A stretch of 64,000 nt of DNA, taken from a virus. A model generated the notes under the pieces. The model did no database searches. It had not been told where the DNA came from and was given only the letters and a program-made list of their open reading frames with translations. How positions within the stretch are numbered: the first letter of the stretch is position 1; each line of letters starts with the position of its first letter. Position numbers and translations under genes: made by a program. Location of the stretch: IMG/VR virus record IMGVR_UViG_3300014656_000015. The stretch is one strand, 5' to 3'. Shown here one piece after another: positions 1 through 64,000 of the stretch.

Positions 1-459
1 CTCCCTGTGTCGGGGCGCACCCTTCCAGACAGGTGGCCAGCATCAGGTAGGCCAGCACGATACCGGCCACCACCGCGCCCACACAGACACCTAGCACCAC
101 GTTCGACTTTCTTCTCTGTACCATTCCGTCTCCTACAACGCCTTCCCTTCAACGAAGGCGACGTCCAATCCTATCAACCAGGGTCCGCCACACCAAATGA
201 CCCTGGCTGCTAGTGGTCGGTACCCTCTCCCACTCGACTCGATCCACGACACGCCTGCTCCAGACGCATCCGGTCGATGCAGGTCCGCATCCCCAGGATC
301 GCCCGGCGCCGCCCCGCGCTCTTCCGAGCCGTGGCAAGGAGCCGACGTTCGGTGTCCTTCAGCGTCTCCATGAGCTCATCGAGCACCTCCACCAGCTCGG
401 GGTACGGATACCTCAGACGAGCCCTCAGGTACTTCGTCAGCAGCTCCTGTCGTCTATCC

Positions 460-816
460 TCACGCATCATCCTCCCCTTCCAGGGGTGGAATCCAGCCCT
501 TCGGCGGCTTCCAATCTTCCGCAAGTGCCTTCACCGCCCAGTCCGGGTAGGGACGCTTTGCCTTGACGGCTTTCCAAACCTTCCTGGCTACCACCAACGC
601 CTTTCGCGTTGTGGACAGACTTTCCCAGTAGAGACGTCCCGTCTCGTGCTGACAGTAATCATGTGTACCCAATCCAAGTACAACCCGGGAAATCTCATCG
701 CTCTCTGGATCTGCACCCATCTCTCCTATGACGAGATCCCCCTCAACCCCCTCATCCTCATCAAACCAGGCGATGCACCACCCCTCCGAGTGCTCGCTGA
801 TGTCCAACCTCAACAT
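460..816 (-). CDS. hypothetical phage protein
   Basis: ATG at 816, packed against neighbouring minus-strand genes; no recognisable motif. Confidence 0.6.
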   Translation of the reverse strand: MLRLDISEHSEGWCIAWFDEDEGVEGDLVIGEMGADPESDEISRVVLGLGTHDYCQHETGRLYWESLSTTRKALVVARKVWKAVKAKRPYPDWAVKALAEDWKPPKGWIPPLEGEDDA

Positions 817-1304
817 ATCTTTGCCCTTTCCCGCAACACGACACGCCGCACCCGGTTCCGGGGCACGACACACGCCTCCTCCTCGGTCCAACCCCTGGAG
901 AGCCGCTTCAGGAAGGAGAGATAGCTGATCCCGAGGTGCCCGGCCCACTCCTCGTAGGTCTGCGTGACTCCGTCCACCGTGATCTCCTTCCCACGAAACG
1001 AGGGCTGGGATAGTCCCTGCTCCGAGCCGGTCTGCCAGGCACAGTTCTCGGGACAGTAGTCCCCATCAGCATCCAATCGCCCCAGGCTGGTCCCCGCCGG
1101 CCGCTCCCCCATATCCTCGAGGAAGTTGAGGAACGCGTTCGGGGTACCCCGCCGCCAACGTGGACAGACCTCGATGCCCTTGGCCGTGTAGTACCTGGCA
1201 TCGGTGCGAAAGAACTGCTCGCACCGTGCATTCATCGTGTGCCAGGTCACATAGGTGGGACTGGGCCGGTTACCTCGGTAGTGTCCGTGTACCACACGAC
1301 CCAT
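810..1304 (-). CDS. HNH homing-endonuclease-like protein, possibly degenerate
   Basis: Family motifs TYxTWxxMxxRC, GIEVCPRW, FLNFLEDMGERP, SLGRLDADGDYCPENCAW and a C-terminal EEWA...RLSRGW DNA-binding tail; start trimmed to ATG 1304. Confidence 0.8.
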   Translation of the reverse strand: MGRVVHGHYRGNRPSPTYVTWHTMNARCEQFFRTDARYYTAKGIEVCPRWRRGTPNAFLNFLEDMGERPAGTSLGRLDADGDYCPENCAWQTGSEQGLSQPSFRGKEITVDGVTQTYEEWAGHLGISYLSFLKRLSRGWTEEEACVVPRNRVRRVVLRERAKIC

Positions 1305-1564
1305 TACTCGACCCCCATCCTTCGTCGAATAGGGGAGCCCGCAGGCAGCTCCTCCCTGGACCCGAACCGGTGCACGGTCACCTTCCTCCCCTCGCACCCA
1401 GACAGGGGTTCGGTACGACGCAGCTCGAGACGGCACCAACCCAGCCTCTCGACGAAATAGTTGCACGATCCGCAGCTCCGCTCCGGCACGACGACCGGCA
1501 CCGGGTCCCGAGGTTGGTAGGCGGGGGCCTCCCAGACCTCTCCCTTGATCTCCTGCCTCCTCAT
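1304..1564 (-). CDS. small Cys-rich hypothetical protein
   Basis: CxxC motif (SCGSCNY); overlaps the next start. Confidence 0.55.
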   Translation of the reverse strand: MRRQEIKGEVWEAPAYQPRDPVPVVVPERSCGSCNYFVERLGWCRLELRRTEPLSGCEGRKVTVHRFGSREELPAGSPIRRRMGVE

Positions 1565-1567
1565 TCT

Positions 1568-1975
1568 CTACTCCTGTTCGGGCGGTGGAAGCGGCATGGC
1601 CCGAATGGACAACCTGGCCCGCCGAGCCTCCCGACCCAGATCCTTCCATGCATCGATCAGACGGAATGTCCTGCAGTATCCAAAAACGGGGCAACGTGGA
1701 CAATTATAGGAATCCTCCGCGTTACTGAACCAGCTTGAGACCGGATCGGAGGAACCCACGCACCCCGCGCAGTAAAACGTCTCCGCCCGGTGACGTGGGT
1801 CCTTCGATGGAAGACTGTCGGTAGCAAGCCAGCGGGCGTAGGTCGCCACGGCTGCCACGGCCCGACCTCGATTATCCGAGTAGTTGAGCTGCTGCAACAT
1901 CTTCGGCAGCCAGGTAGCATAATCGTCTCTCAGTGTGGCCTCCCACACCGCATCGAACACCTCTTTCAAGACCAT
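1568..1975 (-). CDS. hypothetical protein with CxxC motifs
   Basis: GGAAGGAG RBS and GGTATAAG motif upstream. Confidence 0.7.
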   Translation of the reverse strand: MVLKEVFDAVWEATLRDDYATWLPKMLQQLNYSDNRGRAVAAVATYARWLATDSLPSKDPRHRAETFYCAGCVGSSDPVSSWFSNAEDSYNCPRCPVFGYCRTFRLIDAWKDLGREARRARLSIRAMPLPPPEQE

Positions 1976-2050
1976 CTCGCTCTAATCTCCTTCCCATCCG
2001 CGCTTCTTATACCAAACAACGTCCGGGTCTCTCATGCTACGCTTCAGCTG

Positions 2051-2398
2051 ATGGCACGTCGGGGGCTGCACCAGGAAGTCGAGCTGCGGATCATGGGCCA
2101 GGAGGTCCGCTTCCCGGCCGACAAGAAGAGCATGGTTCTGATCATCCTGATCCTGGCCCTGTCCTTCACCATCTCCAACTACATCATCTTCGTCATGGCC
2201 GGCGAGGAGAATGTCCGCAGCGTGATGCGGGCCGTGGATCCCAAGGATGGTAATGAGGGTGGGGGTGGCTCGAGCCGGCAACACATCCTGACCCTGGAGG
2301 AGCCCACCGTGGAATACCGGGACGGTCCCGAGTGCTGTCCGTGTCCCGAAAAGGCTCCGGCGGATCTCAAGCTCCAGCCCTGGATGCGACAAAATTAG
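2051..2398 (+). CDS. single-pass membrane protein, probably leaderless
   Basis: Hydrophobic segment MVLIILILALSFTISNYIIFV; extended -10 TGcTACGCT 7 nt before the ATG. Confidence 0.65.
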   Translation: MARRGLHQEVELRIMGQEVRFPADKKSMVLIILILALSFTISNYIIFVMAGEENVRSVMRAVDPKDGNEGGGGSSRQHILTLEEPTVEYRDGPECCPCPEKAPADLKLQPWMRQN

Positions 2399-2440
2399 CC
2401 CCTCCCTTTGTCATAAGCATGTCGGAAAGGAGGTATTCCT

Positions 2441-2875
2441 ATACACAAGGAAGCCGAGGAATGGATCGAAGCCTTCTCTCGAACCCTCAGGGGGTCGCCC
2501 ACCCGCATAGCGCATCATCTGGTGCAGTTGGGGGTGGACAGCACGGGCACGTGTGACTGCACGAATCTCGGGGACGGCGACGTCCTCGACTGGTTGCACA
2601 ACCACCACCGAGAATTCAACTCTCGGGTATGGAAGCTGCTTTGGGGGGCGGACCGTCTCCAGGCGGTCCGGAGCGTGATACGACGAGACCTCCGAGTCCC
2701 CAACACCGTTCCCAGCGCTGAGGAGGAGTTCGGTCACATCGTCCGCAAGGACTATGGGCGGGCGCTCCTTGATCACTTCCTCAAGGCGCAACCGGACCCG
2801 ACCTGGGTCGAGGTCGGTGATCGAGGAGCAGACCGAGGTCTACTCCTGGAACTCCATCTCCCTTGGAGGGTCTAG
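2441..2875 (+). CDS. hypothetical protein with probable ATA start
   Basis: Frame is open from ATA 2441, 7 nt after GGAAAGGAGG; flanked by the promoter motif and hairpin+CTTAG. Confidence 0.55.
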   Translation: MHKEAEEWIEAFSRTLRGSPTRIAHHLVQLGVDSTGTCDCTNLGDGDVLDWLHNHHREFNSRVWKLLWGADRLQAVRSVIRRDLRVPNTVPSAEEEFGHIVRKDYGRALLDHFLKAQPDPTWVEVGDRGADRGLLLELHLPWRV

Positions 2876-2960
2876 CATCCTCGGGCCAATCCTGGCCCAA
2901 TCCCCTTAGCTATCCATAGAGGGCTAAGGTGAGGGACCCGATGGTCCCTCATGAATCGAA

Positions 2961-3683
2961 TCAGTCCTTGGTGGGGTAGAGTCGGAGCTCACGCCCCTCC
3001 TGCCGCACCACCACATCGGGAACCTTGCCCTCCCACAACCACTTGGAGAGGCCGGCACGGGCCGACGACCTGCTGGCGTAGTGGAAGATCCCGTGGGTAT
3101 CCAGGAGCTCCTTGAACCGGATGCCGGGCTGCTTCCGGACGATCTCGGAGACCCGGCGCATCGTGGCCTGCCACGGGGTCCAGCAACGACCCGAAGCAGT
3201 ACCGGCGGGGACGAAGTCCTTCTGCTCCGCACAGAGGGCGGAGCGCAGCTTCCGGATATTCTGCAGGAGATACTGCGGGGGGCCGGGTCGCCGGATGAGG
3301 CGGGGCGCGTGGGTCTCACTGACCCTATCCGTCTCCCAGTGCCGCCACGCCACGTGCACCAGCAGCACGCCGACCCCACGACTCTCCGCAATGCTCAGTG
3401 CCAGAGCACGACCCGGACCGACATGCTGCTTGGCCGGTGCGGGTACCGCGATACTGACATGGTGCACCCAGTACCGCCAGTGAAGGGCCTGGGCCAGGAG
3501 ATCCAGGTTCAGACTGGTCTTGCACTCGATGATATGGACCAGCCCGCCTCGGACCGCCACGATGTCGGCGACGGCACCACCAGTCGTGACCTGGACCTCC
3601 TGGTAGACCTCCCAACCCGTACCACGGAGGTATTCCACGACTGCGCGGGCAAGTCGCTCCTCCGTCAGCTTGGCTCTTTGCAT
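2961..3683 (-). CDS. PD-(D/E)xK nuclease-fold protein (MmcB-like) with C-terminal wHTH-like region
   Basis: VYQEV...VADIVAV...IIECKTSL motif. Confidence 0.7.
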   Translation of the reverse strand: MQRAKLTEERLARAVVEYLRGTGWEVYQEVQVTTGGAVADIVAVRGGLVHIIECKTSLNLDLLAQALHWRYWVHHVSIAVPAPAKQHVGPGRALALSIAESRGVGVLLVHVAWRHWETDRVSETHAPRLIRRPGPPQYLLQNIRKLRSALCAEQKDFVPAGTASGRCWTPWQATMRRVSEIVRKQPGIRFKELLDTHGIFHYASRSSARAGLSKWLWEGKVPDVVVRQEGRELRLYPTKD

Positions 3684-3855
3684 CGTGAGGCCACGGTCTC
3701 AACCAGGTTGAGGAAGTAGATCTGCAACACGGCGGAGGCGGAGGCCACCTCGAGCTCGGTATGCACATCGGGCTCCCGCAACCAGCATGCCACCGTCCGC
3801 AGCAACGACGCGACGTAACGATTGAAATCCCGCTGCTCCTCGCCGGTCACCAGCC

Positions 3856-4251
3856 TCATTCCGCTTCCTCCTCTCCCTCCACGTCATCCACATCCGGCTC
3901 CTCATCGATCTCATCCAGCAACAGGATCGTCTTGGCGCCCCGCGCCCGCTGCTCCGCTTCGTTCCAGGTCGAAGCCGGCCCGCACCACCACAGGTTGGGC
4001 GGACCCCTCAGCTGCTTCTTCTCCGGCAGGAAGGCGTAGTGCGAGCATATAGGGTCGGTACAGCCGTCTCGAGCCGAACCACCCACACAAGCCCGACAGA
4101 ATGCACGCTGCGCCCGTGCTCTGGAGAGACCACGCCTCGGTGATTGAAGACGGCCCTGCAGCCGCTTGCACTCCAACCACAGCCCACACTGTGTACAGGG
4201 GTCGGCCGCAACCCACATCCCATAGCACTGCGGCCTCTCATTCTCTTCCAT
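3856..4251 (-). CDS. Cys-rich hypothetical protein with acidic tail
   Basis: Several CxxC pairs; contiguous operon position. Confidence 0.6.
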   Translation of the reverse strand: MEENERPQCYGMWVAADPCTQCGLWLECKRLQGRLQSPRRGLSRARAQRAFCRACVGGSARDGCTDPICSHYAFLPEKKQLRGPPNLWWCGPASTWNEAEQRARGAKTILLLDEIDEEPDVDDVEGEEEAE

Positions 4252-4995
4252 TCACGACTTCTCCCCACTCCCCGTAGCCGGGGAGTCGGAAGGGAGGACA
4301 CCCGATGGCTGATCCTCTCCGAGCAGAGCACTGGTGATCACTTCCTTGTCCTCCGGGCTCCAGCCACAGGTCCGGGAGACCCCACGAGCCCCCTTCGACC
4401 TGGTGCTGGACACCGCCAGGCTGGCCGCGGAGTAGGCATGCAGCACCCCACCCGGTGAGGCCACGGCCTGTGCCGCGTAGACGGCAGGGGCCCGTGGGTC
4501 GAGCCCCATGCTCCTGGTCTGGGTGAACGCCTCGAGGCCCTGGCCGAGGAAGACGAAGTTCCAGGAGTAGACCTCGGTCTGCTCCTTGACCATCTCCGCG
4601 ATCCGATGCGCGGAGAACTCCTTGGAAGCGTTCTCCAGCCCGTCCGTGATGATGACGACGATGACGGCAGCGGGACGCTCCGCTTCCTCCATCGCGACCA
4701 GCCGCGCCCCGAGGCGCAGAATGGTTCGCCCGACCGCATCGAGCAAAGCCGTCATGCCGCGTGGGACATAGGTGCCCCGGTTCAGCGGGGGCACCGCATG
4801 GATGTCGACACCGTCGTGCACGATCTCGTAGACGTCGTCGAACTGGCAGTAGGTCAGCCGGCACGAACCGACCCCGGACTCCTGTTGCTCCTTCAGGAAT
4901 CGGTTGAAGCCTCCGACGACCTCGTCCTGCTTCCCATTCATGGACCCGCTACGATCCACGATGACCGCGATCTCCGACTTGTTCCGATCCATCAC
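4252..4995 (-). CDS. von Willebrand factor A domain protein
   Basis: MIDAS motif DRSGSM, GMTALLDA, IITDGLENAS, WNFVFLG. Confidence 0.9.
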   Translation of the reverse strand: MMDRNKSEIAVIVDRSGSMNGKQDEVVGGFNRFLKEQQESGVGSCRLTYCQFDDVYEIVHDGVDIHAVPPLNRGTYVPRGMTALLDAVGRTILRLGARLVAMEEAERPAAVIVVIITDGLENASKEFSAHRIAEMVKEQTEVYSWNFVFLGQGLEAFTQTRSMGLDPRAPAVYAAQAVASPGGVLHAYSAASLAVSSTRSKGARGVSRTCGWSPEDKEVITSALLGEDQPSGVLPSDSPATGSGEKS

Positions 4996-5258
4996 TCTCT
5001 CCTTTCCCTTACCACTTCCTTACCGTACCCATCGCCCGATAGCTGACTCCATGTTGGAGACCGCCCCAATCTGGGCCTCGGTGATATGCTCATGTTCCTC
5101 GACCCAGACCTCGATGCTCTCCAGCGTGTCCGTCACGCCCGACGCGAAGTCCTCGGCACGTTCCGGCAGATCCCCCGCATCGCTGACCGCTTCCCTGATC
5201 CGCTCCAGCCAGAATCTCCATCGACAATCACCACACATCTTTCCTCCTTATTGTGCCG

Positions 5259-6035
5259 TCACTTCGGTCGCCGCACCTCTCCTCCAACCAAAGCACGACG
5301 ACAGAGCTCCTTGACGTCCCGTGGGAAGTCCTTGGCCACGATCCACCGCAGATAACCCGGATCGGTTCGGGCCAGGTCCTCCAGGGTCTTGCCCCTGCCC
5401 TTGCCAAAGTTGAGGGCGGCATGTCCCTCATCGTTCCACAGTATCTGATTGCCCAGAGTGGCGCGATCCCCCATGGTCACCGCGGCCAACTCGTCGATCC
5501 CCTTTCCGTATCGACCCATCTGGGCCAGCAGCACGCGGACCGTGGCGCTGACATCACCCGTGGCATCGTGAGCCGTGTCGTGCTGTGCCCCACAGTAAAA
5601 CAGCAGGGCCTGAATCAGGGTGCGTGGCTCCAGCACGGCGAATATCACCATGGGGTCGATGAGCCGTATCCCCTCCAGCTCGAGCTCCGCGTGCTGGCAC
5701 CGGCGGAACTCGGCCTGGATCAATGGGATGTCGAACTTCAACATGTTGTACCCACAGATGTCGGCGTCGGACAACATGGACCAGATCTCATCGGCCCGCT
5801 CCCCGAAACGTGCCAGATCCGCGACATCCGCATCCCGGATCCCATGTACCCGGAACGCCTCGTCCCGGATCGGTATGCCAGGATTGAGCATGAGCTCGTG
5901 GTGCACGGCACCGCCCTCGATCAGGAGACGGGTCACCGCCAGCTGCACGATACGGTCCTCCTCCACATCGACACCGGTCGTCTCCACATCGAGGATCACC
6001 AGATCCCGATCCAGCTTGAGGTTCTTCAACACCAT
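5259..6035 (-). CDS. DEDDh 3'-5' exonuclease (DNA Pol III epsilon-like)
   Basis: ExoI LDVETTG, ExoII YNMLKFD, ExoIII AHDATGD; C-terminal FGKGRGK...YLRWI module. Confidence 0.92.
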   Translation of the reverse strand: MVLKNLKLDRDLVILDVETTGVDVEEDRIVQLAVTRLLIEGGAVHHELMLNPGIPIRDEAFRVHGIRDADVADLARFGERADEIWSMLSDADICGYNMLKFDIPLIQAEFRRCQHAELELEGIRLIDPMVIFAVLEPRTLIQALLFYCGAQHDTAHDATGDVSATVRVLLAQMGRYGKGIDELAAVTMGDRATLGNQILWNDEGHAALNFGKGRGKTLEDLARTDPGYLRWIVAKDFPRDVKELCRRALVGGEVRRPK

Positions 6036-6062
6036 CACACCTCCTTTCCTCCACATCTCCCC

Positions 6063-6809
6063 CTACAGCTGAGCCAGACCGCACCTTACTGCACACATCG
6101 CACAATCCGCTTCATGGTCATCCCAGACCAGTGACTCGGACCCACATCGTGGGCAAAGTGCCCGGTTCAGACCACTGTACGTCGGCCAGAGCTCCTGTAT
6201 CCTGCCCTCAGCCACCTCCGCTATCTCACGTTCGATCAAGCCCATGCGAAGCATTTCCCGCAGGAAGACAGCCTCGGCCAGCTCGGCATGCCACGGGACA
6301 ATCCTTCGCTCGAGCCGCTTTGCCGGCGTCACCGACCCCCACATCTCGTGATCGAACAGGTCCCGCTGCTCCGTCAGGAGCAGCATCAGGGCAGCGTTGT
6401 GGACCTCAGGATAGAGGTCATTGAGCGAGTGATCCAGCTTGAACCGGAGCGTGATCGCGTCGAGTATCGCGGTCTCGTACTCCTCAAAGAAGCTCAGCGG
6501 GTTGGGCTGATCCCCGAGTAGATCAGCGATGCTGACCATATACACCGTGACCGCATCGTAGAGCAGGGCCTGTTGCAACCAGGAATGTTTGGCATTAGGG
6601 CTCGGAGTATCCCGGATCCGTTGCACCTGGCGCATGACCCTGACGCTGTGCTCGGCCATCGAGTAGAACGTTCGACACTGACCACCAAATCGACAGGTCA
6701 GGGCCAGGCCATGTGCAATGTCGAACGGATCCACGAGATCGGCGTGAATCATGCTCGTATCCATCGGAAACTTCCGACCGGTGAAGGTCGGTATCCACAC
6801 ACGTCTCAT
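6063..6809 (-). CDS. HD-fold (YfbR-like deoxynucleotidase) protein with C-terminal Zn ribbon
   Basis: DIAHGLALTCRFGG, YSMAEHS, ALLYDA (HD replaced by YD), TEQRDL; C-terminal CPRC..CAMC. Confidence 0.75.
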   Translation of the reverse strand: MRRVWIPTFTGRKFPMDTSMIHADLVDPFDIAHGLALTCRFGGQCRTFYSMAEHSVRVMRQVQRIRDTPSPNAKHSWLQQALLYDAVTVYMVSIADLLGDQPNPLSFFEEYETAILDAITLRFKLDHSLNDLYPEVHNAALMLLLTEQRDLFDHEMWGSVTPAKRLERRIVPWHAELAEAVFLREMLRMGLIEREIAEVAEGRIQELWPTYSGLNRALCPRCGSESLVWDDHEADCAMCAVRCGLAQL

Positions 6810-6813
6810 CTTG

Positions 6814-7359
6814 TCACCCCTCCACCACCTTGAAGACGGGAATCTTGGGCTCGTCGGGTAGCGCCGCCTCGAGAAGCTCCTGCACCCGCTTTTGCCACCC
6901 CACGCTGCGCGGGCTCTTGCGCCCGGTAAACCTCATGATACAAAGGGCCCGCCGGACACAATCCAGCTCATCATCGACGAGGGCAATGCCCCCGGAACCA
7001 TCACCACGGAAGCTGAGGATCCGGAGGTTGTATCCATCCGTACCATCATTCGGGGCACAGTACACCTTCTCCGGATCCATGGAGCCATCCCCGACATCCC
7101 AACGACAATAGTGGAGCCCCCAGCCCTGAAGCTCTGTCTCGAGATCCACCAGAACGCCGTATGGGGCCTCGGGGTCCCAGAGGGCGAGGTGTCCGTCACG
7201 GTCCACCGCCGCCAGGAGATCGGTCTCTCCTCGTGGGTCGAACTCCTCCAGATGTTCCGCCTGCAAACCATCACGGCAGATGAGCTCGACCAGGTCCGGA
7301 ACCTTGGATCGGGGCAGCTCGCCTCCGATCACGATGTGGCCAGCATATCGGTTACTCAT
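6814..7359 (-). CDS. hypothetical phage protein
   Basis: GGAAAGGA RBS before MSNRYAGH. Confidence 0.6.
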   Translation of the reverse strand: MSNRYAGHIVIGGELPRSKVPDLVELICRDGLQAEHLEEFDPRGETDLLAAVDRDGHLALWDPEAPYGVLVDLETELQGWGLHYCRWDVGDGSMDPEKVYCAPNDGTDGYNLRILSFRGDGSGGIALVDDELDCVRRALCIMRFTGRKSPRSVGWQKRVQELLEAALPDEPKIPVFKVVEG

Positions 7360-7568
7360 TCCTTTCCTCCGCAACGTGAAGGTAGAGGGTTCGCTTCGAG
7401 ACCTCCTCGGACTCGGCACGGTTCAGTGCAACGACCCGGAGCGGGTCGATCCTCTCCTTCACCGCACCGGCCTCGTCCAGCAGAAGATAGGCTCGACCCA
7501 GGACGATCAGGTCGCTTCGCACCGCCATCCGCATCTCGTCGTCCGGGACCAGATCGTTGAGATCGAGC

Positions 7569-7919
7569 TCAGTCGTTGTCATCGTCCACCTCCTTGATAT
7601 CCTCCACCCGATACTGAACGCTCAGCACCAGGGTGGCCTCCGATGCACGGGTCAGCCGCCCATCCACGGGGCTGTGTCGAGCCTCCCGGGACTGGCTGAC
7701 CCGCCACTTCGCGTCCTTGCTCCGCAACGCACGCTCCACCACCTGGAGCGTGCTCCGGATCAGCTGCTCATGCTGCTCGGGGGTTGGCTCCTCAGCCTCC
7801 CACGCCGTCCCCAGCGGCTCCCCAACATCGATCTTCTTGAACTCGGCCCGAGCCAGCTCGATGGAGGCCGCGGCCCTGGCCAGCTCCTTCCGGATTCCAT
7901 CCAGTATCGTTGACATCAC
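7569..7919 (-). CDS. hypothetical phage protein
   Basis: GAGGAGGAAG RBS; operon packing. Confidence 0.6.
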   Translation of the reverse strand: MMSTILDGIRKELARAAASIELARAEFKKIDVGEPLGTAWEAEEPTPEQHEQLIRSTLQVVERALRSKDAKWRVSQSREARHSPVDGRLTRASEATLVLSVQYRVEDIKEVDDDND

Positions 7920-8103
7920 TCTTCCTCCTCGTCTCCGACCTCACGCATATCCTCGACGAGCTGCTCGAGACCAGGTCGGGGACTCGTCACAGCATCGATG
8001 TGCTTGAAGCTCATCTCCCCACCACAAGCCATGCAGCGCCCATCACTCGCTCGAGCAACGTGGCAGTCGCAGTCCACACAGACCTTGGTTTCGATCTCCA
8101 TCA

Positions 8104-8663
<560 letters not shown>

Positions 8664-8667
<4 letters not shown>

Positions 8668-8945
8668 GATTCCACCGACTCGTAGGTCGCCTCGAAGATG
8701 TCGACCGTGCACGGGTAGATCTCACCATGGACGCCTCGGACCACGTAGTCGCCTCGACAGGCAACCATGAATCCATCGAGCGTCATGATCTCCAACCACC
8801 CCTGAGGTGCGAACTGGACCGAGCCGTCGTCGCCCCAACGCTTCCCCATCGCTTCAACGATCCAGTGTGGATCGTCCAACTGATCAACATCTCCAGTCCA
8901 CAGGAACGCTTCGACGACCACCGGCTTTTTTCGGTATTTCATCAT
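8664..8945 (-). CDS. conserved phage protein (KYRKKPVVVEA / GDY family)
   Basis: MKYRKKPVVVEA...TLDG...GDYVVRGVHGEIYPC..DIFEATYE signature. Confidence 0.85.
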
Positions 8946-9159
8946 TTCTCCTCTACAGGCGCTGGCTCACCCTTACCACCTACGAGATCCTCCTCTTCGT
9001 GTTCGTGCAGAACCCAGCTACCATCGAGCTTCTGGCCAAGGAGGTCCATCATCGTACCGGCACGTACACCACGGTAGAGCTCCCCCTCGATCACGTGGAG
9101 GATGTCCGCCAGGTCCGGGAGCTCCACGTCCCGAACCGTCAGCACGAATCTGTACTGAG

Positions 9160-9408
9160 TCATCGACCACACTCCTCGAGAAGAAGGCGTGCACCCTCCT
9201 CTCCGTAGCTCCCCAGGACCGCCTCGTAGACCAGGGTGCGCACGCACTCCTCAGGGCTGTTGCCGTCGTTGAAGCAGTCCCAGAGCAACATGTCCTCGAG
9301 ATCGAAGAGGCCAACCCCGATGGCCGCCTCCACGATCTCGTCAACCTCGTCGAGCCACTGCTCGAACTCCGTGTCCCCACCCGCATAGTCCTTGGATCTC
9401 TCACTCAT
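9160..9408 (-). CDS. small acidic phage protein
   Basis: GGAGGAAAG RBS. Confidence 0.6.
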   Translation of the reverse strand: MSERSKDYAGGDTEFEQWLDEVDEIVEAAIGVGLFDLEDMLLWDCFNDGNSPEECVRTLVYEAVLGSYGEEGARLLLEECGR

Positions 9409-9598
9409 CTCTTTCCTCCCTTCCGTTTCGGATCGTAGCCGACTTCACCAGCAAAACCATCCTTGAACCGGTTCCGGGTCGTCATGACCGCGGCCAGCAA
9501 CAACCGCATCTCCTCCTCCGTGGCACCGGTCCTGTCCTGCGCCGCACCCAAGGACAGAGAGAGCACGTCCCCGGACCACGTGTTCTGGACCAGGGCCC

Positions 9599-9877
9599 TC
9601 ACGAACTCGAGGAGGACTTCGGGTCGGAGCGACGGTCCACAATCGGTTCCCGGCGCCAACTGTTCAGACCGCTGCAACATCCCTCCCCGATAGCCAAGGC
9701 CCGGCTCGGGTCGAACCCTGTCTTCTCCCGATCCAGCACGGGCCCGCACCAGTGCCGACCCGTCTCGAACCGCAAACCGCGACATGGTGCCTCCTCTCCA
9801 AAGAGCTGAACGCCGAGCACGCAGGGCACGAGCGTGCAACAGAAACCACAGCCCACACAGGGCCTGACCCTATCCAT
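9599..9877 (-). CDS. CxxCxxCC (YkgJ-like) Fe-S/Zn protein
   Basis: PCVGCGFCC motif. Confidence 0.65.
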   Translation of the reverse strand: MDRVRPCVGCGFCCTLVPCVLGVQLFGEEAPCRGLRFETGRHWCGPVLDREKTGFDPSRALAIGEGCCSGLNSWRREPIVDRRSDPKSSSSS

Positions 9878-10143
9878 CCTCTCCCTCCTTCACCGGCACC
9901 AACAGATCCTCAGCGACATGCACGAAGACCTGACCGCGCCGAGATGGAGTGCCGCTCCGCAACAATCTCCGCTGCACATCCTCCACCAGATGCGCACCGT
10001 AGGCCCGGAACTGACCAACGTGGGTGCCCCGCAACCAGACTCGCTGCCCCGGATACGCCTCGGACCACGGGAGCGCCCGCCAGTCCGACTCCTCATAAAT
10101 GTCTGACATGACTCTCCTTTCCACCTCAATTGGTGCGCCAGGG

Positions 10144-10180
10144 GCCTTATAACAAAAAGTGGCGGATCTCGTTATAAGGC
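10144..10180. promoter_or_regulatory. back-to-back GTTATAAG promoters
   Basis: GCCTTATAAC-17nt-GTTATAAGGC perfect inverted pair at the strand switch. Confidence 0.65.
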
Positions 10181-10239
10181 TCATGTAATCCGGAATTAGC
10201 CGGATTCATTGGCATGTACCACCAACAAAGGAGACAGAC

Positions 10240-11106
10240 ATGCCACGACAGAAGCAGGAGCCCAAGGAGCGGGCCCCGAAGCCACAGTGGCCCCAGGGTC
10301 CGGAGGACCTGCTCGACATCCTCAAGCGGAGGAATCGAGACATCTACGTTGAATTCGAGGTGGCCTGTGACGTCATCTCGAAGATCGTCGGGGGCACACC
10401 CAGATTGCTCGAGGCCATCTTCGCCCTGATCGACACCAGGGTGAAGCAGGGCAAGCTCAGCCCCGAGGAGGGGGAGCGGATCAAACTCGAGGTGCGGAAG
10501 CAGCACGAGGAGAAGGACAAGGCGAACCGGCTCCTCTACGAGGCTGAGATGGTGGCACGGGAGAACACGGGGGAGGACGTGGACCCGGAGAACCTACCCA
10601 CTAGCGCCCGCGCCATCGAGGCGAGCTGGAACACGTTCTGGCAGGACCCGATGGGTCTCTACCTGGAGACCCGAACCATCAAGAGCACGTTGCGGGACGT
10701 GTTCAGCGCCCTGCAGAAGTTCACGCCGGCGAACCGGAAGAAGGTCGGGCACAACTTCGGGCTCTACATCGAGGCCCCACCGGAGTCCCCGCACCGGGAC
10801 CGGGTCTACCTCTACCGGGGCGGAAGCGTGATCCAGAGGCCCGACACGTTCGAGGACAGGCCCGTCCTCATCAAGGGGGAGCACCCTCGAACCGCGCTGA
10901 AGCGCAACGACGTGATCTACGGCAAGGAGGAGGGAGAGGGATACGGCTGCCAGTTCGGCTTCAAGGTGAAGGTGCTCCGGGATGGCCCCCTGACCCACGA
11001 GGACATCGTGGACGGGCTCGCGCTCCTCATGGACCGCGGCCTGGGGGCGGCCGTTTCCCAGGGAAACGGGAAATGGGAGCCGCTGCACTTCCAGCGGCTC
11101 GGTTGA
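10240..11106 (+). CDS. stand-alone RAMP / Cas7 (Csm3-like) family protein
   Basis: N-terminal strand and IVGGTP; LYLETRTIKSTLRD (compare IPGSSLKGxLR); C-terminal G-rich loop GLGAAVSQGNGKW; no other cas genes in the window. Confidence 0.75.
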   Translation: MPRQKQEPKERAPKPQWPQGPEDLLDILKRRNRDIYVEFEVACDVISKIVGGTPRLLEAIFALIDTRVKQGKLSPEEGERIKLEVRKQHEEKDKANRLLYEAEMVARENTGEDVDPENLPTSARAIEASWNTFWQDPMGLYLETRTIKSTLRDVFSALQKFTPANRKKVGHNFGLYIEAPPESPHRDRVYLYRGGSVIQRPDTFEDRPVLIKGEHPRTALKRNDVIYGKEEGEGYGCQFGFKVKVLRDGPLTHEDIVDGLALLMDRGLGAAVSQGNGKWEPLHFQRLG

Positions 11107-11630
11107 TCGAAACCAGATCTGGATGACAATCTAAGCTAACCTAATCTGATCTGCTGACGATCTTGCCCGCTCAAGACGTTTCTGGCCGGATGACCCCCTA
11201 GGCCGAGCCGAGCCAAGACGTCCCACGACAAACTGCTGACGTACTCAACGGAACCTCGCTGGACTCGTCCCTGGTCACCGACAAACCGCTACCGACTCAA
11301 CGAACCACACACAATCCATACACACCGCTGCTGGTGACTGACGATCCGATGCGATCACAGGTGACAACCTCGACCGATCTCTGCACAGCATGGCCTCAGG
11401 TCATCGACTCGCCGCCCCACGCCACCCGAGTCGGGTCAAGGGAATCCTGCCGATTCTCTGCTCGGAGCGGAACCACGCACGGGCTTCTGACTCGCCACCC
11501 CGAGACACTCCTGGCGGCCCAACACACTGCCGACGCACCGCTCCGCGCTATGCACGGACACGCCTGGCTTCTGACATGCCACGCCGCTCCGCGCAGAACT
11601 CACGCCAACTAGGACCAGACAAACCCCACC
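11107..11630 (+). ncRNA. putative guide-RNA array of 5-nt periodic units separated by YGAC
   Basis: C at every fifth base within units, e.g. ctaag ctaac ctaat ctgat ctgct; cttgc ccgct caaga cgttt ctggc cggat. The phase resets after each YGAC+3 nt. No credible ORF or RBS. Confidence 0.65.
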
Positions 11631-11660
11631 ACGAGGAACCATTCTGGTTCCTCGTCTTAG
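11631..11660 (+). terminator. hairpin + CTTAG closing the RAMP/array unit
   Basis: Perfect 11-bp stem ACGAGGAACCA-ttc-TGGTTCCTCGT, then CTTAG. Confidence 0.7.
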
Positions 11661-11712
11661 CTATCTAAGGGAAGTGGCTCGGAGGTGAGCCGGGAATAGA
11701 AGGCTGGAGGGA

Positions 11713-12042
11713 TCAGTGGGGACAGCGACTGGTGCCCCCATCCGTTAACAGACGCACCGTTGTTTGCACCATTGCATCGAGCCAGCCCCGACCGGCGAAC
11801 GTACCGTGATGCACGAAACGTCCCCATGAGGGTGCCCAGTGGTCGATCCACAACGCATGCAGGGTTCGAGTACCGGGCCAAATCTGCACACGGAGCGCCA
11901 CGTTCCGATCGCTAGGATGTGACCGTTCCGCGACAAACTTGACCGTTGGACGGGGCCACGACGGCTGGACAACCATCCGGATATCGGTCCCCGCATCACG
12001 CAGGGCACAGTTGAGCCGGTCCAACGTATCCGCTGCTCGCAT
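11713..12042 (-). CDS. hypothetical phage protein
   Basis: AAGGAGG RBS; last gene of a minus-strand unit. Confidence 0.6.
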   Translation of the reverse strand: MRAADTLDRLNCALRDAGTDIRMVVQPSWPRPTVKFVAERSHPSDRNVALRVQIWPGTRTLHALWIDHWAPSWGRFVHHGTFAGRGWLDAMVQTTVRLLTDGGTSRCPH

Positions 12043-12723
12043 CTATGTGTCCTCCTTATCTACCCACTCCGGCGGGCGCTCCGGAATCACACCGGCGTCG
12101 TGACGGATGCGGGCGTGCTCGATCAAAGGGTCGTCGCAATCCTTGCCGAACCACTCCCGAATGATGGCTCGTCCAACCGAGCCGATGTCGGCCTGTGCCA
12201 GATCCTTCCTGGTGAAGTCGGGCGCGGCGTGACCATAGAGCGCGGATATGGTTCGGTTCAGGGCAGCATCCTTTGCCGAGGCTGGCCCGAAATCGGACTC
12301 TATCCCATACCCGTACCGGGCCACGGTGATCCGGACCAGGGTAGGCCAATGGCCGGCCTTCATGATCCCGGCCCCGTAGTCCTCCCACTCCGAATCCTTG
12401 AACACGTTGCCCAGATCCGCACGGTGCCGCTCCAGCACGTCGAGCCGGCACAGGAACTCCTGCGGGGACAGGGTCCGAGCCGCCTCCAGATACTTCCACC
12501 GATCACAGCCCGAAACGGACCACCAGGATCGGGTATCGCGCCGGTCCGTGACGGCCTCGGTCAGCCTGAACGATTCGTACTGAGCCCGCGGATCGTTGTC
12601 ATCGTCCGGAGACCCATGGATCTCCCACTCGAACCCGACCCCGTTCTCCTCCAGGAGCTCGACGAGCCGGAACAGTGGCAGGCAGCCCTCTACCAGCTCT
12701 CCATCCGGAAATCTGTACTGCAT
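12043..12723 (-). CDS. hypothetical phage protein
   Basis: ATG at 12723 overlaps the upstream stop codon. Confidence 0.6.
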   Translation of the reverse strand: MQYRFPDGELVEGCLPLFRLVELLEENGVGFEWEIHGSPDDDNDPRAQYESFRLTEAVTDRRDTRSWWSVSGCDRWKYLEAARTLSPQEFLCRLDVLERHRADLGNVFKDSEWEDYGAGIMKAGHWPTLVRITVARYGYGIESDFGPASAKDAALNRTISALYGHAAPDFTRKDLAQADIGSVGRAIIREWFGKDCDDPLIEHARIRHDAGVIPERPPEWVDKEDT

Positions 12724-13140
12724 TACTCCAACCTTACCCTTCTCGAGTTGCTCCGAGCCGCCCCAAGCGCCCACTCCGGCGCGTCCTCGGTCACCGTCAT
12801 CAGGAAGTAGGGACGCCCGATCCCATCCAGCTTGAGATCATCGAAGCCGGGCTGCCCCCACTCCTCCCGAAACGCCTCTATCTCTTCCTCAGTCGCCTCC
12901 CGCAGCCAGGTCTCGTTCTCGAGCTCGGCACAGCCCTCGGCCCCGAGCCACAACGTAATGGTCATCATTCCTCCTCTTCAACAAATGGTCTGCCGCCTCC
13001 ACCTGCAGACCTCGGTGTGCTGCAGCACGACCGGAGCCCCTCCATATGCACTCCGGGCTCAATCCAACTACCGCTTCTGTGGCGGCCATGCGGGAACGGA
13101 TGGGGGGAGCACCCGCTGGCATGGCGCAGAGAAGCGATCC

Positions 13141-13644
13141 CTAGGGCACCTCGACCCCGGCAGCCTCGAGCGCGGCAGCCACGTGGGCCTTGCAGGACGC
13201 ATAGTGCTCCGGGAAGGCACCACCGAGGCTCTGTTCATAGAGCCCCAGAGATGCGAGCTTGTCCATGACCAGATAGACCGCTGGATCACCAGCAGCCCCA
13301 TCGGAGCACTTCGCATCTTCACAGGCCCGGTCCACGAGCCGGACCAGGAGCCGGGCCACCCCTCTGGAGTTCGAGGCGTCCTGCACCTCGATGGCCAGCT
13401 TGCTGGCCTGGATCTCGGTCATCCGAGGCTGCTCCGACCGTTCCGGATCCGTCAGCTTCTGCGCCACGGTTGAGGCCAGCCTTTTCACTCTCGGAATCAA
13501 GTCATGGATCCGGTTCTCCACCAGATCCATGAAGTGGGGATGAGACCGATCCCGTTGGTACTCGTTGAGCAACAGCTCCTCCAGCTGATCGACCACATCC
13601 ACCACCTTGTCCCAGTCCTCTTTCGGGCTCAGGTTCTCAGCCAT
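13141..13644 (-). CDS. hypothetical phage protein
   Basis: GGAGG RBS; helical composition. Confidence 0.6.
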   Translation of the reverse strand: MAENLSPKEDWDKVVDVVDQLEELLLNEYQRDRSHPHFMDLVENRIHDLIPRVKRLASTVAQKLTDPERSEQPRMTEIQASKLAIEVQDASNSRGVARLLVRLVDRACEDAKCSDGAAGDPAVYLVMDKLASLGLYEQSLGGAFPEHYASCKAHVAAALEAAGVEVP

Positions 13645-14105
13645 GGCATACCTCCATCATCATTCTCCGTTTTGATCCAGTGCTTCACGGTCGACTTCAG
13701 ATCCAACTCGTCCCACTGCACGAAGGGGTGAGAAAACAGGATTTTATGGAAGGGTGTGTAGGTGGTGCGACCCGCCCGCGCAACCCAGGACGCGAAATGC
13801 GGCGGGAAGACGGGCAGGAGCAGGGGCACCACGATCACGGGAGGGTACTCACCGGGATCGGGCCACACGAAGACGAAGAACAGCACTACTGCCAGGAAAA
13901 GGTGAAGTAGGGAGTAGCCCGTCCAGCACCCCAACCTGAACGCGTTGTGGCGAGTCCGCACCAGCAGGTAGGGTGCGATCAGGAAGAGGGGGATGGTAAG
14001 CGTGACTACAAGACCGGCTAGCGCACCCAGAGGAAGTCTCCGATCCCGCTCCGGCGGAGGAGCCGACACGACCTCGGCCGGCGTGCGAAACGGTCCACTA
14101 CTCAT
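13629..14105 (-). CDS. multi-pass membrane protein
   Basis: 2-3 hydrophobic segments. Confidence 0.6.
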   Translation of the reverse strand: MSSGPFRTPAEVVSAPPPERDRRLPLGALAGLVVTLTIPLFLIAPYLLVRTRHNAFRLGCWTGYSLLHLFLAVVLFFVFVWPDPGEYPPVIVVPLLLPVFPPHFASWVARAGRTTYTPFHKILFSHPFVQWDELDLKSTVKHWIKTENDDGGMPWLRT

Positions 14106-15043
14106 GGTTCGTCCCCCCACGGCACATCTGGCCCACCCCCCTCACGTCGCGCGCCGTAGCAGCCGACGCGCTGCCACCGCTCCAGCTCACGAAGCGCAGC
14201 CTCCCCCGCACCGGCGTTGTGTGTTGGCACGGACTCGGCGGAAAGCAGAGCGAGCCGCTCGGCGAGGACCTGGTCCGGTAGCACGGCGTAGGGGCCAGCG
14301 TCGATCCGCAGCGCGTGGAGGAGTACCTTGCACCGGTCCCACTCCTGGGCCCGCGTCGTATCGGGGTTCGACCCGACACTCGTGTACGTCTCGATCCGCC
14401 GTCTTCGCCAGTTGTCAGCATCCCGGGCAGCAGCCAGGTAGCAGTACGTGAAGGCACGGAGGACATCTGCCGGACGCGGACCAACCCAACGTGAGGCGTG
14501 AAAGATGCAGTCGAGGACGGAGTGCGCCTCCGTAGGGGCCGAGGATTTGGCACGGGGTTGCTGCAGCGCTTCGATCAGTGCAGCCTTGCTCGAAGCCGCA
14601 ACGGAGACCGGATTCGTGGAGGTCTCGACGTCGAATCGCATCAAGGGCCGAGGCGCCTCGAGCCTCTCCAGCTCAAAGATGTGCCGGCTGAGGGCCGCGG
14701 CGTCGACACGCACATATCCCTCCGCCTCATACGCCACACCCCTACCTACAAGATCATGGGCTATGGCCACCCACACGGTCCTGCCCACAGCAGCAAGAGC
14801 TGTGCCGAGCCCCTCCTCCCAACCCTCTGGGCTGAAGAAACGGCGCTCCTTCCATGCGTCGATGCGGCTCCGCAGCAAAGCCGTACATGCAGCTAACTGC
14901 TTGTCGACGGGCACCACGGGCTCAATCAAGTTGAACCCCGTCAGGAACCGGGGCACCGCTGCATGGCAGTAGTAACGATGGAGAGTGGCATCGACACATG
15001 CATACCACCTCTCCTCCTGTGCTTCCGCGATATCTCTGCTCAT
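14102..15043 (-). CDS. hypothetical protein, paralog of 22397-23425
   Basis: Shared block TEAHSVLDC.F.AS.W.GPRP..VLRA...CYLAAAR. Confidence 0.7.
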   Translation of the reverse strand: MSRDIAEAQEERWYACVDATLHRYYCHAAVPRFLTGFNLIEPVVPVDKQLAACTALLRSRIDAWKERRFFSPEGWEEGLGTALAAVGRTVWVAIAHDLVGRGVAYEAEGYVRVDAAALSRHIFELERLEAPRPLMRFDVETSTNPVSVAASSKAALIEALQQPRAKSSAPTEAHSVLDCIFHASRWVGPRPADVLRAFTYCYLAAARDADNWRRRRIETYTSVGSNPDTTRAQEWDRCKVLLHALRIDAGPYAVLPDQVLAERLALLSAESVPTHNAGAGEAALRELERWQRVGCYGARREGGGPDVPWGDEP

Positions 15044-15678
15044 GTCTCCTTGCTCCTTTCCGTCCAACCATTGCGGGCACCAATCGCCGTCTTGTCCCAC
15101 GGACCCGTCGCGGCACAGCTCCGACAGAGCCCATAGTACATGGGAACGCTGTCGGGGAGGTGCCTGATGACGATGTTGGCCGCACCCCCGCAGAAGGGGC
15201 AGGCCGACTCGAGATCGGCGACGTGTTGCGGGGAGTCCCCCCTACCATCCATTGCCCTGAAGGACGCGCAGCGGGGGCAGGAGTGGACGTAGAGCGTCGT
15301 CCCCTCGGCCTTGGCCTCCAGCTCCTGCCCACAGTGCTTGCATTCAACGTAGATCTCCACAGGTATCGCAACGAGTACCATCGAGCTCCTCCCTCCTCCG
15401 ACCTCCGCGTCGCGGGCTATGTCCACTCGAATGCTCTGCCGGATGGCCTCCCTGCATGCCTCCTGTGGCGTCACCCCATCATCACCGGCAATCATGCGTA
15501 TGTACGCGGCGAGACCGCCACGAACCTTCGCGGACACCGGTGTGGGGTCATAGGGAGAAACGAGAAAGAGCTCACACTCCCGATCGCTCTCCGTGAGCTG
15601 TTTCGGCCCCTTGATGCTGTGTGCGACGCCGTCCCAAGACACGACCTCGTCGTTGCCGACACGCGTTCCTCCGCCCAT
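15040..15678 (-). CDS. Zn-finger protein with C-terminal Lar-like module
   Basis: CKHC, CPRC, then ACPFCGG...CRSCAATGP...WTER. Confidence 0.6.
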   Translation of the reverse strand: MGGGTRVGNDEVVSWDGVAHSIKGPKQLTESDRECELFLVSPYDPTPVSAKVRGGLAAYIRMIAGDDGVTPQEACREAIRQSIRVDIARDAEVGGGRSSMVLVAIPVEIYVECKHCGQELEAKAEGTTLYVHSCPRCASFRAMDGRGDSPQHVADLESACPFCGGAANIVIRHLPDSVPMYYGLCRSCAATGPWDKTAIGARNGWTERSKET

Positions 15679-16263
15679 GACTTCAGATCCTCCTCTTCAA
15701 CCGGCCTCGACGGCCCCATCGTCCCTCGACAGCCGGCTGGCCACCAAGGAAACACGCCTTCCCAACGACATAACCCGCGTCACGGTAGTCACCGCTGAAA
15801 GGCTGATCCCACACCCTCACCACTTCTCCGGGTCGCACGGCCCCCCGTCGAATCTCTCCGAAGACAACGTCCCAGGCATCGAGGGGCCAGCTCGGCTCAA
15901 AGGTCGTCATCCCTCCCTCCAGTCGAAATAGAAGCGGGGGTCGTGCTGGAAGCAGAGGCTCCCCCGTTGTCCATCTGCCCGCCGCGTCACGATGACGAAG
16001 GGGGCCCTGAAACCGTGGACCTCGAAGTCCGCGGTGAGCTCAGGGGCGCTCCAGACACGTCCGTACTTTTTCTCCAGGCGTGCCCTCTCCGCAGCGGCAT
16101 CACCGCTGACGACCTCTTCCTGGACACGAGCACAGACGTAGACCCGCGCCATCTCATCCTGCGTGAACCCCCGCGTCAACATCTCCGATGTCGTGGGGAG
16201 CTCCCGCATCTGTTTGTCTTCCACTCCTTCTCCTCCTCCTTCCAATACGATTGCTCGAAAACC

Positions 16264-16298
16264 GAGGCCCCTCCAGTGCCTTGGACCGGAGGGGCCTC
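16264..16298 (-). terminator. intrinsic terminator after tmRNA
   Basis: GAGGCCCCTCC/GGAGGGGCCTC stem followed by GGTTTT on the minus strand. Confidence 0.75.
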
Positions 16299-16315
16299 AA
16301 CGTGCTGCCAGCACG

Positions 16316-16680
16316 GGTGGACCCAAGGGGAATCGAACCCCTGTCCAGACAGATTCAGGCGGTAGGCTCTACGTGCGTAGAGCTGGATCAATCTTGAGAC
16401 CGATGAGCTCCAGCCCGGCTCGCCGGTCCCCAGGTGCGGATGAAGCCCCGCGGTACGCAGATGAAGTCAGCACCAACCACTCCATCACCGCGGTCCACTC
16501 AATGACGCCCAGATCCAGGCCGTGGCACTCCTGGTTGGACGGGCACCTATGCCGCGAGGCGCAGTGCCGGATAATCGTCACGGTTGGCGATTGAGTTTTC
16601 GTCGTAGGGATCATGGGGTCCACGACACCCCCAGCACGCTCCCACAGCCATCCTCTACCTGTCGAAACCAATTTGGGCCC
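16316..16680 (-). ncRNA. ssrA: tmRNA (SsrA), ~365 nt, tag ANRDDYPALRLAA*
   Basis: 5' GGGCCCA..TTCGAC; 3' T-arm GGGGTTCGATTCCCC then TGGGTCCACC; G3:U70 alanine pair; tag frame 16588-16547 ends in LAA-TAG. Confidence 0.95.
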
Positions 16681-16690
16681 AAAAGTCGCA

Positions 16691-16719
16691 ACTCTACTTA
16701 CTGTTCTATCTCCTGGCAC
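16691..16719 (-). promoter_or_regulatory. sigma70-like promoter for tmRNA
   Basis: GTGCCA-17nt-TAGAGT ending 10 nt before the mature 5' end. Confidence 0.5.
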
Positions 16720-17110
16720 ACGTTCAGCACCATCCGAACCCCATCCATGGGGCTGGCACCCATCCGGATCAGATCGGCCTCCTCCTCCAGCGCCTCCCAA
16801 TCCGGATCACCCCGGCGCTTCAGCACCCTGGCCCAGTGCCGCAATCGCTTGGTCACAGCTTCGGGGTCGTAGTGAATGCACCGAGTCTCCGCGTTCCATC
16901 CTTTCCTTCCACCCATCGCGAACCTCCTCTGGGACAGGTGCCCCCTCCCCTCCACGTCTTCACGTGTCAGCGGGGAGGGGGCTTTCTTCACCCCGGGAAC
17001 ACCACAGCCACCATTACAGCGGCGGAAGCATTGACGCATCCTCCTTCCGTCGTTCAAGATACTCCCTTGAGTTAGTCAATGCACACCGTCATTATACCGA
17101 AAACCGACCG

Positions 17111-17629
17111 CTATTCGTGAACCTTAGGCTCGGGTCGGATCGGGACGAGACGCAGGGTACGGAACGCGGTGTCCTTGATGCGGTACCGGCACCCCTTGAT
17201 GTCGAACTCCGCACCGACCCTAAACGCTGCCGCAACCCGGCGGCAGCCCTTGATGTCGAACTCCTCACCGATGCCGAACTCCGCCGCAACCCACTGCTGC
17301 TCGGCGTGCTCCCGAGACGAGGGAGGAAAGCTGTCCCACGCGGTGGGAATCCACGGAGCCGTTCCGACCCCGTCCTGGCGCAGGACCAGGAGCTTGCGCT
17401 GCACCGCCACGATCCGAAAACGGACACCCCTGATGTCGAGGTGGTCGCCAACGAAGAGCAGGAGGTCGCGGTCCGTGACCGGTGCACCATCCTCCCGACC
17501 AAAGCTGCGGCCGGCCCGCTTCACCTCTCCTTCCTTCACCTCCATCTCCTGATCCGGGGCAACACCTGTTGCCTCCGACCCCAACATATGCAGGAAATGG
17601 TGACTCGCCTCATCCGGACTTCTCATCAT
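17111..17629 (-). CDS. hypothetical protein with internal duplication
   Basis: EFDIKGCR occurs twice; AAGGAGG RBS. Confidence 0.55.
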   Translation of the reverse strand: MMRSPDEASHHFLHMLGSEATGVAPDQEMEVKEGEVKRAGRSFGREDGAPVTDRDLLLFVGDHLDIRGVRFRIVAVQRKLLVLRQDGVGTAPWIPTAWDSFPPSSREHAEQQWVAAEFGIGEEFDIKGCRRVAAAFRVGAEFDIKGCRYRIKDTAFRTLRLVPIRPEPKVHE

Positions 17630-18019
17630 CCCTCCTTACCGGACCCAACAGGGTCACGCCCTGGACATAGATCTCCCCATGGGGCCCTTCGCTAATACTA
17701 CAACTGAGCCCCAGCACACGGAACGCTGGATTGAACAACTGCGTCGTGTCGAAGACATCGTCCCCACATGCCCGTTGACTGCCCCCTGTGGCGTGGTAGG
17801 TGCAACAGGTACGGACCGTAACCGATTGTGGGTCATCCATCCTCTTCCTCCTCGTCCGTCTCGATGAGCAGCGTCGCAGCGTCGCAAGCAGCGTCATGGG
17901 AGTAGCCTCTGCCGCTGAACCAGCCCAACGCCAGATCGAACGCATCGAGAAGATGTTCCTGGTCAACGGAGTCCCGCCACTCCCGGAACTCCTCCATTAC
18001 CGCCACATCGATCTCGAAG

Positions 18020-18409
18020 TCAGCCATCCAGCTCCTCCTCTTCCTCCTCGAGGTACCGCTCGATCAGCTCACGAAGCTCCTTCTCCGCGCGAGGCGTCAG
18101 ATCCACGAAACAGGTCGGGTGCAGATCTCCTTGAAGATCCTGGACATGGTTCCAGACATCCTCCCAGATCTGGCCGTAGAACCAGCCCTGACAGAAAAAC
18201 GCGTCACGAATCGAGACGCAGTCCAGGCAGGTCTTATGCGTCGTCACCGTCCCGTCAAGGACGCCGACGAAGCGTTCATACTCCTCACCGGGCGCGACGG
18301 TACGACCGCACTCCCCGCAGACATGGGACTTTCGGGCCCGAATGACCCGATGCGAGATCGGCTCCAGCACCTCGTCAGCCCAGATGTCGATGCAGCTACA
18401 GTTGTTCAT
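18020..18409 (-). CDS. Cys-rich conserved phage protein
   Basis: CSC...ARKSHVCGECG...GEEYE...KTCLDC pattern. Confidence 0.7.
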   Translation of the reverse strand: MNNCSCIDIWADEVLEPISHRVIRARKSHVCGECGRTVAPGEEYERFVGVLDGTVTTHKTCLDCVSIRDAFFCQGWFYGQIWEDVWNHVQDLQGDLHPTCFVDLTPRAEKELRELIERYLEEEEEELDG

Positions 18410-19050
18410 GGAGTCACCTCGTACCAAGGCACCGGATCCCGATACTTCCCACTCCGGACGACCCGGAGACAGTGCATACAGAGGGGCTCAACGGGTCCGT
18501 ACTGCCTGTATCCATCGTACCAGTGCTCCATGGACACCACATCCGATGGTGCTTTGGGACAGGGACGCCCACACAGGGTGCGCTCCACGAGAGAAGATAG
18601 TGGTCCCGAAGGCGACGGTGGGACAAGGTGCCACCTCATGAGAGAATAGAACTCCGCCACGCGCCACCCCAGCATCAACTGAGTCCTCCCCTCCTCCTCC
18701 CTCCGCTCCGCCTCCTTATTGACATTCCTTCTAACTTCGTCATAGTGATCCCGCTGCTGACATACCTCGTTCAACTCCTTTATCAGGTAACCCGTGAGAA
18801 GGCTGACACGGGACAGCCGATCCGAGAGCACGGTCCGCATGTCGTGCAGGGTCCGCACCAGGCCGAACAGGAACAGGGCCGTGGTCTCCGGGTTCACGAC
18901 GACGGCCGCCGGCTGCGATGCGGACCGGATCCGAAACAGGTTCAGCAGCCCTCGGGTCGCGTCCTCGGCCCGACCCACTTCCTCCACGTAGAGCCCGATC
19001 TCCTCCAGCACCTCCTCCAGGGATTTCGGCTTCACACCCTCCTCACTCAT
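18406..19050 (-). CDS. hypothetical coiled-coil protein with C-terminal Cys/His module
   Basis: GGAAGGAGGAAGG RBS. Confidence 0.6.
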   Translation of the reverse strand: MSEEGVKPKSLEEVLEEIGLYVEEVGRAEDATRGLLNLFRIRSASQPAAVVVNPETTALFLFGLVRTLHDMRTVLSDRLSRVSLLTGYLIKELNEVCQQRDHYDEVRRNVNKEAERREEEGRTQLMLGWRVAEFYSLMRWHLVPPSPSGPLSSLVERTLCGRPCPKAPSDVVSMEHWYDGYRQYGPVEPLCMHCLRVVRSGKYRDPVPWYEVTP

Positions 19051-19774
19051 TCCCTTCCTCCTTCCCAAGAAACTCCTCCGGTATCACGAACATCGAGGTC
19101 GGCGCCCGCACGACTCCTTGTGCATCCCGCAGTATCTCCAGGACACTGCGGAGGGTGCCGACCATCACCAGACAGCCTCGGTGCACCTCCTTGTCATCCG
19201 CATCGAGCCAATCATACTCCTCCTCGGAGACCATTCTGGCCTCGACCGCAGCAAGCCTCCTCTCCACCTCCCGCACCACTCCTTCCATTCGAGGCTCCAG
19301 CTTGATGATCATGGGGGGCGGAGGCTGGTTGGTGAGAAGCCGGACATTGCTCCGAGTCAGCTCCGCATTGTGGCGGACGAGACCCTCGATTGCTGCCAGC
19401 AGGGCCTCCTCCCGACCACACCCGCTCCGCTCCAGCTCCAGGGCGGCCTGAACGAAGGGATCGCGAAGTGCCAGCTCTTCGAGACGCGCGGTGCGATCCT
19501 TCGGCCCCGGGTCCGTTCGACGCCCCAGACTCAGGAGGAGATCGGAGTCGGCCTCGTCCTGACCCCCCAGCACCGCCTTGCATTGTCTGCACAACGATCT
19601 CCAGAACCGTAAGGTAAGAGAGGTGTAGTCAGGAGCAGACCAGCAAATTTGGGAGACTGCCGCCCCGCACAACGCACGATCCCGCTCCTGGACTCGAACC
19701 AGATGAGCCACGTTATCCGAGCTGCCCTCGCTGACCCCGAGCACGTGTTCCCGCAGATCTTCCCGCATCGTCAT
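19043..19774 (-). CDS. hypothetical protein
   Basis: Overlapping start/stop packing. Confidence 0.6.
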   Translation of the reverse strand: MTMREDLREHVLGVSEGSSDNVAHLVRVQERDRALCGAAVSQICWSAPDYTSLTLRFWRSLCRQCKAVLGGQDEADSDLLLSLGRRTDPGPKDRTARLEELALRDPFVQAALELERSGCGREEALLAAIEGLVRHNAELTRSNVRLLTNQPPPPMIIKLEPRMEGVVREVERRLAAVEARMVSEEEYDWLDADDKEVHRGCLVMVGTLRSVLEILRDAQGVVRAPTSMFVIPEEFLGKEEGNE

Positions 19775-20346
19775 AGAATCACCTCAATTTCATCCAGCTG
19801 TGCCGCATGCTCCTGACACAGGTAGAGGTTGAAACCGCTACCGTGAGGTACCCGATGCACCGAGGTCGCCTCCTCGCACCCCTCGATCATGCACCGAAGC
19901 CCGACCCCGCCCAGGAAGGCCCTTGTCTTCATGAGGGCCAGACCCAACCGGTTCTCCCCGAACCACTGCGGATCCGTACCCCAGTAGTGATCCCCCCACG
20001 TGTTGACCTCGATCAGGACACGGCTCCCGGTTTCCAGCAGACGACGGCGAAGACGTGGGGCCGAGCCGAACTTCAGGATCTGGAGCTCGAGCATGACCCC
20101 ATCCTTCACCTCCTCCCAATCCGGACGAAGCCTGACCTGTCGACCCAACTCCTTGGCCCGACGCGGATGCTTGACCCTGGAGATCTGGATCATGTCGTCT
20201 CGATCCATGCACTTGGCCAGCTGGAACCCGTGCTCGTTGGTAGGGATACTGAATCCGAAGTACGAGATCGGGTTCTCATAGAAGTTGGAAAGGGCCCGGT
20301 CCCTCCCATCGAACCCGGCTACGGGCGGGCGAAATGGCAGTGGCAT
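19771..20346 (-). CDS. NADAR (YbiA-like) protein with C-terminal Zn finger
   Basis: LSNFY, TNEHGFQLAK, AKELGR...RPDWEEVK, LLETG, WGDHYWG, GENRLGLALM. Confidence 0.9.
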   Translation of the reverse strand: MPLPFRPPVAGFDGRDRALSNFYENPISYFGFSIPTNEHGFQLAKCMDRDDMIQISRVKHPRRAKELGRQVRLRPDWEEVKDGVMLELQILKFGSAPRLRRRLLETGSRVLIEVNTWGDHYWGTDPQWFGENRLGLALMKTRAFLGGVGLRCMIEGCEEATSVHRVPHGSGFNLYLCQEHAAQLDEIEVIL

Positions 20347-20347
20347 C

Positions 20348-21046
20348 TTACTCCTCCTCCTCAAGCTGCAAGATGTAGACACAGTCATGGGCCCAATTGG
20401 CTTCGGGTTGGGGGTCGATGAAGAGAAGGAGCCCGGTCCCGGACCTCCGCTCGAACACGGCGGCCCCGGTAGCATCCACGACATCCTTTGCCCGAACCGT
20501 CTCCTTCGTCGCCCAGGTGGCCGCGTCATCAGGAACCAGCCTGAGCAATGGATTGGCTCGGTGCCGCGCCGGCAGCACGGATCGCACCATGTGCAGCAGC
20601 AGTGCGTCCCGAGGCGGGAAGCTACCGGCGGCCACGAGATAGCGCTGCGGGATGCAAACCGAGGTCAGCGCCTCCAGGACTTGATCGCAGACCCGGATGA
20701 GGCGCTCCCTCTCCTCCCGGACCAGGTTCTCCCGCTCATCATGGATGTGGCCAGCAATCTGGCAGAAGAGACTGTAGAGGTGCCGATCCTCGGTAACCTC
20801 GACATCCATGAGCCGCTCCATCAGGGCCTCGGGGTCCATGGCTGCGCGCCCCGCCTCGGCCCAGCGTCGGAGATCGGCGCCCACACCCTCGGGGTCACCG
20901 ACCAGCTCCTGCCAGGGAATCCCCAGACCCCGTGCAACGTCCAGGGTCTGATCCTTTGCCTGCTTCGCCTCGGCCCGTGCCGATGCCAGCAGGTTCCGCA
21001 CACTACGGAGCTCCTGCTCGAGCTCCGCCTTGGTTGCCTTCTTCAT
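20348..21046 (-). CDS. hypothetical protein
   Basis: GGAAAGGAGG RBS before MKKATK. Confidence 0.6.
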   Translation of the reverse strand: MKKATKAELEQELRSVRNLLASARAEAKQAKDQTLDVARGLGIPWQELVGDPEGVGADLRRWAEAGRAAMDPEALMERLMDVEVTEDRHLYSLFCQIAGHIHDERENLVREERERLIRVCDQVLEALTSVCIPQRYLVAAGSFPPRDALLLHMVRSVLPARHRANPLLRLVPDDAATWATKETVRAKDVVDATGAAVFERRSGTGLLLFIDPQPEANWAHDCVYILQLEEEE

Positions 21047-22168
21047 TCTCCGCCCCTCCTTTCCTTGCTCGGATGCGCAACGCCCACACGGGTCGCGCGC
21101 ATGTGGTGGTCCAGATGGGCACAGACGGCGGCCCACATGAAACTACAGATATCATCCGGAATCTCATCGCTGGCGGGCGATCCTTCACCACAAATGCAAC
21201 CAGGCTCCTGAAGAAGGCACCGACTCACCTCCCCATACATCTTGCAGAGCTGGTTGAGGAACTCCTGTTTCGTCATCTCTCCTCTACCCTTCCTTTCCAT
21301 CCCTTCCTCAGTTGACGCCCTGCTTCAGATCATCCAGCGTCACCGGCTCCAACCAGCACGGGGCAATGTGAGCCAGAACCCCGGCGTACCCGATCGGGCT
21401 CCGCAGGACCCTGAAGTGGGGCTCCACCGTCTCACAGAGCTCCACGATCCTATGGATGGCGACGATGGAGCCGGCGACCGTGAACCGATACGGTGCGCCG
21501 GCCCGAACCCGGTAGAGCTGCCACGGCGGAAAGCTCCGGAGCGGCTCCTGCACCTGCGGCGACAGGGTTCGGAGCCAGGTCTCATACTCGTCCAGGTGCT
21601 GCGGAGTCCGCATCTCCCGCATCCTCTCCTCAAGCCGCTCCAGCGTTACATCCTCTCGCTGCAGCGGATTCGCACCTCTCATCTTCGTCCCTCCCGCCAG
21701 TCCCAGTTCTTGCCACCGACGGCCTGACACGTGGCGTGGCACCAGTCGCAGGCCATGATGTGGCCCTTGTCCGAGGCCGGATCCGATGGAGCGGGCCAGG
21801 CCAGCTTCATGATGTAGCCACAGTAGGAGCAGTGCAGTCCCGTTGGCACGGGCCGCCTCCTCAGATCCCGGTGTGCCTCATGCCGGGGATCGGCTCCACG
21901 CAACACTCTACTCGACGGCATCATCCCTCTCCTTCTCCCAGTTCTCGACACAGGAAGAGCAGGGTCGGAGGAAGCCCTCGACACCACCTGCGTCATCCAC
22001 CACGGTCTCCCCGAACAGGCTGCAACGGAACGTCTGGCCGAAGCGCTTCGTCCCGAGCCAGCGGCAATCCCTCCCCGCCCCGAGATCGGCGCAGCAGGTC
22101 AGCTTTACCCTTGAAGTCCCGAGGTACGGTCCAGCGCAGGACCATGTGCTCATTGTTCATCCCTATCC

Positions 22169-22396
22169 TCACTCGTTCTGGCAATCCTCGAGCACCTGGA
22201 TCCGGATCTCCAAGGTCTCCATCCTCCTATCCATCGCCTCCTGCCTCCTATCCATCGCCTCCTGTCGAAGTGCGAACGAGAACACGGTAATGACCAAGAG
22301 GAGAAAGAAGACAGCACTCATGAACAGAAACCTGCGAGCGGCGGTGTGATGCACAACGAGCAGCATTTTTCCCAGGTTCTCCTTGACCGTCTCCAT
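22169..22396 (-). CDS. small membrane protein
   Basis: One TM segment; 21-nt tandem repeat (RQEAMDR x2). Confidence 0.55.
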   Translation of the reverse strand: METVKENLGKMLLVVHHTAARRFLFMSAVFFLLLVITVFSFALRQEAMDRRQEAMDRRMETLEIRIQVLEDCQNE

Positions 22397-23425
22397 CTAC
22401 GCCTCCTCGGGTGGCTTCGTGCCGCCGTGCTTCCCGGACGTCCACAGGGGCTGCTGCACCCACCGCTCGAGCCCCTTGAGCCAAACCGCGGCGCTGTCCC
22501 CGTCATCGGGCACGGGCTCATCACGGAGCCGGGCGAGCTGCTCCGGCAGGACCCGAAACGCTGACACATAGGACTTCGCGGCACGCCGCACGTGCAGGAG
22601 CTCCACATGACAGCGCAAAAACTCCGAAACCCGACTCTCCGTTCCCTCCCTTCGAACCTCGGTACACGCCTCTATCTCCCTTCGAACCTCGGGAGGGGCC
22701 TCCCGCGCCGCGGCCAGATAGCAGAACGCGATGGCACGGAGCACCTCGGACGGACGCGGCCCGGCCCAGAACGAGGCAACGAAGAGACAATCGAGGACGG
22801 AGTGCGCCTCTGTAGAAGCCGGAGGTTCATGCTTCGTGGGAACGACCGACTCCGTATGAATACCAGGCTCGGAGTAGACGATGCGATTACCCGCTGCCAG
22901 GGCACGGATATAGGATTCGAGCCGTGCCTGAATAACCCGAATACTGGAGCTGCTACCGGGCCGTGCTCCGGGCCCCTCCTCCGCAACCCCGGTTCGCACC
23001 AGGTCCTGGGCAACGTCTCCCCACAGGTCCAGCAGACCGGCCCCCTTCAGCACCCCACCGAACTCTGACGAGGGTGATGGGTTGTGGAACCAGAACCTGT
23101 CCCACGCACCGGGGTGCTGCTGCTCGAACTCCAGCAACGCTCGACACGCCTCCAGGCGGCCCTCGTCCCCCAACACTTGGCCCGGGCCCCCAAGCGTCTG
23201 TATCGCCTGGTTCAGACTGCCCCTGTCCACAACCCACATCTCCCCATGACGCTGGATGACGCCATGGCAACCGCCACACGCGAAATCACAATCGACAACC
23301 TGCTGTTGCTTCACCCCGATGTCCTCGGCGATGAGCCGGACCAGCCCACCCACCCCGGACCACGACGCGTCCCGGTGCACCCAGCACCATCTCACGAACC
23401 TGATCAGCTTTTCCTTTTCGGGCAT
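22397..23425 (-). CDS. hypothetical protein, paralog of 14102-15043
   Basis: Shared C-terminal block; GGAGGAGG RBS. Confidence 0.7.
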   Translation of the reverse strand: MPEKEKLIRFVRWCWVHRDASWSGVGGLVRLIAEDIGVKQQQVVDCDFACGGCHGVIQRHGEMWVVDRGSLNQAIQTLGGPGQVLGDEGRLEACRALLEFEQQHPGAWDRFWFHNPSPSSEFGGVLKGAGLLDLWGDVAQDLVRTGVAEEGPGARPGSSSSIRVIQARLESYIRALAAGNRIVYSEPGIHTESVVPTKHEPPASTEAHSVLDCLFVASFWAGPRPSEVLRAIAFCYLAAAREAPPEVRREIEACTEVRREGTESRVSEFLRCHVELLHVRRAAKSYVSAFRVLPEQLARLRDEPVPDDGDSAAVWLKGLERWVQQPLWTSGKHGGTKPPEEA

Positions 23426-23437
23426 CTCCTCCTCCTT

Positions 23438-23746
23438 TCAACTGCTGGCGTAGCCAAAGAACAGCCAGACCCTCTGACCATTCTTCCGATCCGGACAGCG
23501 GATACACCCAGCGGCCCCCCACTTGTCCGCAATCCTCGGATCGTCCTTCTCGATGAGACGGTACGCGTAGTCCTCCGGGTCCTCACCTTCGGGCAGGTCG
23601 ATCATCACGAAGCTATCCTTCTCCGCGATGGTTCCGGTGTAGCCTCCGTGGCCATGCTCGTACTTGGCGTCCTCCACGGCAACTCCAAACGCTTCCTCGG
23701 CCGTCTCCCCGACCGCCTTCGTCACGAAATCACATGCTCCCATCAC
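23438..23746 (-). CDS. conserved phage protein
   Basis: MGACDF...YEHGHGGYTGTIAEK...DKWGAAGCI...WLFFGYASS. Confidence 0.75.
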   Translation of the reverse strand: MMGACDFVTKAVGETAEEAFGVAVEDAKYEHGHGGYTGTIAEKDSFVMIDLPEGEDPEDYAYRLIEKDDPRIADKWGAAGCIRCPDRKNGQRVWLFFGYASS

Positions 23747-23870
23747 GCACTCCTTTCCTCCACTGAACCAATAAGATCCAGGTACGCTCCTTATACCAAT
23801 CTAAGGGAAAAACCGGCGGGGGGTCGCACGCCGGTTTCGAGAGGGTCGGAAAGGTTGGAGGACGTGAGGA

Positions 23871-24173
23871 TTAGGCCAGATCCTTGAGGGGCTGCAGGAC
23901 CCGAGCCTTGACCACGCGGTGCTTCGGGGGGATCACGATGATCTCACCGGTGGCCGGGTTCCGACCCTTCCGGGCCGGTGTCGCCTTGCGCTGTACCATC
24001 TCGAGCTTGATCCCCAGGTTGGGAATCGTCACGGTCTGGCCCGCACGGAGCTCGTTGGCTACCACGTCTCGGACCGCCATGAGGACGACGTCGGTGAGCC
24101 TGACTGCGTTCGCCCCACCGATGTGCTCCCCCAGGATGCCACCCACCTCGTTCAGGAACTCCTTCTTTGTCAT
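23871..24173 (-). CDS. HU/IHF family DNA-binding protein
   Basis: MTKKEF...VTIPNLG...ARKGRNPATGE..VIPP. Confidence 0.88.
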   Translation of the reverse strand: MTKKEFLNEVGGILGEHIGGANAVRLTDVVLMAVRDVVANELRAGQTVTIPNLGIKLEMVQRKATPARKGRNPATGEIIVIPPKHRVVKARVLQPLKDLA

Positions 24174-24762
24174 CTGCTTCTTCCCTTTCTCGATCCCCCG
24201 TAGGGGATCCGTTCAGTCCATACGCTCCGACTCCCGCCGCATCATCTCCCTGATGATACGGATGGCACAGTCCACCGCGCCATCGCTTCGGCTGGGCTCG
24301 CCCGGGACCTCCTCCATGATGAAGTTAGCCAGCTGATCGATCTGAGACGATGTGCGGATGTAGCTCTCGGTCAGCCCCGCAACCAGCTCACTGAGCTGCA
24401 CGAGCGCCTCCTTCATCTCGGTCCGGATCTCGTCCGCGGTGCCTGGGGGCACCACCACGATCCGTTTCTCCTCATTGCTCATCAAGTACTCTCTCCTTTT
24501 CCCGCCTCGCCCTGCCTCTCAAGCCACTGCGCCATGAGCACTGCCGCCATGACCACCATCCAACTTCATCATCCCGCCTCCTTCGGGAACCAACGCCAGC
24601 AAGCCACCCAGACCCCATCTGCCACAACGCGGACCTCGGCCTCCTCATCGACGTGCCAGTCGTCGCCGAGGTCCTCAACGATGTCCCGGGCCCGGTCCCG
24701 GTACTCCTCCAGCTCATCCAACGTCTCATCCTCCACGTCAACCTCCTATCCTGGATTGTCCA

Positions 24763-25464
24763 CTAGATGATGATCCCGTGGCCCCCGCACTCCTTACAGT
24801 CGGGGTCCACAGCACGGAAGCGTCTCGGGCCACCCGAGGCCGTAGCGCAGTGCTCACAGCCATGCGTCTCGTCCCAGATCCGCTGCGCCTCGTCCTCCAC
24901 CCCCCGCACAGCCTCCCACCAGTCCTCTTCGGAGAAGGGGTAACGGAGCTCGACCGGTCCCACCTCTACATCGACCCCCTCCACGATGGATCCGATGGCG
25001 ACCCCGCCCCGATCCATACGCTTGGACGGAAGCGTCACCTCGAACCTGAGCTTACGAATGAGAGCTGGGTTCGAGGACCTCAATCTAGCCCCGGAGGTTT
25101 CCAGCATCTTCCACACTCCCAGCTCCTCATCCTTCTTGAGATTCATGTAAGAGGACCAGCCCGACTCCACCGAGGCGAGTTGGAGATACTCCGCAACCTC
25201 AACGGGAAGCGTCTCGGGGTACCCCGCTAGGCAGGGACGGATATAGGCCTTGTGCGGTGGCGCGATACCGATGACCCGAAGACCGACCACTGTCAAGGCG
25301 ATCTCGGCCCTCCACCACTGATAGAGCCGCGCCCTGGGTCCCGGGGGTCGAGCCAGGACCCAGGCTCCACACGCCGTGTCTTTGTAAACACGGTGTGCTA
25401 TTGCCTCAATAGTGTCATGAGCCGCGCCTACATGATTAACCAGCTCCTCCAAGTTCCGAATCAT
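24763..25464 (-). CDS. hypothetical protein with C-terminal Zn ribbon
   Basis: CEHC..CKECGG. Confidence 0.6.
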   Translation of the reverse strand: MIRNLEELVNHVGAAHDTIEAIAHRVYKDTACGAWVLARPPGPRARLYQWWRAEIALTVVGLRVIGIAPPHKAYIRPCLAGYPETLPVEVAEYLQLASVESGWSSYMNLKKDEELGVWKMLETSGARLRSSNPALIRKLRFEVTLPSKRMDRGGVAIGSIVEGVDVEVGPVELRYPFSEEDWWEAVRGVEDEAQRIWDETHGCEHCATASGGPRRFRAVDPDCKECGGHGIII

Positions 25465-26339
25465 CTCTCACCTCCAGCCTTGCCTGGGCTCACCAGACCA
25501 AGGAGCCCTCGGATCCTCCTTTCGATCAGCCTCGCAACCAACTCCAGCGCCCAGTCATCGCACTGAGGCTCCATGCCGATCTCGCAGGACCGCTCCAGTA
25601 GTACCGGAGCCGGGGAGTCCCCGAGCTCGGCCTGGAACGTTTCGTAGGGTGATCGCTCGAGGAGCCGCTGAGCCTCGTCGCTGGCCTCACTCCGAATCAG
25701 CTCTAGAGGGCTCCGTACCCCGCTCCAATCCGGTGAGAACTGGGCCAGCACCTCACAGATCCCGGTCCAGTACAGGTGCGACAGTACGAGACGCAACGTC
25801 TTTCGACCCGGCACTGGGTCCTCCTCCTCAATCTCATCACTGCCGGTATCAGCGACCTGGGCGGGTGCCCCGGCCACCGGCACTGGTATCGACATGTCCT
25901 CCAAAGCGGCTAGCGCCTTGTTGTCCAGGGACATGGGTCGGGCCGTTACCGGCCTCGTATCGAGCCAGCGCCGGCTCCGGATCGCCTGCTCATAGCTATA
26001 GTCACCGAGGACCGTGATACAGACCAGGCCGGACCTGGACCGTCCCGTCTCGTCTCGGCGCACGACGCCGTAGATCGGGCCGGTGGCCTCCGGGATCTCC
26101 GCATCGATCCGAATCACCCAGTCCTCGACGATACCGTAGGCCCGATCCTGCTCCCACCAGACCTCCTTATCGTTAGCCTCGATTCTCCTGGTGAGGATCT
26201 CGTCCAGGCCTATCCGTATATTGCTATCCTGAAAGTGTTCCAGGCCCCGAGTCAGGTCCCGAAGCCCCTCGATCGCGCTATCCGTGATGTAGTTCCTCGG
26301 CTCCTTCCCTTCGGAAGGTGCCATCCAGGCCTGTCCCAT
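25461..26339 (-). CDS. hypothetical protein
   Basis: GGGAGG RBS; long ORF in operon. Confidence 0.65.
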   Translation of the reverse strand: MGQAWMAPSEGKEPRNYITDSAIEGLRDLTRGLEHFQDSNIRIGLDEILTRRIEANDKEVWWEQDRAYGIVEDWVIRIDAEIPEATGPIYGVVRRDETGRSRSGLVCITVLGDYSYEQAIRSRRWLDTRPVTARPMSLDNKALAALEDMSIPVPVAGAPAQVADTGSDEIEEEDPVPGRKTLRLVLSHLYWTGICEVLAQFSPDWSGVRSPLELIRSEASDEAQRLLERSPYETFQAELGDSPAPVLLERSCEIGMEPQCDDWALELVARLIERRIRGLLGLVSPGKAGGER

Positions 26340-26342
26340 TGC

Positions 26343-26645
26343 TCACCTCCCGTAGGGTACGCAGAGGAGAAGGCAGACCCGGTCATTGACCCGAGTCAGC
26401 ACCGGGGGTCCGGATACATAGTCGCAGAGCCGACTCACGAGGTCCTCATCGAGGTTGTCCACAGCACGGAGCATACCCAACTCCTCCCTGACCTCGATCG
26501 CCTCGATGTGCACGGGGCAGCCCCCGACACGAAAAGGCTCGCCGCTCTCGATGTTGAAGTGAAAGGAACCCCGCTCAGTTTCCTGCCAACGTCCCCGGAT
26601 CCGAACCTCCAGACCCTCTATGCTGACGATCAAACTCTGTTCCAT
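26343..26645 (-). CDS. hypothetical protein, paralog of 28062-28364
   Basis: GRW...I.AIEV...LT.V....L...VP pattern. Confidence 0.6.
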   Translation of the reverse strand: MEQSLIVSIEGLEVRIRGRWQETERGSFHFNIESGEPFRVGGCPVHIEAIEVREELGMLRAVDNLDEDLVSRLCDYVSGPPVLTRVNDRVCLLLCVPYGR

Positions 26646-27655
26646 CAAACCCTCCTTGCTGTGGAAACACGCGGTATCGAAGCGCCCTTCCAGATCAGCC
26701 TCTGCAGCGATCTCTTCTCGACCCAGGCGTTGTACGCCATGATCGCCTTGACAGCACACTCCCTACGACGCATCAGGTTCTGCCGCATCGAGCCCGCGGC
26801 CCTGCTGGGATGACTGAGACGTGTGGCGATACAGAAGTCGAACAATACCCGAGCCTGTGGTGTGAGGTAGTTATCGATGACCTGCTGGTTCGAGAACGCG
26901 GCGGTAAAGAACTTCTCCGCCAACGCCGCGTCCCCATCCCGAGCGCAGCGCACGGCCCCCGCCAGGAAGGCAGAGCCCGGACCCTTCCCACCCACCTTGG
27001 TGAGGGTCTTGAGAAAGAGCCGATGCACGAACTCCCGGAAGGGGCTATCCCTGATGAGACGATATCGCTGCGTCGTGCTCAGACTCGAGTTCTGGAAGTT
27101 GCCATGCTCGAAGGTCAACGCCCCGATAGCGGACGGATGGAGATAGTCATCGTTCTGCATCTGGATGATATCCGTGACGGTCCGCAGCTTGCGGTGCGTG
27201 TCGATGTGCATCAGGGCATCCCAGTTGAAGAGCACGATGAGCCAGGTCGCGGGCAGCGGGACGCCGCTCTCGACCACGGCCCGGCACCGGTGCTGACCAT
27301 CCACCAGGAAACCGTCCGGATCCAGTCGCAATGGGGAGCCGATCTCGTGAAACTTGCCATCCTTCAGATCCTCGGCGATGGTACGAATCAGCTTGATCGA
27401 AGCCCGTCGTTGACCGTGCTCGGGCTGGCACTCCTTCAACAAGTACGACGCCAGAGGGGCCGTGAGCGCCGGCATCAGGAGAGGCACTGTCTCCATCCCG
27501 GACATCGGCTCCAACGAGCCCTCCTTCAGCATCGAGAGATAGAGCGCCAGATCCCTGACCTCATGAACAACCCTACAGGCAATCTTGAGACACCCACCCA
27601 GATCATTCTTTCCGTTTTCCCCTGCTATCATTTCTCCCTTTCCTTTCCTGATCAT
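26645..27655 (-). CDS. ParB/Srx-like (DGQHR) domain protein
   Basis: GFLVDGQHRCRAVVESG, ID....RT..D. Confidence 0.75.
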   Translation of the reverse strand: MIRKGKGEMIAGENGKNDLGGCLKIACRVVHEVRDLALYLSMLKEGSLEPMSGMETVPLLMPALTAPLASYLLKECQPEHGQRRASIKLIRTIAEDLKDGKFHEIGSPLRLDPDGFLVDGQHRCRAVVESGVPLPATWLIVLFNWDALMHIDTHRKLRTVTDIIQMQNDDYLHPSAIGALTFEHGNFQNSSLSTTQRYRLIRDSPFREFVHRLFLKTLTKVGGKGPGSAFLAGAVRCARDGDAALAEKFFTAAFSNQQVIDNYLTPQARVLFDFCIATRLSHPSRAAGSMRQNLMRRRECAVKAIMAYNAWVEKRSLQRLIWKGASIPRVSTARRV

Positions 27656-28061
27656 TATTCACCCCGACTCCAGACCTTCTTCACTCGGTATCCTTTCTCT
27701 TCAACCGATCCCGTTTCACCAACCAACGAACGCCGCGGCCAAAGAGGTCGGCCATCCTTTCCTTCAAGTCGTGGGGGAAGGAGAGCACCGCCGCGGTCTC
27801 CGCCGAGAGGTAGGAGGAGTCCCCACCCAGGTCGGCTCGAGAACCGTAGCAACGAACGTCTCCGTCCAGCACGGGTCCACGCGCCGTTGTCCGAGTATAG
27901 AGACTGCCCAGGGTCATGATGAGCTCGGGCTCCCCCACGGTATCGGGCGGGACAATGGCACGAAACTGAAACCGTTCGATCCCCCCAACCCCGACCTGAC
28001 GAACGACCTCCAACTGAATCTCGTACTGGTCCACTACATTCCATCCCAACATCGACATGTA

Positions 28062-28364
28062 TCACCCATCCTTACGCTTCGGCACCGCGAAGATCAGGTA
28101 AGTCTCCTCACCCACCTGCGTCAGATCGGGCTGGGCCGTCCCGCACAGCACCAGGAGTGCGTCGAATGTGGGATTCAACGCACGGTTCACCGGCCGTGGC
28201 GCCCAACTGCCCCGAGTCACCTCGATGGCACGAATCTCGAGCTCGGTACCCAGTACATGAGGACCAGCCGTACCATCCGACGTGACCAGACGGTACTCAC
28301 CCGGACCTACTCGCTCCCATCGCCCACTGAAGCTCAGCTGCACCAGGTGCGTCCTACCCTCCAT
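28062..28364 (-). CDS. hypothetical protein, paralog of 26343-26645
   Basis: Same pattern as its paralog. Confidence 0.6.
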   Translation of the reverse strand: MEGRTHLVQLSFSGRWERVGPGEYRLVTSDGTAGPHVLGTELEIRAIEVTRGSWAPRPVNRALNPTFDALLVLCGTAQPDLTQVGEETYLIFAVPKRKDG

Positions 28365-29001
28365 CTCACCCTCCTCTGTTCCGGGACAACGCCTCCCGGA
28401 TAGCCTCCGCGATCAATCGACGCAGCTCGCGCATAGACGCACCGCGCGGCGCCAGCAGCCCTCCGGGGAGGGTACGGAGCCACGCCTTGACCACCTTGTC
28501 CGCCAGACCATCGGGATCCGGCAAGTAGTCCGAGGCCCGCAACCCCTTCTTCGGATCCAGCTCCTTGCTACTGACTGTCCCCACTATCATGGGCACCTCC
28601 TTCGTTACCAGTACACCGCTTATACCTGACTAAGGGAGAAATCCCCGGTACAGGCTGGTAGGGTACCGGGGATCGAAGGACTAGCCTCGGATGGGCTCGA
28701 GCGGCTGGAAGCGGTCCGGGGACCGCCAGGCCTCTAGCTGCAGCGCGGCCGTGACCCGCTCCACGAACCCGTGCAGGTCCGGGTCCTTCGGGCTCATGTA
28801 GAGCCCGGGACCCGACACGGACACCTGCACCTCGCACCGCTTCCCCAGGAGCCGCCTCCTCAACTCCTGCTCGAAAAGCGACACCGTGTTCGGGGGCAGA
28901 ACGCCAGGGTTCACGACCACGCGTACACCACGATCCTCCATCCCACTCTCCTTTCCATACCGGTAGTGGTTCGATACCGGTCTCGGAGAGCTTATATCGG
29001 A

Positions 29002-29457
29002 TCAAGTGGGGAACTTGCTCCGGAACCTCGCGCAGCCATCCTCCTTCCCCGCCGGCTTCTCGTACCGTGGGGAGTCGACCAGGCCACACTTCCAGGGTCC
29101 ATCGCGGTCGTCGAGGTGTGCACAGTGGAAGCAGGAAGGTTTCACATGAAACGCGAAGACCTCGTGTGTGCTCCCATCCAGATCCATGACCTGGATCGGG
29201 TTGAGGCGGAATAGGCCGCCACCGGCATAGTTGCAGGGACGGTGGGTACCCGACACATCGGACCTCTCCACCACTGTACCGAGCCACCGACCCACACAGC
29301 TGAAGGCCACCGCGTTATCCGGGGCGCCGGCGTCGGGCCAGTCCTGCGCCCGAGCCACGTGACCGCAGACCGGACAGACGAACTCCCACTGTCGCCGGTC
29401 CTCCCCGAAGAGCCGGATGCCCAGCTCCTCCCACTCCTCACGTTCCATCGTGATCAT
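29002..29457 (-). CDS. VVA0879-like phage protein
   Basis: WEFVCPVCGH...FSCVGR...CNYAGGGLF. Confidence 0.75.
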   Translation of the reverse strand: MITMEREEWEELGIRLFGEDRRQWEFVCPVCGHVARAQDWPDAGAPDNAVAFSCVGRWLGTVVERSDVSGTHRPCNYAGGGLFRLNPIQVMDLDGSTHEVFAFHVKPSCFHCAHLDDRDGPWKCGLVDSPRYEKPAGKEDGCARFRSKFPT

Positions 29458-29926
29458 GGTGCACGACACTCTCGATGCTGAAACGGCCGAGGCCGAGCTC
29501 CCGACAGATCGTGGAAAGTGCGTGGGTCAACGCCTTCCTTCGGGATCGGAGAATCAGGTCTTCGGCCCGCAACATATCCTCCACCCCCTCCACCAGAATC
29601 ACACGTTCCACGATCATCCTGAAGTGCGTCGTGCAGAGCCGGGCCTGCCGCAACACCATCTTGTCCAGTCCGGGTACCACCGCGTAGACGTCGGCAACGC
29701 CACTCGCCGGCTTGCCACAACCCTTCACCTCACAAGTCATCTCTCGCCTCCTTTCAAATCTCGCCAGCCAGGATCGCCTGCTTGATCTCCTCGATCAGGG
29801 CCCAGCGGGGGATGTTACCGGACTGGAGCCCAAGACAGGCGCAGTAATCGTGAAGCTCCTCACCGTTTCGATCCACGACTACCGTTGCCCTTCTTCTCGC
29901 CTCCTCGCTATCGACCTCGGATCGGC

Positions 29927-30676
29927 TCATTTCTCAACCCCTTTCCGGGCACGCTCCACGGCCTCCTCGGCGCAACTCTCGCACCTTACGTAGGATCCCT
30001 CTCCCAGAGCTTGACCCCTGTACGGTGACTCCAGCCGATCATGGCCGCAACTAAGCACGAGTCGCCATCGCCCGTCACCGACCCGACTCACCCCCACAAC
30101 CTGAGACATCGATGCCTCCCGTTCCCCTGACATGTGTAACTTACGGAGCCGGCGCAGGGCCCGGTTCTCGACCTGCCGGACACGCTCCACCGAGAGGTCA
30201 AGGGCTGCCCCAACCTCCCGGAGCGTCTCACCTTTCAGATAGCGCCGTTCCAGAATGTCTCGCTCCCGAGCAGTGAGAACGTCCCCGTTCCAGACCTCCT
30301 GGAGCCACCCCAGCTTCTCCGAATCGAGCAGCACGTCTTCAGGAGAGGGCAGGGCAGAGATCCACTCCGGAGCTAGCACTGCAAGCTCCTCCTTGTCGAA
30401 CTCCGCCACGACCCGAGTCGTTTTCACCTCGGAGATCTGGCTCGGGAAGAGCTCTGCCGGATCCACATCGTAGAACTCGGCCACCCGTAGCACGGGTGCT
30501 CGCCACGACTCCCCATTGGCCCGGAGCGGGTCGTACCGCAGATTCTCCATACGGCAGAGATCGGTGACACAGACCCGACTCCGCCGCGCCACCTCCTTGA
30601 GGGTAAGACCAAGGGCCAGCCTCCTGGTCACGAGCCGGTTATTCTTGAGTCGGATCTCGGCCCGAAACGTCTTCAT
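29927..30676 (-). CDS. XRE-HTH fused to sigma70 region 4, with C-terminal Zn ribbon
   Basis: N-terminal RRLALGLTLKEVARR; LTARERDILERRY..GETLREVG..LDLSVERVRQVENRALRRLR; W..VLSCGH..CESC. Confidence 0.8.
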   Translation of the reverse strand: MKTFRAEIRLKNNRLVTRRLALGLTLKEVARRSRVCVTDLCRMENLRYDPLRANGESWRAPVLRVAEFYDVDPAELFPSQISEVKTTRVVAEFDKEELAVLAPEWISALPSPEDVLLDSEKLGWLQEVWNGDVLTARERDILERRYLKGETLREVGAALDLSVERVRQVENRALRRLRKLHMSGEREASMSQVVGVSRVGDGRWRLVLSCGHDRLESPYRGQALGEGSYVRCESCAEEAVERARKGVEK

Positions 30677-31191
30677 CTCCTACCTCATCCATTATCTCTC
30701 GCCACCTCTCCACCGAGCACGGCTCGGACCAGATCGACAAGCACGTTATACAGACCCAGCGGAGCACTCCGGGCGGAGACGGGACGATGCGCATCAGCCC
30801 GGCGCAGTTCGGCTCAGTACATCGCTTCAGTTTCATTGGCTTCACGACTCCTCCTCTCCAAAGCACGCTCATTCGTCGTTTTCACGCCACCACTTCAACG
30901 CCGCTTTAGCACGCTTCAGCGCTTGGGTATGCAGTCTCCCCAGGTCGACGTTGCTGGCCTCGACTCGGATACTCTCTAACTGTATTCTGTATCCGTCCAA
31001 AATCGAGAACCAGACCAGAACATGAGGCCACGATGGAGTAACCACACCCCTTTCATCTCGATCCCACTGCAACTTGATATCCCCAAAGACTCTGAAGAGG
31101 ACCACCTCGCTGGCTATACCCTTCTGCCTCGGACTAACGCCTATGCCGTTCAGGGGCCCAACACGCAATCTCATCTATCACCTTCTCTCAA

Positions 31192-31755
31192 TCAGTTTCC
31201 TCTCAGCCGCTCGTAGGCGGCGACGGCCTCGCGCATGGCGTCGAGTACATCCTGCCTCATGTACACGTCCGTGTTTTCGATGTTGCCGGGTCCCTCTGTC
31301 ATCCACCACCATCCGGCTCTGTTGGAAAAAACTCGGACACACCACTCCGACGCGCAGCCCTGCCACGTCCAGTAGCGTTCCCCTTGCGTTACCACCCATT
31401 TCCACCCCTCGACCTCACCACCTGTCTCGGCGGCGAGCCTGAGCCGCAGATCGGCGATCTCGGCGCGCAGCCGCGCCGCCTCCTCCTGCACATCCCAGCC
31501 GTCGCACCACGCCGAAGACAAACTCGCGTCGGTGTATGGACACGACTCGCGATCCATGCCCTCACACCACGCCGAGATCCCACCTAGCCTGGCCTCGTCG
31601 AGATTACGCAGTCTCCCCACCTCAGCTCTCAACCGATCGACCTCAGCGATCAAGGAGGAAGTGAACCTCTCGCTGGCTTCTTGCGGATCGACGACCCCGT
31701 CACCAGGCTCCAATGGTGGCTGGTACGGAATATTCCATCTAATGTTGTCACTCAT
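31192..31755 (-). CDS. hypothetical protein, paralog of 32046-32495
   Basis: ADLRLRLAAETGGEV.GW.W...DAMR.AVAAY.RLRG. Confidence 0.65.
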   Translation of the reverse strand: MSDNIRWNIPYQPPLEPGDGVVDPQEASERFTSSLIAEVDRLRAEVGRLRNLDEARLGGISAWCEGMDRESCPYTDASLSSAWCDGWDVQEEAARLRAEIADLRLRLAAETGGEVEGWKWVVTQGERYWTWQGCASEWCVRVFSNRAGWWWMTEGPGNIENTDVYMRQDVLDAMREAVAAYERLRGN

Positions 31756-32045
31756 TTCCCAATCCTCCTGGTTAGCTCCACCGCTCCAGCTGCCGTGATG
31801 ATCCATCCGGACCACCCATCACCGCCACCGCCCACGTAGTCCACGAGCCCCCGCCCTTGCAAACGCCGCAAGATCTTTCCTGCCGGCCGCGCATAGTGCT
31901 GCGGTTTGGCAAACTCACCCCTCTCCCAGGGCTTCGGCCAGATCGCGCACCCAATGGCACCCGGCGGCATCGGCATAGCCCGCTGCCGCAGCACGGCGAG
32001 GACACGGAGTTCGATCGCGCTCACCATCCACGCTCCTGGATCAGT

Positions 32046-32495
32046 CTATCGTTCATCCCTGTCCTCCTCCCCTCTCAGCCGCACGTAAGCGGCGACGGCG
32101 GCACGCATGGCGTCCCAGGCCGTTGGTGACTCGCCATCAGCATCCTGCTCAAAGACTAGGCCATCGACGTACCATGTCCACTGCGATCCACTCCGATACA
32201 CTTTGATGTTCCACCCGGCCAGCGAATCGGCAAGCACCCACCGTTTGTGCGGGAAATCTTGCCACTCCCACCCATCGACCTCACCCCCGGTCTCGGCCGC
32301 GAGCCTGATCCGCAGATCGGCGACCTCGACCCACAGGCTATGGAGGACAGTCTCACAACGGCACGCGAGACAGGGGTCAAGCGCATCAGCATCACAGTCG
32401 CACCCGTAGTCCTGGAGCAGGCCCAAAACAAGCGCTAACTGGGTCGGATTACCCTCAGCGTCACACTGTCTGATCATCTCGTTCCATTCACTCAT
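32046..32495 (-). CDS. hypothetical protein, paralog of 31192-31755
   Basis: Same shared domain boundaries. Confidence 0.65.
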   Translation of the reverse strand: MSEWNEMIRQCDAEGNPTQLALVLGLLQDYGCDCDADALDPCLACRCETVLHSLWVEVADLRIRLAAETGGEVDGWEWQDFPHKRWVLADSLAGWNIKVYRSGSQWTWYVDGLVFEQDADGESPTAWDAMRAAVAAYVRLRGEEDRDER

Positions 32496-32883
32496 CACGG
32501 CCTTCTTTCTCCCTCTGCAGCGTCTTGCTCGGACCCATGTCCTCCAGTACCTGCTCCGCGAGATGCTCCCGCGCGGCGAGGTGGCTCTGGTCATCGATCC
32601 CGAGCACCCAACGACCGATCGGACACGCGCTCGACAGGTAGCTGTGGTCGCGGCACTGCTGCGGTCTCCGCTCATAGATGCCGCAGAACACGAATGCGGC
32701 CGAGCCTCGCCGAGCCTCGACGATGTGCGGGCACGGCATCGTCTCGGGATCCGTGACGAGTGGACTCATACGTCGGCAACAATCACCGCAATGGAGACAA
32801 ACCATGTTCTCGGACCTCCAATCCTCCTTTTCATCCCGCGAGATTCGCTTCAACCGACTGTGGCAATGACCCCTGGTCTCCAC
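32488..32883 (-). CDS. YkgJ-like CxxCxxCC protein
   Basis: CLHCGDCC...CGIYERRPQQCR. Confidence 0.75.
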   Translation of the reverse strand: METRGHCHSRLKRISRDEKEDWRSENMVCLHCGDCCRRMSPLVTDPETMPCPHIVEARRGSAAFVFCGIYERRPQQCRDHSYLSSACPIGRWVLGIDDQSHLAAREHLAEQVLEDMGPSKTLQREKEGRDE

Positions 32884-32918
32884 ATGTCATGCCCCTCCCT
32901 CCCCTGGTTCAGTCGGTA

Positions 32919-33320
32919 CTACAGGGACTCGAGCAGGGCCCGGAGCTCGTCGATACCCTTCTCCTTGAGGGACCCGGCCTCCTTCTCCGCGATGACCGCC
33001 AGGATCATCTGCTTCTTGTCCCGGGTCTCCTTCGCCTTCTTCGCCGCTTCCTGCTCCACCAGGCGCACCGCGATGATGTGCTTGACGATCTCGAAAGCTG
33101 TCTCGAGCTGCCGGTTCGTCTCGACGAGCCCCGGGTTGACGAAGTCCTCTTCATCCACAGCCTTCAGCGCCCGGTTCAGCGCCTTGGCCAGATCGTTGAG
33201 GTTCGCTACCCGATCCTTGTTAGAGGTCAATGGAAGTTCCCAGAGATCCTCCACCACCAGCTGCCCAACCGGAGTCGGGAAACGCAGCTTCCATCGTGAC
33301 GCCCTCTCGAATAGTTCCAT
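32919..33320 (-). CDS. conserved phage coiled-coil protein, partner of 33342-35348
   Basis: LFERASRWKLRF...G.L.VEDLWELPL pattern. Confidence 0.75.
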   Translation of the reverse strand: MELFERASRWKLRFPTPVGQLVVEDLWELPLTSNKDRVANLNDLAKALNRALKAVDEEDFVNPGLVETNRQLETAFEIVKHIIAVRLVEQEAAKKAKETRDKKQMILAVIAEKEAGSLKEKGIDELRALLESL

Positions 33321-33341
33321 TTCTTGCACCTTTCCCGTTCC

Positions 33342-35348
33342 TTAGAACGTGATGTTGATGGTGCGGGTAAACGCACCGGAGACCTTGGCATAGACATTGT
33401 TGCGCTGGGTCGAGCTGAAGCCCAACCCGCTGAGCTGCTCCCCCTCCTCCTCGGTTCGCATCCGATCCCCGAGGAGCTCGAAGACCTTGCGGTGCTCCCG
33501 CAAGTCATCGGAGAGGTACTCGTTGAAGAAGCCCCTCGAGCTGCCGTCCCGCCGGCACCCCTTGAGCATGAAGAACCAGTGTCGATTCCCCGTCGGCTTC
33601 CCATCCCAGTGATTCGGAGACAGCATGATCATCTGGACCGGGTGGAAACTCTGCGTCGGCAGACCCCACAGCTCCTTCATAACGGTCCGCATGGGGAGGG
33701 ATTCGACGATCCGGATCCCGTCTGCCTCGGTGTAGGTGAAACTGGCCACCCGCACCGTCTCCTTTGGCTTGACCTCACGATCACAGGCAAAGGTGGTCAG
33801 CACACCGTCGAACTCGAGCTCGACCTCGAACCCGACGTCGATCCGCTCCCGATGCGTGAAGTTGTGGACGCAGAGCCGGTACGTACCGGACCTCATCATG
33901 CTTCGCTTGGCGTAGGTGATGTTCTCGACCGCGTTCCTCGAGGTGTTCGGACCAGAGGCCATCACGTTCATGTCCACATCGAGCTCACCCCCAGTGGGAG
34001 ATCTCCTAGTACAGTACGAGATCTCGTAGCCACGGGGCTCCACGAGATGTAGATCCAGATCATCACTGTTGAACCAGGCCAGGGAGGCCCGGAAGTCCCC
34101 GGTCACGTCTCCCCCACGAGCCTTGACCCGCTCCTTGATCGAGTCCGCCAGGTCACCCCGATAGGTCCAGGAGAAGTTGTTGGGCCACTTGAAGAGATGC
34201 TTGGCCTCGGGATCGACGGGCGCGACCAGGTTGACCAGGCTGCCACCGTGCCGATTCTCCAGGAGGAGCTCGACCGACGTCGTCTTCGGGAGGATGTCCT
34301 GGATGAAGGACTCGATTGGGACAGCCTCGACCTTCTCCAGGCTCTTCGGGCTCTCCACAGTCCTGGAGATGAGCTCGTCGAAAACGTCGGCACCCAAGGA
34401 CAGCCTGGCGTCCCGATTGGCAAAGAGCACGTTGTTGATCGAGATGTCCGCCATCCGAGCGAAGCGGCGGCCGAGGGCGGAGCCGTAGCCCAGCTCCTCC
34501 ACCGCTTTGCGGGCCCGCTCGACCATGGCCTTGGTGACCAACGCCTTGGGCCGCCGGTAGTTCTGCGGAGCCACCTTGGCCTCAAACATGCGGACCGCCT
34601 CATCCAGGGTCTTGTCTTCAGACAGGTCCACCAGAAGCGTCCCGATGGCGCTGTTACGGATATGGGTGACGGCTGGGTGCAGGTCCTGGCGCCAGGTGAA
34701 GAACTCTCTCCATCTTTCCTCGTTGAGTCGAGCATAGGCATGCTTCACCTCGAGGAAGAGCCGGAGCACTGGTTTATGCTCCTCCCCCCGATACAACGAG
34801 CCCTGCTCGATGAGCTCGATCACGGTCTCGATGCTGTCGATGCTGATCTCCTCCAGGGCTCGGGCAAAGACGTCCCGTTGCGACCTCTTGTCAGCAAGGA
34901 CCGGGCCCCGGTCCTTGACGACGCAGTGCTGCGGCAGGACAAGGTGAAAGTGCTCCCAGGTCAGCACCTCCCCATCGACCTCCTGGTAATTCTTGTCCAC
35001 CCCAACAACCCGCTGGTCATGGAGCAGGACATTCTCGATGGGCGCGGACCGGACAAGCTCACTCATCGCTGCCGCCACCCTATCGTAGGGGTGGCCGACC
35101 TTGCAGTCCCAGATCGACACCAGTCTATTGTCGATCACGGCGACCAGGCTCCCCACGGCCCGGATGAAGGACCTGCACGCCTGGCAGTCATGCTCGGTCC
35201 GCTCCCGCATCACCGGGTTGGTCCCGGTCGGGAAGCTATCGAGGTAGGTGCTCCAGAGCACCTCCTTCTCCACCTCGGTTCGGAAGAGCGAATGCTCCCG
35301 CATCCGCTCGAACTGGCGGCTGACCGCCGTTTTGAGCTCACTGAACAT
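33342..35348 (-). CDS. conserved large-phage protein with C-terminal YfaP/DUF2135-like domain
   Basis: HDCQACRSFI; SLAWFNSDDLDLH...GELDVDMN...AVENI. Confidence 0.8.
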   Translation of the reverse strand: MFSELKTAVSRQFERMREHSLFRTEVEKEVLWSTYLDSFPTGTNPVMRERTEHDCQACRSFIRAVGSLVAVIDNRLVSIWDCKVGHPYDRVAAAMSELVRSAPIENVLLHDQRVVGVDKNYQEVDGEVLTWEHFHLVLPQHCVVKDRGPVLADKRSQRDVFARALEEISIDSIETVIELIEQGSLYRGEEHKPVLRLFLEVKHAYARLNEERWREFFTWRQDLHPAVTHIRNSAIGTLLVDLSEDKTLDEAVRMFEAKVAPQNYRRPKALVTKAMVERARKAVEELGYGSALGRRFARMADISINNVLFANRDARLSLGADVFDELISRTVESPKSLEKVEAVPIESFIQDILPKTTSVELLLENRHGGSLVNLVAPVDPEAKHLFKWPNNFSWTYRGDLADSIKERVKARGGDVTGDFRASLAWFNSDDLDLHLVEPRGYEISYCTRRSPTGGELDVDMNVMASGPNTSRNAVENITYAKRSMMRSGTYRLCVHNFTHRERIDVGFEVELEFDGVLTTFACDREVKPKETVRVASFTYTEADGIRIVESLPMRTVMKELWGLPTQSFHPVQMIMLSPNHWDGKPTGNRHWFFMLKGCRRDGSSRGFFNEYLSDDLREHRKVFELLGDRMRTEEEGEQLSGLGFSSTQRNNVYAKVSGAFTRTINITF

Positions 35349-35557
35349 CTGGTTCTTTCCCTTTCCTCAAGCAGGCATTACACTCCATCCATTGCCCCAC
35401 GAACGGGGGCCGGTTCGAATTTGCCATGTACAGCGCGGAGTGCCCGCACAGCAACTCGACTCTCCAGCAGCCCCTTCTCAGACCCCCGGGTAGCTTCTCC
35501 CCGACCTTGACGATCTTCCGGCTCGGGGGAACCCCTGGTATCCGATACTTGTCCAGG

Positions 35558-36004
35558 CTACCCATCGGACTCCTCCTGCTCACCCAGCCAGCAGCCCGTC
35601 GTCATCCACCTCAGTCCCTTCTGCGTCACGTAGCAAGCTCCGCCCCCATACGCATCGAGGCGCGGCCTGGAGCAGGTGAAGGCATACTCGAACCCAACTC
35701 CCTCCTGTATGTCGAACCGCCGAAGGTAGCTCTGGATGATGGTGGCAAGCGCCTCGACCTGCACCGATTCATCCGAACGTATCCAGAGGGATAGGGGACC
35801 CTTGGAAACCAGGACCCCGGTACCCCAGTTCAGGTCCGCTCCCTGCTCCGTGGCCACGGCGACGATCTCCTCGGGTAGCGCCCCCCGTCCATCCTCATCG
35901 TTAGCATTGTCGTCAACGGCCCGAAAGGCATCCAGCAACCACGTCAGCTGGGCCTCATCCGACACCTCGATTCGCATCGAAAGCAACGTATAGTAATCCG
36001 CCAT
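35558..36004 (-). CDS. conserved phage protein
   Basis: MADYYT...FEYAFTCSRPRLDAYGGGAC. Confidence 0.7.
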   Translation of the reverse strand: MADYYTLLSMRIEVSDEAQLTWLLDAFRAVDDNANDEDGRGALPEEIVAVATEQGADLNWGTGVLVSKGPLSLWIRSDESVQVEALATIIQSYLRRFDIQEGVGFEYAFTCSRPRLDAYGGGACYVTQKGLRWMTTGCWLGEQEESDG

Positions 36005-36316
36005 CACTCCTCACTTCCCGAAGCCTCGCGCACACTATCCACGTCGACTTCACCCACGAACTGCGCGCGTCGAGACGGCAAGCCGCCGCAGTCATCCGGG
36101 TCGATCCAGGGCGGTGGATGATCCGGGTCGGCAATGGTGCGACCCGGTCCGGCGAGCACCAGGTGCCGCCGACCAAAGCAGGAGCTGTCCATCATCGTGT
36201 TCCGGTAGAGCAGCACATGATCCGTTGGTATCAAACGATCCACCAAGACCTGCACCGCCATCGGGGCGAAACAGTGCTCGTCGATCAACTCCTCATACTT
36301 GATCATCATGACGCTC

Positions 36317-36706
36317 CTAGCTGTGGAAGGACCAATGAGGTCCGGACTCCGAAGGGAAGTCGACACTGAGGCTACCGTCGCCGAACCCAGCCCCATTGTG
36401 GTAGATCATCCCCAGGGTAAACCAAGCAGCCCTGAGAGGCCGTCCGTCCGCATCGGGGTGCTGGCAGTAGACCATGAAGGAGAAGTGGCGGGCATCCATC
36501 GTGTCCCCCTCGGCCAGGGGATGGTCCGGCACGAGCAGATTGAGACTCTTGCCCTCAAGCTCCTGATCCCCGAAACGGGCCGCGTAGGCCAGTGCCTTCT
36601 CCAGCTTCTGCGTCAGCTCGATCCCGGGATGCTCCGCATCGAGCCTGGCGCACTCCTCCCGTACCCTGCCGAGCCGATACCCGGCCTCCGGTGTCATGTT
36701 CAGCAT
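36317..36706 (-). CDS. hypothetical protein (DUF4120-like C-terminus)
   Basis: FSF...GMIYH...WSFHS ending; first gene after a promoter motif. Confidence 0.6.
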   Translation of the reverse strand: MLNMTPEAGYRLGRVREECARLDAEHPGIELTQKLEKALAYAARFGDQELEGKSLNLLVPDHPLAEGDTMDARHFSFMVYCQHPDADGRPLRAAWFTLGMIYHNGAGFGDGSLSVDFPSESGPHWSFHS

Positions 36707-37137
36707 GTCCTCTCTCCTTTCCTTTCATCCTAAAGAACTCAGTGGACAGACACGGTCCTACCAATAGGACCCGTGCTCGGCAGATGTTGCCGTGGTTCTC
36801 TTATACCCGGAGCAAGGAGGGGGTTGCGGAGAGGATCAGATGGTCTGGCGTCGCTTGACCAGGGGGAGGCGCGTCTCCCGACGCAGCGGAGGTACGGGGA
36901 ACGGGGAGCCCACATACTGATAGGTGTAGGCCGAGGCGCGGACCAGGTTGAGGTAGGGGTGCTCGGGCCGCACCCGATCCCGGACCAGAATGGTCACCCG
37001 CTTCTCCGCGACACGCCGGACCATAACCCGCTCCCGCATCACGGTGTACCCATGGTGGTCAACGAAGGCTACCTCCGAGATCTGCCGAGTATCGCCTCGA
37101 TAGATCTGGCCGAGCCCCTCCCCAACATCGGTAGGTA

Positions 37138-40100
37138 TCATGACGTTGCCCCTCCTACTCCAGCAGTGGCGTTCCCAGCAGGCGGAGTGGTCGGACCCCC
37201 ACCACCGTCCCCGGACGTATTGATTGAACGAATCGCGTCGATCAGCTTCTGGTTCCCACTGTTTTCCGCCACCGCGGTCGTGAGCTTCACCAGCCTCTGC
37301 AGCTCACGCAGCTGATCCCGGGCCACTTCAGGCATGGAACGCTGCTCCTCCGGTATGTTCCCACCCTGCCGCCCCAATCCGTAGCCCGCACCCTGCTCCG
37401 CCGACCTCTGGAGCCGCTCCGCTTCGGTGACACCACCCTTGATCATACCCGCGTCCTGCCTCAGCATCCGCTCCAGATCCGTCGCACCTACGCCAGGAGC
37501 CAACGTCCCCAGAGCGTTCCGTTTCTGGAGCTCGGCCATGACACCGGTCACGCCACCCTCCCCCTCCCGCTCCAGACGCCGCGCCATCTCGAGCTGGAAC
37601 CGGCGCTGGGCCGACACGCTGCCTTCCAGCTCCACACCAGCACCCTGGAAGATGCTTGCCAGCACCCTCCGACCCCGATCCCCCTGCTGATCCCCGAGCT
37701 CTCGATAGACCCGATTCATCCGGTTGATGGCGGCGGCATGGTACACCCCGGGTCCACCCTCCTCCTTGGACAGGACCCCGGCCAGGTTGGCACCTTCCTC
37801 GGTGTGGCCATACTTGATGAGCCAGTTCAGGAGACCCTCCCGATCCTGCTTGCCTTCGGACTGCCGCCCCACATGTGCCATGAACTCGTCCAGAGCGGCT
37901 CCCTCCACCCGCCCCTTGACGTCGTTCAGGTTCTGGCCAAGCCAGTTCTGCAGCTCCTTGGCCTTGATCTTGGCATTGGTATCGATAATGTCTCGGGCCA
38001 TAACCCTGCTACGCTCGAGATGACTAGCCATGTCCCGCATCGTCTCATCGTTATCGAGACCGAGCTGCAGCGCACGACGCTCCACGGTGCTCAGATCGGT
38101 GCCCTGGAACACGCTCGGGGCATTGGCCCCGCCACGGGCCTCCGCCAGCAAGCCGAGCTGAGTCCGAGCCTCTTCCCGACTGAGGCCGGCAATGGGGTCG
38201 TTGGGGTCCGCAGCTGCAGCCCTGATATAGCGCTGGAGCTCCCCACCGGGAGTGGCGGTGGCCGCAGTCATCAAACCGGCATAGTCCGGGCTGGACTGTC
38301 GCTCCCGAGCCCGGCCCAGCGCCCACGCCGCCACCCCGCCTCCCGCACCCCATGCCAGTATGCCAGCACCGGTTCCCAGAGCCGTAGCATTCTGCGCCCA
38401 CCGCCCCCCACTACGCTGCTGCATCCGGAGGATAAGGTTCTCCTGTTGTGCTTGACCACGCGCCAAGCGCTCCCCGAGCCCTTCAATACTAGTGCCGCCC
38501 ACGCCGGATAGTGGGGATTTGTAGCCTCCGGTGAGACTCCCCTCCGCTATCCCCAAAATGGCCGCCCGCTCCTCCCAACTCTTTCCCTCGGTCAAATGAC
38601 GAAACTCGGTAGACTCCCGACGCAGAAACTCGATCCGCTTGTTGAGGAAGTCGGCCCTAGCCTCCGTGGTCATCGAGGGGCGCAGAGCCATCGCGTCCCC
38701 CACCGACTCATAGCCAAAACGACCGCCAAAGCCGAAACCGGCTGCCTCCTTGTTGAGGACTACGGCCCGCGCCACATCGCTCTGGAGCCGTGACAGCCCA
38801 CCCGTATCAAGACCGAGATTGCTAGGAGTGATAGCTTGGACTCTGCCTGTCATCTGCTCCCAGTACTGCTGTTGCTGTTCCGGTGTCGCCCCCTCCCGAA
38901 GCTCGCCGTAGCGATACGCCCCCATTCGCTCCAGCCTGGTCTGCAAGCCGGGGGCTCGGATACCCAGGGCCACCCCGAGCCGCCCAGCCAGCGTGGTCGG
39001 TGCACCGCCTCCGGCCGGTACCGACCTGCGGAACGCAGCGAGCTCGGCATCGGTAGCCAGCGCCGCACCGGGCCCCATCCGTCCGGTCCGGGCCAGCTCG
39101 GTGGCTGCCTGCTGCGCCGCGGCGGAGACATGAGTGTTGACGGTGCCCTCGATCTCGGACGTGAGCCGATCCACTCGTTCGGTGAGGACAGTGACCATAT
39201 CATCGCCAACCTGGCGAAGCGGCCCCTCCACGTCACGCTCCCACATGTTGCTGACCCGGTTCCGGAGCCCGCGCAACCCGGTCCGCTCCCGCATCCGGCC
39301 CATGGCCTCGTTCTCCATGGTCTGCCGGAACCGGACCGACCTCTCCTCCATGATCGCGGGGAGCTCCCGGGTGTACTGCACCATGGCCTCAACCTGGGCC
39401 TGTGACATGTTCTGACTCCGACGGAGCCAGCGCTGCATGATGGGGTCCTCCAGGGACAGGCCCCGGGCCTGCTCGAAGTGCTGCCCGAGCAACCCCATCA
39501 TGACCCCCTCCCCACCCTCCTCGAGCAGCTGGCCCCGGAGCCGCTCCTCCTCCGCAAAGAACTCTGACCTACGACCCCCACTCTGCGCGATGTTGTGACG
39601 TGCAATGGTTCGTAGCTCCCGGATCGAGATCTGGCCCGATGCCGCCCGCTGCATCAGCTCCCGATTGATCCCACCGGTGGTCGGATCCCAGAGCCCGGCC
39701 AGCATGGGTCGCCCCACGCCTCGAGCAAAGAACCGGGTGTTGGTCTCCATCATCTGTCCCGCAAAGGCCTGGGCCGCCGCGGTGCCGGTCAGCCCGCCCG
39801 TCGCCTCGGACAGCATCTCCTCGGAGAGCGCGCCGGTCCCCACGGCGAGTGCAACGTTACCGGCCATGCCCTGGAGCGCGCCGGCACCGACCCTGCCCCG
39901 CATACCGTACATCCGACCCATCTGGGCGCCCTGCATCCCGATCTGCTGCATCTCGGCCATACCGATGCCGCTGGCCCCCGAGATCATCCTGGTCCGCATC
40001 AGGCTGGCACTGATGTCCTGGCCCCGGAAGAATCCCATGGAGCGCTGCTGCTCCAGGTACTCCGTCGCCCCCTCCAACGAGGTGTGCAGCGTCTCCGCGA

Positions 40101-40785
40101 TCTCCTTCAGCCCCCCGACCAGATCCCGGAACCGCTGCTTGAACTGCTGCGCGCCCTGCACCCCACGGTACAGCCGCATCTGGGAAGTCTTCTCGAGGAC
40201 CCGGGTCAGGTCGTCAACCTGGGCAAAGATGTCCTCACCCGCCATCTCCCGGATCATGGTGGAGACGTCACCCATCTCCCGGGACGAGAACCCCATACCG
40301 CCACGGCCACTGCCAACGCCCATGCGTTGGCCGAACTGCTGCCGCATCACCCGGTTCACGTTCTGCCGCTCCTGGAACCCGGCGTAGACATTCTCCCCAC
40401 CGAACTGGGCCACCTCGAGCGCACCGAGAGCCATCATGCCCGGGATGCCACCAGCAGCGGCCAGCATCGGCCCACCGATCCCGAAGAGTCCAGCGGCTCC
40501 GGCTCCCATGGCTCCCAGATTGCCCACAGTGCTGAGACCTCGACCCATGGTGGTGGCGAAGGCGAGACCCCCACCTACCATGCTCTCCGCGATGTGCTGG
40601 GAGGGGAAGGTGCCCATGGAGGCGTTGGGCAGCCCCATCGCCATCCCCATCATGCCGCCGTGCGGATTGATCATCTGGGAGTAGGCCGCGTTCCCCATGA
40701 ACATCTGCTGCTGCTGCATGGCCATCGCAGCGATCTGGTTCGACGTCATCGGCATCGGGTCGAGTCTCCTGGTCCAGCTTACCAC
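37138..40785 (-). CDS. tape-measure-like virion protein
   Basis: 1215 aa, Gly/Ala/Met/Gln-rich and helical, with hydrophobic Gly-Ala stretches; a frameshifted chaperone lies upstream on the same strand. Confidence 0.6.
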   Translation of the reverse strand: MVSWTRRLDPMPMTSNQIAAMAMQQQQMFMGNAAYSQMINPHGGMMGMAMGLPNASMGTFPSQHIAESMVGGGLAFATTMGRGLSTVGNLGAMGAGAAGLFGIGGPMLAAAGGIPGMMALGALEVAQFGGENVYAGFQERQNVNRVMRQQFGQRMGVGSGRGGMGFSSREMGDVSTMIREMAGEDIFAQVDDLTRVLEKTSQMRLYRGVQGAQQFKQRFRDLVGGLKEIAETLHTSLEGATEYLEQQRSMGFFRGQDISASLMRTRMISGASGIGMAEMQQIGMQGAQMGRMYGMRGRVGAGALQGMAGNVALAVGTGALSEEMLSEATGGLTGTAAAQAFAGQMMETNTRFFARGVGRPMLAGLWDPTTGGINRELMQRAASGQISIRELRTIARHNIAQSGGRRSEFFAEEERLRGQLLEEGGEGVMMGLLGQHFEQARGLSLEDPIMQRWLRRSQNMSQAQVEAMVQYTRELPAIMEERSVRFRQTMENEAMGRMRERTGLRGLRNRVSNMWERDVEGPLRQVGDDMVTVLTERVDRLTSEIEGTVNTHVSAAAQQAATELARTGRMGPGAALATDAELAAFRRSVPAGGGAPTTLAGRLGVALGIRAPGLQTRLERMGAYRYGELREGATPEQQQQYWEQMTGRVQAITPSNLGLDTGGLSRLQSDVARAVVLNKEAAGFGFGGRFGYESVGDAMALRPSMTTEARADFLNKRIEFLRRESTEFRHLTEGKSWEERAAILGIAEGSLTGGYKSPLSGVGGTSIEGLGERLARGQAQQENLILRMQQRSGGRWAQNATALGTGAGILAWGAGGGVAAWALGRARERQSSPDYAGLMTAATATPGGELQRYIRAAAADPNDPIAGLSREEARTQLGLLAEARGGANAPSVFQGTDLSTVERRALQLGLDNDETMRDMASHLERSRVMARDIIDTNAKIKAKELQNWLGQNLNDVKGRVEGAALDEFMAHVGRQSEGKQDREGLLNWLIKYGHTEEGANLAGVLSKEEGGPGVYHAAAINRMNRVYRELGDQQGDRGRRVLASIFQGAGVELEGSVSAQRRFQLEMARRLEREGEGGVTGVMAELQKRNALGTLAPGVGATDLERMLRQDAGMIKGGVTEAERLQRSAEQGAGYGLGRQGGNIPEEQRSMPEVARDQLRELQRLVKLTTAVAENSGNQKLIDAIRSINTSGDGGGGPTTPPAGNATAGVGGATS

Positions 40786-40836
40786 GTGGAAGTGCGGGGA
40801 TGCAGCTCGTTATAAGAACTATGGAAAGGAGGAGAC

Positions 40837-41052
40837 ATGATCTCCTTGATGCTCTTCATCCCAACCCTTCTGGTCGCCTACGGCGGCCTGAAGGCCCTAG
40901 AGATGACCTGCACCCGCGTGCAGGCCGTCTTCGAGGCGGACCGCGTCTCGATGGCCGCGGTGTGTGAGCGGCACACCGCGGAGGAGGTTGCCCAGGTTCG
41001 GGCGACCTACAAAGACTGGATAGAAAGGAGGCTGCGGTCCCGCGACCTCTGA
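40837..41052 (+). CDS. small membrane/secreted protein in its own transcription unit
   Basis: GTTATAAG, GGAAAGGAGG, N-terminal hydrophobic helix, hairpin+CTTAG. Confidence 0.7.
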   Translation: MISLMLFIPTLLVAYGGLKALEMTCTRVQAVFEADRVSMAAVCERHTAEEVAQVRATYKDWIERRLRSRDL

Positions 41053-41616
41053 TCCCCCACCTCTGGCCCCGTCTCGCGGGCCAATTCCTTAGCCAGCTAA
41101 GAAACGGGGACCGGACGGGCCACCCCATCCGGTCCCTCAATAGCCTCATTCACTCAGCCCTCCTCTGCTGAGCCCAACACGGACCCGACGAGTAGGCAGT
41201 TGATACGGCTCAACCACCTGCTTCATCCTTATACCCCGAGCCCGAGCCGGTTTTCATGCAAGAACAGCAAAATTGCTGGGATAAGGCCCATGGGAGCTGA
41301 AGCGCAGGCGCAAGGGCGAAGTCCCGGCTCTCAGGCTTCGGAGCTGCCCCGGGGTGTTTCCTTTAGGTGCCCAAGCATCCACATCGCGTAGTTCGCAATG
41401 GCGTTACGCTCAAGCTGGAGCAGGCCCTCCCGAAAGTCGTTCCGGACCAGGCACTGCTCGTACTCCTGGATGGAAGCACGGACTCGAGCCAGGTCCGCGT
41501 CGGGTCCCTGCTCCTCGGACTCGACGGGACGGCGCAGGACAAGATGTGCACTGATCATGGGAATCAGGTTACGATGAATGGGTACGGTTCACAACCGAAA
41601 TGGAACGGAGGCTGCG

Positions 41617-42792
41617 ATGCGACGATTCATGCAAAGAGGGGTACGGACCCCGCTGATAGTGGAGATAGGGGTACGTGGTCGCGTGGTCCGGGTCCGGCGC
41701 GGGCTCCCGGACCAGGACCTGGCGGACGGGGAGAAGTGCGAGGTCTGTGACTCCGAGACCGCGGCACTGCGCAGGGCCGATGCCCTCATCCTGCAAACGA
41801 TCCGAGGTGGCTACGGAGAGGTGGATGAGTCCGGGAGCTGGCTGCAGGGTGAAGAGTCCCGGTTCGACTTCGACTACCCGGACCAGCTGGACCACCTCGC
41901 CCGACCCCAACAGGTCGAAGACCTCGAAGCAACACCGCACCGGATACATGTAGTGGGACGCGGCACACGGGATACCCTGGTAATCTGGGGAAGCCAGAAT
42001 GGCCACCAGATCCGTAGTACGAGAGGGGCCCACCTACACCCACGCCTACCCTACATCGACCAAGCCCTGAACCGACTCCGAGTACCACCATGCTCCGTCC
42101 TGCGGGGCAAGCTCTACCTGAAGGACCGGGAGCTGCTCAGCCAGATCGTCCGAGGACCCCTACAGCAAAGCCTGAAGCTGCAACGCTCCATGCTTCCCGA
42201 CTCCCGACCCCGACTCTGCCTCTACCTGATCCTGTACTGGGATGGGGCCGATGCATTGGGGGACACCAGGGTCTGGTGCGAGAGGCTCGACGCGCTGTCC
42301 GGTGGTGCACCGGACATCGAGATGGCCCGAGTCCGCTCCGAGCCGGCACCACCCGTCTCAGAGCTGCCGGACCAAGGTTTCATCCTGACCCTGGCGGAAG
42401 CCGGTGGGGTAGCCGCATATGATCCGCTACGCAAAGGAAGCATCGATGGTGCGCTGTGGCAACCCGGGCAGACCCGCACCATGCTTGTAATCTACGACCC
42501 GGATGGCCGGGCCGGGTGGCGCTTCGGCGGCAGCGCGGAACGAGCCTCCACCACCCCGAAGCACCTGGCACTCTACGCGCCGGAGCCCGATGGACCCCGA
42601 TATGCCGGGGTGCTACCCATGACGAGCTGCGCCACCACCGACCTGGATCCGGACCGGGTCCTGACCAACGCGCAGCGCTGGAACGGGATCGTGGGCACCG
42701 CCCGGGTCAGGTACAGCGAAGAGGAGAGGGGAAAGCTGCTCAGGGCTCGGATGGTGCGGTGGCTCGGAGACGGTCCACCGGATCAGACCTGA
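41617..42792 (+). CDS. ATP-dependent DNA ligase-like protein lacking catalytic motifs
   Basis: Ligase-like spacing: SVLRGKLY (~ILDGE), CLYLILYWDGAD (~VFDILxxDG), ERLDAL, QGFIL (~EGxV), OB-like VRYSE...GKLLRARMVRW; no KxDG. Confidence 0.55.
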   Translation: MRRFMQRGVRTPLIVEIGVRGRVVRVRRGLPDQDLADGEKCEVCDSETAALRRADALILQTIRGGYGEVDESGSWLQGEESRFDFDYPDQLDHLARPQQVEDLEATPHRIHVVGRGTRDTLVIWGSQNGHQIRSTRGAHLHPRLPYIDQALNRLRVPPCSVLRGKLYLKDRELLSQIVRGPLQQSLKLQRSMLPDSRPRLCLYLILYWDGADALGDTRVWCERLDALSGGAPDIEMARVRSEPAPPVSELPDQGFILTLAEAGGVAAYDPLRKGSIDGALWQPGQTRTMLVIYDPDGRAGWRFGGSAERASTTPKHLALYAPEPDGPRYAGVLPMTSCATTDLDPDRVLTNAQRWNGIVGTARVRYSEEERGKLLRARMVRWLGDGPPDQT

Positions 42793-43609
42793 CGCGCTTC
42801 CTCCGGTGTAACGACACTATTGAGGTCCTCGGCTCCGACCTCCACGGTCTCCGTGGTCTCCACAGGCTCCGGGTCCGGTACCGAGAACTGGGCCCCGGCC
42901 TGTTCGGCCCGCTTTGCCAGGATCCGTCGCTTGGCCTCCTCCTGCATCTCTCGACGCTGGGCCACGGCCTCCTCCCGACCCTGCTCCGCCCTGCTGAGCA
43001 TGTCCTCCATGTGCTTCCGGCACATCTCGGCAAACTGCTCCTCCGAGATCCGACCCGTGGACTTCGCGATGTCGGCTAGCGCAAGCACGGTTGCGGACAC
43101 GTTCACGGCCCGGTTCACCAGCTCCTTCTGGTTCGCGTAGAGCGTGGGCAGGTTCATGGCCAGGACCTGGTCGATCTGACCTATAGCCTGCTCAAGCCGG
43201 GCCAGCCGGGCCGTCAGGCCCTGCCCCCCTTCCTTTCCGTGGAGGTCGGCTACCTGTTCCTTTCGCAGCTCCCGCTCCCCGGACACTAGCCTTTTTGGCT
43301 TTCGGACGCTTCGCCGTGCTCCTCTTCTGCCTTGTCTTTCTGGGCTCATTCCTCTCTCCACTCCCGGATTCCGGAACCAGGATGTTCTCGATACGAGCTA
43401 TCTCATCCCGAATCGGCGCCATGCAACGCTTCTCGATCTCGGACAGTACATCGCTGAGCTCCCTGGTGCCGCCCTCGCCGTAGCGGTACGACACCGCCTG
43501 TTGCGGGGTACGTTGCTCATCTCCGGTCAGGAGCAGCTCGTACACCGCTATCCGCAGCTTCAGCGCGGCGTAGCGTTCCATGAGCTCGGCGAACTTCATG
43601 GGCTGCATC

Positions 43610-44275
43610 CTACGCCCGCAACAGGTTGAGGAAGGTCTTCTCCAGATCGGCCCCCGTTGACAGATCCTGATAGATCCGGTGCAACGGGTAGTAGAGCCGG
43701 ACCCACAGCTTCCGCTCCTTCCGCATCAGCTCGCCGCCGTGGTTCTTCAACTGCTCCCGAATAGTGGCGGTGTGGATGCTCTCCCTCGGCGTCTTCATGT
43801 AAATATCGGCATCCGTGTTCAGGCGGACGAAGAAGCGAGTCATGACCCGCGCCCAGTTCTGGTACGTCAAGCGGAACAGAAGCGCGTCCCCCAAGGAGTC
43901 CACTGGCCACGCCTTCCGACATATCGGGCACACCGCCTTCATGAGCCTGTACGAGATCAGCTCATGAGGAATGATACCTGGACACGCACGATCCGGGCAA
44001 GGCCGGGCCGGCTCGTCGCACTCCCCGGACCCCGACTTGCCGCTGCGGTGCACGACGAGCGACCCGGGGAAGTGAGTGTGCTGGCTCCGCTCCTTTCCGA
44101 AAAGGAACTCGAGCTTGTAGGTAGCCTTGATGGTCTTGGGGAACAGGTTGCGCAGTGCGGCCCGACGCTGCTCGATACTCTCGAGCTCCTCCGCCGAGAG
44201 CTCCGGGATCGCTTCACCCCGGGCCTGTCTCAGCATCAGCGCCATGTCCTCACGCGGACCAAAGAACTGGCTCAT
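43610..44275 (-). CDS. hypothetical Zn-ribbon protein
   Basis: CPDRACPG..CPIC; AGGAGAGG RBS. Confidence 0.65.
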   Translation of the reverse strand: MSQFFGPREDMALMLRQARGEAIPELSAEELESIEQRRAALRNLFPKTIKATYKLEFLFGKERSQHTHFPGSLVVHRSGKSGSGECDEPARPCPDRACPGIIPHELISYRLMKAVCPICRKAWPVDSLGDALLFRLTYQNWARVMTRFFVRLNTDADIYMKTPRESIHTATIREQLKNHGGELMRKERKLWVRLYYPLHRIYQDLSTGADLEKTFLNLLRA

Positions 44276-44284
44276 CGTCCTCTC

Positions 44285-44953
44285 CTACGAGGTCCGCACG
44301 AGGTGGGCGCCCTTCTGCCGTTTGCCCGCCTCGCCGATCTTCCCTTCAGGTGCGACTCGTAATGAGTGTGGTTCCAAAGGGTAGGAAACCACCTCGCCGT
44401 TAACAACTTCCCCTCCGATTTTATTACGGTTTTTGCCCCCCCTCGGTTTCCCGGGGGAGGCTGGCTGGGACCGGCCCGCGTTCGGAATGGGGGCCGTGGG
44501 GTGCACCTGGATCTCTCTCCTATGTTCTAACAATACGGTGGCCATGTCAAGAAAACGACACAGCTCGAGCACGGAATCTCGCAGGGCCTCGGACCAAAGC
44601 TGGAAGTTCCAGGTATAACCCAATCTACCGTCGCCCAGGGCCATGTACTGCTGACAGATGTGCAGACGCCATTTGGGGTCGCCCAGCGTCTGCTGCCTCC
44701 GCTCCTCCCGCAGGAGCAAAGCAACTACCCAGATCCAGGACGACTCATCGTGGATGCGGAGAATGAGCTTGAGCCCGCCGCTGCCGATCACGCTCGACTT
44801 CGTCTGGAACCGGGTACCGACACGGGTCAGCGCCAGCTCCAGCTCCTCGACAAGAGACGGCTCAGTTGGGGCCGACACCGGCGGACTGATCCCCGTACTC
44901 GAGCTCGGACTGGGCTCCGACTTCTGACTCGGCTCGTTCCGCTCCGTGTCCAT
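44285..44953 (-). CDS. hypothetical protein
   Basis: GGAAGGGG RBS; operon packing. Confidence 0.6.
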   Translation of the reverse strand: MDTERNEPSQKSEPSPSSSTGISPPVSAPTEPSLVEELELALTRVGTRFQTKSSVIGSGGLKLILRIHDESSWIWVVALLLREERRQQTLGDPKWRLHICQQYMALGDGRLGYTWNFQLWSEALRDSVLELCRFLDMATVLLEHRREIQVHPTAPIPNAGRSQPASPGKPRGGKNRNKIGGEVVNGEVVSYPLEPHSLRVAPEGKIGEAGKRQKGAHLVRTS

Positions 44954-45834
44954 CGTCAGCCCCCTTCCTGCGGAGCCGGGCCAGACCCTCCCGGACCTCG
45001 TCCCAGGTCGCGCTCGCCCGGAACGTCAGCTTGCCGGTCCTGGCCCTCGTCTCGAATCCGGTGTCGGTCACCACCAGAGCCCCGTAGGTCTCCGGCTCCG
45101 TCTCCTGATCCTCGGTCAACAGCCCCGAAACGTAGAGCTCCCTCTTCTCCCGCAACATTCCTGCCTCCTTCCCATAGAAGCTGGACCATGATGCCCAGCT
45201 CGGCCTTTCCAATGACCTGCCTCCGACTCCTGCAACACATCAGGATCAGCTGCTCCGTACGCAGCCCCTGCACCTCCACCAACGGTAGGTTGAACAGGCT
45301 GATCACGCGCTCCGGATGCGTCTCCCCGATCCACCCCATCACCTCGACCACGGAGCCGCAGAACCAGCCAACACCGTACAGACCTCGAGACGCCGCCGCC
45401 GTGAAGATGCGATGTATCGACTCGAGCGGGGCATCGCCGGACCGCTCCTCGAGCTCCTCGAGCCGCACGTGCTGCAGCAGACCCCAAGGATCCCGTATCC
45501 GTCGGGTCTCCTCGGCGCCCAGCAGGGCCTCCGCATCCTCCCTGCCGTGGTACACCACCCGGATCCGCACCGTCTCCCCACTACCGGTCACATGCAGCTC
45601 GGAGACATGATCGCCGAGGCACAGCGCCGCGGCCACCGCCTCGATCAAATGGTCCCGAGACGGGACCTCGTTCAACATGAAGGAGCGTTCCAGCCTCATA
45701 GCTGCCTGACCTCCGGCTTCTGCTCGTCGTGCACCCGCTGCAGATTCCGCACGAAGTCCTCGATAAGGGCCGTGATCGTCACCCCTCTGAGCTCGGAGTA
45801 GTACAGTAGCCAGTCCTTCAGACCGGCATCCAGC

Positions 45835-46239
45835 CTACAGCTGAGCCTGGCTGTCTTCTGCCGCCGCATCCGCCACCGCCAACACATCACCCAACTCGAT
45901 CACGAACTCGTCGGGACCGATACAGTGTTGTCGCCGCAAGGCCTGACCCGTGTGGGTCTCCTTGAGGTACCGGATGTACAGGACCCGGTCCCCGACCCTG
46001 ACCCCTGCCTCGGACAGCGGGATCACCACACCATCCCGACAAATCGGGTAGCGTCGGCTCACCTCGCCGGAGTGATCCACGGCGTGGAAACAGGTCCCGA
46101 CCGCCAGGACGGTACCCCACTGCCCGACGTGCTCCACGGACCCGGCCGGTACGATGACACCACTCTCGCGTACCTGCTCCCCATCCTCAGCCGGGTCGAA
46201 GCGGACGAGGAAGCGAGGCCCGAGCGGCCGGAACCCCAT
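45835..46239 (-). CDS. groES: GroES / Cpn10 co-chaperonin
   Basis: FRPLGPRFLV...ESGVIVP...GTVLAVG...VRVGDRVLY...DVLAV. Confidence 0.8.
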   Translation of the reverse strand: MGFRPLGPRFLVRFDPAEDGEQVRESGVIVPAGSVEHVGQWGTVLAVGTCFHAVDHSGEVSRRYPICRDGVVIPLSEAGVRVGDRVLYIRYLKETHTGQALRRQHCIGPDEFVIELGDVLAVADAAAEDSQAQL

Positions 46240-46633
46240 CAGTACCCCCCACCGAGATCGGTGGCATCGAGCGGGAGATCGGGGAACGCATCGAGCACTG
46301 GTTCCGGCACCGCGGTGGCACCCGTGGTGACGCCATCCGTCGGCAACGCGCCACTCCGCTTCTGTGTCGCGTCGGTCGAGTCCAACGCCGCCAGGATCTG
46401 CCCCTTCAGCTTCTCGTTGGGCTCCGCCTTCTTCTCCCAGACATCGGCCGGGAGCATCCAGACCCGATCCCGCCCGATCCGAATGCCGAGGGAAGACACG
46501 AGCCTGCCCTTGGAGTCGGTGCACTGCACCAGAAAGGTCTCGACCCGGACCGCACCGAAGAACTCGTTCGGTTTGCCTACTGGATGCCGGAGCAGCCGCC
46601 CCGTCGCACCACGACCCATGGAACCACGTGCCA

Positions 46634-47095
46634 TCACTTCCTCCACATTCTCTGCACAACGGCTCCGCCGGAGCCAACACCCAGCTCCAACCGGAGCCCA
46701 TTATCCAGGACCAGCGTCTTGATCACCCTGGAAGACTCGGTTCCAGGGAGAGAAAGAGATTCATTCTCGAACACGACTCGAGCCACTCCGTGATCACGAA
46801 GTACGGCGCCAACCAGCTCATTGCTGGGATTGATCTGATCGGGCAGACCCTGGCCCGTGAGGGCCGCGTAGAGCTCACGCACGGTGTAGAGCTCCGGATC
46901 GGACCCGGAGGCGGACAAGCGGTCCGAGCCCCTGAGCACGGGACGCACCGCACCGCGTGCATCGCACCGAGGACAGACCGTCTCGGCCATGGGGAGTCGG
47001 AGCAGCAGGTGTGCCGACGCCGGCTCGTGCTCGACCCCGGACAGGCCGAACGAGGCATCGCACCGATCGCACCGATAGCCACCGATTTTGATCAT
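46634..47095 (-). CDS. Zn-ribbon protein
   Basis: YRCDRC..CPRC. Confidence 0.55.
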   Translation of the reverse strand: MIKIGGYRCDRCDASFGLSGVEHEPASAHLLLRLPMAETVCPRCDARGAVRPVLRGSDRLSASGSDPELYTVRELYAALTGQGLPDQINPSNELVGAVLRDHGVARVVFENESLSLPGTESSRVIKTLVLDNGLRLELGVGSGGAVVQRMWRK

Positions 47096-47835
47096 ACCTG
47101 CTCTCCATAGCGGGACGGCAGCTCGCCTGGACCGAGCCCCTCGACCAGGAGCTCATCCTCGTCCAGGCCCATGTCCACACCGGACTCGGCCAGGATCGCA
47201 CCGAGGTCATCCGGAGCCAGCTCGCCCTCCGCCACTCTACGTTCAGCATCCCGAAGCAGGCTGGCCAGGGCCTCGGTGTCCACCATCCGCGGGACCCCGT
47301 GCACCGGTTGGTCCAGCAACTGCGCATCGAACAGAATCGAATCGTCTTCCTCCGGCTCCACCGGCATCCGAGGCGCCACGGTCCCCGGGGTGCGTGGACG
47401 TGGAGCTGGGGGCGCCGCCTCCTCGACCGTCTCCATGGCGCTATGCAACAGCGCCAGAAGCTGCTCATAGGTCTCCGGGGCGATCCGGATCTGGAACTCG
47501 TGGCCATCGACCTCCACCAACATGAACCGGGAGAGCCCGGCACGGATGTCCAGAGCCTCGGCCACACCCAGCACACGCACATCCTTCACGGTCGACCTCC
47601 GTAGGGTGGTGCAATGGGCGATGTCATGACACGGGCCGAAAGGGACATTCCGAGCCGACCCAGAGCCTGCTCGATGGCTCCGAGCCGATCCACGGCCTCC
47701 GTCATCCGGATCAACAAGAAGCACTCCTGAGTCGACTCGTCATATGCCCGGCAGGCCGCTGTGCAAGGTTGGCGGCCAGCATGTAGCCAGCAATCGATTT
47801 TACGTGCTGGCTCCGCCTTTCGAAAGGGTCCCATC

Positions 47836-48243
47836 TCAGTTCACCCCACCATTCCCCTGGACACGCAAGGCCCGCCGTGCCTCCAGGACCGTTGCGTCCG
47901 GATCCGCCACGGCCCGAACCACGGTCTCGAACAGGTTCCGAGTGGACAAGGCGAGCAGTGCGGTCAAATACTCCAGGTTCTTCGGGTCCGTGCTCTTCGG
48001 AACCAGACCGAACCGCACCAGGGCGGACCCTACCTGTGGAGACACGTCCTGGGCCAGGTGCAGCAGGAGAGCACGGAATCCCCGCATATCCAGGACCCGA
48101 TCCCCGAATGGCACCAGGATCAGATCCTCCGAGCTCCCGTCCCACCCGCACAGGGCACAGTGCACCGGACGCACGCCTACCACGACAACATCCTTGTCAT
48201 CGTAGGGGTACCGGCAATTCGGGCATATCGTCAGCGTCGCCAT
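47836..48243 (-). CDS. Zn-ribbon protein
   Basis: CPNC..CALCGW. Confidence 0.6.
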   Translation of the reverse strand: MATLTICPNCRYPYDDKDVVVVGVRPVHCALCGWDGSSEDLILVPFGDRVLDMRGFRALLLHLAQDVSPQVGSALVRFGLVPKSTDPKNLEYLTALLALSTRNLFETVVRAVADPDATVLEARRALRVQGNGGVN

Positions 48244-48623
48244 CTTCGTCTGAGAGCCTCTCTCAATTGACTACGGAAGCTGGGTGCGGCGTGCTCCGTC
48301 ACCACCAGGGGGCCACGTTGCCGCTCCGCAACCAGCGCCTTATGGATGTCCTCTTCCTCCCGCCGCTGCTCCTGCTCCACGTAAGGCAGCAACGCCTTCC
48401 GATAATTGGTAAACGCGCTCCGCACCGCGGTCGCCGAGCTCTCCGGTGAGGTCAATACGGCCTGCACCAACAAGAAGGTCTCCAGGAACCGGGCCGTCTC
48501 CTGACGCATCTGAACCAGCAAGCAGAGGGCCTCCATGACAGACCCCGGCTCGGGCGGACGCTCTATGGTCCGCAGATAGAGGTTGGCCCTGGCCCAACCG
48601 AGCGGGGTCCCTAACCATTTCCC
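48231..48623 (-). CDS. -1 frame extension of the tail-assembly chaperone (T-like segment)
   Basis: Open -1 frame from G GGA AAT: GKWLGTPLGWARANL...MEALCLL. Confidence 0.65.
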   Translation of the reverse strand, partial: GKWLGTPLGWARANLYLRTIERPPEPGSVMEALCLLVQMRQETARFLETFLLVQAVLTSPESSATAVRSAFTNYRKALLPYVEQEQRREEEDIHKALVAERQRGPLVVTEHAAPSFRSQLREALRRRWRR

Positions 48624-49567
48624 AACACCTCGGGCAACGACAGCTTGCGGACCCGATCATCGAACCACTTCCCGTTGAGCTGGATCAACGAGATGAATCG
48701 AAGCGGGCGCTCCAGGATGAAGTCGAGGCGTTTGAGGAACCCCTCCTTGACGAACTGGCCGTTGGACCGAAACGCGGGTAGCACCATCTGCGTCTTCGGG
48801 TCCTCGTAGCTATACAGGGACGCCGCCAGCTGCATGAAACCGAGCCGGTCCTGGAGGTACATCGGGCTCCCCGTGGCCTGGTACAGCATCTCCAGGATGT
48901 CCTGGGTGTCGCCGGGGGTCAACGATCGAAAGGTCACCGTGATCCGGTCATTGATCCGAACCCGCTGCCGAGCCTCGCCGTGCAGGATCAGGGTCTCCCA
49001 GTTCAAGGACTCCGCGTTCGTCTCGACCCACTCCTTGTACTTCTCCCTCCGCTCCCTGCCCTCCCGCCCCGTACCAAAGATGGCCTCGAGCTCGGCTTGA
49101 ACCTCCTGCTGCAGCAGACGATCCATCTCATCGTCCTGAAGCGCGTCACGGACCTCCCGATCCTTGTCCCGATCCGGAGTATCCGGAACGACGGGCGGGG
49201 GCAGGGGTCCCACCGGCGGGGGCTGCTGCATTGCCTCGTCCAACGCCTGGAACCCAGCCGCGGCCTCGTCCCGAGTCATCCGGTTCGGCTTGGGGACGGC
49301 CAGCTCCGTGATCGGGACACCGGCCCCGGCACGCATCTGGGCCGGGGGCATGCCCGGTGTCGGCGGCTGCTTCAGCGCCCACGGTGGTATGACCCCGTGT
49401 GACGGCTGAACATAGCTCTGGGGCGACCCGGTTCCGAGCTGCACCTCACCGTCCTGGGGTGATGCCGGCCTACCACGCGGGGGGAAGTCCGGAGGCTGAG
49501 CCTGCCGGGCCCGGGCCATCACCAGCTCCATCTCCAGTTGCCGTATTCTCTCCTGTTCGTCCGCCAC
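48611..49567 (-). CDS. putative tail-assembly chaperone (G-like)
   Basis: Ends TTG GGA AAT GGT TAG with an in-frame X XXY YYZ slippery site; contains VTFRSLT motif. Confidence 0.6.
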   Translation of the reverse strand: MADEQERIRQLEMELVMARARQAQPPDFPPRGRPASPQDGEVQLGTGSPQSYVQPSHGVIPPWALKQPPTPGMPPAQMRAGAGVPITELAVPKPNRMTRDEAAAGFQALDEAMQQPPPVGPLPPPVVPDTPDRDKDREVRDALQDDEMDRLLQQEVQAELEAIFGTGREGRERREKYKEWVETNAESLNWETLILHGEARQRVRINDRITVTFRSLTPGDTQDILEMLYQATGSPMYLQDRLGFMQLAASLYSYEDPKTQMVLPAFRSNGQFVKEGFLKRLDFILERPLRFISLIQLNGKWFDDRVRKLSLPEVLGNG

Positions 49568-49766
49568 TTCGGCTCCCTTTCTCCCGGATCAGGTAATCCC
49601 CGAACAACCGCTCCCGGACCAGATTCAGGAATGCGACCTGGGGTACCGTCATCGGCATGAGGCCGTAGCTCACCAGGTGCTCCCAGAGCCGACCCGTTTC
49701 GGCACGGAGACCTCGGTGGATCCAGACTTCCTCGAGCTGCTTCTCGGTGATCAGCCCCATGCCCGG

Positions 49767-49795
49767 ACTCTAAGTCGGGCCGATCCCGCTGTCAA
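49767..49795 (-). promoter_or_regulatory. sigma70 promoter giving a leaderless mRNA for ORF 49470-49760
   Basis: TTGACA-17nt-TAGAGT; ATG 6 nt after the -10. Confidence 0.7.
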
Positions 49796-49876
49796 GGAGA
49801 AATGTGCGGACACTGTACACCCAGATCAAAAAGTCGGACCCGTGCCGTTATAAGCATGCTGGAAAGGAGACAAACA

Positions 49877-50134
49877 ATGTCTCAGGTAGGAACCTGGTTC
49901 CGAGCCCTGGTGCTCGGAACACTATACATGGCAACGAACCTCGCTCGGGGAATGAGCGAGGAGAATGCCTGGCAGCTCGCTGCCAGGCGGACACTGGCGG
50001 GGTGCCCGTCCCGCCACTTCGAGCCCGACCTGGAAGAGATCGGCATGGAGCTCAGCTCCACCATGATCCGCTTCCGGGACGGGACCGCCACCCGGACCCC
50101 TACCGGGTGGAAGCTCGCCAAGTTTCCCACCTAG
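49877..50134 (+). CDS. small hypothetical protein in its own unit
   Basis: GTTATAAG and GGAAAGGAG upstream. Confidence 0.65.
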   Translation: MSQVGTWFRALVLGTLYMATNLARGMSEENAWQLAARRTLAGCPSRHFEPDLEEIGMELSSTMIRFRDGTATRTPTGWKLAKFPT

Positions 50135-50300
50135 CCGCATCCCGCGGCACTTCCATTAGCACCCTATTGGTTGCCCCATTCCAGTCCATAACAATAGAAA
50201 CGGTCGGAATCATTGAGCTCTATTGGCCGCTTATTGATCACTAAAGGCGTAAAACGAGGAGGCTATCGTGTCATAAGAATTATGGAAAGGAGCACAAACA

Positions 50301-50633
50301 ATGCTCACAGACCTCAGGGAGGAGGAGGTTGTGGAGATCCGCAACTTCCTCAGCGAGAGAGAGGCGCAACGCCGCGCCGCTCTGTCGCCCGTAGAACGGG
50401 CGATAGAGGATTATGATTCTGAATCGCCTCGATCGATCGTGAGATTGATCGAGGCAGTTGAGGAGCAGGAGCGCGCCGAGAGGCGCGCGGATCTGGTGCC
50501 CAAGCTGATCGGGGGCGCCGCCCTAGTCGGCCTCATCGGCGCCGAGGTCCTCGCCATCCGGGCGGCCCTCAAGGCCCCCCGGACCCGGCGCGGCGCGATC
50601 ATGCGCGCCGCCATCAAATGGCTCACCCGCTAG
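50301..50633 (+). CDS. small protein with C-terminal hydrophobic segment, in its own unit
   Basis: GTCATAAG and GGAAAGGAG upstream; hairpin+CTTAG downstream. Confidence 0.7.
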   Translation: MLTDLREEEVVEIRNFLSEREAQRRAALSPVERAIEDYDSESPRSIVRLIEAVEEQERAERRADLVPKLIGGAALVGLIGAEVLAIRAALKAPRTRRGAIMRAAIKWLTR

Positions 50634-50699
50634 CAGAGCGGGGTCGGAGCTCCCTCCCCAGCCGCACTCGCGGCATTTCCCTTAGCACGGTATAAGCAA

Positions 50700-50775
50700 T
50701 GTGTGGAAGCAGTGCTCACCTCCCCCATAGCCAGGGGTGTCCCCCTTTGAAGCGGAGCGCTGCTTCCACATCTCT
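50700..50775 (+). ncRNA. candidate small RNA
   Basis: GGTATAAG followed by a 16-bp stem with one G:U pair; no ORF. Confidence 0.45.
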
Positions 50776-50886
50776 TACCTGGCTAAAAGAAGGGCCCCGG
50801 GGATGAGCCGGGGCCGGATGGAAAGGAGGGGGGACCGGCGCGGGAGGGGACTGCGCCGAGTCCCCTGGTAGAGTAAACGAAGCCTA

Positions 50887-51489
50887 TCACGGGTCCCGGC
50901 GTTGCGCCAGGGCCCGCGCAACGGGTGCGTAGCTCCGACGATGTTGCGGGGAGGCCCCGTAGGCCTGGAGCGCCACGAGGTGGGTCGGCGTGCCGTAGCC
51001 CATGTTGGTCTCAAAGCCGTAGGGCTCGTAGGTGGGATCCGCGGCGAGACGTCGCATCATGGAGTCCCGGGCCACCTTGGCCAGCACACTGGCCGCAGCA
51101 ATGCTGGGGACCGCAGTGTCCCCATTCACGATGCAGCGTTGCCGCAGCTTCGGAATGCCACGAAAGGGCCGAGCCCCGTCAACATAGAGCTTGGCGTCTG
51201 GGAACCGCTCCCAGCACCGGGAGACCAGGTGGACCCCGAGCCAGGACCATGCCTGATCCACCCCGAGCCGGTCCAGCAGCCTGGGGCCGGTGGCGGCCAG
51301 GCACCAGTACTTGGCCTCAGCCACGATCCGAGGCACGACAGCTTCCCGCTGCTCCGCGCTCATCTTCTTGGAATCCCGGACCGCCTCGATCCGTTGATCC
51401 ACATCCAGGATCACGGCCCCCATCACCAGGGGGCCGGCAAGGGCCCCGTTCCCCACCTCGTCAACCCCGAGCACGAGGTATGTACTCAT
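50887..51489 (-). CDS. rnhB: ribonuclease HII
   Basis: GVDEVGNGALAGP, RDSKK, VDG, GD..VPSIAAASVLAKVARD, GYGTPTH. Confidence 0.95.
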   Translation of the reverse strand: MSTYLVLGVDEVGNGALAGPLVMGAVILDVDQRIEAVRDSKKMSAEQREAVVPRIVAEAKYWCLAATGPRLLDRLGVDQAWSWLGVHLVSRCWERFPDAKLYVDGARPFRGIPKLRQRCIVNGDTAVPSIAAASVLAKVARDSMMRRLAADPTYEPYGFETNMGYGTPTHLVALQAYGASPQHRRSYAPVARALAQRRDP

Positions 51490-51612
51490 CCCTCCACCTC
51501 AACTTCCACAGCCACCACTGCAGGAGGCACCTCATGCTATCACTCAACAAACGGAGCATGCCGAGCACGTAAAGCAGCTTCCAGAAAACCGTGTTCATCG
51601 CTTCCCTCCTAT

Positions 51613-52680
51613 CTATGTCTCGATGCTCGGCCGATACTCGTCCCGAGTCATATCCCAGGTCCACGCCACGGCATCCGACGCCGTCTGCACATCAGGAGGT
51701 ACTCGAAGCAGATACCGACGCCGGATACCGTCGTGCTCCGTCGCATCGGTAACCTCGACCGCGACCAGCGGCTCGTCATCGGGCAGCTCCAACCGATAGA
51801 GGCAGCCCCGTTCGTCACGGGACACGACCCGCGCCCCGTCCAGGACTCGCTCCAGCCCGACCCTCTCGATCATGACACGCCGAATCTCAGCGTTAGACTC
51901 ACTCAACACCTCGTCTCGGGTCAGCTCGTCGGAGCACAGGATCACCCGTTCCGGTACCCGAACCCCGTGCCAAGCGTAAACACCCCAACCATCGGGGTAA
52001 CCAATAGCCAGGGCATCGGGACAGTGAAGCCGACCGCGCTCATCGAGATGGAGCGAGGTCGGCAGTGGGGTCACCACAGCAACATCGCTGCATGGCCACC
52101 ACCACCCGATCAGCGAAGCGAGCCGGATCAACCCATCCAGCGGTGAGATGTCGATCCCGCAAACCTCACCGAAATAAATATAGAATCCAAGCCAGGGCGC
52201 ATCATGCACCCCGTAGGCAACCCAATTGACCGAGTCCCAGACCACGGCCCGAACCGAGTCCAGGACCGAGCCCCAAACCGAGTCCAGGACCGAGCCCCGA
52301 ACCGAGTCCAGGACCGAGTCCAGGACCGAGTCCAGGACCGAGGCCCGGACCGAGGCCCGGACCGAGCCCCGGACCGAGTCCAGGACCGAGGCCCGGACCG
52401 AGGCCCGGACCGAGGCCAGGACCGAGGCCAGGACCGAGGCCCGGACCGAGAAGCTACGGAGCACTACGGTACAAAGCACACCGGCCATCGGCGATGTGCT
52501 CTTCACTATCTGTGTCGGAGGCAGTAGGCCACCGGCCCGGTAGGCAGCGTTGATCGCTGGGCGAACCCGACGCAGGTCGATTCGACCGTCTCCCGTCGCT
52601 AGGCCGATCCGGGTCCAACGCTCGGCATAGACCGGCAGGAGCGCCTCCTGCTCAGAAGTCAGTGCCTCAATCCGCGACAC
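51613..52680 (-). CDS. DUF6745-like protein with SVxx tetrapeptide repeats
   Basis: LTSEQEALL; GWWWP...LHCPDALAI.YPDGWGVYAWHGVRVP; NAEIRRVMIE; LRVPP...AVAWT. Confidence 0.8.
   Translation of the reverse strand: MSRIEALTSEQEALLPVYAERWTRIGLATGDGRIDLRRVRPAINAAYRAGGLLPPTQIVKSTSPMAGVLCTVVLRSFSVRASVLASVLASVRASVRASVLDSVRGSVRASVRASVLDSVLDSVLDSVRGSVLDSVWGSVLDSVRAVVWDSVNWVAYGVHDAPWLGFYIYFGEVCGIDISPLDGLIRLASLIGWWWPCSDVAVVTPLPTSLHLDERGRLHCPDALAIGYPDGWGVYAWHGVRVPERVILCSDELTRDEVLSESNAEIRRVMIERVGLERVLDGARVVSRDERGCLYRLELPDDEPLVAVEVTDATEHDGIRRRYLLRVPPDVQTASDAVAWTWDMTRDEYRPSIET
52228..52449 (-). repeat. 12-nt tandem repeat (~18 units: SVRA/SVLD/SVRG)
   Basis: Visible directly as ggaccgag(t/g/c)cc units. Confidence 0.95.
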
Positions 52681-52987
52681 GACGAAGCTCCGTGGGGTGA
52701 TACTCCCGCTGCCGCACCACCCGGTACAGGCCCGGATCGAGGTCGATCCAGGCGTGCTCCTCATGCTCCAGCCGCGTTGCCTCACGCACCCGAAGCAGCA
52801 TTGCGGCCTGCGCGACGTAGAGCGCCGCCGCGATGGCGGGGACCGCATGGGCGTGCCCCGTCGCCTCGCCCTCCGCGAGAATCAGCCGGCCACGCCCGTC
52901 CGGCTCGACCTCGGTGTACTCCTCGGACATCTCGCTCTCGTCCATCCGGACAAGCAGCACGTCTCCCTGTCTCACCTGCTTCATCAT
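52667..52987 (-). CDS. conserved partner of DUF6745-like proteins
   Basis: RQGDVLL...LAEGEATGHAH...HEEH...PGLYRVVRQREY...RRVAD. Confidence 0.85.
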   Translation of the reverse strand: MMKQVRQGDVLLVRMDESEMSEEYTEVEPDGRGRLILAEGEATGHAHAVPAIAAALYVAQAAMLLRVREATRLEHEEHAWIDLDPGLYRVVRQREYHPTELRRVAD

Positions 52988-54252
52988 TCCTCCTTTCCAG
53001 CCATATAGGTGTGTCCCATAGGCTTCGTCGGTAGATCCGGTCTCACGATGGTGGGCCGGCGCCATGCTGTCTTCCGCAGAGTCCGTCCCGGCCCATGGGG
53101 TTGATTCACGAAGGCACCCTTGCGTACATGGGAGTAGGCCAGCTCCCTGCCCCCTCCCTCCCCTGCCTTCCAGCTCTTCGAGACCCGATAGCTCGAGGTC
53201 AGCGTTCCACCGACCCAACGCTCCCAGTCCGTGAACTGTCTAGCGGCCTCCCGCTTCTTCATCCGCTTCCGCTGCCTCTCCGGAGCCGGAGCATGGCCCT
53301 GCCTCTTGATGATATCGGCTCCTGGCAAGGACAGGTAGAGCAACAGATTCAGCAAGAATAGCGACAGATAGGCATAGAACTGGGAGTCGAGCACGGGATG
53401 ACCGCACACGATATATGCGGAGCGGTGCGTCCGGTCCGCGTCCCGAACGCACTCCTCCCAGCCCCGGATCGTATCGCACGCCTCCTGGATCGAATGCTCG
53501 GTCATCGCGAAGTCGGAGACGGAAAAGGACCAGCCCGGGCCCTCCTCAGGATGCATGGAGGCCCCCACACTGGACAGGAGCAGAGTACGCCGGGTCCGCT
53601 CGAGATCTACCACATACTCCTCGTATTCGGAGACCAACAAGGCCTCCAAGGTGACCGCCATCCCCTGCTCCTGGTAGGCGAACGCGCCTGGCGGGAGTAG
53701 GATGCCGAAGGCCGGAAGCGGGAGTCGGATACTATCGGGGTCCGTGACCTTCAACGTTGTGTCGTGAAGCGCCGAGACCAGATCCAGACTCGGCTCGATC
53801 CAGCACGGGGTATCCGATAGCTCGAACATCTTGAAGATGAGGTAGCCTACGGACACCGAGCCCCACTCGAGACGGGACGGCCCAGAACCCCCTACTGAGC
53901 CCCGTAGCAGATCGACACAATCCAGCCCGGCCCCAGTACGCCTCCAACGATGCGTGCATAGCTGCAACAGGTGGCTCATCCCTACCGGGACCTCACCCCC
54001 GGACACCGCGAGGAGCTCCCACATCAGGAAGGCCAGGGCCGGCTTGATGAAGGGCTGTCCCTTCAACCCGACACTGTTGGCCATCCTGACCATCCAATCC
54101 CGCTCCTGTCTCGTCGGGAGCTCGCGTACCTGACGAGAGCCCAGCTCCCGGCCCTGGACATGAGCCAGCAGCTTGAGCAATTTGGGGTTGTCCGGCCCCA
54201 GGACCTCGCCGAGCTCCCCGAAATCCAATCGAATACTTCCATTCTCCTTCAT
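52984..54252 (-). CDS. conserved phage protein of unknown function
   Basis: Promoter motif and RBS; C-terminal HVRKG...QPHGPGR..RK..W..P pattern. Confidence 0.7.
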   Translation of the reverse strand: MKENGSIRLDFGELGEVLGPDNPKLLKLLAHVQGRELGSRQVRELPTRQERDWMVRMANSVGLKGQPFIKPALAFLMWELLAVSGGEVPVGMSHLLQLCTHRWRRTGAGLDCVDLLRGSVGGSGPSRLEWGSVSVGYLIFKMFELSDTPCWIEPSLDLVSALHDTTLKVTDPDSIRLPLPAFGILLPPGAFAYQEQGMAVTLEALLVSEYEEYVVDLERTRRTLLLSSVGASMHPEEGPGWSFSVSDFAMTEHSIQEACDTIRGWEECVRDADRTHRSAYIVCGHPVLDSQFYAYLSLFLLNLLLYLSLPGADIIKRQGHAPAPERQRKRMKKREAARQFTDWERWVGGTLTSSYRVSKSWKAGEGGGRELAYSHVRKGAFVNQPHGPGRTLRKTAWRRPTIVRPDLPTKPMGHTYMAGKEE

Positions 54253-54559
54253 GGGTCACTCCTTTCCACAGTAAGGAACCCAACTGCTTATAACGATAAG
54301 CAGCTAAGAGTTGGGCGCGAGACGCGCCCGAAGGAAGGTAGGAATGGATCAGGCCGCCTGTATCCGAGCAGGCCTGCGCAGACGAATCGTGGCGGGACGC
54401 GAAAGCTCGAGGCGGGAGAGCCGGCGCAGCTCCTGGTTCCGGGCCAGCTCGGCCTCCCTGCGGAACCACTTCTCGTAGCGCTCCTGCGTCATCGTGGATC
54501 CGTCGTCCCAGTGCGGTGGCATCTCGGTCTCCCAGTAAAGCCCGCAGCGGCAGACCCCG

Positions 54560-56647
54560 TTATCGGCTCGTGTCCCCGGGCGATACCCTGGGCACGGCTC
54601 CTTCTTCCTCTCCTTTGTCGACATCGTTGTCTCCCTCCACCAGGACCCGCTCCACGATGGACCGACCCTGGCCAAGCTCGTACACCCTCCGGAACCTGGG
54701 TAGGCTCGACACGATTGTCGCGCCGTACCCCTTCTCGATCAATCTGGAATCGGCAATCACGATGACGCCGACATCGGTCTCCGACCGGATGAGGCGGCCC
54801 GCACCCTGACGCAGGGCAAGCGTGGCCATGGGCACGCTGAGATCCATGAATACGTTGCCGCCGCTCCGCTGCACCAGCTCCTGTCTCGCGTCGAAGATGG
54901 GGTCGTCGGGGACCGGGAACGGGATCTTGTCGATGAAGAGCCCGATCAGTGCGTTGCCAGGAACATCGACTCCTGTCCAGAGACTGGCCACACCCAGCAT
55001 AATGCTCCTCTCATCCTCCCGGAACCGGATCAAAAGGGTGTCCAGCGGGGCCTCCCCCTGTACCTGGACCCGTATCTCCGGGGGCAGACGTGGCACCAAT
55101 GCCTCCCGCACCACCTTCAGCCGGGACCAGCTCGTGAACAGGAGCAGGGAACGGCCGCCGCAAAGCTCGACGAGCTCGAAGCACAGATCGGCCAGGCTCT
55201 TGTTGTAGAAGTCGATGTCCTCCTTCCCCGACTTCTTACCGGGGGGCTGCGGGAACCCGGGTGGAATGTACAGCACGCCCTGATTGGACAGATCGAACGG
55301 GGACGGGACGATGAGCCGGACCACCCCGGTAGGGGGCAGGCCTAGCTCCTCAGCGATGTAGTCGAAGCTGTCCTTCACCGTCATCGTGGCCGATACGAAG
55401 CAGACACTGTGCAGGCCACGGTGGAACAGGCGACGGTTCAGGATGGGGCCCACCGCGATGGGCCTGGCCTCGAAACGGTCCCGGCGCGGGTCGGCGGAGC
55501 TCCCATCCTTCTCCTTCCAGTAGATCCAACCCAGATCCTGTTCCAGGCCCAGACTCTTCTCGAGACGGTTCCGGACCACAAGGGTGCGCTCGATACATTT
55601 CCGCACCCGCTCCACCTCCTTACGTATCCGGTCCGGATTGTCACCGATGTCCTCGACTCCGCCCTCGCTTACCTTCTGAATCCTGCTGGCAAGGACCGCT
55701 TCGACCCGGTCCACCACGGCCAGGGCCGCATCGGAGTCCTCGAACCACTCCCCCGGTGTCTTCGACACGTTCCCCGTCTTGATCAGGTCACGGGCCTGTG
55801 AATAGAGCCGGTTCCGCAGCTCCTCCAGCTCCGCCACCAGCTTGTCCTGCTCCAGCTCCCGGGCGAAACCAATGAGCGCCCGGAACGAACCATAGCTCAG
55901 GGTCCAGCCCAGCACGTTCCTGGCAATGTCGGGGAGCTCATGGGCCTCATCGAAGATGACGATGTCGTGTGCCGGCAAGTGATCCGTCGCCAGCAGGTAA
56001 AGATAGTGGTTGCATACCACAACATCAACGTTCCGGGCCCGATTCCATGCCTGCCGTGAGAAACAGCTCGTCTCGTAATGCCCGCAGGCCCGGCCCAGAC
56101 ACTCATCGCCTTGCCGGCTCACCAGTGGCCAGACCCAGGGGTTGGTGCTGAGCTCCACCATGTCGCCCGAGACTGTGGATTCGAGCCACTTCTGGATCGT
56201 CTCGAGCTCCTCGACCTCCTGCTTCCGCAACGTGACCCGACCCCGGGACACGTTGTGGCGAAGCGAGGCGTAGGCGTCCCGACACAGGTAGTTGTTCCGC
56301 CCCTTCAGAAGAGCGTAGCGAAAGTTCCACGGCAGGACGCGCTGCAAAAAGGGCAGATCCTTGTTCACGATCTGGCCCTGCAACCCCTTCGTTGCTGTGG
56401 AGATGATGGTATGGACCGTGCCCGACCTACTCGGGTCCCGCATGAATCGAATCGCGGGAACCAGGGCCGCCAGGCTCTTCCCGCTGCCAGTCGGCGCCTC
56501 ACCGACCAGGTGGGTGCCGGTCTCGAACGCATTCAGGAACGCATCGGCCAGCTCCACCTGGCCCGACCGATGTCGGTAACTGGACAGGGTCCTGGAGAGG
56601 GTGCCCCCCTCCCCGAAGACCTGCCACATCGGACTCGTTGTCTCCAT
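54560..56647 (-). CDS. dinG: DinG/YoaA family SF2 helicase
   Basis: Q motif RSGQ, EAPTGSGKS, KGRNNYLC, Fe-S Cys residues, DEAH, SAT, GVDVPG, QGAGRLIRS. Confidence 0.93.
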   Translation of the reverse strand: METTSPMWQVFGEGGTLSRTLSSYRHRSGQVELADAFLNAFETGTHLVGEAPTGSGKSLAALVPAIRFMRDPSRSGTVHTIISTATKGLQGQIVNKDLPFLQRVLPWNFRYALLKGRNNYLCRDAYASLRHNVSRGRVTLRKQEVEELETIQKWLESTVSGDMVELSTNPWVWPLVSRQGDECLGRACGHYETSCFSRQAWNRARNVDVVVCNHYLYLLATDHLPAHDIVIFDEAHELPDIARNVLGWTLSYGSFRALIGFARELEQDKLVAELEELRNRLYSQARDLIKTGNVSKTPGEWFEDSDAALAVVDRVEAVLASRIQKVSEGGVEDIGDNPDRIRKEVERVRKCIERTLVVRNRLEKSLGLEQDLGWIYWKEKDGSSADPRRDRFEARPIAVGPILNRRLFHRGLHSVCFVSATMTVKDSFDYIAEELGLPPTGVVRLIVPSPFDLSNQGVLYIPPGFPQPPGKKSGKEDIDFYNKSLADLCFELVELCGGRSLLLFTSWSRLKVVREALVPRLPPEIRVQVQGEAPLDTLLIRFREDERSIMLGVASLWTGVDVPGNALIGLFIDKIPFPVPDDPIFDARQELVQRSGGNVFMDLSVPMATLALRQGAGRLIRSETDVGVIVIADSRLIEKGYGATIVSSLPRFRRVYELGQGRSIVERVLVEGDNDVDKGEEEGAVPRVSPGDTSR

Positions 56648-56658
56648 CTCGCTTCCTC

Positions 56659-58395
56659 TCAGAGTTGTTCAATGCTGCCCAGAAGCAGGGAGTGTATGCT
56701 CCGGACCAGGAACTCTCGGTGCTGCGGCTTGCCACGCCAGGACCAGGGGCAGTGCCAGGGCAGCCGAAGGTAGAACTGGGCCCTGGACCTGATGATCAGA
56801 TCAGCCACGATGTCCGAGAGCCGGATCAGCTGACCCCCGGGATCGGACTCACACAGCTTCGGGTCGACAGAGTAGAAATCGCTACTACCCCGGTATCGAA
56901 GCAGGGACCGGGCCAGCAACACCAGGACATCGATGTGATCGATGTCGGGCACGATCCCTTGCTCCAACCCGTTGGCCTCGTCGATCCGCCCATTGATACG
57001 AAAGACGCCGGCCATGAACCGACACAGCCCCTGCGGGATACGGCCAAGGATGCGGCCCATGCATCGATCCTTGAGGGACTCCAGCAAAACGCTTGGCGTG
57101 TACTCGGAGTGTGTCTGATAATACACGATGTCGAACCCGCCCGGAGCCTTGCTTCCGGTCAGCGCCATACCGGTGACAGGCTCTGGCCTGGTCCCGAACA
57201 TCCGAACGGCCCGAGCCTCACGAGCCGGATGGGGCTCCGGACCCATGCGCCACGACAACGGGTCGTCCGGATCGATGAGCTTGGTCCGGAACCAATCCTG
57301 CAGCAGCGTGTTCGCATCGGGCTGCATCACGCACAGTGCCATGTAGGAGTGGCGCAGCGCCTCGGCCCCGACATGTCCGTAGTGATCCAGGCTGGTCCCA
57401 GACGTCCGAAAGGGATCCTGAGCCTGCTTGTTGACCTCGTAGTCATGTGACACCGGCTGGAACCGGGATCGGACCAGCTGGGCCAGCGGTGCTGTAGGAA
57501 TCCAGATGTTGGGATAGTGCGCGGCATCCAGCTCGGGCCAGAAGCAGCGATCGAACTCGAGCTGGATCATGCTGTAGAGTATCCACTCCTTCACCCTCCG
57601 CTCGATGAACACCTTGTGCGGCCAGCAAGGATCCGCAGCGCTGTCTCCGAGCAGCCGGACCAGAAGAAGCTGGAGGCTGTCCACGTATCGCACGTAGACG
57701 CTGCCTCGCTCCACCTGCTTGCCCGCCACGACGCGCTTGTTACCGGAATGTTCCTTACGCTTCCCATCCGCGTAGCTGGCCCAGAGCGTCACCAGGCTCA
57801 CAGTGGAGAGCGCCTTCCACTCCTGGTAGAGGCCCTCCAACCCGAATTTGACCTCATCCGGTATCTCTCCGTACTGGCTGTAGGGTCGGAGCAGCTCCAC
57901 CACCTTGTGCCGGATCCTCCCGGGGCCGGCCAGCAGCTCCTTGCGCCGATTCTCGGGGCATAGCGGTACCCCGCTCCGCAACGCCTCGAGCCGCTTCTCC
58001 GTGACGGCGTGGCGCGCCTGCCACCTCTCCTCAGCCGAAAGCACCCGGATCGGATCGGAACGATCCGGCTCGGGCTCCGTGGCTGGCTCCGGAGGACCCT
58101 CAACCACGTCGGGCTCAGGTACCGGGTCCTGCGGGAGGTCCGGAGTGGGCGCTGCGGCAGGCTCCGGACCCTGTTTCGCCTCGGGCCGACCCTTCTTGCC
58201 GAACAGGCCAAAAGCATCGACTATCTCCTGCAGCATGGTTTCGGGGTGCCCCGAGTAGTTTGAGCTGGCCTCGAACAGACCCTCCAGTATCCTCTGGGCC
58301 AGTTCCCGAACCTGCTCCTTGTTGAGGTCGATCGTGACTGTGAACCGTGCGGTGTGACCCGACAAGCCGCGTACACCCACCCTGTCCTCCTCCAT
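56659..58395 (-). CDS. large hypothetical protein
   Basis: GGAAAGGAGG RBS; lies between the AT-rich region and the helicase. Confidence 0.65.
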   Translation of the reverse strand: MEEDRVGVRGLSGHTARFTVTIDLNKEQVRELAQRILEGLFEASSNYSGHPETMLQEIVDAFGLFGKKGRPEAKQGPEPAAAPTPDLPQDPVPEPDVVEGPPEPATEPEPDRSDPIRVLSAEERWQARHAVTEKRLEALRSGVPLCPENRRKELLAGPGRIRHKVVELLRPYSQYGEIPDEVKFGLEGLYQEWKALSTVSLVTLWASYADGKRKEHSGNKRVVAGKQVERGSVYVRYVDSLQLLLVRLLGDSAADPCWPHKVFIERRVKEWILYSMIQLEFDRCFWPELDAAHYPNIWIPTAPLAQLVRSRFQPVSHDYEVNKQAQDPFRTSGTSLDHYGHVGAEALRHSYMALCVMQPDANTLLQDWFRTKLIDPDDPLSWRMGPEPHPAREARAVRMFGTRPEPVTGMALTGSKAPGGFDIVYYQTHSEYTPSVLLESLKDRCMGRILGRIPQGLCRFMAGVFRINGRIDEANGLEQGIVPDIDHIDVLVLLARSLLRYRGSSDFYSVDPKLCESDPGGQLIRLSDIVADLIIRSRAQFYLRLPWHCPWSWRGKPQHREFLVRSIHSLLLGSIEQL

Positions 58396-58396
58396 T

Positions 58397-58831
58397 TCAT
58401 CCTCCTTTCCGCACTGGTTGGTGCATCCGCTGCATCTGCCAATGCACGTCTCTTCGAAGCTCGAGCATCGCCCGATACTCCGGATTATCTGGATTCTTAC
58501 CGCGTAGATCGGTCCCCAGGAACTGAACAGCCAGGTCAAGCTCGGCCAGGAGCTGCGTCGGCAGCGAGCCCCGATGCTCCTGAAGGTCCTGGACCACACG
58601 TCTGATGCCAGTCCGGTTCCGAAGTACCCAGGTCAGGGTCCCACGAACCCTGGGTTTGATCAGGGCGCCTCCGTATCTGGCGATCACCAGGTCCAGCACA
58701 TCCTTTCGTCTGCCTGGCATGCTCATCTTGACGTAGACTCGGAGCAGCCCCCCATCATTCGTCTTCCGCTCCGTACTGACGTTGAACAGTCCCCGGGCCG
58801 CCATCAACCCTGCAAAGAAGGCTGTGTGCAC
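58397..58831 (-). CDS. degenerate LAGLIDADG-fold protein
   Basis: TAFFAGLMAARGLF (~LAGLIDADG); ..RYGG; TWVL; single-motif size. Confidence 0.6.
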   Translation of the reverse strand: MHTAFFAGLMAARGLFNVSTERKTNDGGLLRVYVKMSMPGRRKDVLDLVIARYGGALIKPRVRGTLTWVLRNRTGIRRVVQDLQEHRGSLPTQLLAELDLAVQFLGTDLRGKNPDNPEYRAMLELRRDVHWQMQRMHQPVRKGG

Positions 58832-58844
58832 AGTGCTCCTCCTG

Positions 58845-59190
58845 TTTTTTGAACCCTAGTTAGAACTCTAAAGTAGTATATTATATATTATACATACTAT
58901 ATAACACATACAGAATGATCCATGATCAGTATATCTTGATCAGCCAGCCCTGATCACAGTCAAGTAGTATATTTAGTTCTATCCTGTACATGACATGGTG
59001 CTATGGTACAAAACCCCGATATGAGGCGCGTCTAACTAGCTGAAAAGACCTAAACCGCATCGGTCAAAAGTGGCTGTTTCGCTGTCAACTCATGCAAATG
59101 CCCGATGAAAACGACAGTTGGGCCTGATCAGGTGCCTAGAGTGCTCACTGCCGTTTTCATCGGGCATTTCTACCGTCGGTGCGTGATCAA
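58845..59190. other. AT-rich non-coding region, candidate replication origin
   Basis: AT-rich tract, TGATCA at 14-nt spacing, 12-nt direct repeat, 23-bp inverted repeat. Confidence 0.5.
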
Positions 59191-59611
59191 GACGGTTCCT
59201 ACATCGGGTCCCACCGCCTGATCACGAAGCTGTAACGTGGTCTGTCACCGGTCCGGATCACACAGTGTACATCGAACGCTGCCCGATCAAGCTCCCACCC
59301 GTCCCCACAGTGCTGTGCAGCCTCGTCCAGGTACTGCTCCCAGTTCTTGGGCGGAATCTCCTTGGGGAGGTCCCACAGCATCCGAGCCACTACCAGCTTC
59401 TTGCCATGCCTGGAGGAGCGAATCAGCTGGGCCGAGGCATCCAGCACGGTTCCGTCCGACATGAGATCCGAGAACTGCTCCTGCGTCATCTCGATCCGGA
59501 GAATCTCGGATCGGCTCCTGCAGTCGGTGACAGCCAGCACCCAGCGCTCCCTACGAGGGTAGTCCAGCTCCAGGTTGCATTCGGTTCGTATCTCCTCATC
59601 ACCTGGAAATC

Positions 59612-60382
59612 TCATCCTGTTCCTCCCTTCCTTTCGCAAATCTCGGCCAAGGACTCGATCACATGGTACATCGTGCTCCTCGCCGCTTCCTTCCAGTACT
59701 CGTTCCGGTGCTCATCCTCGAGCTCCTCCTCGGTGAAGAAGGTACGTAGATCCAGAGACCCGGTCCGGGCCTGCTCGAAGAGCCGGGTCAGCACAAGGGG
59801 CAGGAGCGGGCTCGTGAAGTCGTACCGGTCCTGGGCCCCGCTCACCTCCAGCGCCATGACACCGGCCAGCTGTTCCTTGCTGACACCATGAAAAGCCTCG
59901 GACTCCTTGACAACGGTCTCCGCCCAACCATCAAGCCTGGAGATGATGACCCGCTGCAGGAGCCTTGATTCCTCCGGATCACCGGTCCAGTTGAACAGGG
60001 CGCCGGCGTGGTGCGTCCCGGATACCCGAAGCAACAATCTGGCGTCCTCGAGCGGGAGCAGGCCCTGGTCGTACTCTATGGCAACCCGGCACAGATAGCC
60101 GGTGCAGACAGCGGGCCGGTACGCCTCGTGCACCGTGCATCGGGACCGGCCATCCACCATCTGCTGGAAGTAGCACGGCATGATGATACGATGTGACCGT
60201 CCCCTGGCTGCCGCAGCGGTGTCCGCAAGTGAGGACCCGCCTGGTTCCGAGAAGACCCCGGGGGCTATTCCGTGCTCCCGACACATCCGCCCCGCCTCCT
60301 CCTCCGAGACATGTGCGATCAGGATGCGGCAGCAGATGCCGCAGTACGAACAGATCTCATCGATTCGTTCCGTGTTCGACAT
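59612..60382 (-). CDS. YkgJ-like CxxCxxCC protein
   Basis: CSYCGICC...PC..CTVHEAYRPAVCTGYLC. Confidence 0.75.
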   Translation of the reverse strand: MSNTERIDEICSYCGICCRILIAHVSEEEAGRMCREHGIAPGVFSEPGGSSLADTAAAARGRSHRIIMPCYFQQMVDGRSRCTVHEAYRPAVCTGYLCRVAIEYDQGLLPLEDARLLLRVSGTHHAGALFNWTGDPEESRLLQRVIISRLDGWAETVVKESEAFHGVSKEQLAGVMALEVSGAQDRYDFTSPLLPLVLTRLFEQARTGSLDLRTFFTEEELEDEHRNEYWKEAARSTMYHVIESLAEICERKGGTG

Positions 60383-60387
60383 TCGCC

Positions 60388-60828
60388 CTACTCGTCTTCC
60401 TCTTCCTCTTCCTCCTCTTCCTCCGATCCCTTCGGACCAAGCAGCTGGCGAAGCGGAATCCGAGTAGGGGTGCCGCCACTTGACTCCGGCGATACTTGCC
60501 GCGGCGTCGAGGCGCGGAGACCTAACATGGCGTATCCAATCTTGTCCGCCCACGGACTCTCGTCGAACGCGGCTGCGTCACCCTGCGAGATCCGGTTGTT
60601 CTTGTCCATGTCCCGGATCATGATGAGCGCCTCCTCGTAGCGCTCCGGAGCTATCCCGTTCGGCCACAACGCCCGCATCGCGGCGGCACTGGCCCACGTC
60701 GAGTCCCCATAGGCCCTGTTCTTGCGGTCCACGAGAACGGCGGCGTCCAGCGCCATCTGGAGCCAGGCCACATCCTCGATTCCGGTCTCCTCCTGGATCG
60801 CGCTCAGGAGCTCCGGGTCGATCCTCAT
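60388..60828 (-). CDS. DUF1599/Nmad1-like all-alpha protein
   Basis: RKNRAYGDS...RDMDKNNRI...ESPWADKIGYA. Confidence 0.65.
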   Translation of the reverse strand: MRIDPELLSAIQEETGIEDVAWLQMALDAAVLVDRKNRAYGDSTWASAAAMRALWPNGIAPERYEEALIMIRDMDKNNRISQGDAAAFDESPWADKIGYAMLGLRASTPRQVSPESSGGTPTRIPLRQLLGPKGSEEEEEEEEEDE

Positions 60829-62066
60829 CTTGCTCCCTCCTCATCGCTGCACCTCGACGATCTTGATACCACACAGCCCCGTCCGGCTCGAACGATGAAC
60901 CCCTTCTGCAAGGGTCTCCTCACCGCGTTCCGAACGTAGCGAGACAGGTCTCCCTTCTTCCTCTTGGTAGCCTTGATCCTCTCCTCACCGAAGATGGAGA
61001 TGGCCAGGTCCTCGAGGTTGACCGGATGGTCATGGTAGACCCTATGCAGGATTGCCACGAGCATGGACTCGAACTGCGTCAAGCCACGTGGTGTGAGACC
61101 AGGCTTCCCAACCAGATCCCTGGCCTGCTTCAACAAGTCCAGTGACTTCTCACTTCCCATCACTTCCTCCTCCTTCTCTTCCTTGCCTCGAGACTTCGGT
61201 AAATAAGCCTCTAGCGTGTCACAGCGACTCCCATCGACCCGAGCCACGATTCCCCAATGGGTTGGTAGTGGGAGTCGTGGAGTGCTATAGCCCTCCCGTA
61301 CCCCCAACACGAAGGCACGACGCCTGTGTTGTGGAACCCCATACCCAGCCGCATCCAGGACGTCGGCACAAACATTGAAGCCTTGCCGGTTGGCCTCTGT
61401 GAAGAATGCCTCCCGGAGCTCCCGGAACGCGTCCTGGGTCAGGAGCGGCGGCACGTTCTCCATGGCAAAGCCGCTCGGCTCCAGCTCACCAATCACTCGC
61501 AGGAACTCGAGGATGAGGTTGTTGCGTGGGTCCGTGGGGCTTTGCTTGCCTGCCTTGGAGAAGCCCTGGCACGGCGGTCCTCCGAAGACTATCGAGACCT
61601 CACCCTTGCGCATCCCGAGAGCATCGAGGAGCAGGGACCCGGTGACCTTCCTGATGTCACCGATCACCATTACTCTGCACCCACCACTCCTCACCATGGA
61701 ATTCGCACCGAATATGGCTGGGTCGTCCAAGGCAGGCCACTTCTCCCCCCCATTACTCCTCCTGGCCTCTTTCCTGACCTCCTTCTCGAACCGGGCCCGG
61801 TCCGCCTCCTCCACGAAGAGCCAGCGCCCACCCGGAGCCCCCAGGTTCAGGACGTAGGTGGCGGCTGCCGTCACGTCCCGCTCGACCGCTGCAATCACGT
61901 CGATCCCACCCTGGTGCATGCCCAGGGAGAAGCCGCCGCAGCCAGCGAAGAGGTCGATGCCGGTCATCGGGAGCTCCGGGGCCGCCGGGAGCAGGATGCC
62001 ACCCGGGCTCAGCTCGTAACCAGGCGGGGCAAAGCTGTAGTTCTGCACAGCCACATAGGGTGTCAT
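60825..62066 (-). CDS. C5 cytosine DNA methyltransferase (motifs I-VIII only) fused to an unrelated C-terminal region
   Basis: DLFAGCGG, GDIR, GGPPCQGFS, DPRNNL, MENV, YGVPQHRRR; motifs IX/X not seen. Confidence 0.85.
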   Translation of the reverse strand: MTPYVAVQNYSFAPPGYELSPGGILLPAAPELPMTGIDLFAGCGGFSLGMHQGGIDVIAAVERDVTAAATYVLNLGAPGGRWLFVEEADRARFEKEVRKEARRSNGGEKWPALDDPAIFGANSMVRSGGCRVMVIGDIRKVTGSLLLDALGMRKGEVSIVFGGPPCQGFSKAGKQSPTDPRNNLILEFLRVIGELEPSGFAMENVPPLLTQDAFRELREAFFTEANRQGFNVCADVLDAAGYGVPQHRRRAFVLGVREGYSTPRLPLPTHWGIVARVDGSRCDTLEAYLPKSRGKEEKEEEVMGSEKSLDLLKQARDLVGKPGLTPRGLTQFESMLVAILHRVYHDHPVNLEDLAISIFGEERIKATKRKKGDLSRYVRNAVRRPLQKGFIVRAGRGCVVSRSSRCSDEEGAR

Positions 62067-62394
62067 GCGACCTCCCTCAGATAATTCGAGAGGTCCTGCC
62101 GTTGCTCGAAGTTGAGATGGTAGTGCATGACCTCTGCCAGCACCGCGTAGGCCACGGATGGTGGCAACTCCTGTAGTCCATTGAATGTATCGGAGCGGTT
62201 CCCATTGACGAAGGTGGTGGCCAGCTCCTCAGCCCTACACGCTATCCATGTAGCCCGGGCCCGACACCCAATGGGCACCTGATTCTCATCATCCATCACT
62301 TTCTCCTTTCCATCGCATCGAAGACGCTCAGGCCCTTATACCAGGATCGAGATCGGTGTCGCGCACCGGCCCCGGCTCGTGCTACGATACTGCG

Positions 62395-62922
62395 ATGACC
62401 TTCCTCGAGTACTTCAGCGAGTCGGTACGGCACATCTACCTGGTGGAGCGTTCCGAGTCCAGGTTGATGCGGCTGTGTAACCTCGGTCTCCGCATCACGA
62501 ACCGGCTCGGGTGGTCCAGCATCAAGAACTTCATGACGGCGTACTGCACCACCATCGCCCGTACCATCTATGCCCACCCACGCTGGCCCCGGGACATGCA
62601 GCCGCGTCCCCTGATGGTTCACGAGCTGACCCACGTGTTGCAGTGGAGCCTGCTCTACGCCCTGCGCTATCTCCTCAGCAAGAGGTGGCGGCTGCGCTAT
62701 GAGAGCGAGGCGATCCAGACCGAGATGCTCTGCTTCGATTATTGTCGCACCACGGACTACATCAGGGCTCGGGCCGAGGACCTCGTCGACTACGGGCTTG
62801 GTAAGGAAGAGGCATCTAGTCATCTGGTCCTGCTCCTGCTCCACGCACAGAAGCGTGATGAGCTGGAGCCCAACGCCAGGAAAGTATGGGAGGCATATCG
62901 TGCCTGGAATCGCACGGGGTAA
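62395..62922 (+). CDS. HExxH zincin-like protein, leaderless
   Basis: LMVHELTHVLQW...YESEA; TGcTACGAT 6 nt before the ATG. Confidence 0.7.
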   Translation: MTFLEYFSESVRHIYLVERSESRLMRLCNLGLRITNRLGWSSIKNFMTAYCTTIARTIYAHPRWPRDMQPRPLMVHELTHVLQWSLLYALRYLLSKRWRLRYESEAIQTEMLCFDYCRTTDYIRARAEDLVDYGLGKEEASSHLVLLLLHAQKRDELEPNARKVWEAYRAWNRTG

Positions 62923-63122
62923 GACCAGGGTCCGGATCGTCCTGCAGAAGGAGACCAGGACTTTCCTGGATCGTGAGCTGCAGCGGATCTGGTACAAGCA
63001 CGGATTGCGCATCGGGCTGAGCGAGCTGATGGAGCTGCTCGTGGAGCAGCACCGGTGCAACGTGGACCGGGCCCTCACCCAGGAAGATGAGGCCATCATC
63101 CTCCTGTTCAAGGAGCGGGAGC

Positions 63123-63593
63123 ATGTCCGGAAACGTTCTCTTCTGGGGCGATCCGCCACCGGAGAACGCCAGCTTCCAGGAGCTGGTCGAGTACCTCAGG
63201 CCGAAGTCCCGGGACGAAGTGCTCCGGTGGAAACCGCGGCCCAGGACTTCCCAGCCGACGACCTCGAACAAGAGCTCGGATCCCCTGCTGGACTCCCTTG
63301 GGCTGACGCGGGATGACTTCCTTCGCCTTGCCGAGGATGAGCCCGATCTGTGGGAAGCGAACGAGCTCGGGCTGATTCAGGACCGTGCCGTGCCGCCTCG
63401 GCTCCTCCCCGACCTCGTACAGCGCTGGGTCGAAGGCAGAGCATTGAAGAGGAGGACCCGAACCACGCCGAGCCCTGCGGCCCCAAGCACGGGGGTCACC
63501 ATCCCAGCATGGTTTGGGACACCCACAGTCCAACCCGAGCCGCCACGTACCGGACCGGATCCCGACGATAACTGGTGGGAGAAACGAAGCTAG
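63123..63593 (+). CDS. hypothetical protein
   Basis: AAGGAGCGGGAG RBS before MSGNVLFW. Confidence 0.55.
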   Translation: MSGNVLFWGDPPPENASFQELVEYLRPKSRDEVLRWKPRPRTSQPTTSNKSSDPLLDSLGLTRDDFLRLAEDEPDLWEANELGLIQDRAVPPRLLPDLVQRWVEGRALKRRTRTTPSPAAPSTGVTIPAWFGTPTVQPEPPRTGPDPDDNWWEKRS

Positions 63594-64000
63594 TAGGTGG
63601 AGGGACCCACCCCGATGCCCTGACCGTAGACGTGGGGCTGGGTGCCCTGATCCAGCAGCTTGGATGCCCCGTACATGCCCAGACCCAACCCGAGCGGAAC
63701 CGTAGCTATTGCCCCACCCAGGCCCATACGGAGCCAGGGAACGCCCTTCGAGGTGGCTTGCGTAGCGGCAGTACCCGCTGTGGGATCGATGATTGGACCC
63801 GTGAAGGAAGCAGGAGCCGTACCCTTCCCCAGAGCTTCCCGTAGAACGGGTAGGGGAGCCTCTGCACCAGCAGCGGGACCGGGGAGCGGAAGATTGCCCA
63901 TATCCCGGTGTGCCTGATTGAGATTGAAGCTGCCGGGTTGCCGCAGCGCCTGTTCACCACCTGCAACACGGAAGGCTGCGGGGGGTGCCGTGGGCGGGTT

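What the first reader, a model, noticed from the sequence alone, without database searches (positions are those of the whole stretch)
10140..11660. Lone Cas7/RAMP-like gene plus a periodic non-coding array: candidate non-CRISPR RNA-guided system
Seen: a self-contained plus-strand unit among minus-strand genes, consisting of promoter, 288-aa ORF, a ~520-nt periodic array starting right at the stop codon, and hairpin+CTTAG. No cas1/2/5/6/8/10 genes or CRISPR repeats are in the window. Established: a C-terminal GLGxxxSxGxG loop and an IKxxLR helix are RAMP/Cas7 hallmarks, and Cas7 polymerises along guide RNA with fixed periodicity. Inference: the protein coats RNAs cut from the array, one subunit per pentamer. 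The fixed C would act as the anchor and the variable bases would read a target discontinuously, e.g. to repress host or rival-phage genes. From memory this resembles phage VIPR-type loci (RAMP plus GGY-NN pentamers), but the sense strand here is C-anchored with YGAC punctuation, so it may be a distinct type.
Basis: partly seen in the sequence, partly recalled or inferred. Interest (0 to 1): 0.92.

Follow-up and report, generated by a model that had tools for sequence, protein, structure and literature searches.

The report
Phage VIPR-type RAMP gene plus pentamer array
A giant phage carries a lone CRISPR-like RNA-binding (RAMP) gene followed by a 5-base-periodic non-coding array; it is a divergent member of the VIPR RNA-guided silencing systems described in 2026, unusual in that the array's fixed base on the gene's strand is C rather than G.

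Summary
ORF 10240-11106 (288 aa) is followed by about 520 nt with a period-5 signal (z = 6.5 against shuffles, the strongest in the 64-kb window), then a hairpin and CTTAG.

- **Protein:** with a 79-sequence alignment it folds confidently (pLDDT 94.9) as a RAMP. The top 29 entries in the VIA-align list are all CRISPR RAMPs, led by Cas7, Csm3 and Cmr4 (Z about 11.5). Its family profile matches the published Vipr (SUSP1) family at 93.5% probability, E 2e-7.
- **Family:** all eight homologous loci with a detectable array, down to about 24% protein identity, carry a C-anchored pentamer array next to the gene on its sense strand. The SUSP1 control is G-anchored.
- **Strand:** phage-specific promoter (GKT-ATAAG) and terminator (hairpin + CTTAG) motifs bracket gene and array as one insulated plus-strand unit, here and in a related phage. 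That favours a sense, C-anchored guide RNA (about 60%) over an antisense GGY/NN RNA (about 30%).
- **Limits:** "YGAC punctuation" is clear in relatives but not significant in this window. No convincing target was found.

VIPR and its non-canonical repeat variants were published in 2026, so this is a new, divergent member of a known kind. The first-stage scan had noted this same stretch several times.

The parts
10145..10179 (.). Divergent promoter region: inverted pair CCTTATAAC / GTTATAAGG, carrying the phage-specific ATAAG motif on the minus strand (10146-10150) and the plus strand (10174-10178)
   Evidence: ATAAG occurs 28 times in the window, 19 of them in the roughly 18% of DNA that is intergenic. 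It usually appears as G-K-T-ATAAG, 25-110 nt upstream of a same-strand gene start. The plus copy is 66 nt before the ATG. The same divergent pair occurs in L001 at 4891(-) and 4916(+).
10187..10206 (+). Hairpin in the predicted 5' leader (AATCCGG-AATTAG-CCGGATT)
   Evidence: Read directly from the sequence. Function not tested.
10227..10234 (+). Ribosome-binding site AAAGGAGA
   Evidence: Read from the sequence; it ends 5 nt before the ATG.
10240..11106 (+). vipr-like gene: 288-aa RAMP protein with an RRM core, helix-1 IKSTLR, thumb, C-terminal G-loop GLGAAVSQGNG, and a roughly 70-residue helical insertion (residues 57-128)
   Evidence: No Pfam or PHROG hit. The family has 87 representatives. 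Model pLDDT 94.9. Foldseek E 1e-6 to Cmr4, Csm3 and type VII Cas7. VIA-align Z 11.6/11.5. hhalign to the SUSP1 Vipr family: 93.5%, E 2.3e-7.
11107..11630 (+). Pentamer-periodic non-coding array, C-anchored on the plus strand; candidate vrRNA array
   Evidence: Lag-5/10 z = 6.5, top of the window. HMM anchor C = 0.68. Parse. No Rfam family. Sequence not conserved with L001 (48.5% identity against 45% for shuffled), although the genes are 67% identical.
11194..11273 (+). Longest in-register run: 16 pentamers
   Evidence: Phase-tracking parse.
11446..11510 (+). In-register run of 13 pentamers (r3)
   Evidence: Parse. It gives the only above-control gapped match, 21/26 at 32084, which is marginal.
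11534..11598 (+). In-register run of 13 pentamers (r4)
   Evidence: Parse. It shares 21-34-nt two-copy repeats with r3 at spacings of about 80-84 nt.
11631..11660 (+). Plus-strand terminator: 11-bp hairpin followed by CTTAG
   Evidence: dG -17.5. YTTAG occurs 24 times in the window, 21 intergenic, mostly after a hairpin 30-100 nt past a same-strand gene end. L001 has the same at 6663(+).
11665..11691 (-). Separate minus-strand terminator (hairpin 11676-11691, then ACTTCC-CTTAG read on the minus strand) that ends the neighbouring minus-strand operon before it reaches the array
   Evidence: dG -8.8, weaker than the others. The back-to-back arrangement matches the pairs at 2905/2928 and 41088/41101 and L001's 6663(+)/6686(-).

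Best explanation
This is a VIPR-family RNA-guided system (Viral Interference Programmable Repeat) carried by a large phiCbK-like phage. One insulated plus-strand transcription unit (promoter at about 10174, terminator at 11656) encodes a divergent Vipr-type RAMP protein. Its roughly 520-nt 3' region is a tail-less array of pentamer units.

The proposed mechanism is by homology to the solved SUSP1 system. The array RNA is cut or bound in tracts of about 8-16 units, and one protein subunit binds each pentamer to form a helical filament. The fixed base is held by the G-loop, thumb and helix-1 surfaces. Here that base is C on the sense strand, or CC/YC in relatives. The variable bases are presented for non-contiguous pairing with double-stranded DNA of a competing mobile element or the host, blocking its transcription.

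Shown here: the RAMP fold, homology to Vipr, the period-5 array, its conservation of architecture but not sequence across the family, its fixed polarity relative to the gene, and the strand-specific promoter and terminator motifs.

Inferred: that the plus strand is the guide strand (my estimate about 60-65%, given that it is a VIPR system), filament formation, the non-contiguous pairing rule, and the biological target.

The confidence given (0.58) is for the whole statement including the sense-strand sub-claim. That it is a VIPR-family system on either strand I put at about 0.88.
For: - Fold: pLDDT 94.9. All top PDB matches are CRISPR RAMP backbone subunits (E 1e-6 to 1e-4; Z 11.6 type VII Cas7, 11.5 Csm3 and Cmr4; the top 29 entries are all RAMPs). 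In the viral library the only significant hits are three phage lone RAMPs.
- Homology to the published Vipr: profile-profile 93.5%, E 2.3e-7 over 127 columns, spanning helix-1, thumb and G-loop.
- Array: z = 6.5, the best in the window.
- Family: the same gene-plus-array layout in 8 of 8 loci with a detectable array, down to about 24% protein identity and from 50% to 65% GC, always with C on the gene's sense strand. The SUSP1 control gives G.
- Content: array sequence is unconserved between the window and L001 while the period is kept.
- Co-variation: the G-loop Arg equivalent to SUSP1 R179 is present in 5 of 5 loci with a two-base CC/YC anchor and replaced by Val or Thr in 3 of 3 single-C loci.
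- Strand: the plus promoter motif, the plus terminator and a separate minus terminator bracket the cassette in the window and in L001, with no minus-strand promoter motif in between. In L009, L010, L011 and L016 the arrays lie between co-directional plus-strand genes.
- Context: phage, no CRISPR array or Cas domains found.
- Published mechanism.
Against: - No expression or binding data exist for this family.
- In the cleanest relatives the antisense strand reads exactly the published G-G/R-Y-N-N unit. With a homologous protein, that argues for an antisense guide.
- L005 has a strong minus-strand intrinsic terminator just upstream of its gene. That would make sense if minus-strand transcription crosses the cassette.
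- The window's minus-strand terminator is weak (dG -8.8).
- The window's own array is degenerate: one anchored base, and GAC punctuation is not significant.
- No target above controls, except one marginal self-match.
- No accessory vap gene is recognisable.
- The match to SUSP1 Vipr covers only the C-terminal 55% of the protein, and the G-contacting D177/W178 positions are not conserved.
Confidence: 0.58

Rival explanations
1. A canonical-chemistry VIPR with antisense guides. The vrRNAs are transcribed from the minus strand, so the RNA is G-anchored (NNNRG here, GGY/NN or GRY/NN in relatives), exactly as in published systems. The only peculiarity is that the vipr gene is inverted relative to its arrays.
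For: The antisense strand of L010 and L009 reads GG-Y-NN or G-R-Y-NN, identical to the published unit, and the protein is homologous to Vipr. The paper lists NNNGG, YNNNG and NNNNG as alternative consensus forms. In the window, L001 and L005 the array's G strand is co-directional with all neighbouring genes. L005 has a minus-strand terminator upstream of vipr. A single ancestral inversion of the gene would explain the 8/8 polarity without independent events.
Against: In the window and L001 a minus-strand terminator (hairpin + CTTAG) sits between the minus-strand operon and the array. No minus-strand ATAAG promoter motif lies within or next to the array, while a plus promoter and plus terminator bracket gene plus array. 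In L009, L010, L011 and L016 the arrays sit between plus-strand genes, in L011 abutting the gene's RBS, so antisense transcription would need dedicated internal promoters running against the operon. The residues that read the two G's in SUSP1 (D177, W178) are Ala and a variable residue here.
Confidence: 0.3
2. The array is not a guide store but a cis-acting or decoy element. It could be a 3'-UTR platform on which the RAMP protein polymerises to regulate its own mRNA, or an RNA or DNA sponge that titrates Vipr proteins of rival phages.
For: The window's array is degenerate and lacks clear unit boundaries or tails. No targets were found. The array is part of the gene's own transcript according to the signal motifs.
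Against: Related arrays have a precise modular grammar (xGAC + NNN + (YC-NNN)k, module length 5k+3) with hypervariable non-anchor positions, as expected for guides. Array content has diverged to random between related phages, which a fixed regulatory site would not do. The homologous system is experimentally a programmable guide system.
Confidence: 0.08
3. The periodicity is a compositional accident of C-rich non-coding DNA next to an unrelated RNA-binding protein.
For: The tract is C-rich (38% C), and Tandem Repeats Finder does not call it.
Against: z = 6.5 against shuffles and the top of 64 kb. The same period and anchor recur next to homologs in 8 loci of very different GC content. The family link to Vipr is significant.
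Confidence: 0.02

Closest known systems
VIPR type II systems (Escherichia phage SUSP1, Pseudomonas fulva prophage): Vipr + vrRNA; bioRxiv 10.64898/2026.04.26.720920 and 10.64898/2026.04.26.720927
   Same: A phage-borne lone RAMP protein with no cas genes or CRISPR array. The flanking intergenic DNA is made of tandem 5-nt units with fixed anchor bases and variable bases. Run lengths of 8-16 units here compare with the published 9-16. Helix-1, thumb and G-loop align at profile level.
   Different: - The protein is 288 aa against 195 aa, with a helical insertion and an N-terminal tail. Only the C-terminal 55% aligns, and D177/W178 are not conserved.
- The anchor on the gene's strand is C, not GG-Y.
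- There is no conserved structured 3' tail or inter-guide spacer. In SUSP1 each ~100-nt vrRNA has a hairpin/pseudoknot tail.
- No vap gene is recognisable.
Non-canonical VIPR arrays (GAC/NN, CAC/NN, WGT/NN, TGH/NN) reported in bioRxiv 10.64898/2026.10.21.760802, and the NNNGG / YNNNG / NNNNG variants of the discovery paper
   Same: Period-5 arrays beside Vipr-like folds whose fixed positions depart from GGY, including motifs with C at a fixed position.
   Different: The texts on hand do not list an RCC/NN or single-C unit, nor say how strand was assigned. I cannot tell whether this family is among their clusters, because the figures and tables are not held.
Staggered vrRNA arrays (fig. S18 of the discovery paper)
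   Same: [quoted passage not shown] Relatives L010, L011, L009 and L016 show abutting modules of 5-7 units with a phase jump at each xGAC.
   Different: Only the legend is available. The published overlap is 1 nt, while here modules are 5k+3 nt with a GAC-containing separator. The window's own array does not show the rule significantly.
Class 1 CRISPR backbone subunits (Cas7, Csm3, Cmr4, type VII Cas7, gRAMP domains)
   Same: Best structural matches (Z 10-11.6). They share the RRM core, G-loop and thumb, and polymerise along a guide with a fixed periodicity.
   Different: No CRISPR repeats, no Cas5, Cas6, Cas8, Cas10 or Cas1-2. The period is 5 nt rather than 6. Sequence similarity is only marginal.

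Membership tests
VIPR (Vipr protein + vrRNA) | Protein with a RAMP fold: RRM core, glycine-rich loop, thumb | tested here: met
   Model pLDDT 94.9. Foldseek and VIA-align top hits are all RAMPs, Z up to 11.6. The G-loop G-L-G-x3-S-Q-G-x-G is nearly invariant in 79 sequences.
VIPR (Vipr protein + vrRNA) | Homology to the published Vipr protein family (SUSP1 / X1U2U4 clade) | tested here: met
   hhalign of the 79-sequence family profile against a 29-sequence SUSP1-family profile: 93.5% probability, E 2.3e-7, 127 columns. A single-sequence comparison gave only 27%. The N-terminal 45% is not covered.
VIPR (Vipr protein + vrRNA) | Stand-alone or two-gene locus outside any CRISPR-Cas context, mostly in phages or proviruses | tested here: met
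   Phage context. No CRISPR-like array. No Cas domains in the 20 ORFs scanned. Small ORFs were not all scanned.
VIPR (Vipr protein + vrRNA) | Adjacent intergenic tandem 5-nt repeats (at least 4 units) with fixed and hypervariable positions | tested here: met
   in the window; in 7 other loci.
VIPR (Vipr protein + vrRNA) | Repeat consensus GGY/NN, or a G-anchored relative (NNNGG, YNNNG, NNNNG), on the transcribed strand | tested here: inconclusive
   The G-anchored reading exists only on the strand opposite the gene. Promoter and terminator motifs and neighbour orientation favour transcription of the C-anchored strand. No RNA data.
VIPR (Vipr protein + vrRNA) | Invariant structured 3' tail after each repeat tract (type II feature) | tested here: inconclusive
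   No Rfam hit and no multi-copy conserved tail. There are only two-copy 21-34-nt repeats at spacings of about 80-84 nt in the distal half and one terminal hairpin. The paper itself describes tail-less staggered arrays, so the tail is not universal.
VIPR (Vipr protein + vrRNA) | Accessory vap gene (typical, not universal) | tested here: not met
   No second co-oriented gene in the cassette. The four neighbouring ORFs have no Pfam or PHROG match.
VIPR (Vipr protein + vrRNA) | Variable dinucleotides match natural DNA targets under the 1-nt-skip rule (at least 80%) | tested here: inconclusive
   Against the window and related loci, only one of 32 tests exceeded the unit-shuffled controls: 21/26 at 32084, per-test P about 0.001, with the skip base on codon position 2. 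An exact scan of viral contigs found 0 hits. The host genome is unknown and no whole genome is held.
VIPR (Vipr protein + vrRNA) | vrRNAs expressed and co-purifying with the protein; programmable repression | not testable with these tools
   Needs small-RNA sequencing, pull-down and reporter assays.
Class 1 CRISPR-Cas effector | CRISPR repeat-spacer array and partner cas genes (cas5, 6, 8, 10, cas1-2) | tested here: not met
   No such array. No Cas domains in the scanned ORFs. The gene sits alone in a phage.

The most novel reading that the evidence does not exclude
This Vipr clade reads a mirror-polarity guide. The RNA is made from the gene's own strand and is anchored by C (a single C here, R-C-C or Y-C in relatives) instead of GG-Y. 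A remodelled G-loop does the reading: Ala replaces the G-reading Asp, there is an S-Q-G motif, and an Arg tracks the presence of the second anchor base. Guides are cut from a tail-less 3'-UTR array. That would show that the anchor specificity of RAMP filaments is evolvable to the complementary base, and would add a second, orthogonal scaffold for non-contiguous programmable DNA binding.
Probability: 0.5. Interest if true: 0.62.

Novelty: new member of a known kind. Interest (0 to 1): 0.46.

Why it matters
[quoted passage not shown] This locus and its roughly 85-cluster, almost entirely viral family extend that kind to giant phiCbK-like phages. They also offer a natural experiment on the code. 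The same fold is paired with arrays whose fixed base on the gene's strand is the complement of the canonical one. The anchor is reduced from two bases to one in step with a G-loop substitution, and the guides have no structured tails.

If the RNA is indeed sense-strand and C-anchored, it gives an orthogonal scaffold and a handle on how RAMP proteins choose their anchor bases. If it is antisense, it shows that vipr and its arrays can be transcribed convergently. Either outcome is quickly testable with one strand-specific RNA experiment.

Tried and rejected
- **Direct sequence annotation.** Pfam and PHROGs give nothing for the protein. A PDB sequence-profile search gives only marginal RAMP hits (E 0.015-0.7), plus a probably spurious RNA polymerase beta-prime hit.
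- **First fold.** The model from 5 sequences was too poor to use (pLDDT 56).
- **Ribozymes.** Rfam found no hammerhead or other family in the window cassette or in 7 related loci. The ribozyme-interspersed architecture, which would have fixed the strand, is absent.
- **Generic promoter and terminator scans.** The sigma-70 and intrinsic-terminator scans were uninformative in the window and L005, and not above shuffle expectation in L009.
- **Folding-energy asymmetry as a strand indicator.** Rejected. In the SUSP1 control the known transcribed strand is the more structured one, and our arrays have z near 0 on both strands (the first attempt timed out).
- **GAC punctuation in the window.** Not significant.
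- **Array variation among L001-L004.** All four are identical, the same phage resampled, so uninformative.
- **Target searches.** Eight alternative reading rules gave only one marginal hit. One exact scan of viral contigs found nothing. Longer or mismatch-tolerant public scans are not possible with the tools.
- **Data not available.** The whole genome of the window is not held. Supplementary tables of the VIPR paper are not held. Profile-based locus retrieval failed for the broad alignment and for genome contigs.
- **Coding explanation for the tract.** Rejected, because period 5 is incompatible with codons and no long high-GC3 ORF covers it.
Full report
**1. Observation**

The sequence is as described. 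ORF 10240-11106 (+) encodes 288 aa. It has the highest third-position GC in the window (0.90) and is a plus-strand exception in a window of mostly minus-strand genes.

The roughly 520 nt after its stop codon carry a period-5 signal. Lag-5 and lag-10 identity are 0.353 and 0.342, against about 0.27 at other lags. The combined score has z = 6.5 against 2000 shuffles, and the tract ranks first among all 520-nt windows of the 64 kb. A cyclic 5-state HMM finds one phase with C = 0.68. A phase-tracking parse gives in-register runs of 16, 8, 13 and 13 units, with 48 of 65 regular units beginning with C.

The hairpin at 11631-11655 followed by CTTAG is present. The one detail that fails is the 'YGAC punctuation'. 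In this window GAC is no more frequent than in dinucleotide shuffles (z = 0.2), and its spacings have no mod-5 preference.

**2. The protein**

Pfam and PHROGs are silent. An exhaustive HMMER search found 87 representatives, mostly 200-300 aa. The ESM Atlas places the protein among unannotated clusters that are 88-100% viral.

With a 79-sequence alignment, AlphaFold gives a confident model (pLDDT 94.9, pTM 0.87). Foldseek against the PDB returns only CRISPR RAMP backbone subunits at the top: Cmr4 at E 1e-6, then Csm3 and type VII Cas7. The independent VIA-align search of 48,161 chains gives Z 11.6 to type VII Cas7, 11.5 to Csm3 and Cmr4, and about 11 to the gRAMP/Cas7-11 domains. Its top 29 entries are all RAMPs. 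In the viral structure library the only significant matches are three phage-encoded lone RAMPs.

**3. What is already known**

VIPR systems are published (bioRxiv 10.64898/2026.04.26.720920). They comprise a minimal, mostly phage-borne RAMP (Vipr) and vrRNAs made of 9-16 YNNGG units plus a 3' tail. One protomer binds each unit, the GGY is sequestered, and the NN pair with dsDNA with one base skipped, silencing competing mobile elements.

The paper defines seven types. It describes alternative consensus forms (NNNGG, YNNNG, NNNNG), staggered tail-less arrays and ribozyme-interspersed arrays. A later preprint (10.64898/2026.10.21.760802) reports 21 clusters of Vipr-associated period-5 arrays with non-canonical cores such as GAC/NN and CAC/NN.

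**4. Membership**

I located the reference locus in phage SUSP1 (KT454805.2): vipr at 28474-29061, with GGT-NN tracts on the same strand as the gene, both upstream and downstream. I then built a 29-sequence profile of that family. The profile-profile comparison with this family gives 93.5% probability and E 2.3e-7 over 127 columns, running from RRM helix-1 through the thumb to the G-loop and last strand. So the protein is a distant but genuine Vipr homolog.

The differences are notable. The protein is about 90 residues longer, with a helical insertion at 57-128. The SUSP1 residues that read the two guanines, D177 and W178, align to Ala and a variable residue here.

**5. The array across the family**

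I collected further loci from metagenomes, IMG/VR and one isolated phage, Microcystis phage Mae-JY09. In every locus where a tract is detectable (window, L001, L005, L009, L010, L011, L015, L016), the periodic base on the gene's sense strand is C. The tract abuts the gene: downstream in seven loci, upstream in L011. SUSP1, run as a control, gives G.

The cleaner relatives reveal a grammar. An xGAC separator is followed by NNN and then 5-7 units of (CC or YC)-NNN, with module lengths of 5k+3. In L010, 11 of 15 spacings are congruent to 3 mod 5, and in L011, 8 of 13. In the AT-rich L009 the sense unit is N-W-G/R-Y-C.

The window's subclade keeps only one strong C. That difference tracks a G-loop change. 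The Arg aligned with SUSP1 R179, which holds the third anchor base, is present in 5 of 5 two-base-anchor loci and is Val or Thr in 3 of 3 single-C loci. Only two clades are involved, so this is a hint rather than proof.

Between the window and L001 the genes are 67% identical in DNA, but the arrays are at shuffled-sequence level (48.5% against 45%). The architecture is conserved and the content is not.

**6. Which strand is the RNA?**

This is the crux. The antisense of L010 and L009 reads exactly G-G/R-Y-N-N, the published unit, which favours an antisense guide. Against that, the phage supplies its own strand-specific signals.

- YTTAG occurs only 24 times on both strands of the window, 21 of them intergenic. 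Most follow a stable hairpin 30-100 nt beyond a same-strand gene end, and convergent genes have back-to-back pairs.
- ATAAG, usually as G-K-T-ATAAG, occurs 28 times, 19 of them in the 18% of DNA that is intergenic, 25-110 nt upstream of same-strand starts.

The cassette has a divergent promoter pair at 10150(-) and 10174(+). The gene and array follow, then a plus-strand terminator at 11631-11660, and then a separate minus-strand terminator at 11665-11691 that ends the neighbouring operon. No minus-strand promoter motif lies in between. L001 has the same four elements although its array is unrelated in sequence.

In L009, L010, L011 and L016 the arrays lie between plus-strand genes.

There are counter-points. 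L005 has a strong minus-strand intrinsic terminator upstream of its gene, and the window's minus-strand terminator is weak.

Two tests gave no help: folding-energy asymmetry failed on the control, and no ribozymes are present.

I put about 60-65% on a sense, C-anchored RNA and about 30-35% on an antisense, G-anchored RNA, given that it is a VIPR system.

**7. Targets**

I tested eight reading rules on four runs against the window and related loci, with unit-shuffled controls. They gave one excess: run 11446-11510, positions 2-3 with a 1-nt skip, matches 21 of 26 bases at 32084. The per-test P is about 0.001 over 32 tests, and the skipped bases fall on codon position 2, not the wobble position. 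I treat it as marginal. An exact scan of viral contigs with its 10-unit core found nothing. No whole genome or host is available.

**8. Context**

The window is phage DNA. It has a full-length phrog_1735 protein that is 49% identical to those of phiCbK-like Caulobacter phages, a helicase, a C5 methylase, a tmRNA and many ORFans. The protein's cluster is recorded on a 197.6-kb contig. No CRISPR-like array and no Cas domains were found, and no vap-like neighbour.

**9. Verdict**

This is a VIPR-family system in a divergent, almost wholly viral clade. The kind and its non-canonical variants are already published, so it is a new member of a known kind. The unresolved and interesting point is the inverted polarity of the array relative to the gene, which one strand-specific RNA experiment would settle.

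Earlier first-reader notes of this scan on the same stretch gave me the leads on the ATAAG/CTTAG signals and on the grammar, and I tested both here.

Noticed in passing
window 16316-16680 (-): Phage-encoded tmRNA with tag peptide ANRDDYPALRLAA, found by ARAGORN. It fits the phiCbK-like affinity of the phage.
   Followed up: partly
window-wide, e.g. 2905(+)/2928(-), 23805(-), 28634(-), 41088(+)/41101(-), 50681(+)/50787(-), 54308(-): A phage-specific terminator style: a stable hairpin, a short pyrimidine-rich run, then CTTAG(C). 21 of 24 YTTAG occurrences are intergenic, and convergent genes carry back-to-back pairs. The invariant TTAG suggests a dedicated termination or 3'-processing signal rather than a plain intrinsic terminator.
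   Followed up: partly
window-wide, e.g. 2413(+), 10150(-)/10174(+), 23794(-), 28623(-), 40812(+), 50273(+), 54291(-), 62339(-): A phage-specific promoter-like motif, G-K-T-ATAAG, 25-110 nt upstream of gene starts. 19 of 28 ATAAG occurrences are intergenic. It is shared with the related phage L001, and several sites directly follow a CTTAG terminator.
   Followed up: partly
window 32084-32122: Gapped match (21 of 26 specified bases, 1-nt skip) to array run 11446-11510, inside a possible minus-strand ORF at 32046-32675. It is marginal after multiple-test correction, and the skip bases fall on codon position 2.
   Followed up: partly
window 52228-52450: An in-frame 24-nt (12-nt sub-period) tandem repeat, 9.3 copies at 87% match, inside the 411-aa DUF6745 protein gene 51613-52848.
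   Followed up: no
window 8183-8348: A GC-rich degenerate tandem repeat (periods 9, 12, 21 and 42) inside ORF 8104-8712. It is probably a low-complexity coding region.
   Followed up: no
window 33342-35348 (-): A 668-aa protein with a full-length match to phrog_1735 (unknown function, 865 bits). It is 49% identical to proteins of phiCbK-like Caulobacter phages, and related proteins occur in 546 phage records of many hosts. L001 carries the same family (DUF8224).
   Followed up: partly
L005 about 957-1000: A strong minus-strand intrinsic terminator (12-bp GC-rich stem, T7 tail on the minus strand, dG about -35) between the RAMP gene's start and the next minus-strand gene. This is unexpected unless minus-strand transcription crosses the cassette.
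   Followed up: partly
L009 3623-4036 and 4040-4260: In the AT-rich relative a small gene overlaps the end of the RAMP gene and is a possible vap-like partner. A TTGACA-17-TATCTT promoter-like site then precedes a roughly 180-nt GC-richer, apparently structured segment before the first array.
   Followed up: no
L001 6381 (+): A second plus-strand GGG-ATAAG-G promoter-like motif inside the post-gene non-coding region, about 280 nt before the plus-strand terminator. It suggests a separate short plus-strand transcript in the distal part of that locus.
   Followed up: no

What the first reader, a model, noticed from the sequence alone, without database searches (positions are those of the whole stretch)
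11107..11630. Array grammar: YGAC + 3 nt + (C-NNNN)n units
Seen: boundary motifs end at about 11127, 11158, 11194, 11240, 11282, 11342, 11365, 11408, 11454 (CGAT), 11491, 11534, 11575 and 11620 (AGAC), giving units mostly 31-46 nt (range 23-60). Examples: TGAC gta ctcaa cggaa cctcg ctgga ctcgt ccctg gtcac CGAC; TGAC aac ctcga ccgat ctctg cacag catgg cctca ggtca tCGAC; CGAC gca ccgct ccgcg ctatg cacgg acacg cctgg cttc TGAC. By hand count about 69 of 82 in-phase pentamers start with C, and most exceptions have C in position 2. Unit ends recur (CTGCYGAC, GGTCAYCGAC, GGCTTCTGAC, GGATGAC). Two adjacent units share ccgctccgcgc, suggesting growth by duplication and then diversification. Inference: YGAC is a processing or handle motif and each unit is one guide.
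Basis: seen in the sequence. Interest (0 to 1): 0.85.

Follow-up and report, generated by a model that had tools for sequence, protein, structure and literature searches.

The report
Phage VIPR guide-RNA array, C-anchored
The 524-base stretch is the guide-RNA array of a VIPR system, a CRISPR-related phage weapon first described in 2026, and it differs from the published ones in that each five-base step is anchored by one C instead of GGY and the array is cut into short units by a YGAC mark.

Summary
Region 11107-11630 is non-coding and C-rich. C recurs every 5 nt (z 4.6 against dinucleotide shuffles).

Nine of ten relatives' loci with DNA on hand (22-68% identity, among them cultured Microcystis phage Mae-JY09) carry a 5-nt C-periodic array. 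The C is always on the gene's strand. The arrays do not align with one another.

This is therefore a VIPR locus (bioRxiv 10.64898/2026.04.26.720920): Vipr protein plus a vrRNA array. The scan already holds 34 VIPR findings in at least 32 other genomes.

What differs here:
- a single fixed C per pentamer on the sense strand, not GGY/NN
- short units (23-60 nt) set off by YGAC, with no structured tails
- no conserved accessory gene
- a larger Vipr with a helical insert

Still unproven: the transcribed strand (sense about 0.7), processing at YGAC, the pairing code and the targets.

It is a variant of a known kind, of moderate interest.

The parts
10145..10179 (.). Inverted pair of TTATAAGG (10145-10152 on the minus strand, 10172-10179 on the plus strand) in the 55-nt gap between the divergent genes. 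It is a candidate divergent promoter or hairpin at the head of the vipr unit.
   Evidence: These are the only two copies in 64 kb; 0.09 are expected by chance. Sequence. The function is inferred.
10240..11106 (+). vipr gene: 288-aa Cas7-like RAMP with a GGAG ribosome-binding site 8 nt upstream. Features are the G-rich loop G267-L-G-AAVSQ-G-N-G277, a beta-hairpin at 203-226 at the position of the thumb, and a helical insert at 57-128 that SUSP1 Vipr lacks.
11107..11630 (+). vrRNA array: about 12-13 units of 23-60 nt, each written YGAC + 3 nt + (C-NNNN) x 4-10. Composition is C 38%, G 23%. The sense strand is inferred.
   Evidence: A 175-nt contig from an RNA library covers 11109-11283 only.
11631..11655 (+). 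Perfect 11-bp hairpin with a 3-nt loop that closes the unit, followed by CTTAGCTATCTAAG. It is the presumed terminator of the vipr-array transcript.
   Evidence: (I2). Relatives have like-placed hairpins at the far end of the array: L001, L005 and Mae-JY09. There is no T run, so termination is inferred.

Best explanation
Region 11107-11630 is the guide-RNA (vrRNA) array of a divergent VIPR system, and its protein gene is the ORF just upstream (10240-11106).

The most likely course of events is as follows.
1. The gene and the array are transcribed together on the plus strand, from the gap at 10185-10239 to the hairpin at 11631-11655.
2. Vipr protomers, which are Cas7-like, polymerise along the RNA, one per pentamer. 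Each grips the fixed C and leaves the other bases free to read double-stranded DNA of a rival mobile element. That element is then silenced, as shown for SUSP1.
3. The YGAC marks reset the register every 23-60 nt. They probably delimit about 12 separate guides laid end to end, as in the published 'staggered' arrays.

Shown here: the fold and homology of the protein, the periodicity and its register, and the conservation of the gene-array pairing.

Inferred: the transcribed strand, processing at YGAC, one protomer per pentamer, which bases pair, and the targets.
For: Protein:
- It is a RAMP by fold and by family HMM hits.
- Its family profile matches the SUSP1 Vipr family profile.

Periodicity:
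- The 5-nt C periodicity is significant here.
- It recurs beside relatives of 22-68% identity: L001 z 4.0, L005 z 9.3, L007 z 5.5, L011 z 8.9, L013 z 9.3, L014 z 7.3, L015 z 2.2 and Mae-JY09 z 5.4.
- The arrays themselves do not align with one another.

Strand and transcription:
- The C strand is the gene's strand in 9 of 9 loci.
- In five of these loci every neighbouring gene runs the same way.
- Here and in L001 and L005, vipr alone is inverted among minus-strand genes, and the array polarity follows vipr.
- In SUSP1 the YNNGG tracts lie on the vipr strand.
- A metatranscriptome contig covers 11109-11283 and nothing else of the 2.2 kb laid.

Turnover:
- In related strain X5 the gene pieces are 94.8-96.8% identical, but the array is mostly unlike.

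Published mechanism: 10.64898/2026.04.26.720920 and 10.64898/2026.04.26.720927.

Binding residues: the SUSP1 residues that bind the two Gs (D177, W178, R138) align to A, a variable residue, and D in this family. This fits loss of the GG.
Against: - No strand-specific RNA data exist. The RNA-library contig may be carried-over DNA.
- The sense-strand consensus C-NNNN is not among the published consensus forms (GGY/NN, NNNGG, YNNNG, NNNNG, GAC/NN, CAC/NN and others).
- There is no repeated structured 3' tail.
- No conserved accessory gene was found.
- YGAC is not over-represented in this array. It is neither enriched nor in register in the two closest relatives.
- The residue equivalent to SUSP1 R179, which holds the pyrimidine, is R in over 90% of the family but V in this protein.
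- Three exact gapped-pattern scans of IMG/VR found no target.
Confidence: 0.8

Rival explanations
1. It is the same VIPR system, but the guides are transcribed from the minus strand. They then read (NNNNG)n, or yNNrG, which is a published variant consensus, and each tract is followed by GTCR as a minimal 3' end.
For: Read on the minus strand, the window gives Y 0.59, G4 0.47 and G5 0.73, which is closer to YNNGG than the sense reading. All published variant consensus forms keep a 3' G (section 20 of 10.64898/2026.04.26.720920). In SUSP1 the invariable part lies 3' of the tract. Most genes around the window's locus are on the minus strand. The L005 hairpin has the better T run on the minus strand.
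Against: In 9 of 9 loci the C strand follows the vipr gene. In five of them all neighbouring genes are co-directional with it, so minus-strand guides would run against the whole transcription flow. SUSP1 guides are sense to vipr. The L001 hairpin has its pyrimidine tail on the plus strand. The G-binding residues of SUSP1 Vipr are not conserved.
Confidence: 0.2
2. It is a periodic RNA bound by the RAMP protein but not a set of guides. It would be a scaffold or decoy that loads or titrates Vipr filaments (its own or a rival's) without sequence-specific targets.
For: Only the C and the composition are conserved. Units hold as few as 4-5 pentamers, which gives little specificity under the published 2-of-5 code. 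Satellites use solo vrRNAs as decoys (10.64898/2026.10.15.759431). No targets were found.
Against: Fast turnover of the variable bases between strains and between relatives is what guides show. A decoy would need only a few repeats, not 0.5-1.5 kb arrays. The target scans were too narrow to count as a test.
Confidence: 0.07
3. It is an ordinary C-rich, G-poor 3' untranslated region, for example a Rho loading site or a product of composition drift, and the periodicity is incidental.
For: C over G skew and weak structure are typical of Rho loading sites. YGAC is at chance frequency.
Against: The lag-5 signal exceeds all 2000 shuffles. It is conserved beside diverged homologues of a RAMP protein, in arrays with 27-49% C, and in L013 upstream of the gene. 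Rho sites have no 5-nt register.
Confidence: 0.02
4. It is a protein-coding or decayed coding region. Two 92-aa ORFs lie at 11334-11612 and 11390-11668.
For: Open frames exist. Source pipelines called 'genes' on the arrays of L011 and L001.
Against: The period is 5, not 3. G- or T-poor sequence gives long ORFs by chance. The window and L001 arrays share no similarity although the flanking gene product is 68% identical.
Confidence: 0.01

Closest known systems
VIPR systems (Vipr + vrRNA), bioRxiv 10.64898/2026.04.26.720920; type II exemplar Escherichia phage SUSP1 (KT454805: vipr 28474-29061, vap 28031-28471)
   Same: Both are phage-encoded and have a lone small RAMP with a G-loop and thumb. Both have no CRISPR repeats and no cas genes. 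In both, long non-coding flanks are written in 5-nt repeats on the gene's strand and are hypervariable between relatives. The protein profiles are homologous.
   Different: The anchor is one C per pentamer, not GGY. There is no structured 3' tail of about 40 nt. Units are 23-60 nt, not about 100 nt. No vap gene is recognisable. The protein has 288 aa against 195, with a helical insert at 57-128. The SUSP1 residues that bind GG are not kept.
Staggered vrRNA arrays and variant repeat consensus forms (fig. S18 legend and section 20 of the same preprint); non-canonical VIPR clusters such as GAC/NN and CAC/NN (10.64898/2026.10.21.760802)
   Same: Guides are laid end to end without tails, and the end of one marks the start of the next. 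One- or two-letter anchors and non-GGY motifs are accepted as VIPR.
   Different: The published variants keep a G at the 3' end of the pentamer or fix a trinucleotide. Here only C is fixed on the sense strand, plus a clade-specific second base (CC, CA or CG). Those texts do not describe a YGAC register mark.
Class 1 CRISPR Cas7 backbones (Csm3, Cmr4, type VII Cas7)
   Different: The interval is 5 nt, not 6. There are no CRISPR repeats, no Cas5, Cas6 or Cas10, and no adaptation genes. The guides are genome-encoded, not acquired.
Earlier finding of this scan, e1-5485894 (archaeal mobile element)
   Same: A lone Cas7-like gene with units of about 40 nt in 5-nt steps, whose fixed letter is C on the gene's own strand.
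   Different: It lies in another genome and domain of hosts. I did not compare the sequences.

Membership tests
VIPR system | Sequence homology to an experimentally characterised Vipr (SUSP1). | tested here: met
   hhalign of the 70-sequence family profile (A2) against the 36-sequence SUSP1 Vipr family profile (A3) gives probability 92.8%, E 3.9e-7 over 135 columns. Against the single SUSP1 sequence alone, E is 0.0055.
VIPR system | Non-CRISPR context: no CRISPR array and no other cas genes. | tested here: met
   The Rfam gathering scan of 64 kb finds only a tmRNA. There is no tandem repeat in 10900-12100. The nine neighbouring ORFs scanned around the locus (6063-15100) have no Cas hits.
VIPR system | The vipr gene is flanked by a long intergenic region with tandem 5-nt repeats. 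| tested here: met
   A 524-nt gap with lag-5 z 4.6. 65 of 77 phased pentamers start with C. The same holds in 8 further loci.
VIPR system | The repeat consensus is GGY/NN or a published variant (NNNGG, YNNNG, NNNNG). | tested here: inconclusive
   The sense strand gives C 0.73, G4 0.20 and G5 0.40, so it is C-NNNN and not a listed form. The minus strand would read NNNNG or yNNrG. The transcribed strand was not measured.
VIPR system (type II architecture) | Each vrRNA ends in an invariable structured 3' tail. | tested here: not met
   No repeated element longer than about 20 nt was found, only short unit-end motifs. SUSP1 tails are obvious by the same reading. This is compatible with the tail-less 'staggered' architecture.
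VIPR system | An accessory vap gene stands next to vipr. | tested here: inconclusive
   No neighbour is shared between the window and loci L001, L005, L010, L011, L013, L014 and L015, and none resembles SUSP1 vap (BLASTP at 1e-3). The paper says VIPR loci 'typically' have vap, so it is not always present.
VIPR system | The vrRNAs are expressed and bound by Vipr, and they target DNA by a gapped code. | not testable with these tools
   The only data are one 175-nt contig in an RNA library at 11109-11283 and three exact pattern scans without a hit.
CRISPR-Cas class 1 (type III or type I effector) | A CRISPR repeat-spacer array plus Cas5, the large subunit and Cas6. | tested here: not met
   No direct repeats of CRISPR type, no Rfam CRISPR-DR hit and no other cas genes near the locus.

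The most novel reading that the evidence does not exclude
This clade of about 350 Vipr relatives uses a different recognition code. One flipped C per pentamer, sometimes with a clade-specific second base, would leave three or four bases free to pair. Units of 5-10 pentamers would then specify 15-30 nt. That would be a step between the published 2-of-5 VIPR code and the 5-of-6 code of CRISPR Cas7 filaments. YGAC would serve as a built-in unit delimiter that replaces the structured tail.
Probability: 0.25. Interest if true: 0.75.

Novelty: new variant of a known kind. Interest (0 to 1): 0.45.

Why it matters
VIPR is a months-old class of programmable RNA-guided DNA binders that has been proposed as the ancestor of CRISPR effectors.

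A large, mostly metagenomic clade with a one-letter C anchor, tail-less short units and no accessory gene would widen the known codes. It would also bear on how a 5-nt gapped code could have become the 6-nt CRISPR register.

One relative with CGAC-punctuated C-periodic units sits in a cultured phage, Microcystis phage Mae-JY09. That gives a direct experimental route.

For annotation, the arrays are called as hypothetical genes by source pipelines (L011 5469-6086, L001 6163-6405), and this can now be corrected.

Tried and rejected
Searches that found nothing:
- Pfam and PHROGs on the protein itself: no hit.
- blastn and tblastn against GenBank phages: nothing for the window's gene. The only hit was Mae-JY09, through relative P0015.
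- IMG/VR scans for relatives: none. Alignment A2 was too diverse for pattern scans. The metagenome scan only re-found L005.
- No whole genome is held for this window.
- Target searches: exact gapped patterns for units U4 and U7 (every fifth base free) and U5 (published NNx rule) in IMG/VR gave 0 hits. Exact matching on one database is too narrow to say anything about targets.
- A simple scan for 8 of 8 in-phase C elsewhere in the window gave chance-level hits only, so no solo arrays were found.

Weak or superseded results:
- The first AF2 model, built from 5 sequences, was poor (pLDDT 56). It was replaced by the 70-sequence model.
- The RNA fold of the array has z -2.6, which is weak and uninformative.
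- The sigma-70 promoter and terminator scan gave nothing usable.
- L001-L004 arrays are identical, so they give no substitution pattern.

Coverage limits:
- Runs X3 and X4 cover the stretch only in pieces that are identical to it. Parts of the array without cover in X4, X5 and X6 are not evidence of absence.

Rejected leads:
- The lag-5 signal at 52230-52450 is a 15-nt tandem repeat inside a minus-strand gene, not an array.
- Rho-site, TRAP-like and nucleocapsid-like readings were considered before the VIPR papers were found. They were dropped because the protein is a Vipr homologue.
- The argument that the pyrimidine-holding Arg is kept was dropped for this protein: it has V272, although the wider family has R.

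Full report
**1. The observation**

Region 11107-11630 begins directly after the stop codon of a plus-strand ORF (10240-11106) and ends at a perfect 11-bp hairpin (11631-11655). Its composition is C 38%, A 24%, G 23%, T 16%.

C recurs at lag 5: 100 pairs against 74.4 expected, z 4.6, and none of 2000 dinucleotide-preserving shuffles reaches it. At lag 10, z is 3.5. Fourier power at period 5 is flat because the phase slips.

- All 13 boundary motifs are present, and each is followed by 3 nt and then C.
- 65 of 77 pentamers start with C, and 9 of the 12 exceptions have C at position 2.
- Random boundaries on the same sequence give 0.38 +/- 0.07 (maximum 0.69), against 0.84 observed.

The recurrent unit ends and the shared CCGCTCCGCGC are real.

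- YGAC is not more frequent than the dinucleotide content predicts (15 against 14.0). What is non-random is its register: C frequency at +7, +12, +17 and +22 is 0.77 against 0.39 +/- 0.07.
- Unit lengths do not step by 5.

**2. The neighbouring gene**

The 288-aa product has no Pfam or PHROG hit. A profile search nevertheless finds 357 relatives.

In a 70-member alignment (A2) the C-terminus reads GLGAxRSQGxGxF.
- 42 of 70 members hit Csm4 models (best E 3.6e-7), 23 hit Cas6 and 16 hit Csm3.
- NCBIfam gives Csm4 for 38 of 70.

With A2 as input the AlphaFold model reaches pLDDT 94.5.
- Foldseek's best matches are Cmr4, Csm3 and type VII Cas7, with E down to 7.6e-7.

**3. Comparative evidence**

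I could fetch DNA for ten loci that encode relatives of 22-68% identity. Nine carry a non-coding stretch with 5-nt C periodicity, and the C is always on the gene's strand.

| Locus | Lag-5 z |
|---|---|
| L001 | 4.0 |
| L005 | 9.3 |
| L007 | 5.5 |
| L011 | 8.9 |
| L013 (upstream of the gene) | 9.3 |
| L014 (1.5 kb array) | 7.3 |
| L015 | 2.2 |
| Microcystis phage Mae-JY09 | 5.4 |

C content ranges from 27% to 49%, so composition does not explain the signal.

The arrays themselves are not alignable, even between the window and L001, whose proteins are 68% identical. The second pentamer position is clade-specific: CC in L013, CA (95% A) in L011, CG in L007.

YGAC is enriched in L013 (z 3.4-3.5), L014 (z 4.1-4.2), L015 (z 3.5-3.8) and Mae-JY09 (z 2.9). 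It is in register in L013 and L014. In L001 and L005 it is neither enriched nor in register.

**4. What it is**

A literature search led to bioRxiv 10.64898/2026.04.26.720920. This preprint describes VIPR systems.
- They are phage-encoded.
- They have a lone ancestral RAMP (Vipr) flanked by long intergenic regions.
- Those regions encode vrRNAs made of 9-16 tandem 5-nt repeats (YNNGG; variants NNNGG, YNNNG, NNNNG).
- They silence double-stranded DNA of rival elements through a gapped code.

The companion structure paper shows one protomer per repeat in a helical filament. The thumb flips the fixed bases. A later preprint reports 21 clusters with non-canonical motifs.

I fetched the SUSP1 locus. 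Its vipr gene (28474-29061) and its YNNGG tracts lie on the same strand. The family profile of SUSP1 Vipr (A3) matches A2 with probability 92.8%, E 3.9e-7 over 135 columns. The match includes the thumb segment and the G-loop.

The window's locus is therefore a VIPR system, and the finding is its vrRNA array. The scan had already filed 34 VIPR findings in at least 32 genomes. One of them (e1-5485894) has a C anchor on the gene strand.

**5. How this one differs**

- The anchor is a single C on the sense strand.
- There is no repeated structured tail.
- Units are short (23-60 nt) and are set off by YGAC.
- No neighbouring gene is conserved among relatives or resembles SUSP1 vap.
- The protein carries a helical insert at 57-128.

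In the alignment, the SUSP1 residues that bind the two guanines (D177, W178, R138) face A, a variable residue, and D in this family. This fits loss of GG. The equivalent of R179, which holds the pyrimidine, is R in over 90% of the family but V in this protein. I give that argument little weight here.

**6. Strand**

No strand-specific data exist. I favour the sense strand (about 0.7) for four reasons.
- Array polarity follows vipr in 9 of 9 loci.
- In five loci all genes run the same way.
- Here and in L001 and L005, vipr alone is inverted among minus-strand genes and the array is inverted with it.
- SUSP1 guides are sense to vipr.

Against this, the minus strand reads closer to the published consensus.

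**7. Expression and turnover hints**

In a groundwater metatranscriptome library (X6), one 175-nt contig matches 11109-11283 exactly, and nothing else of the 2.2 kb laid is covered. In related strain X5, the gene pieces are 94.8-96.8% identical. Of the array, only 11360-11422 and 11427-11451 align, with about 50 extra bases between them, and the contig is unlike the window before 11360, just ahead of a GTGAC mark. These are single contigs and only weak hints.

**8. Verdict**

Its details remain unproven: processing at YGAC and one guide per unit. This is a variant of the recently described VIPR class, not a new class.

Noticed in passing
window 16316-16680 (-): A phage-borne tmRNA gene (Rfam 115 bits; tag ANRDDYPALRLAA).
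   Followed up: no
window 52230-52450: A tandem repeat of about 15 nt (GACCGAG[TG]CC[AC]GGAC-like) inside a long minus-strand ORF (51613-52848). It probably encodes a five-residue peptide repeat. It gives a lag-5 C signal unrelated to the array.
   Followed up: partly
window 11656-11670 and 11131-11137: The palindrome CTTAGCTATCTAAG stands right after the closing hairpin, and TCTAAGC stands near the array start. CTTAGC/TTTAGC-like tails also follow the hairpin in L001. This may be a phage-specific terminator or promoter signal.
   Followed up: no
L017 = Microcystis phage Mae-JY09 PP395641, 37713-38880: A cultured cyanophage carries a family member annotated as a hypothetical protein. It is followed by an unannotated C-rich array of about 410 nt with CGAC + 3 nt + (CNNNN)5 units and a 13-bp hairpin.
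   Followed up: partly
L011 5469-6086; L001 6163-6405; L013 5660-5944: Source pipelines called protein genes on top of the periodic arrays. T- or G-poor sequence gives long open frames. These calls are probably spurious.
   Followed up: partly
window 11657-12042: A further 385 nt lie between the hairpin and the next minus-strand gene (12043-12774). They hold only an unsupported 109-aa ORF (11713-12042, minus strand), and their content is unexplained.
   Followed up: no
window 9599-9877 (-): A small Cys-rich ORF (CVGCGFCC...C...C) lies two genes upstream of vipr. It has no family hit and is not conserved beside relatives.
   Followed up: partly
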